37,057 bases of DNA, from positions 1-37,057 of the IMG/VR virus record IMGVR_UViG_3300038675_000965; one strand, 5' to 3'. Numbering within the stretch: the stretch's first letter is position 1; every line of letters begins with the position of its first letter. The notes below the pieces were generated by a model, which had not been told where the DNA came from, made no database searches, and saw only the letters and a program-made list of their open reading frames with translations. Positions 1 through 37,057 of the stretch are shown piece after piece. Source of the stretch: a virus. Lineage: Duplodnaviria > Caudoviricetes. Position numbers and translations under genes: made by a program.

Positions 1-32
1 CGTTCCCTAAAATTATTATTTTCGGAGTTCAT
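1..32 (-). CDS. Probable N-terminus of phage repressor (partial, runs off the window)
   Basis: ATG at 32 on the minus strand reads MNSENNNFRER, like an XRE-HTH start, and is divergent from ner at the position of Mu c; only about 10 codons visible. Confidence 0.45.
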   Translation of the reverse strand, partial: MNSENNNFRE

Positions 33-195
33 TGCTCAAACCCCGAAAAAACAAACAAGAATATTTCCGTTTTCGGACATAATTTTTTGCTTACTTTTCA
101 ACATCTTATGGTATTATCCTACAAAACCTGACTCCGAAATGACCTTCTACCCTTTATGTCGCCGATTTGAAGTAGAGACTTTTTGAACATAGCAT

Positions 196-1062
196 TCAAT
201 TCCTTTTTTCGCAATAAATGGGGTGCTTGACCGCAAGAGTCAAAAGCAACCCATTTTTAAATTCTTCTGGTGTTTGATATTTTAAACTTGAGTGTGGTCT
301 TACCTTATTATAGTCATTCCGCCACTCTTCCATTAGTTCTCTAGCTTCACTTAAGCTTAAAAACCAATTTTCGTTTAAAAACTCATCTCTAATTTTGCCG
401 TTTAAACTTTCAGTAAAGCCGTTTTCTGATGGTTTACCTGGACTTATATAATGCCAGTCGACGTTTTGCTTTACAGCCCATTTTAAAACCGCCTTACTGG
501 TAAATTCTGTGCCGTTATCGCTTACAATACATAAAGGCTTGCCTCTTTGGGATATTAGCTCATCAAGCTCCCTTGCAACCCTTATTCCGCCTATAGAAAT
601 ATCAGCAACAAGCTTTAAGCATTCTCTAGAACATTGATCCATTACCCCAAATATTCTAAATCTTCTGCCATCAGATAAAGCATCACTCATAAAGTCGAGC
701 GACCAGACTTGATTTATCTTGTCGGGCTTAGGCAAGGGTGTTCTTGTGCCAATGGCTCTTTTCCTGCCTTTTCTTTTCATAACCGATAAGCCTTCTTCTT
801 TGTAAATTCTATAAACCTTTTTAAGATTGCAGTAAAAACCTTCTCTCTTAAGAAGAATGGCAAGCCGTTTATAACCAAAACGCCTCCTCTCTAAAGCTAA
901 TTCCTTCAGCCTTTTACGAAGCTTTGGGTCATCAATCTTTGTGCTGATATAATTAATTCTCCTGCGGGAAGCGGATAAAATATCGCAAACCCTCCTGACG
1001 CTTACCTTATATCCATTTAAAAGATACTTGGCTAAATCCCTACGCACAGAAGGGCTTACCAC
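196..1062 (-). CDS. IS3-family transposase OrfB (rve/DDE integrase core)
   Basis: WSLDF, SDNGTEF and [23 protein letters not shown] motifs. Confidence 0.95.
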
Positions 1063-1319
1063 TTTTTTGATAAAACATCTTTCAGCATCGCTTTATCAAG
1101 CTCGGCTTCAGCAAGTAGCTTCTTAAGCTTGGCATTCTCCGCCTCCAAGGCTCTCAATTTTTTAGCATCAGATACTTCCATACCCCCAAACTTGGCTTTC
1201 CACTTATAAAAGGTCGCATTGGAAATCCCATGACGGCGACAAACTTCTGCCCCGCTTAAGCCAGATTCCTGTTCCTTCAATATTTTAATGATTTCTTCTT
1301 CGCTAAATCGCTTCTTCAT
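1056..1319 (-). CDS. IS3-family transposase OrfA (HTH plus leucine zipper)
   Basis: [45 protein letters not shown], typical IS407-group OrfA. Confidence 0.95.
1062..1068 (-). other. -1 programmed frameshift site A-AAA-AAG (OrfAB fusion)
   Basis: Minus strand TCA AAA AAG TGG TAA at the orfA/orfB overlap. Confidence 0.8.
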
Positions 1320-1403
1320 GATTCTTTCTCCTCTTAAGTAAGTTTAACAAACTCTACTCAATTCTGGAGACATTTTCGGGGAGAAGGTCACAGAAATTAG
1401 GTG

Positions 1404-1432
1404 TTGACTGTTTCGAAAAACGGAGTTATGTT
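1404..1432 (+). promoter_or_regulatory. Early lytic promoter (Pe-like) with a probable operator in the spacer
   Basis: TTGACT-17 nt-TATGTT upstream of ner; spacer contains TTCG-AAAAA-CGGA, resembling the palindrome TCCG-TTTT-CGGA at 66-77. Confidence 0.6.
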
Positions 1433-1505
1433 TAACGAAGCAACTTAAATAAACACTCAAAAAAAATGACTTTACAGAGTCAAATTTTTTAAGACGGAGA
1501 CAAAA

Positions 1506-1805
1506 ATGGCAAAACAGGTTTGGGATAGATGGGCGATACTTTGTGAAGTAAAACGCAGAGGTTCAAATTTAAAAGAAATATCACTTAAAGCGGGACTTTC
1601 TTTTGCCTCGTGTTCGGCTTCGCTGGTTAGTCCAAATTTCCCTACCGCTGATAAAGCACTTTCTGACTTTTTAGGAGTTCCCTTACAGGAACTATGGCCA
1701 GATAGATACTTTAAAGACGGCACCCGTAAACCACTTAGTTTCCGTGATTATCAACTTAACAGAATTAAACACAAAAATAAATGTGAAAATAAGGAGGCAG
1801 TATGA
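1506..1805 (+). CDS. ner: Ner/Nlp-family DNA-binding protein
   Basis: WDRWAILCEVKRRGSNL..ALSDFLGVPLQELWPDRY signature; first early gene; GGAG RBS. Confidence 0.85.
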   Translation: MAKQVWDRWAILCEVKRRGSNLKEISLKAGLSFASCSASLVSPNFPTADKALSDFLGVPLQELWPDRYFKDGTRKPLSFRDYQLNRIKHKNKCENKEAV

Positions 1806-2014
1806 ACAGTTTAGATAAAGACGTATCTCCTATAGATAAAAATATGTTTTTTTCTATGGACGTTGCGAAAAAAGCTAGAGAGGCTCGTCTCCAAAAATTT
1901 TTAAATCAGAAGAACCCTCAATCTCGCAAACATCTATGCACCGCTTGCGAAGCTGAAATAGTTTATGAGCTACTCGATGATTGCCAGGAAAATCATTCCT
2001 CATCAGAGTTATAG
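1802..2014 (+). CDS. Hypothetical protein (translationally coupled to ner)
   Basis: AGGAGG RBS and ATGA overlap with the ner stop; 3' part overlaps an antisense gene. Confidence 0.45.
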   Translation: MNSLDKDVSPIDKNMFFSMDVAKKAREARLQKFLNQKNPQSRKHLCTACEAEIVYELLDDCQENHSSSEL

Positions 2015-2153
2015 GACCTAATAACATGTCGGTAAAAACTCCTGCTTTAACTTTACCTATAGATTGTGCAAGACAAACAATAGCCATTTCAAGAGCTCTA
2101 ACATCATCTTGTAAATTGAAAACCTCTTGTTCTTCTTGTGTATATTCTTCCAT
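1875..2153 (-). CDS. Hypothetical protein, antisense accessory gene
   Basis: Strong RBS AGAGGAGGAAAAAATG on the minus strand; helical, protein-like sequence. Confidence 0.6.
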   Translation of the reverse strand: MEEYTQEEQEVFNLQDDVRALEMAIVCLAQSIGKVKAGVFTDMLLGPITLMRNDFPGNHRVAHKLFQLRKRCIDVCEIEGSSDLKIFGDEPL

Positions 2154-2201
2154 TTTTTCCTCCTCTGGGTTTTGTTGTTCTTACCAGTATAGAGGAAAAT
2201 C

Positions 2202-2255
2202 GGGCAGTTTTGCTATAAATTTCACACCGTTTGTAGTGAGACTGCCCTCTTTTTT
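2202..2255 (+). terminator. 19-bp hairpin plus T-run (terminator/attenuator candidate)
   Basis: GGGCAGTTTTGCTATAAAT (2202-2220) pairs fully with GTTTGTAGTGAGACTGCCC (2229-2247) using G-U wobbles; followed by TCTTTTTT. Confidence 0.55.
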
Positions 2256-2320
2256 ATTAAAGATTTTGGGGATTGCCACGCCGATAAAATCGGCTCGCAA
2301 TGACATAACAGGAGGCAGTT

Positions 2321-2821
2321 ATGTCTAAGAAAAACAATCCTAATCAATATTCTTTAGAGCCGTTATTTTTTGAGGTGCCTCCTAAAATTGAGGTTCAAAC
2401 AGGTTCGCTTGATGTTTCGTTAGCGGTTCGTGAAATTTTAACCGAAACGCTCTCTAAAAATCCACTTGATAGATATGAAATAGCGGTGCAGATGAGCCGT
2501 TTAATGGCTCGGGATATGTCTAAAAATATGCTTGACCGATATTCTGCCCCTTCGGCTGAAGAATGGCGGTTTCCCCTCGAAGCTTTGCCTGCCCTAGTTT
2601 CAGCAACTGGCGATTTTAGACTGCTTGAGTTAATAGCAGAAAAATGCGGGTGCAAACTTCTTAGAGGTGAAGAAGCTTGGATTGCAGAGGTTGGAGCTTT
2701 AACGCTCCAGAAAAAACAAACCGAAAAAAGACTGTCTGAATTTAAAGGGGCGGTGCCTGAAGATGTTTTGGTTCGTTTAAGCCGTGAAGTTTTGAAAAGA
2801 ATTGGAGGCTCGCATGAATAA
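2321..2821 (+). CDS. Mu-like phage early regulatory protein (CII-like HTH)
   Basis: GGAGG RBS; RYEIAVQMSRLM..SKNMLDRYSAPS..FPLEALPAL..ATGDFRLL pattern typical of genes between ner and A. Confidence 0.65.
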   Translation: MSKKNNPNQYSLEPLFFEVPPKIEVQTGSLDVSLAVREILTETLSKNPLDRYEIAVQMSRLMARDMSKNMLDRYSAPSAEEWRFPLEALPALVSATGDFRLLELIAEKCGCKLLRGEEAWIAEVGALTLQKKQTEKRLSEFKGAVPEDVLVRLSREVLKRIGGSHE

Positions 2822-3365
2822 AAAAATTATTCTTCCGCAGGAAAAGGCTTGCCTTCAACAAAAGGTTTCTGGTTACACAAATCTTTATATGGGAGAGGAT
2901 AACTCCAATTCCAAATACTCCGAAAATCGGAGTCAAGATTATCATAATTTTTTGCCGCAAGAGCAGTCATATCACGGTTTGCAATCCCAACTTGAGAAAC
3001 ACAATTATCAGCAAGTTCGAGAAAACGGTAAGCATCAAGACAACATTGACTTGCGGCAAAAACATAAAGAATACGGTCAATCTCCCCAATATTTGCAAGA
3101 ATACGTGAGATATTTACGGGTGCAGAGGAAACTAGACTGTATATCAGAGATGAATTCGCCTTTTTCCAATCGCACCATTCACTATAAGTATAATTCTGCA
3201 GACAGGCATAAAGGGTTTTGTATTCCTCAGTGGTTAGACGACCTTCCCATTCTAGGGCAAGGCTGTAGGCTGATTTTTTATAAGATGTTAATTCCGACAT
3301 TTAAGCACCCTCTTTTTAAAAAATTGTTCAAAAATAATAGGTTAAAACAAGGAGGCGGGCAATGA
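2814..3365 (+). CDS. Read-through ORF antisense to 2827-3300; function doubtful
   Basis: GGAGG RBS, start overlapping the upstream gene end, stop overlapping the next ATG; Q/H/N-rich, antisense-like composition. Confidence 0.3.
   Translation: MNKKIILPQEKACLQQKVSGYTNLYMGEDNSNSKYSENRSQDYHNFLPQEQSYHGLQSQLEKHNYQQVRENGKHQDNIDLRQKHKEYGQSPQYLQEYVRYLRVQRKLDCISEMNSPFSNRTIHYKYNSADRHKGFCIPQWLDDLPILGQGCRLIFYKMLIPTFKHPLFKKLFKNNRLKQGGGQ
2827..3300 (-). CDS. Hypothetical protein, antisense accessory gene (157 aa)
   Basis: RBS AAGAGGGTG before ATG; globular helical composition. Confidence 0.65.
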   Translation of the reverse strand: MSELTSYKKSAYSLALEWEGRLTTEEYKTLYACLQNYTYSEWCDWKKANSSLIYSLVSSAPVNISRILANIGEIDRILYVFAASQCCLDAYRFLELADNCVSQVGIANRDMTALAAKNYDNLDSDFRSIWNWSYPLPYKDLCNQKPFVEGKPFPAEE

Positions 3366-3823
3366 AAGAATGGTTTACAGCCGCAGAGCTCTCAGAATTA
3401 AAACTTCCAAATTTACCTACAGAAAGAAGTGCAATTTTTAGATTTGCCAAACGTGAAAACTGGGCGTTCCGCAAGAGAATTGGACGAGGCGGAGGCAGAG
3501 AATATCCTTTGTCAGCTTTGCCTAAAGCGGCCCTAGAAGAATATCTTCGCCGAGAAAAGTATAAAGGCTTTGCAAAGGCGATTGTGATTAGACGTTCGGT
3601 AAAACCTTATAAAAACAAGATTGTAGATTTTTGGTTCAAGGTTCTTGAAAGAATTGCAGAAATATCAGGTTTTAAGTTAATCCGCCCTCAAAAGACTGTG
3701 GTTTATACCAAGCTTGTAAATTTTGGCGATGTCAGCGTTTTAGCAGTTAAGATTCTGGGTTCTAACAAGCTTCTCGACGGTTTGGACAATGAAATTTTAA
3801 AACATGTTGGAGATGGGCAATGA
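3362..3823 (+). CDS. Mu-type DNA-binding (MuA I-alpha-like winged HTH) domain protein
   Basis: First 58 aa are 47/58 identical to the N-terminus of the adjacent transposase; unrelated C-terminus. Confidence 0.8.
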   Translation: MKEWFTAAELSELKLPNLPTERSAIFRFAKRENWAFRKRIGRGGGREYPLSALPKAALEEYLRREKYKGFAKAIVIRRSVKPYKNKIVDFWFKVLERIAEISGFKLIRPQKTVVYTKLVNFGDVSVLAVKILGSNKLLDGLDNEILKHVGDGQ

Positions 3824-5910
3824 AAGAATGGTTTACAGCCGCAGAGCTTGCGGAATTAAAGCTTCCATCACTTCCAACTACGGAACGAGCTTTTCAAATT
3901 AGAGCCAAGCGTGAGAAATGGGCATTCCGCAAACGTGAGGGACGTGGCGGAGGCAGGGAATATCCTTTATCAGCTTTGCCTAAAGCGGCCCTGGATAAAT
4001 ATGTTCAGCGGGAGCTGATTAACTCCATGCCGACAGTTAAAGAAGAAAAACCCAAAGAATATAAGGATTTTGCAGATTTAAAGTCATGGCAGAGACAGGT
4101 TGCAGAAAGCCGAATGGCAGTTCTTGCCGAAGTTGACCGCTTGTCAATGTGCAATGGAACAACACTTTCGGTGGCGATAGATGCTTTAATTGAAACAGTT
4201 AGAAATAACGAGCTTTCACCTTATTTTACAGAGATTATAGAAAAGGCTAACGCTAAACGCGGTAAAAAATCCAGAACACTATCCCGCAGAACAGTTTATT
4301 ACTGGCTTTCACAGGTTGAAAAAGGCGGGATTTCGGCACTTGCTCCTGAACCTGGTCGTAAAGAATTTGTGGGTGTCCCTGATTGGTTTGATGATTTTGC
4401 CAAGCTTTATTTCCGCCCTCAGAAACCAAGCATTAATTCGTGCGTTGAAATGATGCAGAAACATTATAAAAACGCTCCAAATTACTATCAAGTCAGGTGG
4501 TTTCTTAATAAAATGTCGCCAGTTTTGATTAATCAAAACCGAATGGGCAAAAGGGCAATTAAAGCAATTTCGGCTTATGTTGAAAGAACGATTGATAATT
4601 TATGGCCATCGGCAGTTTATTCGGCAGACGGTCACACCTTTGATGCGGAAGTTGCCCACCCGATACATGGTCAGCCTTTCCGCCCTGAAATTACAGGAGT
4701 TATTGACATTTACAGCCGAAAATTAGTTGGCTGGTCGGTTGCTTTATCGGAAAGTGCAATTTCGGTTACTGATGCTTTGCGTCATGCCTGTATGACTAAC
4801 GGCGTTCCTGCAATTTGGTATATTGATAACGGCAAAGGATTCAACAATAAAAGCCTTGATTTGTTTATTGCAAGGCTAGGAATTACCAAGCAAAACGGAT
4901 TGCCCTACAACTCTCAAGCCAGAGGAGTTATTGAACGCTCCCACCAGTCAATCTGGGTTAAGGCGGCAAAGTTGCTTCCAACTTATATGGGGGCGGCAAT
5001 GGACAGCGAAGCCGCTCAAAAGGCTTTTAAAGTAACCAGAAAAGCAATTAAAAACGGCGAAATCTCAAAGATTTTACCGAGTTGGGAGTTCTTTTTGGAA
5101 TTCTGTAACCAAGCGGTTAATGAATATAACAACCGCCCCCATAGTTCTCTGCCGAAAATTTTTGATGAAACACTCGGACAACAAAGACATATGACCCCTT
5201 CGGAAGTTTTTGATAAAGGCAATATTGAAAGACCTGAATTTAACCCTGAAATTATCCACCCCTCTTCTTGTGATGATTTGTTCCGTCCTTATGAAAAACG
5301 CATGGTTAGAAGGGCTAGAGTTGAACTTTTTACCAATACTTACGGGCATGATCTTTTAAACCATTATCACGAAAAATATGTAGCAGTCGGATATGATATT
5401 CATGATGCAGGCAAAGTCTGGGTTCGTGAGCTTGATAAAGATGAAATGCCCAGCAGATTAATTTGTGTTGCCTCATTTGAATATAATAAGAGGGAATACT
5501 TCCCGACATCGGTTATTGAACAGGCGGCAGAAAAAAGAGTTAAAAACAAAGTTAAACGCTTAAAAGCCCATGTTGAAACAGCTCTTTTAGAAAATGCAAA
5601 ACCAAGTCTGTTTGCTCCTAAAGCTTCGCCTATCAGCGAAGAAGAAGCTCGCTTGACAGCACAAATTGAAGCTGAATTTGAGGCAAAACTTGAAGAAAGA
5701 AACAGTGCTGAAATTATTACCATCAACAAAAAACAAAGAGATTTTGCCAGAGCTTATAAAATTGATGAAAAGCTCGCTAAGGGAGAGTTTGTTTCTCCCG
5801 AAGACAAACAATGGTTCGATGGATATTCGAGACAACCAGAATACCGCAGTGGCAAGGGAATTGCCGATGACTTTGGAATTGGTGCGGTTTTAGATGCACT
5901 ATCGGCATAA
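3820..5910 (+). CDS. Mu-like DDE transposase A
   Basis: N-terminal Mu HTH (EWFTAAEL..GRGGGREY), catalytic ADGH / IDNG / VIER, YNNRPHSSL, C-terminal Mu transposase region. Confidence 0.95.
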   Translation: MKEWFTAAELAELKLPSLPTTERAFQIRAKREKWAFRKREGRGGGREYPLSALPKAALDKYVQRELINSMPTVKEEKPKEYKDFADLKSWQRQVAESRMAVLAEVDRLSMCNGTTLSVAIDALIETVRNNELSPYFTEIIEKANAKRGKKSRTLSRRTVYYWLSQVEKGGISALAPEPGRKEFVGVPDWFDDFAKLYFRPQKPSINSCVEMMQKHYKNAPNYYQVRWFLNKMSPVLINQNRMGKRAIKAISAYVERTIDNLWPSAVYSADGHTFDAEVAHPIHGQPFRPEITGVIDIYSRKLVGWSVALSESAISVTDALRHACMTNGVPAIWYIDNGKGFNNKSLDLFIARLGITKQNGLPYNSQARGVIERSHQSIWVKAAKLLPTYMGAAMDSEAAQKAFKVTRKAIKNGEISKILPSWEFFLEFCNQAVNEYNNRPHSSLPKIFDETLGQQRHMTPSEVFDKGNIERPEFNPEIIHPSSCDDLFRPYEKRMVRRARVELFTNTYGHDLLNHYHEKYVAVGYDIHDAGKVWVRELDKDEMPSRLICVASFEYNKREYFPTSVIEQAAEKRVKNKVKRLKAHVETALLENAKPSLFAPKASPISEEEARLTAQIEAEFEAKLEERNSAEIITINKKQRDFARAYKIDEKLAKGEFVSPEDKQWFDGYSRQPEYRSGKGIADDFGIGAVLDALSA

Positions 5911-5974
5911 AAAGCGGGCGAATGATTTTTGCAGAACCAGACGCCCTTTAACTATTAAAAGTAAGGATTAAATA

Positions 5975-6706
5975 ATGACAGAAAACGATAATAACGTCAA
6001 TAGCATAGCCCCACTTAGGAATGTTATTCTTTTAACCCAACTGGTTGAAAGGGTTCAAAACCGAAGTTACAGCCTACCCGGACTTGCCACCTTTCATGGG
6101 TTTTCAGGCTACGGCAAAAGTTTTGCCGCTATTTATGCGGCTAACAAATTCAGGGCATACCATGTTCAGATGAAAAGCGTTTGGACACGGAAAAAACTCT
6201 GCTCGGCGATTTTGTTTGAAATGGGAGTTACTCCTGCCCACACTATCCCTGAAATGATGGATCAAATCGGCATGGAACTTTCGCTCTCCCGCCGCCCTCT
6301 GATTATTGATGAGGCTGATTTTCTAGTTCAAAAAAGCATGATTGAGGTCGTTCGGGATATTTATGAAAGCTCGCAAGCCGCTATTATTCTAATTGGGGAA
6401 GAGAATTTTCCAAATAACTTAAAAAGATGGGAAAGAGTTCATGGCAGAATGCTTGACTGGGTTGCGGCTGAACCTGCAACTCTCGCCGATGCAAGGCATT
6501 TGTGCAAAATTTATGCTCCTAAAACCCAAATTGAAGACGATATTTTAAAGGCTTTGTTTGATGCCTCTGGCGGTTCGGTAAGACGTATCTGCGTTAACCT
6601 TGACAGGGTTCGTGAGTTTGCTGAAACAAGGTCAATAAAATCAATTTCATTAAAAGATTATAACGGCGAATTTTTCAACGGCAACCCGCCTGCAAGGAGG
6701 GTTTAA
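5975..6706 (+). CDS. MuB-like AAA+ transposition ATPase
   Basis: Walker A GFSGYGKS, Walker B LIIDEAD, directly after the transposase. Confidence 0.93.
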   Translation: MTENDNNVNSIAPLRNVILLTQLVERVQNRSYSLPGLATFHGFSGYGKSFAAIYAANKFRAYHVQMKSVWTRKKLCSAILFEMGVTPAHTIPEMMDQIGMELSLSRRPLIIDEADFLVQKSMIEVVRDIYESSQAAIILIGEENFPNNLKRWERVHGRMLDWVAAEPATLADARHLCKIYAPKTQIEDDILKALFDASGGSVRRICVNLDRVREFAETRSIKSISLKDYNGEFFNGNPPARRV

Positions 6707-6709
6707 GCA

Positions 6710-7309
6710 ATGGCTAGAAAACCCGTTAATTTAGAGAGAAAAAACAAAAAAGCAGGCAGTCGCCAAGAGATTTGGGAAGAAATCCGCAAGCAAAAAGTTT
6801 TTACGCTTAAATCTTTGGAATGGGCAATTGCTGACAGTAATAAAGGCACGATTAGAAGCTATGTTAAAAGCCTTGAAAAAGCAGGATTTGTTGCGATTAA
6901 GTCAATAATCCCAATACCTCCTTTTGCAGTTGGTGAATATAAGCTGATTAAAGATGTAGGTGTTCATGCTCCAAGAGTAAATAAAAAAGGCGAAATCGTT
7001 AAACAAGGGTTTGCTACTGAGCAAATGTGGCGAGCAATGAAAATGCTCCCTCAGTTTACGATTGCAGAATTGGCGGCGATTGCTTCAACAAATGAATGCG
7101 AGGTTAAGGTTTCGCATGCTCAATATTATGTTAAATGCCTTGCTAAAGCTGGCTATTTAACCAGAGAAGGCAAACAAAATGAAGCGGGCATATACCGCTT
7201 AATCCCTATTCGTTATACGGGTTTTCTTCCTCCTATGATTCAGAGGCTTAAAACCGTTTTTGACCCAAATTTAAACAAAATCATGTGGCAGGAGGAAATC
7301 GATGAGTGA
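6710..7309 (+). CDS. Conserved Mu-like phage protein with two winged-HTH repeats
   Basis: Two repeats of W..(I/M)R/K...FT..(S/E)L ... YVK.L.KAG(F/Y); usual position after B. Confidence 0.7.
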   Translation: MARKPVNLERKNKKAGSRQEIWEEIRKQKVFTLKSLEWAIADSNKGTIRSYVKSLEKAGFVAIKSIIPIPPFAVGEYKLIKDVGVHAPRVNKKGEIVKQGFATEQMWRAMKMLPQFTIAELAAIASTNECEVKVSHAQYYVKCLAKAGYLTREGKQNEAGIYRLIPIRYTGFLPPMIQRLKTVFDPNLNKIMWQEEIDE

Positions 7310-7628
7310 TTTATGGATTAAGGAATTAAAAATAGAGTGCGACAAAGCCTCACAGAGGGCGGTTGCGAAAAAAATGGGCTATTCGGCAACAACTATAAAC
7401 ATGGTTTTAAACGGTTATTATCTCGGCGATTTAAACGCTATTGAGAATGCGTTTAATGGAGCGTTTAAAAACAAAACAATCAACTGCCCCATCTTAGGCG
7501 AAATAGCAGTAAATGCCTGCCAAAAACATCAAAAACAGAAGTTTTCAGCTAACAATCCTCAGAGGGTTGCTATTTATCGAGCATGCCGTCTCTGCTCAGA
7601 GTTTAAAGGAGCAAAAAATGATAGCTGA
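7302..7628 (+). CDS. XRE-type HTH protein with a Cys-rich C-terminus
   Basis: SQRAVAKKMGYSATTINMVLNGYY; CPILG..C..CRLC. Confidence 0.75.
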   Translation: MSDLWIKELKIECDKASQRAVAKKMGYSATTINMVLNGYYLGDLNAIENAFNGAFKNKTINCPILGEIAVNACQKHQKQKFSANNPQRVAIYRACRLCSEFKGAKNDS

Positions 7629-7878
7629 AGAAATTAGAAGCGTTGCGTGGTTTTTGGCAAGAGGGGTTTCTTCCAAAACTCTTAATGAGGGGCAAATCAG
7701 AAAAGCGGTTGACAGGCTTTTAAACACAGCAAAAGACGCTGAGACCTTAGAGCAAGCCGTGATTTTGCCAGAAAGTGCAAAACTGCCTCTTAACGTGGTT
7801 GCGATTGCGACAAAGTTAAACCGCAAAGGGGTAACTTTAGGTATTAAACCTGCAAATAATGACGGCGGTGCCGCATGA
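7618..7878 (+). CDS. Hypothetical protein
   Basis: AAGGAG RBS before ATG 7618 (ORF-track start 7513 overlaps the upstream gene). Confidence 0.6.
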   Translation: MIAEEIRSVAWFLARGVSSKTLNEGQIRKAVDRLLNTAKDAETLEQAVILPESAKLPLNVVAIATKLNRKGVTLGIKPANNDGGAA

Positions 7879-7940
7879 GAAAGCGAGGCTTTTTTAGGCA
7901 GTGGATTAGATGGATTAAAACAATTTGGCTTATTAAATGA
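7875..7940 (+). CDS. 21-aa cationic Trp-rich peptide MRKRGFFRQWIRWIKTIWLIK
   Basis: ATGA overlaps with both flanking genes. Confidence 0.4.
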   Translation: MRKRGFFRQWIRWIKTIWLIK

Positions 7941-8563
7941 AAGGAAAAATTATGAGCGAAGAATTAAACAACTATATGAAAGATGCTAAAGGGAGGCTTG
8001 TTCCCGAAAGCATGGTCAGGGATACCGATAAGCTGGAAGACCAGCTGGTTAAAAAGATTATGGGTTATGCTGATGAATTGTCGGCACAAATCGCCAGATT
8101 TAAAGGTCATTCCTTTGATGACGTTAACACTTTTATGGATATTTTAGCTGAAAAGTACGGGGTTAAAAGAGGCGGAAGCAAAGGCAATCTTACCTTTACC
8201 AGCTATGACGGCACTATGAAAGTAACGGTTCAAGTTGCGGAGCATCTTGAATTTGGTAATGAACTACAAGTTGCCAAGCAGTTGGTTGATGAGTGCATTG
8301 CTAAATGGTCGCAAGATTCAAACGATAAGATAAGAACTCTGGTTGACCATGCGTTTCGGGTTGATAAAGAGGGCAAAATCAATCGTGAAGCCCTATTCGC
8401 CTTAAGACGTCTCAGCATTGAAGATGAAAACTGGCAGAGAGCCATGTCGGCTTTAACCGACAGCATCAGAATTGCTGGAAGTAAGATTTATATCAGGTTT
8501 TATAAACGAAACAGTCCAGAAGAAAAGTGGACGGCTTTAACCATTGATTTAGCGGCGGCATAG
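7937..8563 (+). CDS. DUF3164-family Mu-like phage protein
   Basis: YMKDAKGRLVP..KGNLTFTSYDG..AFRVDKEGKIN..W.RAM.A..DS....GSK.YIRFY; start may be 7952. Confidence 0.85.
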   Translation: MKGKIMSEELNNYMKDAKGRLVPESMVRDTDKLEDQLVKKIMGYADELSAQIARFKGHSFDDVNTFMDILAEKYGVKRGGSKGNLTFTSYDGTMKVTVQVAEHLEFGNELQVAKQLVDECIAKWSQDSNDKIRTLVDHAFRVDKEGKINREALFALRRLSIEDENWQRAMSALTDSIRIAGSKIYIRFYKRNSPEEKWTALTIDLAAA

Positions 8564-8633
8564 GCGAAACGCAGAGGGCTTTGCTCTTTGCGTCTTGGAA
8601 ATATGGTTGCTTCCAACTGATGAGCCAGACCAT
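8563..8633 (+). ncRNA. Type II hammerhead ribozyme
   Basis: GGC-GAAA, stem III (8570-8592), GUC cleavage triplet 8592-8594, stem I TTGGAA/TTCCAA, core CTGATGA 8617-8623, GCC closing stem II, pseudoknot ATGGT/ACCAT. Confidence 0.9.
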
Positions 8634-9006
8634 GAAAGATTATGAAATGATTATAGAATTTGTTTTGTTTGCCAAAAAACTTGAGGGTGATGAACCTTTA
8701 AAAGCAGAGGCTTTGCTTTCGGCAGTAATCGGCTATGCGTCTGGGGTTTTGGGAATAGATAAAACTAAAAATCTTATTTTTGAGACGGTTGGAGCTATTA
8801 AAAAAAGCACTAATATTGTGGCAAAACCTAAACTTTCTGCGGAAGAAACGGCAAAACTAATCAACCGTTCAAGGAGCTTTTTTTATAAAAATTTTGAACG
8901 TTTGATTGTAGAGCAAGATTTTCCTTTGCCGATTGCTGGAGAAGCCAAATTAAGCTGGAGCAACCAAGCAGTTAATGACTGGTTAGAGGAGAAAAATCAT
9001 GTCTGA
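8632..9006 (+). CDS. Protein with a C-terminal AlpA/excisionase-like HTH
   Basis: LSAEETAKLINRSRSFFY..FPLPI..WSNQAVNDWL; start uncertain (8620, 8632 or 8647). Confidence 0.6.
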   Translation: MKDYEMIIEFVLFAKKLEGDEPLKAEALLSAVIGYASGVLGIDKTKNLIFETVGAIKKSTNIVAKPKLSAEETAKLINRSRSFFYKNFERLIVEQDFPLPIAGEAKLSWSNQAVNDWLEEKNHV

Positions 9007-9196
9007 CAAAAGTGTTAGCAAAGCGATTAATGGCTTTTTAGATCAAGCTTTTGTGATGCGGGTTGAGGTTTCGCTGGAAGACGTCTGTGAAGCTATGGTT
9101 TGTGCAACATCGGGTTTTATTTCTTCAGGATATGACCATAAAAAAGCCGCCGAAATGCTCCGTAATGAAGCAATGCGGTTAGACCCACCAAATTAG
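8999..9196 (+). CDS. Hypothetical protein
   Basis: GAGGAG RBS, overlap with the upstream gene. Confidence 0.6.
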   Translation: MSDKSVSKAINGFLDQAFVMRVEVSLEDVCEAMVCATSGFISSGYDHKKAAEMLRNEAMRLDPPN

Positions 9197-9209
9197 GGAG
9201 ATTTTTGTT

Positions 9210-9443
9210 ATGTACATAATTGAAGAAAATGTTCCAATTCCTCAAAAACGAGGCAACAACAAAGGTAAAACAGACTTTCTTAGAATTCTCCAAGTTGGAG
9301 ATTCCTTTGTTGAAGTAATTCCTAGAAATAAAAGAAGAGCAATAAGTTCTTTTTGGCGAGCAACAGCAAGGAGAATTGGAATTAAAATTCAAACTTATTA
9401 TGACGCTGAATCTGGCGGATTAAGAATATGGAGGATTAAATGA
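9210..9443 (+). CDS. Small basic phage protein, probably DNA-binding
   Basis: IEENVPIP..LQVGDSF..GLRIWRIK, a common phage pattern; GGGAG RBS. Confidence 0.65.
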   Translation: MYIIEENVPIPQKRGNNKGKTDFLRILQVGDSFVEVIPRNKRRAISSFWRATARRIGIKIQTYYDAESGGLRIWRIK

Positions 9444-9616
9444 AAGCAGATCCGATGTATTGGGAATTATTACTTAAAATTTCTTGTTCTCATTGGCGAT
9501 ATAATTCTCCAAATCCTTTTGATACTAGATGGGAATCTAACCGTTACAGCTTCAAAAAACTTTCAAAAAAATTTTCTCGGCAACGTAACTTTTTAAAAAT
9601 TTTAGGTGCGGCATGA
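9440..9616 (+). CDS. Hypothetical protein (58 aa, not in the ORF track)
   Basis: GGAGG RBS; ATGA overlaps at both ends; MKADPMYWELL..KILGAA. Confidence 0.55.
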   Translation: MKADPMYWELLLKISCSHWRYNSPNPFDTRWESNRYSFKKLSKKFSRQRNFLKILGAA

Positions 9617-9798
9617 ATGATAGAAACGAATTTAAATGCCCGAAATGTGGTCGTTTATTTAACGAAGGCATAGAAGATGAAGACATTATTGAGTGCGGCT
9701 GTGGGTGTGTATTTGAATACACCCGAGAAATATTTTTTGATTTTGACATCAAAGTAATCGGCGATTGGAAATTGGAAGAAGGGTGGAAAAATGACTGA
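9613..9798 (+). CDS. Small zinc-ribbon protein
   Basis: CPKC..CGCG; coupled to its neighbours. Confidence 0.6.
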   Translation: MNDRNEFKCPKCGRLFNEGIEDEDIIECGCGCVFEYTREIFFDFDIKVIGDWKLEEGWKND

Positions 9799-10420
9799 AA
9801 TAAAAAGACCTTTAGATGACCATTATGTAACACCGCCAGAGGCGATTAGAGCTTTGCTTGCGGTTGAGTCTTTTAACCGTAAATTCGGTGAAAAAGTTTG
9901 GGAGCCTTGTGCAGGCACAGGAGAACTTGCAGAAGCTCTTCGGGCAGAGGGTCTAAATGTTTATGCTTCAACTATTCAGCCAAAAGAATTTTATAATAAG
10001 GAATTGTCTAAGATTGATTGTGGGGTTGATTTTTTAAAGCAAAATGAATTACCCAAAAACTGCACAGAAATCATTACTAATCCTCCTTATGGAATGCTTT
10101 ACGGCAAAAAAGATGCAAAAACAGCAGAAAAAATTATCAGACATGCGGTTTTTAAACTTACTCCATATAAAGTTGCAATGCTCTTGCCTATGCAGTTTTT
10201 AGGCGGTGTTGGTCGTAAAGAAGGGCTTTTTAAAGAGTTTCCACCAACAAAATTTTATCAGTTTTCTGACCGCATCAAAATGTATCCCGCAGGGATTGAT
10301 GCTAAAGGCAAAAATACCCCCACCCATTATTTTGGGTGGTTTATATGGCAACCTTATATGTTTAATTTTGGGCAATTACCAAACTTTGCAGGCTGGCTTA
10401 ACAGTAAGGAGTTTGTGTGA
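9791..10420 (+). CDS. DNA amino-methyltransferase (probably N6-adenine)
   Basis: Motif I WEPCAGTG, motif IV ITNPPY. Confidence 0.8.
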   Translation: MTEIKRPLDDHYVTPPEAIRALLAVESFNRKFGEKVWEPCAGTGELAEALRAEGLNVYASTIQPKEFYNKELSKIDCGVDFLKQNELPKNCTEIITNPPYGMLYGKKDAKTAEKIIRHAVFKLTPYKVAMLLPMQFLGGVGRKEGLFKEFPPTKFYQFSDRIKMYPAGIDAKGKNTPTHYFGWFIWQPYMFNFGQLPNFAGWLNSKEFV

Positions 10421-10641
10421 TTATGGAAGAAAAGCAAATAGATGTTGAGGAATATATCAACAAAATCACTTTAACCGATGAAGAACGCCAGCCCTGTGAA
10501 ATTTGGTCGAGAGTGATGGGATATCACCGCCCTGTTTCTGAATGGAACAGAGGAAAACAGTCAGAATTTGCAGAGCGTAAAGCTTTTGCCGAAGCTAAAT
10601 TTTTTGAGACTGCGGAAATCAAGGATAAAAAATATGGCTGA
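10417..10641 (+). CDS. Stand-alone NrdD C-terminal (glycyl-radical) domain protein
   Basis: CEIWSRVMGYHRPVSEWNRGKQSEFAER, matching the class III RNR C-terminal motif. Confidence 0.8.
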   Translation: MIMEEKQIDVEEYINKITLTDEERQPCEIWSRVMGYHRPVSEWNRGKQSEFAERKAFAEAKFFETAEIKDKKYG

Positions 10642-11038
10642 TAGAACGGCATTAATCGCAAAAATTCATATAGCTAAAAAAGAGCTTGCCCTTGATGATG
10701 ATACTTACCGCTCGATTTTAAAAAGAGTTACAGGCAAGGAAAGTTCAGCGAAACTACGCTATTCACAACTTGTTGATGTTTTAGAAGAATTTAAAAATCT
10801 TGGATTTAAAGGCAAAAAATTTAAAGAAGCCGATGACCCGCAAGCCCGCAAGATTTATGCCCTTTGGACCAAGCTGTTTAAGCTTGGGGCAATTGCTGAC
10901 AAAAGCCGCCGCGGGCTTGGTTCATTTTGTGAACGCATGACAGGGGTTTCTACTCCTGAATGGCTCGATGTTGAGCAAGCCACCAAAGTTATAGAATCTC
11001 TTAAACAATGGATTGCAAGGGTTAAAAGCAAAGCATGA
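10634..11038 (+). CDS. gemA: GemA/gp16 (DUF1018) regulatory protein
   Basis: LIAKIHIAKKELALDDDTYR..TGKESS..KIYALW..VIESLKQW. Confidence 0.85.
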   Translation: MADRTALIAKIHIAKKELALDDDTYRSILKRVTGKESSAKLRYSQLVDVLEEFKNLGFKGKKFKEADDPQARKIYALWTKLFKLGAIADKSRRGLGSFCERMTGVSTPEWLDVEQATKVIESLKQWIARVKSKA

Positions 11039-11436
11039 CCGAGAATGTGTTCGAATTGACAGGAGTTTTAGCCGACATTGCCGAAGTTGCAGGCAATGGA
11101 GCGGCTTTGTCGATTGCGGCAGAAAAAGGCGGCGGAGAGGCTTATATCCCTCTTCCTGAAAACTTAAAGATAGATCATTGGCTGGTTAAGCTGGTCGGCT
11201 TAGATAAAGCTAAGAAAATTGCCAAGAGAATTGGCGGCGGAGCTATGGAAATCCCAATGGGACCTTTTGCAGGCAACCGAGCAAAAGTCTGGAGAGCAAT
11301 TAGAATTGCGTTAAAAAACGGCAAAAGCACAAGACAGGCGGCAAAAATGGCAGGGGTTCATGTTAGAACCGTTTTTAGGCATAAGGCTGGTGACAGCGGA
11401 GCAAGTTTTGATGAGGCTCAAGGGGAGTTGTTTTGA
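11035..11436 (+). CDS. Late transcription activator (Mor/C-like position, C-terminal HTH)
   Basis: LADIAEVAG..GGGEAYIP and C-terminal STRQAAKMAGVHVRTVFR; last gene of the early/middle operon. Confidence 0.7.
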   Translation: MTENVFELTGVLADIAEVAGNGAALSIAAEKGGGEAYIPLPENLKIDHWLVKLVGLDKAKKIAKRIGGGAMEIPMGPFAGNRAKVWRAIRIALKNGKSTRQAAKMAGVHVRTVFRHKAGDSGASFDEAQGELF

Positions 11437-11437
11437 G

Positions 11438-11857
11438 TTATCTTTTAGGAAATAAATATTTTGTAATTATAAAAACTATACCAAAAACTTCAGCTAAAGT
11501 TCCTGCCATATAAAGATGAAGCGAGTAGTTATCAAATTTAAGCTTTTCAATGCCAACCATATAAAAAACAAAATTCATAATCAAAAGTTGAACAATAAGA
11601 ACACCTATAGACCAATAGGCAAAATGTTTTTTTAGTTTTCTATCTTGTTCCTTATCATCATTATCAAGCTTTAATTTATGATTTTCAATTTTTAATTTTT
11701 CAATTTCAGTACGAGTTTTTTCTTCATCTAAAGAAATAATTTCTTTTTCTGGTTTGTTTGGTTCATCCCGAAAGAGTTTAATATAAGTATCATTGCTATA
11801 AGCTTTAAGTAAAGCTTTATCAAGTAGCCCACTACTCAAATTGATTTTAGAGCTCAT
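11438..11857 (-). CDS. Coiled-coil plus two-TM membrane protein (moron)
   Basis: Charged coiled coil, then FAYWSIGVLIVQLLIMNFVFYMVGI and LYMAGTLAEVFGIVFIITKYLF; ATGA-coupled to the peptidase. Confidence 0.75.
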   Translation of the reverse strand: MSSKINLSSGLLDKALLKAYSNDTYIKLFRDEPNKPEKEIISLDEEKTRTEIEKLKIENHKLKLDNDDKEQDRKLKKHFAYWSIGVLIVQLLIMNFVFYMVGIEKLKFDNYSLHLYMAGTLAEVFGIVFIITKYLFPKR

Positions 11858-12345
11858 TGCAAACCTAAAGATTTGAGGCGGTTAATTATAGCCTCTGGGG
11901 ACACACCAAAATAACGAGCCAAAACAAAAGATGGTGTTCGTTTTTGCCGTAAGACTTCTTCTTCAGGCATTAAAAGGTTGGCGGCAAATTGATTGGCAAA
12001 CATTTCTTCAGGATCTTTTCCTTCAGAAGAACGAGAATCTCGAAAATTAACACTTGATATTTCTTGCTCTCCGAGTTCCATTTTTTTAATAAAATGACCT
12101 AATTCGTGAGCACATGTAAAACGTTTACGGTTTTTATGATCTGATGATGAAAGGAAAATAACCGCATCTTGCCCCTCTTCTTTTGCCAAAACTCCAGAAA
12201 CATCAGGAGGTAATTCGGTTTCAATAACTTTGACACCAATTTCTTGTGCAATAACAACTGGGTCAACAGGAAATCCTCGGTCTCCCCAAATTTCATTTAA
12301 AATAGATTCTGCGGCATCTTTTGGCATTGACGCAATCCTATTCAT
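11854..12345 (-). CDS. ImmA/IrrE-family (peptidase M78) zinc metallopeptidase
   Basis: RKRFTCAHELGH (HExxH), E.FANQFAANLLMP, LARYFGVS. Confidence 0.9.
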   Translation of the reverse strand: MNRIASMPKDAAESILNEIWGDRGFPVDPVVIAQEIGVKVIETELPPDVSGVLAKEEGQDAVIFLSSSDHKNRKRFTCAHELGHFIKKMELGEQEISSVNFRDSRSSEGKDPEEMFANQFAANLLMPEEEVLRQKRTPSFVLARYFGVSPEAIINRLKSLGLQ

Positions 12346-12500
12346 ATTATTTTCCCTATGATTATATAATACACCAAATCGTTTGATTCACCAAGACTAA
12401 TAGGAAATTGTGTTTAATGCAATAGTGTTTAAACAGTATTATAAATTAAGAAAAAAGATTATAATTTTCCATTATTTTTAAATTTTAACAGGAGGACAAT

Positions 12501-12710
12501 ATGAGTTTAGATGAAATAAAAAGTCTTGATGGGGTTGCTAAAGTTAGAACAAAAATTTCTTTAAATGATGGAAAAGAACGTCGCATATTAAAAATCGAAA
12601 TAAGCTTCAAAGAAGAAGATACTGATAAATTTGAAACGGTGCGTCAAAAAGCTTGCGATTTTCTAGATGATTATGAAATCTATGACGAAGTAGAAATAGA
12701 AGAAATATGA
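12501..12710 (+). CDS. Hypothetical acidic protein
   Basis: AGGAGG RBS; divergent from the peptidase operon. Confidence 0.6.
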   Translation: MSLDEIKSLDGVAKVRTKISLNDGKERRILKIEISFKEEDTDKFETVRQKACDFLDDYEIYDEVEIEEI

Positions 12711-12769
12711 ATCTTGCCTTTTTGATAAAAATAAGAGAATATGATTCAAGCTTAAAAAACGCTTATAGC

Positions 12770-12813
12770 TGACAGTTGTCACAGTCAAATAACACCTCAT
12801 AAAACCTTATCCT
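12770..12813 (+). promoter_or_regulatory. Late (lysis) promoter: activator palindrome plus -10
   Basis: TGACA-N2-TGTCA (12770-12781), 26 nt, TATCCT; same geometry at 20106-20149. Confidence 0.65.
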
Positions 12814-12844
12814 CGTCAAATACAGTTTTGGCGAGGTTTTTTTT
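12811..12844 (+). terminator. Intrinsic terminator overlapping the late -10 and the endolysin RBS
   Basis: CCTCGTCAAA/TTTGGCGAGG stem followed by T8. Confidence 0.7.
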
Positions 12845-13351
12845 ATGCAGTTATCAGAAAATTTTACCCTAAAAGAGTTCACAAAATCATGGCAAGCCGA
12901 GAGGCTCGGCATTGATAACCGTCCATCTCAAAAAGAAATTTTTGCAATGGGTCGCCTCTGCCAGTCGGTTTTACAGCCAGTTAGAAACCATTTTGGTGTG
13001 CCTGTAATTATTACTTCAGGCTTTAGATGCCTTAAACTTAATAAGGCAATCGGCAGTGATGATAACAGCCAGCACATAACAGGCGAAGCGGCTGATTTTA
13101 AGGTTAAAGATGTTCCTGCTCTTACAGTTGCTGAATTTATTGAGCAAAACCTTGATTTTGACCAACTCATATTAGAATGGCGGAATAAGCAGGAACTTAA
13201 TCATGTTTCGTATAGGAAGCCAAAGGAAGAAAAAACGCATATTTCGTATGTTTTATGCAGTTTAAACCGCAATGAGGTTCTCTACAGCCCCCGTCCAAAA
13301 GTTTTTTTAAAAGGACTTCCCGAATTCTGGCCACTTAAAAAGGAGATTTAA
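12845..13351 (+). CDS. Endolysin, peptidase M15 family
   Basis: LSENFTLKEF, ITSGFRC..N..IG...SQH..GEAAD, FDQLILE, HISY. Confidence 0.88.
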   Translation: MQLSENFTLKEFTKSWQAERLGIDNRPSQKEIFAMGRLCQSVLQPVRNHFGVPVIITSGFRCLKLNKAIGSDDNSQHITGEAADFKVKDVPALTVAEFIEQNLDFDQLILEWRNKQELNHVSYRKPKEEKTHISYVLCSLNRNEVLYSPRPKVFLKGLPEFWPLKKEI

Positions 13352-13352
13352 A

Positions 13353-13871
13353 TTGAATAAAAATTTGTTTGCAAGTCCAACATTTTGGGCAACCATAGTT
13401 TTAATTATAAGCTCAATTTTAAACTATTTCGGTTTTGCGGTTACCGATACCGATAAGGCTGAAATGGCAACGCATCTTTCGATGCTTGTAAACTCAATCT
13501 GCGGTTTAGTAATTTTATGGCGAAAAATTAAAAGCAGTAAGGTTTTAGTCATTCTTCTGCTCCCCCTATTCGCCATAACGGCTTGTGCGGTAACATCTGC
13601 CGAAACTGCCTCCCAAAAAGTCTATGCCTTGCAGGCGGACTTTAATATCGCACAAGCCGCCGCTTTTGCTTATGTAAGCAGTCCTTCGGCGGACACTGAC
13701 ATTAAACGCAATGTTCAAAGGTTGGAAGCTATTGCTTATGCATCCGTTAAAGCCGCTCAAAAGGCGGTGGTCATGGGTGATGCTCCCGCTGTTCCTGCTC
13801 TTTTGTCGGCAGGCAAAACCGCAGTTTTTGAATTTTCTGATTATTTAATTGAAAAAGGAATTTTAAAATGA
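13353..13871 (+). CDS. Holin-like 2-TM region fused to a lipoprotein-like domain
   Basis: Two N-terminal hydrophobic helices, then KIKSSK-VLVILLLPLFA-ITAC lipobox-like segment; TTG start with AAGGAG. Confidence 0.55.
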   Translation: MNKNLFASPTFWATIVLIISSILNYFGFAVTDTDKAEMATHLSMLVNSICGLVILWRKIKSSKVLVILLLPLFAITACAVTSAETASQKVYALQADFNIAQAAAFAYVSSPSADTDIKRNVQRLEAIAYASVKAAQKAVVMGDAPAVPALLSAGKTAVFEFSDYLIEKGILK

Positions 13872-14056
13872 ACGTATCTTCAATTCTGCTCGGCATAGCG
13901 ATTGCCGAAGGTGCTGTTAAAGGGCTGAAAACAGCCATTGAAGCTAAAGAACTGGTTAAGCAACTGGTTTTAGAAAAACGTGACCCGACAGCTGATGAAT
14001 GGACGAAGCTTAATGCGGTTACGGACGAGGTTCACGAGGCAATTCAAAAAGCTTGA
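13868..14056 (+). CDS. Small lysis-cassette protein
   Basis: Coupled ORF; RDPTADEW motif. Confidence 0.6.
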   Translation: MNVSSILLGIAIAEGAVKGLKTAIEAKELVKQLVLEKRDPTADEWTKLNAVTDEVHEAIQKA

Positions 14057-14064
14057 GGTTTAAA

Positions 14065-14268
14065 ATGGATACAATTGATTTTGCACAAGAAAAAGAAGAA
14101 AACGCAAGGCAGTCAGCTCTTATTAAACATAAGATTAAACCTGAGGCGGGATTAGGTTCTGAGACCTGCAAAATCTGCGGCGATACAATTGATTTAAAAA
14201 GGCGGAAAGCAATACCTAACTGCGATACCTGCCTTGAGTGCCAGATTATTTGCGAGAGAGGTTATTAA
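14065..14268 (+). CDS. TraR/DksA C4 zinc-finger protein
   Basis: MDTIDFAQ..CKICG..I...RRKAIP.C.TCLECQ. Confidence 0.88.
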   Translation: MDTIDFAQEKEENARQSALIKHKIKPEAGLGSETCKICGDTIDLKRRKAIPNCDTCLECQIICERGY

Positions 14269-14588
14269 TGGAAGAAATTATGAAGATATGGCCTGCTCTT
14301 GCATTTATAACAAACCTTATTATTGCTTGGGCTTTATGGTCTCTTAATAAAAAATTTGCAACCCGTGAGGAGCTTTCTTCTTTAGATACAAAGATTAAGG
14401 CAATTGAAGGCAAACTTTCGGTCGGACATGTCTGCTTTAATCAGGATTCAATCCATAAACTTGAGATTGCAACTACTGAACTTTCTGGCAAGGTTGAAAC
14501 TTTGTCAGCTCTCATCGGCAGAATGGAAAAAACTCTTTCCCGCCAAGAAGATTATTTACTTAATAAAGGGAGAGCTAAAAGTGAGTGA
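14268..14588 (+). CDS. DUF2730-like (Mu gp25) membrane-anchored coiled-coil protein
   Basis: N-terminal TM, KKFATREEL, coiled coil; position. Confidence 0.7.
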   Translation: MEEIMKIWPALAFITNLIIAWALWSLNKKFATREELSSLDTKIKAIEGKLSVGHVCFNQDSIHKLEIATTELSGKVETLSALIGRMEKTLSRQEDYLLNKGRAKSE

Positions 14589-14883
14589 TTATAAAGATTA
14601 TGTAACTGCCGACAGACGGCTTGCAATTTTAAGATTTTTATCTGAAGAAAACGATTTTTCTTTAAATGAATCAGTTCTTGCGGTTGCTTTAGAAAAAATC
14701 GGGCATGCGGTTGCCCGTGATGTTGTCCGCTCGGACTTAGAGTTTTTGCGGGATATTGCCCTTATCAGGCTTGAAAAAGTAATGGATAGAATTTTGGTTG
14801 CAAAAATCACTCAAAGAGGACTTGATGTTGCAACTGGCAAAACCATTGTTTCGGGAGTTAAACGCCCTGCACCAGAGGTTTAA
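14581..14883 (+). CDS. Mu gp26-like winged-helix protein
   Basis: GTG start; DRRLAILRFL..NESVL..TQRGLDVATG....GVKRP. Confidence 0.85.
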   Translation: MSDYKDYVTADRRLAILRFLSEENDFSLNESVLAVALEKIGHAVARDVVRSDLEFLRDIALIRLEKVMDRILVAKITQRGLDVATGKTIVSGVKRPAPEV

Positions 14884-14885
14884 AA

Positions 14886-15416
14886 ATGGGCAGAAAATCA
14901 AAAATCGACAAGCTTCCAAGCAATCTTAAAGAACTTATCGGCAAACTCCGAGAGCAAGGCAAAACGATTGATGAGATTCTCTTTAAACTATCTGAATTAG
15001 ATACGGATATTTCTCGTTCTGGGCTGGGCAGATATTTACAGAGAGCGGATAAAATCGGGGAACGCTTGCGTCAAACAAGGGCAATGGCTGATCACATTAT
15101 TAAAAAAACGGAAGACGAACCGCAAAGCAAACTTGCTCAGCTGAATTTTGAAATGATGCATGATTTAATTTTTCGTTTAATGAATTCAGAAGACGGCGAA
15201 AAGACTAGTTTAGACGCTAAAGAGGCGATGTTTCTATCAAATTCTTTAGAAAAAATTGCGAAAGCCGCCAGAATTGATTTGGATAGAGAACTTACCATAA
15301 AGAAAGAAATTGCCGCAAAAGCCGCAACTGCGGTTGAAAAAACCGCTAAAAAACAAGGGTTATCTTTAGAAACTATTGAAAAACTTAAAGCTGAAGTTTT
15401 AGGGGTGGCGAAATGA
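14886..15416 (+). CDS. Mu gp27/DUF3486 (putative small terminase)
   Basis: MGRKSKIDKLP..ISRSGLGRY..AKKQGLS..VLGV. Confidence 0.85.
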   Translation: MGRKSKIDKLPSNLKELIGKLREQGKTIDEILFKLSELDTDISRSGLGRYLQRADKIGERLRQTRAMADHIIKKTEDEPQSKLAQLNFEMMHDLIFRLMNSEDGEKTSLDAKEAMFLSNSLEKIAKAARIDLDRELTIKKEIAAKAATAVEKTAKKQGLSLETIEKLKAEVLGVAK

Positions 15417-16930
15417 CGGGAAGCCTGCCAGAAGTTTTTCTGCCCTATCAACAAAGGCTTATGGCAGGAGTTTATGCTTATCATGTGGTTGTGGTCGAAA
15501 AATCCCGCCGAACGGGTTATTCATGGGCGGCGGCTAATATTGCAACGTTACTTGCAGGAGCAGAAAAAGCCGCAGGCGGAATGGACGTTTACTACATGGG
15601 CTATAATTTAGAAATGGCTCGTGAATTTGTTGATTATGTCGGCGATTTTGCTCGAATGCTTGGAACAAGCATTGTTTCTTCAGGAGAGTTTTTGTTTCCC
15701 GACCCTGATAAACCTGACAGCTACATTAAAGCTTTCAGGGTTGAGTTTGCGTCAGGCTTTAAAGTTGTGGCTCTGCCATCATCGCCCCGTTCACTTCGAG
15801 GCATGCAGGGTTTTGTTATTATTGATGAAGCCGCTTTTCATGATGACTTGGACAAATTGTTAAAAGCAGCTTTTGCTTTGTTAATATGGGGCGGCAAAGT
15901 TTTAATAATTTCTACTCATAACGGTGATGATAATCCTTTTAACAATCTGATTAACGAAATCCGAGAAGGCAAAAAACCTTATCATTTAGAGCGATGCACG
16001 TTTGAAGATGCATTGAAAGATGGGCTTTATAAAAGAATTTGTTTTGTTCAAGGAAAGATTTGGACAAGTTCAACTGAAGCAAAATGGACTGAGGAAATCA
16101 GGGCTTTTTACGGCGATGATGCTGAAGAAGAGCTTGACTGCGTGCCATCAAAAGGCGGCGGAAAGTATCTTGCCAGAGCTTCGATTGAGGCTTGCTCGGA
16201 TAAAGATGTTCCAGTTATCAGGCTGGATTTGCCAAATAGTTTTGCACTAATGCCTGAACATATCAGGACGGCTGAAATTAAAGACTTCTGCAGTGATAAA
16301 TTAAAACCGATTTTACTTTCGCTTGATAAAGACTGTCCTAGCTTTTTTGGACAGGATTTTGGCAGATTTGGAGATTTGTCGGTTTTGTGGCCGATTCAAA
16401 TAACAAAGTCAATGGTTAAGAAAACCCCGTTTGTTTTGGAGCTTCGCAACGTTCCTTTTGAGAGCCAGAAAGAAATTTTGTTTTACGTGGTGGACAGACT
16501 GCCGAGATTTTCGGGCGGAGCATTGGACGCTAAAGGCAATGGCTCTTATTTAGCTGAAGTTGCTTGGCAGAAATACGGCGAAGGTATGATTGAAAAAGTT
16601 AATTTTACAACTGAATGGTACCGAGAAAATATGCCTAAAATGAAGGCGGATTTTGACGATAAGAATGTAACGGTTCCTTATGATCGGGATATTTTTACCG
16701 ATTTTAATCAAATAGTTATGGAAAAAGGGGTCGCTAGAGTTCCTGAAGCCCGAACTAAAGATGCCAAAGGCAAGCAAAGACATGGCGATAGTGCAATTTC
16801 ATTGGCACTCGCAATTTTTGCGAGTTTAATGGAAACTTTTTCTTACGGCTATGAAACCCTTCGAGATGAAGAACAAAAACAAGGTTATGAAAATGACAAT
16901 AATCAAAGATTTGGAGGCGGAGCATGGTAA
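15413..16930 (+). CDS. Terminase large subunit (Mu gp28-like)
   Basis: LPYQ, EKSRRTGYS, IIDEAAF, ISTHNG, GQDFGR, HGDSA. Confidence 0.93.
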   Translation: MTGSLPEVFLPYQQRLMAGVYAYHVVVVEKSRRTGYSWAAANIATLLAGAEKAAGGMDVYYMGYNLEMAREFVDYVGDFARMLGTSIVSSGEFLFPDPDKPDSYIKAFRVEFASGFKVVALPSSPRSLRGMQGFVIIDEAAFHDDLDKLLKAAFALLIWGGKVLIISTHNGDDNPFNNLINEIREGKKPYHLERCTFEDALKDGLYKRICFVQGKIWTSSTEAKWTEEIRAFYGDDAEEELDCVPSKGGGKYLARASIEACSDKDVPVIRLDLPNSFALMPEHIRTAEIKDFCSDKLKPILLSLDKDCPSFFGQDFGRFGDLSVLWPIQITKSMVKKTPFVLELRNVPFESQKEILFYVVDRLPRFSGGALDAKGNGSYLAEVAWQKYGEGMIEKVNFTTEWYRENMPKMKADFDDKNVTVPYDRDIFTDFNQIVMEKGVARVPEARTKDAKGKQRHGDSAISLALAIFASLMETFSYGYETLRDEEQKQGYENDNNQRFGGGAW

Positions 16931-18474
16931 ACCCTGTTTTATACGGTGCTGACGGACAGCCGATTAATCGCAAAGCTCTTTTAGAAGAGGAAGCAGGAAC
17001 AACGCTTTCAGGCATTCGTTCAGTTTTGAGCGATTATTCATCTTCGGGGTTAACTCCTCAGAAACTTGCGACTTTATTAAAAGAATCAATCGACGGCGAC
17101 CCCGAAAGATATTTGGCTTTAGCTGAAGAAATGGAAGAAAAGGATCTTCATTATTTAGCGGTTATCGGCACCCGCAAAAGAGCTGTCAGCCAACTTGATA
17201 TTACGGTTGAGCCTGCGGGCGATGATAAAAACGACATTGCCAATGCTGAACTTTTAGAAGAGTTTATCCGCCGTGAAAATTTAGAGGACGAACTGTTTGA
17301 TATTTTAGATGCGGTGGGCAAAGGGTTCTCTGCAACTGAAATTATTTGGGATTATTCAGAAAAACAATGGATGCCGAAAGAATTAAAATGGTGCGACCCA
17401 AGATGGTTTGATTTTGACAGGGAAACCAGACAAAAACTAATGCTTAAAACTGATAGCGGACTTATGCCGTTATCGCCTTATAAATTTATTAATTGCTCGA
17501 TTAAAGCAAAATCTGGATTGCCGATAAGAGGCGGACTTGCCAGAGCAACCGCTTGGGCATATTTATTTAAAAACTTTGATTTAAAAGGCTGGATAACCTT
17601 TGCAGAGGTTTATGGACAGCCGATAAGACTTGGCAAATACCATCCATCGGCAACGGAAACAGATAAAAGAACGTTACTTAGAGCGGTTGCCAATATTGGT
17701 TCTGATGCCGCCGCAATTATTCCTAATAATATGCTGATTGAATTTATTGAAGGTAAAGCTTCTGGTGGCACCGATATCTATGAAAAAATGGCAGATTATT
17801 TTGATAGGCAGGTTTCAAAAGCAGTACTCGGACAAACGACAACCACCGATGCAATCTCTGGCGGTCATGCAGTTTCAAAAGAACATCAGGAAGTTAGGGG
17901 CGATATTGAGCGGAGTGATGCTAAACAACTTGGTGCGGTGCTTAAAAGGGATTTAGTTGTTCCCTTAATTACACTTAACAGGGGTCCTCAAGATAGATAT
18001 CCATCAATTAAAATTGGTCGAGCCGATAAAACGGATTTAACTGCAATTCAAAGAGTTTTGGCAGTTACTCTTCCTCATGGGCTTAAAGTTTCTCAAAAAG
18101 ATGTTCGGTCTAAAATTGGACTTAAAGAACCTGACGGCGAAGATGATATTTTGGGAATAAGCAAGGTTTCTTCTGACCCTTTACCTGAAGAAGAAATGGC
18201 AACAGCAATGCAGTCATCAAAACCTCCATCGCCGATTGATCCTGATGAAATTGATTTGATGGTTAGGGAACTTTTGGAAGATACTTCCGAAGTTTTGGAG
18301 CCTTTAATCAAACCTGTTATTGAAGTGACGGAAAGCTCTAATTCTTATGAGGAATTAAAAGAAAAATTGTCCTCTGCCATTATGAAAATGGATACTTCCA
18401 AATTGCAGGAAGTATTAGAAAAAAGCAATTTTTCAGCAAGAATTGCAGGGCGAAGCGGATATGTTAAGGAATAA
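16924..18474 (+). CDS. Portal protein (Mu gp29, DUF935)
   Basis: EMEEKDLH, FAEVYGQPIRLGKY, SKAVLGQTTT, HQEVR.DI. Confidence 0.93.
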   Translation: MVNPVLYGADGQPINRKALLEEEAGTTLSGIRSVLSDYSSSGLTPQKLATLLKESIDGDPERYLALAEEMEEKDLHYLAVIGTRKRAVSQLDITVEPAGDDKNDIANAELLEEFIRRENLEDELFDILDAVGKGFSATEIIWDYSEKQWMPKELKWCDPRWFDFDRETRQKLMLKTDSGLMPLSPYKFINCSIKAKSGLPIRGGLARATAWAYLFKNFDLKGWITFAEVYGQPIRLGKYHPSATETDKRTLLRAVANIGSDAAAIIPNNMLIEFIEGKASGGTDIYEKMADYFDRQVSKAVLGQTTTTDAISGGHAVSKEHQEVRGDIERSDAKQLGAVLKRDLVVPLITLNRGPQDRYPSIKIGRADKTDLTAIQRVLAVTLPHGLKVSQKDVRSKIGLKEPDGEDDILGISKVSSDPLPEEEMATAMQSSKPPSPIDPDEIDLMVRELLEDTSEVLEPLIKPVIEVTESSNSYEELKEKLSSAIMKMDTSKLQEVLEKSNFSARIAGRSGYVKE

Positions 18475-18477
18475 AAA

Positions 18478-19794
18478 ATGGCAAAAGTTGGTCCTTCCAA
18501 ATTCACTCCTTCTGAAGCAGTAAAATTTTTTAAACAAAAAGGCTACGGCTTAAATTTTCATTGGCGGGACGTTGCCAAAGAAGAACATGCCAATGCCTTT
18601 TTTGTTTCAAAAGCAACAGGAATTGAAGTTTTAGAAACTTTTAAGACTGCAATTGAAAAAAGCCTTGAGAACGGAACAACTTTTGAAGATTTTAAAAAAG
18701 ACGTTGTGCCAACCCTCCAAAAGCTCGGCTGGATTGGCAAAGCCGAAATGTTTGACCCTCGATTTGGCAAAACCGAAGAAGTTCTGCTTGGAACTCCCCG
18801 CAGGCTTAAAGTTATTTATGATACTAATCTTCGGACAGCTTATTCTGCAGGTACGTGGGAGCGGATTTTAGATAATCAAAAAGCTTTTCCTTATCTTCGT
18901 TATTCGGCGGTTATGGATAGTCGAACCCGTCCTGAACATAGCGAACTGCACGGCATAACGCTACCTGTCGATGATCCTTTTTGGGATACTCATTACCCTC
19001 CTAACGGCTGGTTTTGCAGGTGTACAGTTATGCAAGTGAGCCGTGAGCGGCTGGAAGCCGAAGGCTGGCAGGTTTCAAAGTCTCCTGAAATAGAATATGT
19101 AAACTATAATGATAAAAGAAACGGGGTTATAATAAAAGTTCCAAAAGGAATTGACCCTTCGTTTGATTACAATGTCGGCAAAGCCAGACGCAATGCTTTT
19201 GTTCCGCCGTCATCAGGCGGCAGTCTAGGGTCGTCAACTCCTCATTTTGATTTTAAACCTTATGATTTGCCAGAAAATGTTTTAGTGCAGAAACTGCCGC
19301 CCATGCCGAAAGCTGAAACTATGCCTGCAAGCTTACTGTTGCCATCAGGCAAAGCTGAAGAATTTTACATGAATGAATTTTTAAAAGAATTTTCTGCAAG
19401 CACTTCAAAAGATGCGGTTTTTATTGATAAAACAGGTCAGCCGCTGGTTATCGGCAAGGGAATGTTTTTGTCCCTTGATGGTAAAAGCAAAGTTTTAAAG
19501 GCAGGCAGAGAGCCTTATTTAAAAGTTTTGGCGGAAACAATTAAAAACCCTGATGAAATCTGGTGGGTCTGGGAAAAAGGCAAGGTTACAGGAAACTGGC
19601 TTTTAAAAAGACGATATTTAAAACGATGGGAGGGAGATGGCGGTGTTAACGGGCTGGCAGTTTTTGAATGGAATAAAAAAAGCTGGCTTGGCATAACAAC
19701 ATTTGTACCGAGTAAAAGAGTCGATATAGATAAATATTTAAAAAATCAACGGCAGGGATTGCTTGCTTATTATAAAAAAACTCCCAGCCGATAG
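18478..19794 (+). CDS. MuF (SPP1 gp7-like) minor head protein with a C-terminal PBECR-like nuclease domain
   Basis: RRLKVIYDTN, DSRTRPEH, PPNGWFCRC; C-terminal REPYLKVLAETIKNPDEIW..RRYL..W.GITTF..YL..QRQG. Confidence 0.85.
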   Translation: MAKVGPSKFTPSEAVKFFKQKGYGLNFHWRDVAKEEHANAFFVSKATGIEVLETFKTAIEKSLENGTTFEDFKKDVVPTLQKLGWIGKAEMFDPRFGKTEEVLLGTPRRLKVIYDTNLRTAYSAGTWERILDNQKAFPYLRYSAVMDSRTRPEHSELHGITLPVDDPFWDTHYPPNGWFCRCTVMQVSRERLEAEGWQVSKSPEIEYVNYNDKRNGVIIKVPKGIDPSFDYNVGKARRNAFVPPSSGGSLGSSTPHFDFKPYDLPENVLVQKLPPMPKAETMPASLLLPSGKAEEFYMNEFLKEFSASTSKDAVFIDKTGQPLVIGKGMFLSLDGKSKVLKAGREPYLKVLAETIKNPDEIWWVWEKGKVTGNWLLKRRYLKRWEGDGGVNGLAVFEWNKKSWLGITTFVPSKRVDIDKYLKNQRQGLLAYYKKTPSR

Positions 19795-19870
19795 GAACTG
19801 GGAGTGTGTGAAAGAAGTTTGGACGTGTTTCCTATCTCACCATTAAACTTGCAGACACAAAATAATTATA
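19774..19870 (-). ncRNA. Candidate ~85-nt structured sRNA (kissing-loop) antisense to the MuF 3' end
   Basis: Minus-strand TATAAT (19865-19870), two hairpins with complementary loops, terminal stem plus U7. Confidence 0.55.
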
Positions 19871-20100
19871 AATCTACCGGGATAAAAAATCCATAAAAAA
19901 GATGTTTTTAAAAAACCGCCTCAAATGCGTTTAAATTTTTGAAGTCAAGTTTTAGGCTACAACTTAACCTATTTTTAAAAGATACGCACACAGACCCGTT
20001 TAGTGGGTGTTTAATTTTGATGTTTCAGATTGATTTTTTGTGCAGTGACAGATTTTTGATTTTTTAAAAACCCATGCCCAATCTTATTTAGAAAACATAA

Positions 20101-20149
20101 AACCATGACAAATGTCATGGTTATTGGCTGGTTTACTTGAATTTATAGT
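20101..20149 (+). promoter_or_regulatory. Late (head operon) promoter: activator palindrome plus -10
   Basis: AACCATGACA-AA-TGTCATGGTT perfect IR; TATAGT 26 nt after the TGACA-N2-TGTCA core. Confidence 0.7.
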
Positions 20150-20192
20150 CGCTCATTATGGTTTTTAAATCAATAGTTTTTTTTGAGGCGAC

Positions 20193-21233
20193 ATGAAAGA
20201 CAAAACTTTAATCGCAATTCATTCAGTTTCACTCGGCAATGAAGTTCCTTCGAGCATTCATATTCTGCCAAACGGTAAGTTTGACGGACGTGACGGCAGA
20301 GGACCTTATGTTGCAAGTGATTTAAAAAAAATTGTTGAAACTACTAACCATCTTTCAAGAGGTGTGGATATTGCCATAGATTATGAACATCAGTTTGATT
20401 ATGCGTCTTTAAACGGCAAGCCTGCACCCGCAGGCGGCTGGATTAAATCTTTAGAAATTAAAGAAGACGGCATTTGGGGAAATGTCGAATGGACGGAAGC
20501 GGCACATAAAATGATTGCTCAAAAAGAGTATCGTTATTTGTCGCCAGTATTCAGGTTTTTTCCTAAATCAGGTGAAATTCATTCTATCAGGGGAGCTTCG
20601 CTTACCAATAATCCCAACCTCTTGTTAACTTCACTAAATTCAATGGAGGAAAGCGAAAGTATGGATCCAAAACTTGGCAGTCAGCTTGCGACTGTGCTGG
20701 GACTTCCCGATACCGCAAAAGATGAGCAGATTGTCTCTGCGGTTTCGAAAGTCTTAAGCGAAAGCAAGCATTCGGCAGAAAATTTAGGCAAAGTTGCGAA
20801 AGCTCTAAAGCTTGATGAAAAAGCCGATGTTGAAACAGTTCTTGCAAGCATCAAACCAGTTGCAACAAATCCGCATGCAACCAATGACCCAACAAAGTTT
20901 GTGCCGTTTGAAAAGTTTAATGAAATTGCAACTGCTCTTAACTCTCTTCAAACGGAAGTTGCGGTTCAAAAAGCGACCGATGCGGTTAATTCTGCCATGA
21001 AAGAAGGTAAAATTACTCCTGCTTTAAAAGACTGGGCGATTTCAATGCATAAGGCTGACCCTGTTAAATTTGCGGAGTTTATTAAAAACCAGCCCGTTAT
21101 TGCAGGGACTTCCGAGCAAACCGCTAAACATTCTGCCGTATCTAAGCTTGATGACACGCAAATTGCGATATGCAAACAGCTTAATGTTTCGGAAGAAGAT
21201 TACCTCAAAGAACTTAATAAGGAGGTTAACTAA
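20193..21233 (+). CDS. Mu-like prohead protease I with an embedded scaffold Z (probable internal start 20661)
   Basis: IDYEHQ, APAGGWI, VEWT..A, YRYLSPVF, LTNNPNL; internal GGAGG..ATG MDPKL. Confidence 0.92.
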   Translation: MKDKTLIAIHSVSLGNEVPSSIHILPNGKFDGRDGRGPYVASDLKKIVETTNHLSRGVDIAIDYEHQFDYASLNGKPAPAGGWIKSLEIKEDGIWGNVEWTEAAHKMIAQKEYRYLSPVFRFFPKSGEIHSIRGASLTNNPNLLLTSLNSMEESESMDPKLGSQLATVLGLPDTAKDEQIVSAVSKVLSESKHSAENLGKVAKALKLDEKADVETVLASIKPVATNPHATNDPTKFVPFEKFNEIATALNSLQTEVAVQKATDAVNSAMKEGKITPALKDWAISMHKADPVKFAEFIKNQPVIAGTSEQTAKHSAVSKLDDTQIAICKQLNVSEEDYLKELNKEVN

Positions 21234-22075
21234 TGCCTTTAACTAAAGATCGAAACACTCCTGAAAAAGCAGGGGTACTTTTTGAATATCCTGTTGCAAC
21301 CGGAGTTAAAATTTTTGCGGGGGCAATAGTTTGTTTAAATGCCTCTGGATATGCAGTTCCTGCATCAACGGCAACAACTTTAAAAGTCATCGGCAGAGCT
21401 GAAGAGCTTGCGGATAATTCTGGAGGCTCTAACGGCGATATTAACGTAAAGGTTAAACGAGGAGTTTTTCTTTACAAGAATTCTGCCAGCGGCGATGCCA
21501 TAACTTTGGCAGAAGTCGGAGCGGTATGCTACCTAGTTGATGATGAAACCGTTGCTAAAACATCGGGAACAAATACCCGCTCGAGAGCAGGTTATGTGGT
21601 TGATGTTGAAACGGCTGGAGTTTGGGTTTTGATGGGATTAAGTATTCTTTCTGACCCAAGCGGAGCCCTTCTTTCTGCAAGTAATCTTTCAGACTTAGCC
21701 AATGCGGCAACTGCCAGAGCTAATCTTGGGGTTGCGGTTTCAGAAATTGAACTTGACAGCGTTGATTTAGTTGGAGCTAACACCGCAGTTTACCGCAAAG
21801 TCTTACGCGGTGCCGGCACAATTTCAAAGATAACCAGCATTATTGATAAAGCTTTAACGGTCGGCGATGCCACGATTACAGCGGCAATTAATGGAACGCC
21901 CGTAACGACAGGAGCAATAACCGTTACTCAAGACGGCTCAGATGCTGGTGATATTGATGCAGTGTCGCCAAGTGCTTTAAACACGTTTACCGATGGTCAG
22001 GTTTTAACTTTGACAGTCGGCGGAACCAATACGGCTGAGGCTCTTGCCAATGTTCGTATTGATGTAACTAGGTAA
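21233..22075 (+). CDS. Capsid decoration/cement protein with a fibre-like C-terminal extension
   Basis: N-terminal PVATGVKIFAGAIV..VGAVCYLVDDETV..GVWV, then NLSDLANAATARANLGV and a beta-rich domain. Confidence 0.7.
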   Translation: MPLTKDRNTPEKAGVLFEYPVATGVKIFAGAIVCLNASGYAVPASTATTLKVIGRAEELADNSGGSNGDINVKVKRGVFLYKNSASGDAITLAEVGAVCYLVDDETVAKTSGTNTRSRAGYVVDVETAGVWVLMGLSILSDPSGALLSASNLSDLANAATARANLGVAVSEIELDSVDLVGANTAVYRKVLRGAGTISKITSIIDKALTVGDATITAAINGTPVTTGAITVTQDGSDAGDIDAVSPSALNTFTDGQVLTLTVGGTNTAEALANVRIDVTR

Positions 22076-22089
22076 GGGAGAAAAAACTT

Positions 22090-22983
22090 ATGCTAATAAA
22101 TAAATCTAACATATCCGCTGTCTCGTTTGGGTTTAGAACCATTTATAATAGTGCGTTTACAACCGCCCCAAGCGATTTTGCCAGAATTGCGATGATTATT
22201 ACTTCAATCAGTGCAACTGAGAAATACGGTTGGCTCGGCAAAACTACAAGGTTTAGAGAATGGCTCGGCGACAGAGTTATTCAAAACCTGATGGCTCATG
22301 ACTATGAAATCAAAAACAAAACTTTTGAAAACACAGTCGGGGTTGCTAGAGAGGATATTGAAGACGATAACTATGGGGTTTATAACCCGATGATTTCACA
22401 GCTCGGGATTGATGCAAAACAACACCCTGATGAGTTAATTTTTGCTCTGGTTAAAGCTGGCTTTAATACCGCTTGTTATGATGGGCAGTACTTCTTTGAT
22501 GATGACCACCCTGTTTTAGATGAAAAAGGAGACGTTCAAAGCGTTTCTAATATGCAGGCAGGTTCTGCGGAACCGTGGTATCTCTTCTCAACTAAAGGTG
22601 CGGTTAAGCCGTTTATTTTCCAAAAACGCAGAGATTATCAGTTCGTTCCTAAAGATGATATTAGAGATGATAATGTTTTTCATCAAAAACAATTTATCTA
22701 CGGGGTTGATGCTAGAGTTAATGCTGGGTATGGTTTATGGCAACTTGCTCATGGTTCGAAAGCCACCCTTAATGCAACAAATTACGGGCTGGCTCGAACG
22801 GCAATGATGAGCCTTAAGGGTGATAACGGCAAGCCACTTAACATTAAACCTGATCTTCTGGTGGTTCCACCAGCTTTAGAAGCGGCGGCACTTGAAATCG
22901 TCACAGCTGAAAGAAATGCCGCAGGTGCAACTAATATTTACCGCAATACAACGGAAGTATTAGTGACACCGTGGCTGGCTTAA
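22090..22983 (+). CDS. Major capsid protein (Mu gpT-like)
   Basis: YGWLG....REWLGDR, CYDGQYFFDDDHPV, YGVDAR.NAGYG.WQLA, LLVVPP.LE. Confidence 0.95.
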   Translation: MLINKSNISAVSFGFRTIYNSAFTTAPSDFARIAMIITSISATEKYGWLGKTTRFREWLGDRVIQNLMAHDYEIKNKTFENTVGVAREDIEDDNYGVYNPMISQLGIDAKQHPDELIFALVKAGFNTACYDGQYFFDDDHPVLDEKGDVQSVSNMQAGSAEPWYLFSTKGAVKPFIFQKRRDYQFVPKDDIRDDNVFHQKQFIYGVDARVNAGYGLWQLAHGSKATLNATNYGLARTAMMSLKGDNGKPLNIKPDLLVVPPALEAAALEIVTAERNAAGATNIYRNTTEVLVTPWLA

Positions 22984-22995
22984 GGGGGGTGCGAT

Positions 22996-23265
22996 ATGAA
23001 TAAAATTATCCGCATTACCTCCAAACGTGACGGCTTTAGGAGGGGTGGAATTGCCCACCCTTTTAAAGCTACGGATTATGATGTTTCAGTTTTTTCTAAA
23101 AAACAACTCGAAGCATTAAAATCAGAGCCAATGCTGGTTGTTGAAGAAGCTGAAGTTTTTTTGGAAGAAACATCTTCTGAACCTTCTGATGCTTCAACAG
23201 CTGAATGGCAGAAAGCTGAAACATCAGAAAAGCCTAATAATTCCAAAGCAAAGGGTAAAAAATAA
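22996..23265 (+). CDS. HI1506/Mu gp35-like protein
   Basis: RITSKRDGFRRGGIAH..QLEALKSEPMLVV. Confidence 0.8.
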   Translation: MNKIIRITSKRDGFRRGGIAHPFKATDYDVSVFSKKQLEALKSEPMLVVEEAEVFLEETSSEPSDASTAEWQKAETSEKPNNSKAKGKK

Positions 23266-23663
23266 TGCCTTATGCAATTTTGCAAGACATGATTAACAGT
23301 TTTTCGGAAGAGGAAATTTTAAGGCTTTCCCCTGATGATGAAGCTATAACCCGTGTTCTTGCAGATGCTGATGCCTTAATCAATGGTTATTTGGGCGGGC
23401 GGTATGCTTTACCGCTTGCCCAAGTGCCGCCGATGTTAACTTTGCTTGCCTGTGACATTGCGTTTTACCGCCTTCACAGCCTTAACCCTACAGAAATAGC
23501 CGAAAAACGCTACAACGATGCGGTTAAAACTCTTAGAGATATTGCTGACGGCAGAATTAAGCTTCAGCTTGACGGCATTAATGAAGCTCCTCAAGGATCA
23601 GCCGTAGTTATGACTGATGCCCCGCCTAAAATTTTTACCCACAACAGCATGAAGGAGTTCTAA
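23265..23663 (+). CDS. Head-tail adaptor Mu gp36 (DUF1320)
   Basis: DADALINGYLGGRYALPL..CDIAFYRL..RYNDAVKTL. Confidence 0.9.
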   Translation: MPYAILQDMINSFSEEEILRLSPDDEAITRVLADADALINGYLGGRYALPLAQVPPMLTLLACDIAFYRLHSLNPTEIAEKRYNDAVKTLRDIADGRIKLQLDGINEAPQGSAVVMTDAPPKIFTHNSMKEF

Positions 23664-23664
23664 C

Positions 23665-24147
23665 ATGGGCGTTAAAATAACAATTAATTCAACCGAACTT
23701 AAAAAAAATTTAGAAAAAATAGTTCAAAAAATAGATAATTTAAAACCTCTAATGGCTGATATCGGCTCGGAAATTGAGGCTTCAACTAAAAAAAGATTTG
23801 AAGATGAAGTCTCGCCTGCAGGAGAGAAATGGACACCTTCAATTGAAGCCTTATTAAACAACCGTAAAACTTTAAGTAAAAGCGGTCTTCTTAAAATCAG
23901 CATTCAAAAAAAAGTTTTAAACAAAAGCGTTTTGGTTGGAAGCGACAGAATTTATGCCGCTATTCAACAACTTGGAGGAAAAATTAGAGCTAAAAATACT
24001 CCAAATCTTGTTTTTAAAATTGGTGCAAAAATAATTCGTAAAAAAGAAGTTTATATTCCGCCTCGTCCTTATCTTGGAATTTCAAAAACAGATGAAAATT
24101 TGGTGGTGGCTCACATTAAAAGAGCGGTTTTGGAGGGCTTGTCATGA
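23665..24147 (+). CDS. Virion morphogenesis protein (Mu gpG-like)
   Basis: RFEDEVSPAGEKW, VGSDRIYAAIQQLGG, IPPRPYLGIS. Confidence 0.88.
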   Translation: MGVKITINSTELKKNLEKIVQKIDNLKPLMADIGSEIEASTKKRFEDEVSPAGEKWTPSIEALLNNRKTLSKSGLLKISIQKKVLNKSVLVGSDRIYAAIQQLGGKIRAKNTPNLVFKIGAKIIRKKEVYIPPRPYLGISKTDENLVVAHIKRAVLEGLS

Positions 24148-24563
24148 GTTTTTATGCCCTTCTTTTAGAAAAAATTAAAACTGACTTCAAAGATGATTTT
24201 AAACAAATCGGCGGAACGCTTGATTTTTCTGCACTTCGTGACGGACAGGTTGCAACGCCTTCGGTTTTTGTCATGCCGATTACTGAAACCGCATCTCCAA
24301 ACGAGAGAATAAACGGGATTTCTCAGAACGTTAAAGAAGAAGTTGCTGTTGTGATTGCAATTAGAGCTCCTAACGATAGAAGCGGGTTTAAAGCTAATGA
24401 TGAGCTTTTAGAAATAAGGGAAACTCTCCGTTTAAAAATACTTGGCTGGGAGCCTTTTGAAAGAGGTGCAGTTGAGTTTGTCAGAGGGGATTTGGTTGAT
24501 ATTGAAAACGGTTATGTCTGGTGGCGGGACGTTTACCAGACCAATGGTTATATTTTTGCTTAA
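24144..24563 (+). CDS. Tail terminator-like protein
   Basis: TPSVFVMP, LGWEP, WWRDVY; position before the tail tube. Confidence 0.7.
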   Translation: MSFYALLLEKIKTDFKDDFKQIGGTLDFSALRDGQVATPSVFVMPITETASPNERINGISQNVKEEVAVVIAIRAPNDRSGFKANDELLEIRETLRLKILGWEPFERGAVEFVRGDLVDIENGYVWWRDVYQTNGYIFA

Positions 24564-24575
24564 AAGGAGAATAAA

Positions 24576-24725
24576 ATGCCGAGGTACAGACTTGTGGACG
24601 GAAAAAAAGTTTTAGTTGGAAAAGCTACGGCTACAAAAAAACCTGAACTAAACATTCAGATTGAACAAGAACCTAAAGAGGAAAAATCCTCTTTTAAAAA
24701 AAACAAACGAAGAGGAGATAAATAA
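24576..24725 (+). CDS. Small basic hypothetical protein (49 aa)
   Basis: AAGGAG RBS; TAATG overlap with the tail tube gene. Confidence 0.55.
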   Translation: MPRYRLVDGKKVLVGKATATKKPELNIQIEQEPKEEKSSFKKNKRRGDK

Positions 24726-25975
24726 TGGCAGGCGAACGCATTTTTAAGAAAAAAGCGGCGATTTTGGTTAAATTAGAGGACGATTACGGCGTTGATGCGA
24801 CACCGCTTGCCGCTAATGCCATTAGAGCTCACAATTTGTCAGCGACACCTTTGGACGCTGATGAAATTAAACGTGAGCCTGTTCAACCCTATATGGGAGC
24901 AGGCGATGTTTTTTTAGCGGCTCTTAAATCCCGTCTTTCATTTGAAACTGAGCTAACAGGCTCTGGAACTGCTGGCACAGCCCCTGCTTTTGCCGATTGC
25001 TTACTTGCCTGTGGGCTTGCTGAAACAACGGTTGCAGGAGCAGATACGATTGCCAGCAACGCAACCGCCGTTGGAACTCCTACAGGAGCTTTTACCTACA
25101 CAAAGGGAGATTCTTTCACAGGGTTAGATGACCGTTTAGTCACTCTTACCTGCACAACTGCAGGAGGCACGGGAACGGCGGCTTTTACGGTTTCAGCCCC
25201 TGCAGTTGAAGGTTATGCTGAAGCATACAGCCAGACTAGTGTTGTTATGACCGACAGCATCGCTTTTGCCTTGCCAGAATCTGCAACGATTGTTCCTACA
25301 ATTGGAACATCTTTTGCGGAAGGCGATGTTTTTACCATTAAACTTTATGCTCCAAGAGTAACTTATTCGCCGATTTCGGAGGATTTTGACTCTGCCAGCA
25401 TCTATTTGCATCAGGACAAAGTTTTATCAAAGCTTCTCGGCGGAAGAGGAACTTTTACCATTAACTTTGCGGCAAAAGCAATTCCAGCAGTTAAATTTGA
25501 TTTTATGGGACTTTACACTGACTTGACGGCTGAAGATCTGCCTGAAGTTGATTTTTCAAGTTTTAAAGACCCTGAACCGCCGTCTCCCCGCAATACTTCA
25601 AAAATGTTGTTTGCGAACTATTTAGCTATGGTTGAAAAAGTTGAATTTGATGCAGGACAAATGGTTGAGTTTAGAAGCCTTGTTAATTATGAGGGCGTTC
25701 TCATTACTGACCGTGAATCTAAAGGCAAAATTACAATTGAAGAGCCTGAAATCGGCGACAAAAACTTTTGGGAGATGGTTGAAACAGGCACGATTGCCAA
25801 TTTAATTATCCGTCACGGCACAGCAAAAGGCAAAATCATTGAGATTAGCGGGACTAATATCCGCCTGTCTAAAATGGATAGGACGGATAGTCAGGGCATC
25901 ATGATGCTTGATATTCCAATGACGTTTAAGCCGACAAATGCTGGCAATGACGAATTTTCAATCACTTTTAAATAA
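24725..25975 (+). CDS. Major tail tube protein with an inserted beta-rich domain
   Basis: ILVKLEDDYGVD, ELTGSGTAGTAP....LLACG, YSPIS, GGRGT..F.F.G, GNDEFSITF. Confidence 0.8.
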   Translation: MAGERIFKKKAAILVKLEDDYGVDATPLAANAIRAHNLSATPLDADEIKREPVQPYMGAGDVFLAALKSRLSFETELTGSGTAGTAPAFADCLLACGLAETTVAGADTIASNATAVGTPTGAFTYTKGDSFTGLDDRLVTLTCTTAGGTGTAAFTVSAPAVEGYAEAYSQTSVVMTDSIAFALPESATIVPTIGTSFAEGDVFTIKLYAPRVTYSPISEDFDSASIYLHQDKVLSKLLGGRGTFTINFAAKAIPAVKFDFMGLYTDLTAEDLPEVDFSSFKDPEPPSPRNTSKMLFANYLAMVEKVEFDAGQMVEFRSLVNYEGVLITDRESKGKITIEEPEIGDKNFWEMVETGTIANLIIRHGTAKGKIIEISGTNIRLSKMDRTDSQGIMMLDIPMTFKPTNAGNDEFSITFK

Positions 25976-25988
25976 GGGAAAACAAAAC

Positions 25989-26324
25989 ATGGCTTTTAAA
26001 TTAAAAGACAGAAACTACACCGTTAAATGGCCTGTATCGGTTGAAGTGCCTGTTAATGGCGGCAAAAAAAACATAGAAACCTTTGATGCGGAATTTAAAG
26101 TTCTGCCAAAAGATGAGTTGAAAGACCTTATGGACAGCGGAGTTTCCGATGATGACCTTATTGAAAAAGTTGTGGTTGGTTATTCAGGAATTAAAGATGA
26201 AAACGGAAATGAGATTCCTTTTTCAGCAGAAAATTTGAAAGAGGTGTGCAGGTTCAGTTTTGTCACAACCGCAATTGTAGTTGCTTATTTAGAAATGGTA
26301 GCAAAACGCAAAACAAAAAACTAA
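25989..26324 (+). CDS. Tail assembly chaperone (G-like)
   Basis: WPVSVEVP..GG....FDAEFK; ends at a slippery site. Confidence 0.8.
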   Translation: MAFKLKDRNYTVKWPVSVEVPVNGGKKNIETFDAEFKVLPKDELKDLMDSGVSDDDLIEKVVVGYSGIKDENGNEIPFSAENLKEVCRFSFVTTAIVVAYLEMVAKRKTKN

Positions 26325-26659
26325 TTGAAGTGGCAAGGCATTGGGCGACTTCTGCCTCTGCCACAGAAAAAGACGACCTTTTAGCATTTGGAGCAGATAA
26401 AGAGGTAGTTGATGCGAAACAGTTTGAAGAACCAGTTATCCATCAAGACAACTTTGAAACCGTTAAAGTCTTCTTTGCGTTATCAGGTTCGTGGAGGTTC
26501 TCGCCGCAAGGCAGGCCGCAGGGGATTGATTTTACGCAAGCCATATCAGTTCTTGCCTTTTTGCAAATCCCCCCTACGGAAGAAATTTTTACAGGATTAA
26601 AAATTATGGAAAGTGCCGCACTTTCGGCATTTTCGGAACAATATGAAGAGAATAGATGA
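26315..26659 (+). CDS. Tail assembly chaperone frameshift extension (GT-like, DUF1799-like)
   Basis: A-AAA-AAC at 26315-26321; -1 frame KKLIEVARHW..GLKIMESAAL. Confidence 0.75.
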   Translation, partial: KKLIEVARHWATSASATEKDDLLAFGADKEVVDAKQFEEPVIHQDNFETVKVFFALSGSWRFSPQGRPQGIDFTQAISVLAFLQIPPTEEIFTGLKIMESAALSAFSEQYEENR

Positions 26660-29600
26660 GCCAGAATCTTACACTCGCAATTAATATTACGGCTGATGGC
26701 AAGGTTGCTAAAACCGAAATTATTGATGTCGGCAAAACTATTAATAATTCGATGACTGGAGTTGAAAAAGACAGCCAAAAGGCTGGCTCGGCATTAAATT
26801 CGTTTGCAAGCATTACGGAAACTGCCAAAGAAAAAGCCCGTGAATTGACCAGTAGGCTGGGTCCTCTTGGAGATATGCTTTTAAGACTTGGCTCGGGCGG
26901 GCTTTTAGCTGGTGCCGCAATTGCTGGGATTTCGGGAGTTTTATTAAAAGGAGTTAATTCGGCCAATAAAAAAGAAGTTGCCCTTGGAAGGCTTGAAAGT
27001 GTTTTAAAGGCAACTGGCTATTCGGCTAAACTTTCAGCCAAAGAAATTTATAACTTTTCAAGAGAACTTGAAACTTCAACCTTAGCAAATTCAAATCAAA
27101 TTTTAGAGGCTAGTGCAGTTCTTGCCACGTTTAGAAGTGTTGCTGACGATACGTTTAAAAGAACAATTAGTCTTTCGCAAGATTTGTCGGCGGTTTTCGG
27201 GCAGGATTTAAAATCATCAGCAATGCAACTGGGTAAAGCTTTAGAAGACCCTATTCAAGGACTTAATGCTCTTAGGAGGGTTGGGGTTTCGTTTGATGAT
27301 GAACAGAAAAAACTGATTAAAACGCTGGCTGAAACAGGACAGGTTGCCTTAGCTCAAGCAAAAATTTTAGATGTTTTAGAACAGCAGGTCGGCGGGGCTG
27401 GTGCGGGCGAAGCGGTTGGACTAGCTGGTGCAACCGATAACTTATCTGCAAGTTTTAGAGTTTTGTTTGAAACTATCGGCGAACTACCTGGTCTTTCAAG
27501 TTTAGCGGTTGGAGCCGTTAACAGCTTATCGGCGGTTTTTAAGGGAGCAACAGCTGTAATAGCATTTTTTAATGAAGCGGTTCTTAAAATTGGGGATTAT
27601 CTTTTAGGAGCGTTTGATATTGCATTTGCCAAGATTTCAGGTTTCCCTGAATTTGTAGAAAGAGGTTTTAATCGAGTAGTTAACTTTTTTTATACGGCAC
27701 TTCCTAAAATCGGCAATATTTTTATTGGTACATTTACTGCTATCGGCGAAACGGTTTTGATTTCAGCGGAAGGCTTAACCAGAGCTTTTTTAAATGCTTT
27801 TGCGGAAATCGGCAAAAGAATAGGCAATTTTGCCAATGCTTTAAAGCTTGCTTTTTCAGGAGATTTTAAAGCGGCTGGCGAGGAAGCCTCAAAAATGTTT
27901 AGTACCGAGTTTAATCTTGGTTTAGCGGATACGGGCAAAGAAATTGTTGACAGTTTTAAAAGAAACTTAACCAAAGACCATTTGGGAGAAGCGATTGATA
28001 ATGTTTCTGGAATTATGCAGTCGGCGGGAGAACATTGGGCAGAAATTGCAGGCAAACGCTATAATGAAAGATTAAAAAAACAGGTGGGCGAAAGCGGTAA
28101 AACCTTAAATGCCTTAGCAGTTGAAAATAAAAATCTTGACGGCACCGCAAAAAGTTTAAATGAAACTTTTGAAAAGCATATCATTTCTTTAAAAGATGCA
28201 AATCAAGAACTTGATTGGGAGTTAGACGGCAAAAAAGCTCTGATACCACAGTTAAAAGCTGAGAGAGACCTTAGACGTGAACTTGGCTCACTCACCGAAA
28301 AACAGGTTTTGGAACTCTCAAATCTTTATGAAAAAAATCGAGAATTAAATAAAACTTTAGAGGAGCGGAAAAACGCAGAAGAAACTGCTAAAAAAGCCGA
28401 TGAAGAAAGGCTTCGTCGTTCTAATGAAGTAACCGACAAAATTGTTGATTACGGAGCAGATAAATTTGAAAACTGGTTTAATGGGCAGAAAAATTCTTGG
28501 CAGGATTTAGCGAATGATGCTCTTTCAATAATGAAAAGAATGTTTGCCCAAATGGCGGCGGAAGCAGTTATTCGTCCGATTATTGCCCCAATTATCGGCG
28601 GGGCTTTGGGTTTAAGCTCAGGCTCTGCCGTTGCGGGCGGAGTTTCTGGAGTTGCGGGAGGTCTTTCGGGAATTGGAAGCTCTATAGCTGGTAGTGGATT
28701 AGGTATCGGCACAGCTCTTAATGCCGCCAGTTTGCTGTCACTCGGACAAAGCCAATGGCTTGGTAATGCCGCCGTAAGCTTAGCTATGAAAGCTGGAGTT
28801 GAAAATGCCTCTGCTCTTGCCGCTTTTGGCAATGCAGGATTAAACCTGCCGTGGACTGCGGTTGGCTCGCTTGCCGCTAATATGTTTGGTTTAGGTTCGT
28901 CAAATCCATTAATCAATATGGGAATGTCAACGGTCGGAGGCTTAGGCGGTGCCGCTTTTGGAGCAACTCTTGGGTCAATCGGGGGACCGATAGGTGCGAT
29001 TGTTGGTTCGTTTTTAGGCTCGGCACTTAGTGGACTTTTTGGAGGCGGTAAACAAAAAACTCCCAACTGGTCAAATTATTTGGGCTGGGACCCCTCAAGA
29101 GGCGGGTATTTTGAAAACTCTCTCGGCGGATATGCTAACCCTGTGCCTCAAGTAAGCTGGCTTTATAAAGATGTTTTAGAAGAGTTTATGGGACAAACGG
29201 GGCTTGATTTTGACCGCTCTAAAAAAACCGATTTGGGTAGTTTTTCTTTTGTTGGCGAAATTTCTCAAAGCTCGATGGAACAACAATTTGCAACCCAGAT
29301 TGCAAAATTAATAACCGATAACATCTTTTTAAATGTGCCGCCAGCCCTTGCAAAATTAGTTAATGAAGCTGGAAATGATGCGGAAAAGCTCACAAATGCG
29401 GTTAATACATGGATGATAGCAAGAGCAGAGTTAACTAATAACCTCAATGCTCTTGCCGCAGATACGGTTGAGCTTACTCAAGTTGAAGCCAGTTTTAAAA
29501 ATTTAACGGCTCAATTTGCCGAAATGCGGACACAGGCTAGTGAGCTTGGAGTTTCACTCGCCTTAGTTTCGACAGCGGAAAATGCTCAAATTAAAAAACT

Positions 29601-30405
29601 GGTTGAGGCTTATAATTTTACAACCCGCCAAGAAATTTTAAAAAGGATTAATCCTTTTTCTGCCGCAATGGAAGAATGGACAAAGTGGGCAGATGATACC
29701 CGCCGTGAAGCTACCTTAATCGGGGCAGATATGCTTCAAGTTGAAGAGTTAATCGGGCTTAAAAGAATTGAAATTTTAGAAGCTTACGGCGAAGAAATTG
29801 AAGAATCTGAAAGACGAATTTCCGTTGCCCGTAAAAAAGCGTTAAATGAAAATTTAGAGAGTTTTTTAAACGAACTTAGAGGCTCTACCCAATTTGGAAC
29901 GTCTGCCACCGATGCTCTTGCTTTTACCTTAAATGAATTTGATGCAATTAAAACTGAAGCTTTAGCAGGTTCGGCAAAGGCAATTGAAGAGCTTGCCGCC
30001 TCTGGTAAAAAACTAATTCAATTATATGAAGCAGTTTTTGCTCATTCAGAGGATTTTTGGACAGGCAGGAATTATGTTGAAAGCTCAATTGAAGCGGTGC
30101 AGGCAAAAATACCGCAGTTTGCTGAAGGCGGGTATCATTCGGGCGGGCTTAGAATTGTCGGCGAAAGAGGTAAAGAGCTTGAATGGACGCCTCCTAGCAG
30201 AATTTTTAATGCTGATGAGACAAAAACCCTTTTAAGCGGAGGGGATAATTCAAAAGTTTCGGCTTTAATTGCCAAGCTTACTGCCGTTTTAGAAAGTTAT
30301 CGGGGGCAGTCGGCACAGGAAACCGCAGGTCTGATCCATGCTATTGAGAATTTGCGGGCGGAGATGGTTCAGATACGCAGAAAACTTGATCGGGAGGCGG
30401 CATGA
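26656..30405 (+). CDS. Tape measure protein
   Basis: 1249 aa, Ala/Gly-rich, QLGKALEDPIQGLNALRRVGV, C-terminal FAEGG..VGERGKEL. Confidence 0.92.
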   Translation: MSQNLTLAINITADGKVAKTEIIDVGKTINNSMTGVEKDSQKAGSALNSFASITETAKEKARELTSRLGPLGDMLLRLGSGGLLAGAAIAGISGVLLKGVNSANKKEVALGRLESVLKATGYSAKLSAKEIYNFSRELETSTLANSNQILEASAVLATFRSVADDTFKRTISLSQDLSAVFGQDLKSSAMQLGKALEDPIQGLNALRRVGVSFDDEQKKLIKTLAETGQVALAQAKILDVLEQQVGGAGAGEAVGLAGATDNLSASFRVLFETIGELPGLSSLAVGAVNSLSAVFKGATAVIAFFNEAVLKIGDYLLGAFDIAFAKISGFPEFVERGFNRVVNFFYTALPKIGNIFIGTFTAIGETVLISAEGLTRAFLNAFAEIGKRIGNFANALKLAFSGDFKAAGEEASKMFSTEFNLGLADTGKEIVDSFKRNLTKDHLGEAIDNVSGIMQSAGEHWAEIAGKRYNERLKKQVGESGKTLNALAVENKNLDGTAKSLNETFEKHIISLKDANQELDWELDGKKALIPQLKAERDLRRELGSLTEKQVLELSNLYEKNRELNKTLEERKNAEETAKKADEERLRRSNEVTDKIVDYGADKFENWFNGQKNSWQDLANDALSIMKRMFAQMAAEAVIRPIIAPIIGGALGLSSGSAVAGGVSGVAGGLSGIGSSIAGSGLGIGTALNAASLLSLGQSQWLGNAAVSLAMKAGVENASALAAFGNAGLNLPWTAVGSLAANMFGLGSSNPLINMGMSTVGGLGGAAFGATLGSIGGPIGAIVGSFLGSALSGLFGGGKQKTPNWSNYLGWDPSRGGYFENSLGGYANPVPQVSWLYKDVLEEFMGQTGLDFDRSKKTDLGSFSFVGEISQSSMEQQFATQIAKLITDNIFLNVPPALAKLVNEAGNDAEKLTNAVNTWMIARAELTNNLNALAADTVELTQVEASFKNLTAQFAEMRTQASELGVSLALVSTAENAQIKKLVEAYNFTTRQEILKRINPFSAAMEEWTKWADDTRREATLIGADMLQVEELIGLKRIEILEAYGEEIEESERRISVARKKALNENLESFLNELRGSTQFGTSATDALAFTLNEFDAIKTEALAGSAKAIEELAASGKKLIQLYEAVFAHSEDFWTGRNYVESSIEAVQAKIPQFAEGGYHSGGLRIVGERGKELEWTPPSRIFNADETKTLLSGGDNSKVSALIAKLTAVLESYRGQSAQETAGLIHAIENLRAEMVQIRRKLDREAA

Positions 30406-31952
30406 ATAGACGCATATGGTTACTTGAATTTGAAGCTTATAATAAGACAACTCTTGAAGTCGAGACTTTTTATTTTTCAACTTCTGCTCTCAGACCGTTT
30501 CCATCGACCGACGAAGACCGCCCTGATACTTGGTATGAGCCTCGTTTAAAAGACCCTGCAAATTTTGAAAGATACCTTTTTGGCAAGGGGAGAATTTCGG
30601 GTTCATCTTCGATTAATTCAGGGATTATTGAACTTGCAAATTCGGACGGCGATTTAGATTTTTTGTTTGATTATGGTTTAGACGGCAGAAAATTAACAAT
30701 TTTAGTCGGTTATGAGGGAATGAGCTTTGCCGAATTTGAGCCTGTTTTAGCGGGTACTATGGAAGCTCCTGCCCATAATTGGAATAAAACATCTTCAAAT
30801 ATTCAATTAAAGATTCGTGACCGCCAAAGTGAGGTTATGAAACTTCCCCTTCAGGTTAACCGCTATGCTGGCACAAATTCGGGTGCTGATGGGGTTGAAG
30901 GAACGGAAAACGACATAAAAGGCAACGTTAAACCCTTATGTTTTGGTGAGTGTTTAAACGTTACCGCAATCCCTGTAAACACGGTATTAAACATCTATCA
31001 AGTGCATGACGGCGAAATTTTTGCGGTTGATAATGTTTATGATAACGGGGTTGCCTTAACTTTTGATGATGACTATGAAGATTTAACCGCGTTGCAATCG
31101 GCGTCTATTTCAGGCGGTTATTTTGGCACATGCCTTGCTCTGGGTTTGTTTAGAACGGGAGGAACGCCTTCAGGCAGAATTACTGCTGATGTTAAAGGCG
31201 AAGCTTTTGGTTCTTATGTTGTTTCGGTTTCACTCATAATTTTAAAAATTCTGCTTGGGTATGGCGGGCTTTTAGAAACCGATATTGATGAGCCTGCTTT
31301 TACCGCTCTTGAAGGGCTTAATTCTTCTACGGTTGGCATCTATATAGATGATGAAATTTCAATCGGCGAAGTTTTAGATAAACTGGTTACTAGTATAGGC
31401 TCTTATTGGACAACAACTGATGATGGGCTTTTTACTGTTGGAAGACTTACCGAGCCAAGCGAAACCCCGATTAAAATTTGGGAAAAAGAAGACATCTTAG
31501 AAATTGAAAGAGCCGCCTTTGGGCTACCATGCTATGAAAGCCGTGTTCTTTATGCTAAAAACTGGACGGTTCAAACTGATGGTCTGGCGGAATCAGTATC
31601 TTCTGAAAGAAGGGCTTTTTTAGCAAAAGAGTTTAGGTCTGGAATTTTTAGTGATGTGGATATTTTAACTCCGCATCCGCTTGCCAATATTAATACGATT
31701 GAAAGTTTGCTGGTTAACCTTGCCCCTGCTGAAGAGGAAGCAGAACGTATGCTTAATCTGCTCTCGGTTCCCCGTCAGATTTTAAGGGTTGTTGTTCCTT
31801 TAGAAGACAGTGCCGCAATCAGAAAACTAGGCTCAACACATCAAATTAAAATTAACCGCTACGGCATGGAATTGGGTAAAAATTTTGTTTTGACGGGAAT
31901 TGCTCCAAGTATTCCGAATGCAACCTTTATGACATTAGAGATGTGGGGGTAG
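30402..31952 (+). CDS. Tail tip/hub protein
   Basis: G.IELANSDG.LD, KPLCFGECLNVT, position after the tape measure gene. Confidence 0.7.
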   Translation: MNRRIWLLEFEAYNKTTLEVETFYFSTSALRPFPSTDEDRPDTWYEPRLKDPANFERYLFGKGRISGSSSINSGIIELANSDGDLDFLFDYGLDGRKLTILVGYEGMSFAEFEPVLAGTMEAPAHNWNKTSSNIQLKIRDRQSEVMKLPLQVNRYAGTNSGADGVEGTENDIKGNVKPLCFGECLNVTAIPVNTVLNIYQVHDGEIFAVDNVYDNGVALTFDDDYEDLTALQSASISGGYFGTCLALGLFRTGGTPSGRITADVKGEAFGSYVVSVSLIILKILLGYGGLLETDIDEPAFTALEGLNSSTVGIYIDDEISIGEVLDKLVTSIGSYWTTTDDGLFTVGRLTEPSETPIKIWEKEDILEIERAAFGLPCYESRVLYAKNWTVQTDGLAESVSSERRAFLAKEFRSGIFSDVDILTPHPLANINTIESLLVNLAPAEEEAERMLNLLSVPRQILRVVVPLEDSAAIRKLGSTHQIKINRYGMELGKNFVLTGIAPSIPNATFMTLEMWG

Positions 31953-31953
31953 C

Positions 31954-32829
31954 ATGAATAGAAACTGTGTTTTAGCTTTTCCTAATCGGATTGATGATAC
32001 TACTCATAATACAACTATATTATCAGGCGGAAATTGGGTTGCAGGTCTGCCTCTTTCGAATCTTAAAGACCCAAGACTTTCAAAAGTTGCGAGAACCGCC
32101 TCGCTTGCTGAAGAGGATACCTGTTTTGATGTTGATATGGGCAGAGCATTCCGCATTCATGTGATTGCACTACTTCGTCATAATTTATCGCTTGCAGGCA
32201 GATTTAGAGCCAGAGCATATTCTGATGAAGAACATACTTCCCTTGTTTATGATTCTGGGGTTATGAGAGCTTGGCCTGTGGTTTATCCTCCTGAACTTTT
32301 AGACTGGGAAGATAATAACTTTTGGGACGGTACTTGGGCGGCGGAAATTGCAGAAAATTACCCGATATTTTCACTCCTTGTTTTAGATCCTAAGGTTGTC
32401 GCCCGATATTGGCATATTGATTTAATCGATACGGCTAATCCTAAAGGTTTTATTGATATCGGCAGGCTGATTATGGCAACTGGCTGGCAACCTACTTTTA
32501 ATATGGACTGGGGATATTCTCTTAAATGGGAAACTCAAGCCAATATTGACCGCACCCTTGGCGGTCCTGAAATTATTGAAGATATTGCATCGGGCAGAGT
32601 TGCGAGAGTTACGCTATCAAATTTAACTGACCATGAAGCAATGGCAATGATTTTGGATATGCAGATACAATTGGGTCGTTCGGGGCAGGTGTTTTTTGTG
32701 GCTGACCCAAGCGATACATTACACATGCTCCGCCGTTCATTTTTAGCAACGATTTCTCGTCCTGATGACATTGTTCACAGATTTTATAATGTTCAGGCTA
32801 ATACGCTTGAGCTTAAGGAGGTTTTATGA
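31954..32829 (+). CDS. Minor tail protein
   Basis: PLSNLKDPRLSKVART, IALLRHNLS, FIDIGRL...WQP..N. Confidence 0.7.
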   Translation: MNRNCVLAFPNRIDDTTHNTTILSGGNWVAGLPLSNLKDPRLSKVARTASLAEEDTCFDVDMGRAFRIHVIALLRHNLSLAGRFRARAYSDEEHTSLVYDSGVMRAWPVVYPPELLDWEDNNFWDGTWAAEIAENYPIFSLLVLDPKVVARYWHIDLIDTANPKGFIDIGRLIMATGWQPTFNMDWGYSLKWETQANIDRTLGGPEIIEDIASGRVARVTLSNLTDHEAMAMILDMQIQLGRSGQVFFVADPSDTLHMLRRSFLATISRPDDIVHRFYNVQANTLELKEVL

Positions 32830-33836
32830 GTTTTACACAAAGCGTTATAGATGCCATTGAAAGGCTTTTAAATAAATATAATGCCAATAATTATTCGGGT
32901 ACTGAAAATGCTGGCGGATTTGGCAACGGCGGGCATGTTTTTAACTTTCACCCTGCTCTTCAGGATTTAGCTAATGTTGCCTCTGCGGTTGCAACTGAAG
33001 CTCAAAATGCTGAAAATGCGGTTTCTGCCGCCAGCGGTTATGCCGAAGATGCTGAAGGACATGCTACTAATGCGGGGCTTTTTGCTGGAGCGGCAAGTGA
33101 TTTTGCGGATACGGCGGAAGAATGGGCGGAGACGGCAAAAGATGTTCCTGTTTCTGAGGGCAAATATTCAGCGAAGCATTATGCCTTAAAAGCTCAAGAA
33201 TCTGCTGAAAGCATTGACTTTGCAGATTTTAGCGAGTTGCCAGAGGAGCTTGAGCCAATTGATACGGTTAAATTTGTTGGAGAAGATGCAGAAGGTAATA
33301 AAATTGGGGTTCCTTTTAGTGCTTTTGGGGGTGGACTTCCCATAGGAGCTTCATTTTATTGGAACGGAAATACTCCTCCCGATAAGTGTCTTGAAGAAAA
33401 CGGAGCTACTATAAGTAAAACTACATATCCAGAGTTATTTGCAGTCATTGGATACAACGGCGGTTCAGGTGATAACTTTATTTTACCAGACAGCAGAGGC
33501 GAGTTTATAAGGGGCTGGGATAACAGTAGAGGTGTTGACAGCGGCAGGACATTACTCAGCACCCAAAGCGACCAGAATAAATCGCATAATCATACAGGTA
33601 GCATTGGCAATGAATCAGCCCATACTCACCCTTGGGCTCCCCTAAAAGGTAACTCAACGCAAGCTTCAGATACTAACTACCCAATGTCAAGTCCATCTTC
33701 TGGGTCATGGGGTAACTACTCCGTCAACACTGGAGCTGGAACAGCTCACAATCACTCAGTTACAATCAACACTGACGGTGGAACAGAGGTTAGGGTTCGC
33801 AATATTGCTAAAATGGTTTGTATCAGAGCATATTAA
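32826..33836 (+). CDS. Tail fibre/receptor-binding protein with a tail-collar domain
   Basis: Ala-rich stalk, YSAKHYA, collar PIGASFYW..YPELFAVIG..LPDSRGEFIRGWD, H-x-H repeats. Confidence 0.85.
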   Translation: MSFTQSVIDAIERLLNKYNANNYSGTENAGGFGNGGHVFNFHPALQDLANVASAVATEAQNAENAVSAASGYAEDAEGHATNAGLFAGAASDFADTAEEWAETAKDVPVSEGKYSAKHYALKAQESAESIDFADFSELPEELEPIDTVKFVGEDAEGNKIGVPFSAFGGGLPIGASFYWNGNTPPDKCLEENGATISKTTYPELFAVIGYNGGSGDNFILPDSRGEFIRGWDNSRGVDSGRTLLSTQSDQNKSHNHTGSIGNESAHTHPWAPLKGNSTQASDTNYPMSSPSSGSWGNYSVNTGAGTAHNHSVTINTDGGTEVRVRNIAKMVCIRAY

Positions 33837-33849
33837 AGGAAATAAACAA

Positions 33850-34422
33850 ATGAATAAGACTATTTATAATTATCACCCCGAAACTAAAATCTATGTAGGG
33901 AATGGCGAGGCAAGGCTTTGTCCTCGTAATAAAATTGATTTAATTATCCCCGCTCATGCAACTCAAAAACCTTTGCCCGAATATGACAATCAGACGCAAG
34001 TTTGTAAGTTTTTAAATGGAGATTGGGTTGTTGAAGATATTCCAGTTGAAGTTTTAAAAACGGTTTACGAAGAAATCATTGAAGATGCTCCCAATTACAA
34101 CCCTTTATTTGAAGAATTGGAACAACTTGAACCTGTGCTTGAGGATAACAAATTAATTACCCGCTTTAATGTCAAGCCTAAAGAAAATCTGGTGATTGAT
34201 GAAGTAAAAGGGATTTTAATAGCTCAAGCCAAACAGCTAATAACACAGCAGATTTCAGAAAAAATCGGTTGGCAGGTTGAACGCAAAGTTGCAACTGGAG
34301 TTGATATTAAAGAAGAGGATTTGGTTTTTCGCCAAGCTCGGGTTGATGCGTTTAATCAATATGAAGTTATGGTAAATGCCGCACAAACGATTGAAGAGCT
34401 TCAAGCTATTCCCGAAATTTAA
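33850..34422 (+). CDS. Tail fibre assembly-like protein
   Basis: IYNYHPETKIYVG..LIIPAHAT..W.VEDI; C-terminal AAQTIEELQAI. Confidence 0.7.
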   Translation: MNKTIYNYHPETKIYVGNGEARLCPRNKIDLIIPAHATQKPLPEYDNQTQVCKFLNGDWVVEDIPVEVLKTVYEEIIEDAPNYNPLFEELEQLEPVLEDNKLITRFNVKPKENLVIDEVKGILIAQAKQLITQQISEKIGWQVERKVATGVDIKEEDLVFRQARVDAFNQYEVMVNAAQTIEELQAIPEI

Positions 34423-34424
34423 AA

Positions 34425-34518
34425 AAGACGGGAGCAAAGGTGTAGCAACCACCTTCAGCCGAAAGATAAAGGCTTTCATGTTTTTAAAACACCCCGTCTT
34501 ATCCCTTGCAAGAGACGG
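34425..34518 (+). promoter_or_regulatory. Structured leader upstream of the methylase
   Basis: AAGACGGG/CCCGTCTT closing stem with internal hairpins; alternative CCGTCT/AGACGG pairing. Confidence 0.5.
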
Positions 34519-34541
34519 AACATAATAGGAACAAAAAACAA

Positions 34542-35369
34542 ATGGAGTCTATAAAATTTTATGAAGTTAACCCTGTTTCTCCTGTTGCCCCATACGTGGG
34601 AGGCAAGAAAAACCTAGCAAAAACGATAATTAGTCGAATTGAAAAAATTCCGCATATTTTATATGCTGAACCCTTTGTCGGCATGGGTGGGGTATTTTTA
34701 CGCCGCCGACTCGCTCCCCGCTCTGAAGTTATTAATGATGTCTCTGGAGATGTTATTAATTTCTTTAGAGTTTTACAAAAACACTATCCCTATTTTATGG
34801 ATATGATGAAGTTTCAACTAGCCTCTAGAAAAGAATTTGAAAGGCTTTTAAAGGTTAAACCTGAAACCCTAACCGACTTAGAAAAAGCCGCTAGGTTTTT
34901 GTACTTACAAAGAACGGCTTTTGGCGGAAAAATAACGGATAAGCATTTTGGAATCACAACAAGCAGAGGCTCTAGGTTTGATATTACTAAACTCGGTCCT
35001 ATGCTTGATGATTTGCATTCTAGGCTTTCTGGGGTTGTGATTGAATGCCTGCCTTATCAAGACTTTATTCCAAGATATGACAGGGCTGAGACTTTGTTCT
35101 ATCTCGACCCGCCTTATTATAACTGTGAAGATTATTACGGCAAAAACGTGTTTAATAAGGCTGATTTTGAGCGTTTAGCCGAAATTTTAAGCGGTATTAA
35201 AGGCAGGTTTATAATGAGCCTTAATGATGTGCCTGAAGTTCGTCATATTTTTAAGGGCTTTGAAATTAGTTCGGTTGATTGCCGTTACACGCTTTGCGGT
35301 AGCCCGAAATCCAGCGTTTTTAAAGAGGTGATAATTGAGGGAGGCGGTAAAAATGCAAAGGCGGTTTAA
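34542..35369 (+). CDS. D12-class (Dam-like) DNA adenine methyltransferase at the mom position
   Basis: PYVGGKK, YAEPFVGMGGVF, EVIND, FYLDPPY, MSLND. Confidence 0.92.
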   Translation: MESIKFYEVNPVSPVAPYVGGKKNLAKTIISRIEKIPHILYAEPFVGMGGVFLRRRLAPRSEVINDVSGDVINFFRVLQKHYPYFMDMMKFQLASRKEFERLLKVKPETLTDLEKAARFLYLQRTAFGGKITDKHFGITTSRGSRFDITKLGPMLDDLHSRLSGVVIECLPYQDFIPRYDRAETLFYLDPPYYNCEDYYGKNVFNKADFERLAEILSGIKGRFIMSLNDVPEVRHIFKGFEISSVDCRYTLCGSPKSSVFKEVIIEGGGKNAKAV

Positions 35370-35382
35370 AGTCCGCCAAAAT

Positions 35383-35412
35383 CAAGAGCGGGGCTTTTAT
35401 GCCTCGCTTTTG
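35383..35412. terminator. Hairpin between convergent genes (probably bidirectional terminator)
   Basis: CAAGAGCGGGGC/GCCTCGCTTTTG 12-bp stem. Confidence 0.65.
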
Positions 35413-35413
35413 G

Positions 35414-35626
35414 TTAAGCCATGCGGTGAAAAGTTAAAGCTGTTTTATGAAGGGCTTGTGCGGTGCTAAGTAGTTCATCTAATTCAGTTATCATGCCTAT
35501 AGCTAAATTGGTATCGTTTGCTAGAACCTCGCTTGCATCAACGGCTAAAATAGATGCTTTTGAAAGGTTTTCTGCCATTGTTTCTAAAATTAATTTAATG
35601 GCATCGTTTTTGGTTGGTTTAGACAT
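35414..35626 (-). CDS. Hypothetical helical protein (70 aa)
   Basis: AAGGAGA RBS before MSKPTKNDAIK. Confidence 0.7.
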   Translation of the reverse strand: MSKPTKNDAIKLILETMAENLSKASILAVDASEVLANDTNLAIGMITELDELLSTAQALHKTALTFHRMA

Positions 35627-35787
35627 GATATTCTCCTTTATTTCGCTTTGTTTTGATGTGTCCATTGACGCTCTCTTGGCAATGAAAGTAAAGGGGAATG
35701 TGCAGAAAAGATTCGAAAAAAAGAAAAAACCGTGCAAATATAAATAGCAATATATTAATAAAATCAAAATTGAAAAAAGGATCTTTT

Positions 35788-36660
35788 ATGGTCAGTTCAG
35801 CAAGAATAGTTTTGCATTTTGACGTTCATGAGCCAATAGAGCTTACTGATTTAACACTCTCTTTTGGTTCGTTAGCAAAGCAATATAGAAAATTTTTGAT
35901 GGATACGAGTAAGCAACGCAATCAAAAAATAAATGATGCCGAAGTTAAGTTATTTATAACAAAAATTGAAAACAACTGCATATTAGCTGAACTGGCAGGA
36001 GCCTCAAATATTTTAGGGCCCCTCGTACCTTTATTGGAATACACCAACTTATTCATTGATTTTGTAAAAAATATTAATGCTTCAATTTTGTACTTTAAAG
36101 GGCTCTCCTTAAAAGAAAACATTGATTCTGAAAGTATTCCATACTCTAAAAAAGATTGCGAAGATTTAAGTAGATTTTTATCGGTTGTATCTCAGAACAA
36201 AGGAGGTAAGCTTGGACTTGGAGTTGCAGAATACAAAAAAGAAGATAAAAAAAGCTCTTTTCTTGTAAGGTTTACATTTTCAAGTGAAGATGCTTATGAT
36301 GCTCAAAAAGGAGCACTGATGGCTCAGAGAGCTTTGGAAACAAGGTGTGATGCTGATTATAAAAATGTTCTTATGTATTTCCATCAGACAAATGTTGAAG
36401 AGCCTAAATCACAAGGTCGCACGGGAGATAAAGCTTATATAAAAGCGGTATGTAACAAACCTCTCCCTGTGTTTTTTATCTCTGAGTTAGATAGCGACAA
36501 GGTTAAGTCTTTTCGTGACGATTCTTCTCTTAATCCTTTCAAGGCATCATATCGTGTTGACGTAAACGTGGAGACGGATAGAAACGAAGTTCCAAAATTT
36601 TACAGAGTCATAAGGCTCTATGAAATTATTCCTGACGATGAAAGTACAGAAAAAAGCTAA
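35788..36660 (+). CDS. Hypothetical accessory protein (290 aa)
   Basis: Long AT-rich ORF, AAGGA RBS; EPIELTDLTLSF..VKLFITKIENNCILAEL. Confidence 0.8.
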   Translation: MVSSARIVLHFDVHEPIELTDLTLSFGSLAKQYRKFLMDTSKQRNQKINDAEVKLFITKIENNCILAELAGASNILGPLVPLLEYTNLFIDFVKNINASILYFKGLSLKENIDSESIPYSKKDCEDLSRFLSVVSQNKGGKLGLGVAEYKKEDKKSSFLVRFTFSSEDAYDAQKGALMAQRALETRCDADYKNVLMYFHQTNVEEPKSQGRTGDKAYIKAVCNKPLPVFFISELDSDKVKSFRDDSSLNPFKASYRVDVNVETDRNEVPKFYRVIRLYEIIPDDESTEKS

Positions 36661-36686
36661 TAATGGTTAAAAAGGTAAGGTAAAAT

Positions 36687-36920
36687 ATGAAAGATATTAA
36701 CGCGATGACAGATGATGAAATATCTAAAGAAAATCAAAGATATGAATTAGAAAAAAATCGAAGAGAAGAAGACGAAAGATATTTGAAAGATAAAAAAAGA
36801 AAGATATATAAAAAAATCGGTCTGTTAATGGCCATTTTAACATTAGCCTTTGCTACATATTATTTTAAATATGGATACGGAGTTGAGGTTATAAATTTTT
36901 TTGAAGAAATTAAAAAATAA
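36687..36920 (+). CDS. Small single-TM membrane protein
   Basis: Charged N-terminus plus IGLLMAILTLAFATYYF; AAGG RBS. Confidence 0.65.
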   Translation: MKDINAMTDDEISKENQRYELEKNRREEDERYLKDKKRKIYKKIGLLMAILTLAFATYYFKYGYGVEVINFFEEIKK

Positions 36921-36943
36921 ACTAGACGAGCATAAAAAAACAT

Positions 36944-37002
36944 CGGTTTTGTGTCATGCAAAACAATTTAAAAAACTGTGCAAAACAAAAAAGCGGGCAA
37001 CA
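36944..37002. repeat. Mu right end (attR) with transposase-binding repeats
   Basis: TGCAAAACAA at 36957 and 36979 (22-bp period), a weaker inverted copy near 36944-36953, terminal CA at 37001-37002. Confidence 0.75.
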
Positions 37003-37057
37003 CCATACCCCCAAACTTGGCTTTCCACTTATAAAAGGTCGCATTGGAAATCCCATG
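37003..37057 (-). mobile_element. Internal fragment of the same IS (orfA), identical to 1178-1232
   Basis: 55-nt exact match CCATACCCCC..GGAAATCCCATG. Confidence 0.9.

What the first reader, a model, noticed from the sequence alone, without database searches (positions are those of the whole stretch)
19300..19895. MuF-PBECR nuclease with no immunity ORF, followed by a kissing-loop sRNA: candidate RNA-antitoxin system
Seen: the MuF head protein carries a C-terminal extension resembling PBECR (Barnase/EndoU/colicin/RelE-like) RNase domains, and the next ~400 bp encode no immunity protein. Hairpin 1 is ACTCCCAG/CTGGGAGT (19780-87/19798-805) with loop CCGATAGGAA, which contains the MuF stop codon. 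Hairpin 2 (GTGT/ACAC, AAGTTT/AAACTT, GTG/CAC; 19806-19858) has loop TTTCCTATCT. The loops are complementary over 8 nt (GATAGGAA 19790-97 with TTCCTATC 19829-36). On the minus strand a perfect TATAAT (19865-70) lies just upstream and hairpin 1 is followed by U7, outlining a self-contained ~85-nt transcript; the -35 is weak. Known: MuF polymorphic toxins usually have a downstream protein immunity gene, and type III antitoxins are pseudoknotted RNAs that inhibit RNases. Inference: this RNA is the antitoxin, decoy substrate or cofactor of a virion-delivered nuclease.
Basis: partly seen in the sequence, partly recalled or inferred. Interest (0 to 1): 0.85.

Follow-up and report, generated by a model that had tools for sequence, protein, structure and literature searches.

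The report
RNA immunity for phage head nuclease
Behind the gene for a phage head protein that carries a predicted RNA-cutting domain sits a conserved, about 85-base folded RNA gene on the opposite strand; related phages keep it while the predicted cutting site is intact and lack it where that site has decayed, so the RNA likely acts as the enzyme's antidote in place of the usual immunity protein, though neither transcript nor binding has been observed.

Summary
Observation confirmed and extended. MuF (18478-19794) ends in a PBECR2 domain and no immunity-sized ORF follows. In homologous loci the same two-hairpin unit follows the stop codon: loop-loop complementarity of 5 nt or more at a fixed spacing in 67 of 91 loci (cross-locus control 11.5%), with 51 different kissing sequences. 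The -10 box (95 of 119), -35 TTG (54 of 95), U-run and G-U pairs all point to the minus strand. The unit stays with PBECR2 when unrelated ORFs are inserted (9 loci) and when gpG is elsewhere (27 of 85). In 11 RNA-less loci the predicted active-site K338/K341/R344 are mostly lost while structural residues are kept; 7 losses on the tree, but the independent-pairs test is underpowered (p 0.125), and one intact protein lacks the RNA (L193). Best reading (0.6): a type III-like RNA antitoxin for a virion-borne nuclease. No Rfam match; an unnamed candidate in PMC10690425 may overlap it. No transcript, toxicity or binding was shown. The scan's notes held no earlier finding of this system.

The parts
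18478..19794 (+). muF gene, 438 aa: MuF minor head/DNA-pilot domain plus C-terminal PBECR2, between portal (16924-18474) and Mu-like protease (20193-21233)
   Evidence: phrog_220, E 1e-95
18637..19032 (+). Phage_Mu_F domain (residues 54-185)
   Evidence: PF04233 E 1.9e-25
19375..19770 (+). PBECR2 domain (residues 300-431), predicted BECR-fold RNase
   Evidence: PF18810 E 1.2e-30; AF2 model pLDDT 91; best structural matches weak, Z 3.4-3.9, to colicin RNase domains
19489..19509 (+). K338, K341, R344 (R344 at the start of the N-terminal helix): predicted active-site residues, lost in RNA-less homologues
   Evidence: layout (His or Arg in N-terminal helix, Ser/Thr in strand 4) from PMC5512222 section 19
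19696..19698 (+). T407 on the last core strand, predicted active-site hydroxyl
19774..19858 (-). predicted ~85-nt small RNA (5' end inferred about 7 nt after the -10 box, at the start of P1)
   Evidence: (descriptor score 36.7, among the top five of 144 loci)
19888..19893 (-). -35 position TGGATT (17-nt spacer)
   Evidence: TTG at this spacing in 54 of 95 homologues vs 6 in a control window
19865..19870 (-). -10 box TATAAT
   Evidence: -10-like hexamer in 95 of 119 homologues vs 16 in a control window
19806..19858 (-). arm 1: P1 (19858-55 with 19809-06; 19850-45 with 19820-15), internal loop, P2 (19840-38 with 19827-25) and loop L2 (19837-28) holding GAUAGG
19819..19822 (-). CCAA on the 3' side of the internal loop, the commonest 4-mer at this place in the family (44 occurrences over 90 loci); here it can partly pair in P1
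19780..19805 (-). arm 2: P3 terminator hairpin (10 bp with two G-U) with loop L3 CCUAUC (19795-90) that kisses L2; overlaps the last four muF codons
19774..19779 (-). U-run of the intrinsic terminator
19795..20192 (.). gap to the protease gene; no ORF over 42 aa

Best explanation
The locus is a conserved two-part module, a MuF head protein with a predicted PBECR2 RNase and a predicted ~85-nt opposite-strand RNA with a covarying kissing loop, and the RNA most likely binds and inhibits the nuclease, standing in for the immunity protein of other MuF toxins. Shown by comparison: the RNA's fold (long arm P1-internal loop-P2 and terminator arm P3, joined tip to tip by a ~6-bp kiss), its own sigma-70-type promoter and terminator on the minus strand, its linkage to PBECR2 rather than to the next gene, and its absence where the predicted active site has decayed. 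Inferred: the promoter is a host-type one, so the RNA would be made in the lysogen and soon after DNA entry, before and independently of the late operon; it would hold MuF-PBECR2 inactive while heads are built and neutralise the few copies that are injected with the DNA, so that the nuclease harms only cells that do not express the phage genome (non-lysogens that destroy or fail to establish it). The compact shape with an unpaired CCAA-like segment may act as a tRNA-like decoy for a colicin-D/E5-type site; that step is the weakest.
For: Kiss of 5 nt or more at 18-30 nt after H1 in 67 of 91 loci vs 11.5% of cross-locus pairs and 3 and 9 of 91 in shifted windows; 35 of 49 with one locus per loose cluster; 51 distinct kissing sequences, with changes inside single clades. 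On a 30-sequence alignment all 6 kissing pairs and 30 of 32 pairs show double-sided changes, 92% of kissing cells pair, 0 of 500 shuffles reach this. Strand: -10 in 95 of 119 (control 16; plus strand 30); -35 TTG 54 of 95 vs 6; oppositions inside H1 are 24 A-C (G-U on minus) vs 1 G-T. Linkage: RNA kept 250-900 nt downstream behind unrelated inserted ORFs in 9 loci (L014, L033, L036, L159, L165, L251, L261, L282, L291; L033, L159 and L291 judged partly by eye); 27 of 85 RNA loci have no gpG-like gene within 300 nt and 21 of those 27 keep the -10. Co-loss: in 11 RNA-less loci K338 is kept in 2, K341 in 1, R/H344 in 3, vs 97, 92, 98 of 99 RNA-bearing loci, while D317, F330, A352, R378, Y380 and R425 are kept in 11 of 11; 7 separate losses on the tree; loci found afterwards follow the rule (Pseudomonas phage Fc02, L370, L389: no RNA, site decayed; RR1-B, RcWaterboi and five others: RNA and site intact). 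No complementarity to the muF start region (8 nt or more in 4 of 48 vs 9.3% control). [quoted passage not shown]
Against: Nothing here shows transcription, RNase activity, toxicity or binding. The phylogeny-aware test has only 5 pairs on well-supported branches (4 same direction, p 0.125), and starred branches force only 3 of the 7 losses. L193 has an intact site and no RNA in the 1,793 nt available; L311 has lost the promoter and 5' half and keeps K-K-H-T (its nearest kin have R at 344). Co-loss fits a cofactor/RNP reading equally well, since it does not give the order of events. Structural similarity to known RNases is weak (Z under 4), and PMC5512222 suggests PBECRs may cut mRNA or crRNA rather than be host toxins. 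CCAA is only partly conserved and can pair in the window's own RNA. A covariance model from GC-rich clades does not detect the window's RNA (E 1.2), so its membership rests on position and architecture. About 19 loci carry other designs without the terminator-loop kiss. Folding energy does not choose a strand (minus better in 66, plus in 51 of 119). Most loci were retrieved by peptide patterns, one of which includes T407.
Confidence: 0.6

Rival explanations
1. Cis-antisense antitoxin (type I-like, as in convergent 3'-overlapping pairs): the RNA pairs with the late polycistronic mRNA just behind muF and lowers MuF-PBECR2 synthesis, for instance through RNase III cleavage or transcriptional interference in the lysogen.
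For: Convergent layout with a shared hairpin at the muF stop resembles type I loci described in PMC8167048; full complementarity to read-through mRNA is automatic; co-loss with the active site is expected here too.
Against: Antisense pairing needs no intramolecular kiss, which hides both loops, yet the kiss covaries and in one clade is rebuilt with a different partner strand; the RNA lies 250-900 nt away behind another ORF in 9 loci; no match to the muF start; it could not protect against protein delivered by a virion.
Confidence: 0.17
2. The RNA is a cofactor, dedicated substrate or packaged partner of PBECR2: the two work as a ribonucleoprotein (for instance against a host defence RNA or protein), and K338/K341/R344 are RNA-binding residues that decay once the RNA is lost.
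For: Same co-loss pattern; the domain is rich in conserved Arg/Lys; L193 and L311 (RNA missing or broken, protein near intact) fit an RNA-first order; PMC5512222 proposes RNA binding for inactive PBECR of Mu gp30.
Against: The lost residues match the predicted catalytic layout, not the other conserved arginines R378 and R425; RNA sequence is barely conserved beyond its shape, and at least three designs serve one protein family; no variable guide segment with targets was found in the window.
Confidence: 0.15
3. The element regulates the downstream gene (gpG or the protease operon) as an antisense promoter or leader over its ribosome-binding site, and has nothing to do with PBECR2.
For: In 58 of 85 loci a gpG-like gene starts within 300 nt, often with its Shine-Dalgarno next to the -10 box; PMC10690425 lists a candidate RNA as lying within 25 bp upstream of Phage_tail_S genes.
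Against: 27 of 85 loci, the window among them, keep it without gpG; RNA-less loci still have gpG directly after muF; presence tracks the PBECR2 site.
Confidence: 0.05
4. Only a terminator plus chance pairing.
For: H1 is a standard intrinsic terminator on the minus strand; two model hits in 150 genomes were plain terminators.
Against: Covariation, fixed spacing, conserved promoter and co-loss.
Confidence: 0.03

Closest known systems
MuF polymorphic toxins with protein immunity (PMC5576092, passages read; Apk2 toxins PMC12226406, abstract; BECR-Tox3/DUF6883 with DUF4926, bioRxiv 10.64898/2026.08.28.747851, section 10)
   Same: N-terminal MuF domain after the portal gene of a temperate phage, C-terminal predicted toxin domain, a dedicated partner directly downstream.
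   Different: The partner is a non-coding RNA gene on the opposite strand with its own promoter; the gap to the next gene (103 nt in RR1-B and RcWaterboi) leaves no room for an immunity protein, and the ORFs inserted there in 9 loci looked unrelated to each other except within one clade.
Type III toxin-antitoxin systems ToxIN/AbiQ, CptIN, TenpIN (PMC8167048, passages read; pseudoknot fold of ToxI recalled)
   Same: A structured RNA with a tertiary loop pairing is proposed to bind and inhibit an endoribonuclease.
   Different: Single copy, no tandem repeats, downstream and convergent instead of upstream and co-transcribed, kissing loop through its own terminator hairpin, toxin of the PBECR2 family fused to a virion protein.
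Type I systems with convergent 3'-overlapping antitoxin RNA, e.g. Fst/RNAII (PMC8167048, passages read)
   Same: Convergent small RNA sharing a hairpin with the toxin gene's 3' end.
   Different: Toxin is a 438-aa virion protein, not a small peptide; no repeat or complement to the toxin's start region; conserved tertiary fold; tolerates displacement.
PBECR2 (PF18810) and the inactive MuF-C domain of Mu gp30 (PMC5512222, section 19 read)
   Same: The protein is a PBECR2 member; decayed, RNA-less versions parallel the inactive PBECR of Mu.
   Different: That paper's passages that I read name no RNA partner or immunity factor for PBECR domains.
Unnamed candidate RNAs DNAVirus_1035, _615, _4683 (PMC10690425, supplement rows read)
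   Same: 76 nt, 139 sequences, proteobacterial phages, within 25 bp of Phage_tail_S/COG5005 genes in 33 cases, with overlapping opposite-strand candidates: position and hosts fit part of this family.
   Different: Identity could not be checked (alignment files unreadable); listed only as possibly cis-regulatory for the downstream gene, with no kiss, strand assignment or link to PBECR2 in what I saw.

Membership tests
PBECR2 (PF18810) | Profile match above the curated cut-off | tested here: met
   106.6 bits vs 27.1, profile 1-119 of 120
PBECR2 (PF18810) | [quoted passage not shown] | tested here: met
   R344 just before helix 75-86 of the model and T407 in strand 133-139; kept in 98 and 99 of 99 RNA-bearing loci; mapping to the published columns is my inference from the text
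BECR-fold RNase | Fold match to solved BECR RNases | tested here: inconclusive
   Top rows are colicin-type RNase domains (3ao9 Z 3.9, rmsd 3.6, 87 aligned; 5znm Z 3.6), tied with unrelated rows
BECR-fold RNase | RNA cleavage activity | not testable with these tools
   needs an assay
MuF polymorphic toxin | MuF domain after the portal gene with a C-terminal effector domain, in a temperate phage | tested here: met
   (portal, Mu transposase, gpT in the same genome)
MuF polymorphic toxin | Small immunity ORF directly downstream | tested here: not met
   about 100-nt gaps filled by the RNA in homologues
MuF polymorphic toxin | Toxicity and packaging in the virion | not testable with these tools
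   inferred from family knowledge only
Type III TA (ToxIN, CptIN, TenpIN) | Toxin of the ToxN/CptN/TenpN families | tested here: not met
   Pfam, PHROG and PADLOC scans give only MuF/PBECR2 and head-protein families
Type III TA (ToxIN, CptIN, TenpIN) | Tandem-repeat antitoxin upstream of the toxin, one promoter, terminator between | tested here: not met
   single-copy RNA, downstream, opposite strand; no Rfam match
Type III TA (ToxIN, CptIN, TenpIN) | RNA inhibits the toxin by binding it | not testable with these tools
   no protein-RNA folding offered; needs experiment
Type I TA, convergent antisense | Antitoxin complementary to toxin mRNA | tested here: inconclusive
   complementary to read-through mRNA by position; overlap with the coding sequence is a few codons at most and nil in displaced loci; no match to the start region
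Type I TA, convergent antisense | Small toxic peptide | tested here: not met
   438-aa two-domain protein

The most novel reading that the evidence does not exclude
Proteobacterial Mu-like phages use RNA, not protein, as the immunity factor of a virion-delivered polymorphic toxin: a constitutively made, tRNA-like kissing-loop RNA plugs the PBECR2 site, so the injected nuclease is a dead-man's switch that fires when the incoming genome is destroyed or silenced and spares lysogens. PBECR domains in general, for which no immunity genes are described, may be paired with such RNAs, since more distant PBECR2 members also show structured non-coding stretches of several designs behind their stop codons.
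Probability: 0.4. Interest if true: 0.93.

Novelty: new variant of a known kind. Interest (0 to 1): 0.86.

Why it matters
Only three families of protein-binding RNA antitoxins are described in the review I read, all repeat-encoded and upstream of ToxN-like toxins. A single-copy, convergent, kissing-loop RNA paired with a virion-fused BECR domain would be a fourth architecture and, as far as my searches reach, the first RNA immunity for a polymorphic toxin. It answers an open point in the MuF literature (whether the uncharacterised C-terminal extensions of proteobacterial MuFs are toxins, and what protects the producer; PMC5576092), gives a sequence rule for telling active from decayed PBECR2 domains, and is testable at once because cultured phages carry the intact module (RcWaterboi, RR1-B) and a natural RNA-less, decayed form (Fc02).

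Tried and rejected
Rfam: no family at the element in the window (best e-value rows GcvB/MicC are terminator look-alikes far below cut-off) or in 40 homologous loci. Sequencing runs: no RNA holder was listed; this is no evidence either way. The search for related loci with alignments A1/A2 could not run, so loci came from peptide-pattern scans and profile searches. Foldseek on PDB and BFVD gave nothing at E 0.001; no PDB sequence relative; Atlas neighbours are PBECR3 (0.91, 66% of members) and MuF_C clusters. Covariance model R1 over 150 genomes of one betaproteobacterial family gave the known copy beside PBECR2 and two hits that were plain terminators; it scored only 29 candidates per genome and missed true copies seen, so it does not establish that the RNA never occurs away from PBECR2. 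R1 does not find the window's RNA; a second seed of AT-rich relatives aligned out of register and no second model was built; the broad alignment A3 was likewise unusable. Trans targets in the window: no match over 12 nt outside the locus, none at gene starts that I followed up. Ribozyme reading dropped: no invariant core, only partial CCAA. Rows left out of counts: L199 (false hit), L212 and L129 (truncated or frameshifted copies); L324 and L203 lack the site columns (in one search they count as 'lost', so the RNA-less figure with data is 9 of 9, and 7 of the 9 'lost' among 124 RNA-bearing loci are R344H); the 124 'present' loci were assigned partly by eye, whereas the 99 passed the descriptor. 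Not in print: searches 'PBECR2' (1 paper), 'PBECR' (4) and searches showed no description of this RNA; subscription journals are largely outside the library, and the alignments of PMC10690425 and the bioRxiv supplements could not be read. Earlier scan notes: nothing on this system; the kissing-loop notes concern leaders upstream of homing-endonuclease genes.

Full report
Setting. The window is a near-complete Mu-like temperate phage record: Mu transposase, GemA, Mor, terminase, portal, MuF, protease I and gpT. MuF (18478-19794, 438 aa) has Phage_Mu_F at residues 54-185 and PBECR2 at 300-431 (E 1.2e-30). The next gene starts 398 nt later; the gap has no ORF over 42 aa. The gpG homologue, which follows muF in most Mu-like phages, lies at 23665-24147.

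Observation. An 8-nt loop complement appears in 39 of 20,000 shuffles. On the minus strand H1 is a 10-bp terminator stem with two G-U pairs and a 6-nt loop CCUAUC, complementary to GAUAGG in the other loop.

Homologues. One protein scan and three pattern scans gave 358 loci; 306 held a PBECR2 match, 231 were unique, 184 had 130 nt or more downstream, and 144 representatives remained at 80% identity. Of these 117 have a hairpin near the stop and 91 a loop of 6 nt or more. In 67 of the 91 a perfect complement of 5 nt or more to that loop starts 18-30 nt after the hairpin, against 11.5% of cross-locus pairings and 3 and 9 of 91 in shifted windows; at 6 nt, 43 of 91 against 2.7%; with one locus per loose cluster, 35 of 49. 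The kissing sequences take 51 different forms and change within clades. On a 30-sequence alignment with a structure I drew from one member, all four helices show double-sided changes, the kiss in 6 of 6 pairs with 92% of cells paired; relatedness inflates such counts, the slid controls are far lower.

Strand and anatomy. A -10-like hexamer lies just beyond the second hairpin on the minus strand in 95 of 119 loci (control window 16, plus strand 30), TTG at -35 spacing in 54 of 95 (control 6), and oppositions inside the terminator stem are 24 A-C to 1 G-T in plus-strand letters, i.e. G-U on the minus strand. Folding energy alone does not discriminate. The RNA reads: P1 (10-13 bp, starting about at +1), internal loop with CCAA-like bases on its 3' side (YCRA or CCA in 76 of 90, vs 26 on the other side), P2 (about 4 bp) with 6-nt L2, P1', 0-2 nt, terminator P3 with L3, U-run. 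The window scores 36.7 on a descriptor of this design, in the top five; 106 of 141 loci score above the 95th percentile of coding-region controls. A covariance model from GC-rich clades finds those clades but not the window's AT-rich copy. Two clades keep promoter, terminator and position but change the fold: 12 loci have no kiss and a conserved CUACUGC motif, and 7, among them sphingomonad loci, pair L2 with a 5' strand that covaries with it (by eye).

What it is tied to. In 9 loci an ORF is inserted after the muF stop; the RNA is found behind it, 250-900 nt away. In 27 of 85 loci no gpG-like gene follows within 300 nt, and 21 of these keep the -10. Where gpG abuts muF and no RNA exists, the protein has changed at K338, K341 or R344: kept in 2, 1 and 3 of 11 against 97, 92 and 98 of 99, while D317, F330, A352, R378, Y380 and R425 are kept in all 11 (first seen). 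[quoted passage not shown] The tree needs 7 losses, 3 forced by starred branches; independent pairs go the same way 4 times in 5 and almost never the other way, p 0.125, while a control trait never does. Loci fetched later agree: phage Fc02, L370 and L389 lack the RNA and have decayed sites; RR1-B, RcWaterboi, YO108_2, L366, L367, L369 and L371 have both. Against: L193 is intact without RNA in 1,793 nt; L311 has lost promoter and 5' half with R344H; L170 keeps the RNA with K338T; 7 RNA-bearing loci have H344.

Mechanism. Shown: a conserved minus-strand RNA gene with a tertiary contact, linked to an intact PBECR2 site. Inferred: the domain is an RNase harmful to the producer; the RNA neutralises it. 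Direct binding is preferred over antisense action because a kiss buries the loops an antisense RNA would use, the contact is rebuilt with another partner in one clade, the RNA tolerates displacement, and it has no match to the muF start (4 of 48 vs 9.3%). A cofactor reading predicts the same co-loss and cannot be excluded. A host-type promoter would supply RNA in lysogens and early in infection, which suits immunity against a protein delivered with the DNA, as proposed for MuF toxins (PMC5576092 passages). The fold match to colicin RNases is weak (3ao9 as colicin E5 is my recall), so a tRNA target and tRNA mimicry are guesses.

Known or new. It is a PBECR2/MuF protein by profile, but fails the immunity-ORF feature of MuF toxins (89.4% of 191 have one) and the defining layout and toxin families of type III systems (PMC8167048 passages). 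No Rfam family matches and nine literature searches found no description. An unnamed candidate, DNAVirus_1035 of PMC10690425, sits upstream of gpG-like genes in similar hosts and may be part of this family; its sequences were unreadable. More distant PBECR2 members picked by profile in 802 alpha- and gammaproteobacterial-class genomes often show similar or other structured stretches behind the stop; this was read by eye and not counted.

Verdict. A real, widespread and apparently undescribed RNA-protein pair; probability about 0.9 that the RNA is functional and tied to PBECR2, 0.6 that it is a protein-binding antitoxin. New variant of a known kind; interest 0.86.

Noticed in passing
window 8562-8634 (+): Rfam Hammerhead_II match just at the cut-off (37.2 bits), starting at the stop of the DUF3164 gene, with GAAAC and CUGAUGA cores.
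   Followed up: no
window 196-1062 (-): Integrase-core/HTH_21 transposase at the left end, either an insertion sequence or host DNA packaged at a Mu-type end.
   Followed up: no
window 20101-20122: 9-bp inverted repeat upstream of the protease gene, scored as a minus-strand terminator; could be a late-promoter operator.
   Followed up: no
window 23665-24147: gpG-like gene sits in the neck/tail block instead of after muF.
   Followed up: partly
L043, L064, L126, L133, L164, L183, L007 (and L081), 0-140 nt after the stop: Variant RNA in which L2 pairs with a 5' strand (ACCGC/GCGGU, ACCAC/GUGGU) instead of the terminator loop.
   Followed up: partly
L005, L006, L008, L031, L179, L248, L291, L300, L310, L317, L319, L356: Second RNA design at the same place, no kiss, conserved GACUG-hairpin-CUACUGCNCARUA, in a clade whose close kin carry the kissing type.
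   Followed up: partly
L391, L406, L408 and L397, L401, after the stop: Distant PBECR2 members share other conserved non-coding stretches, no Rfam match for those scanned.
   Followed up: partly
L014, L159, L165, L033, L036, L251, L261, L282, L291: The gap between muF stop and RNA is an insertion spot for extra genes (predicted exported proteins, a GapR-like ORF by my recall, others).
   Followed up: partly
L258, L271, L274, L280, L294, L329 with L324, L341: An R344H clade keeps the RNA and the RNA-less pair L324/L341 branches from inside it, the order expected if the toxin weakens first.
   Followed up: partly
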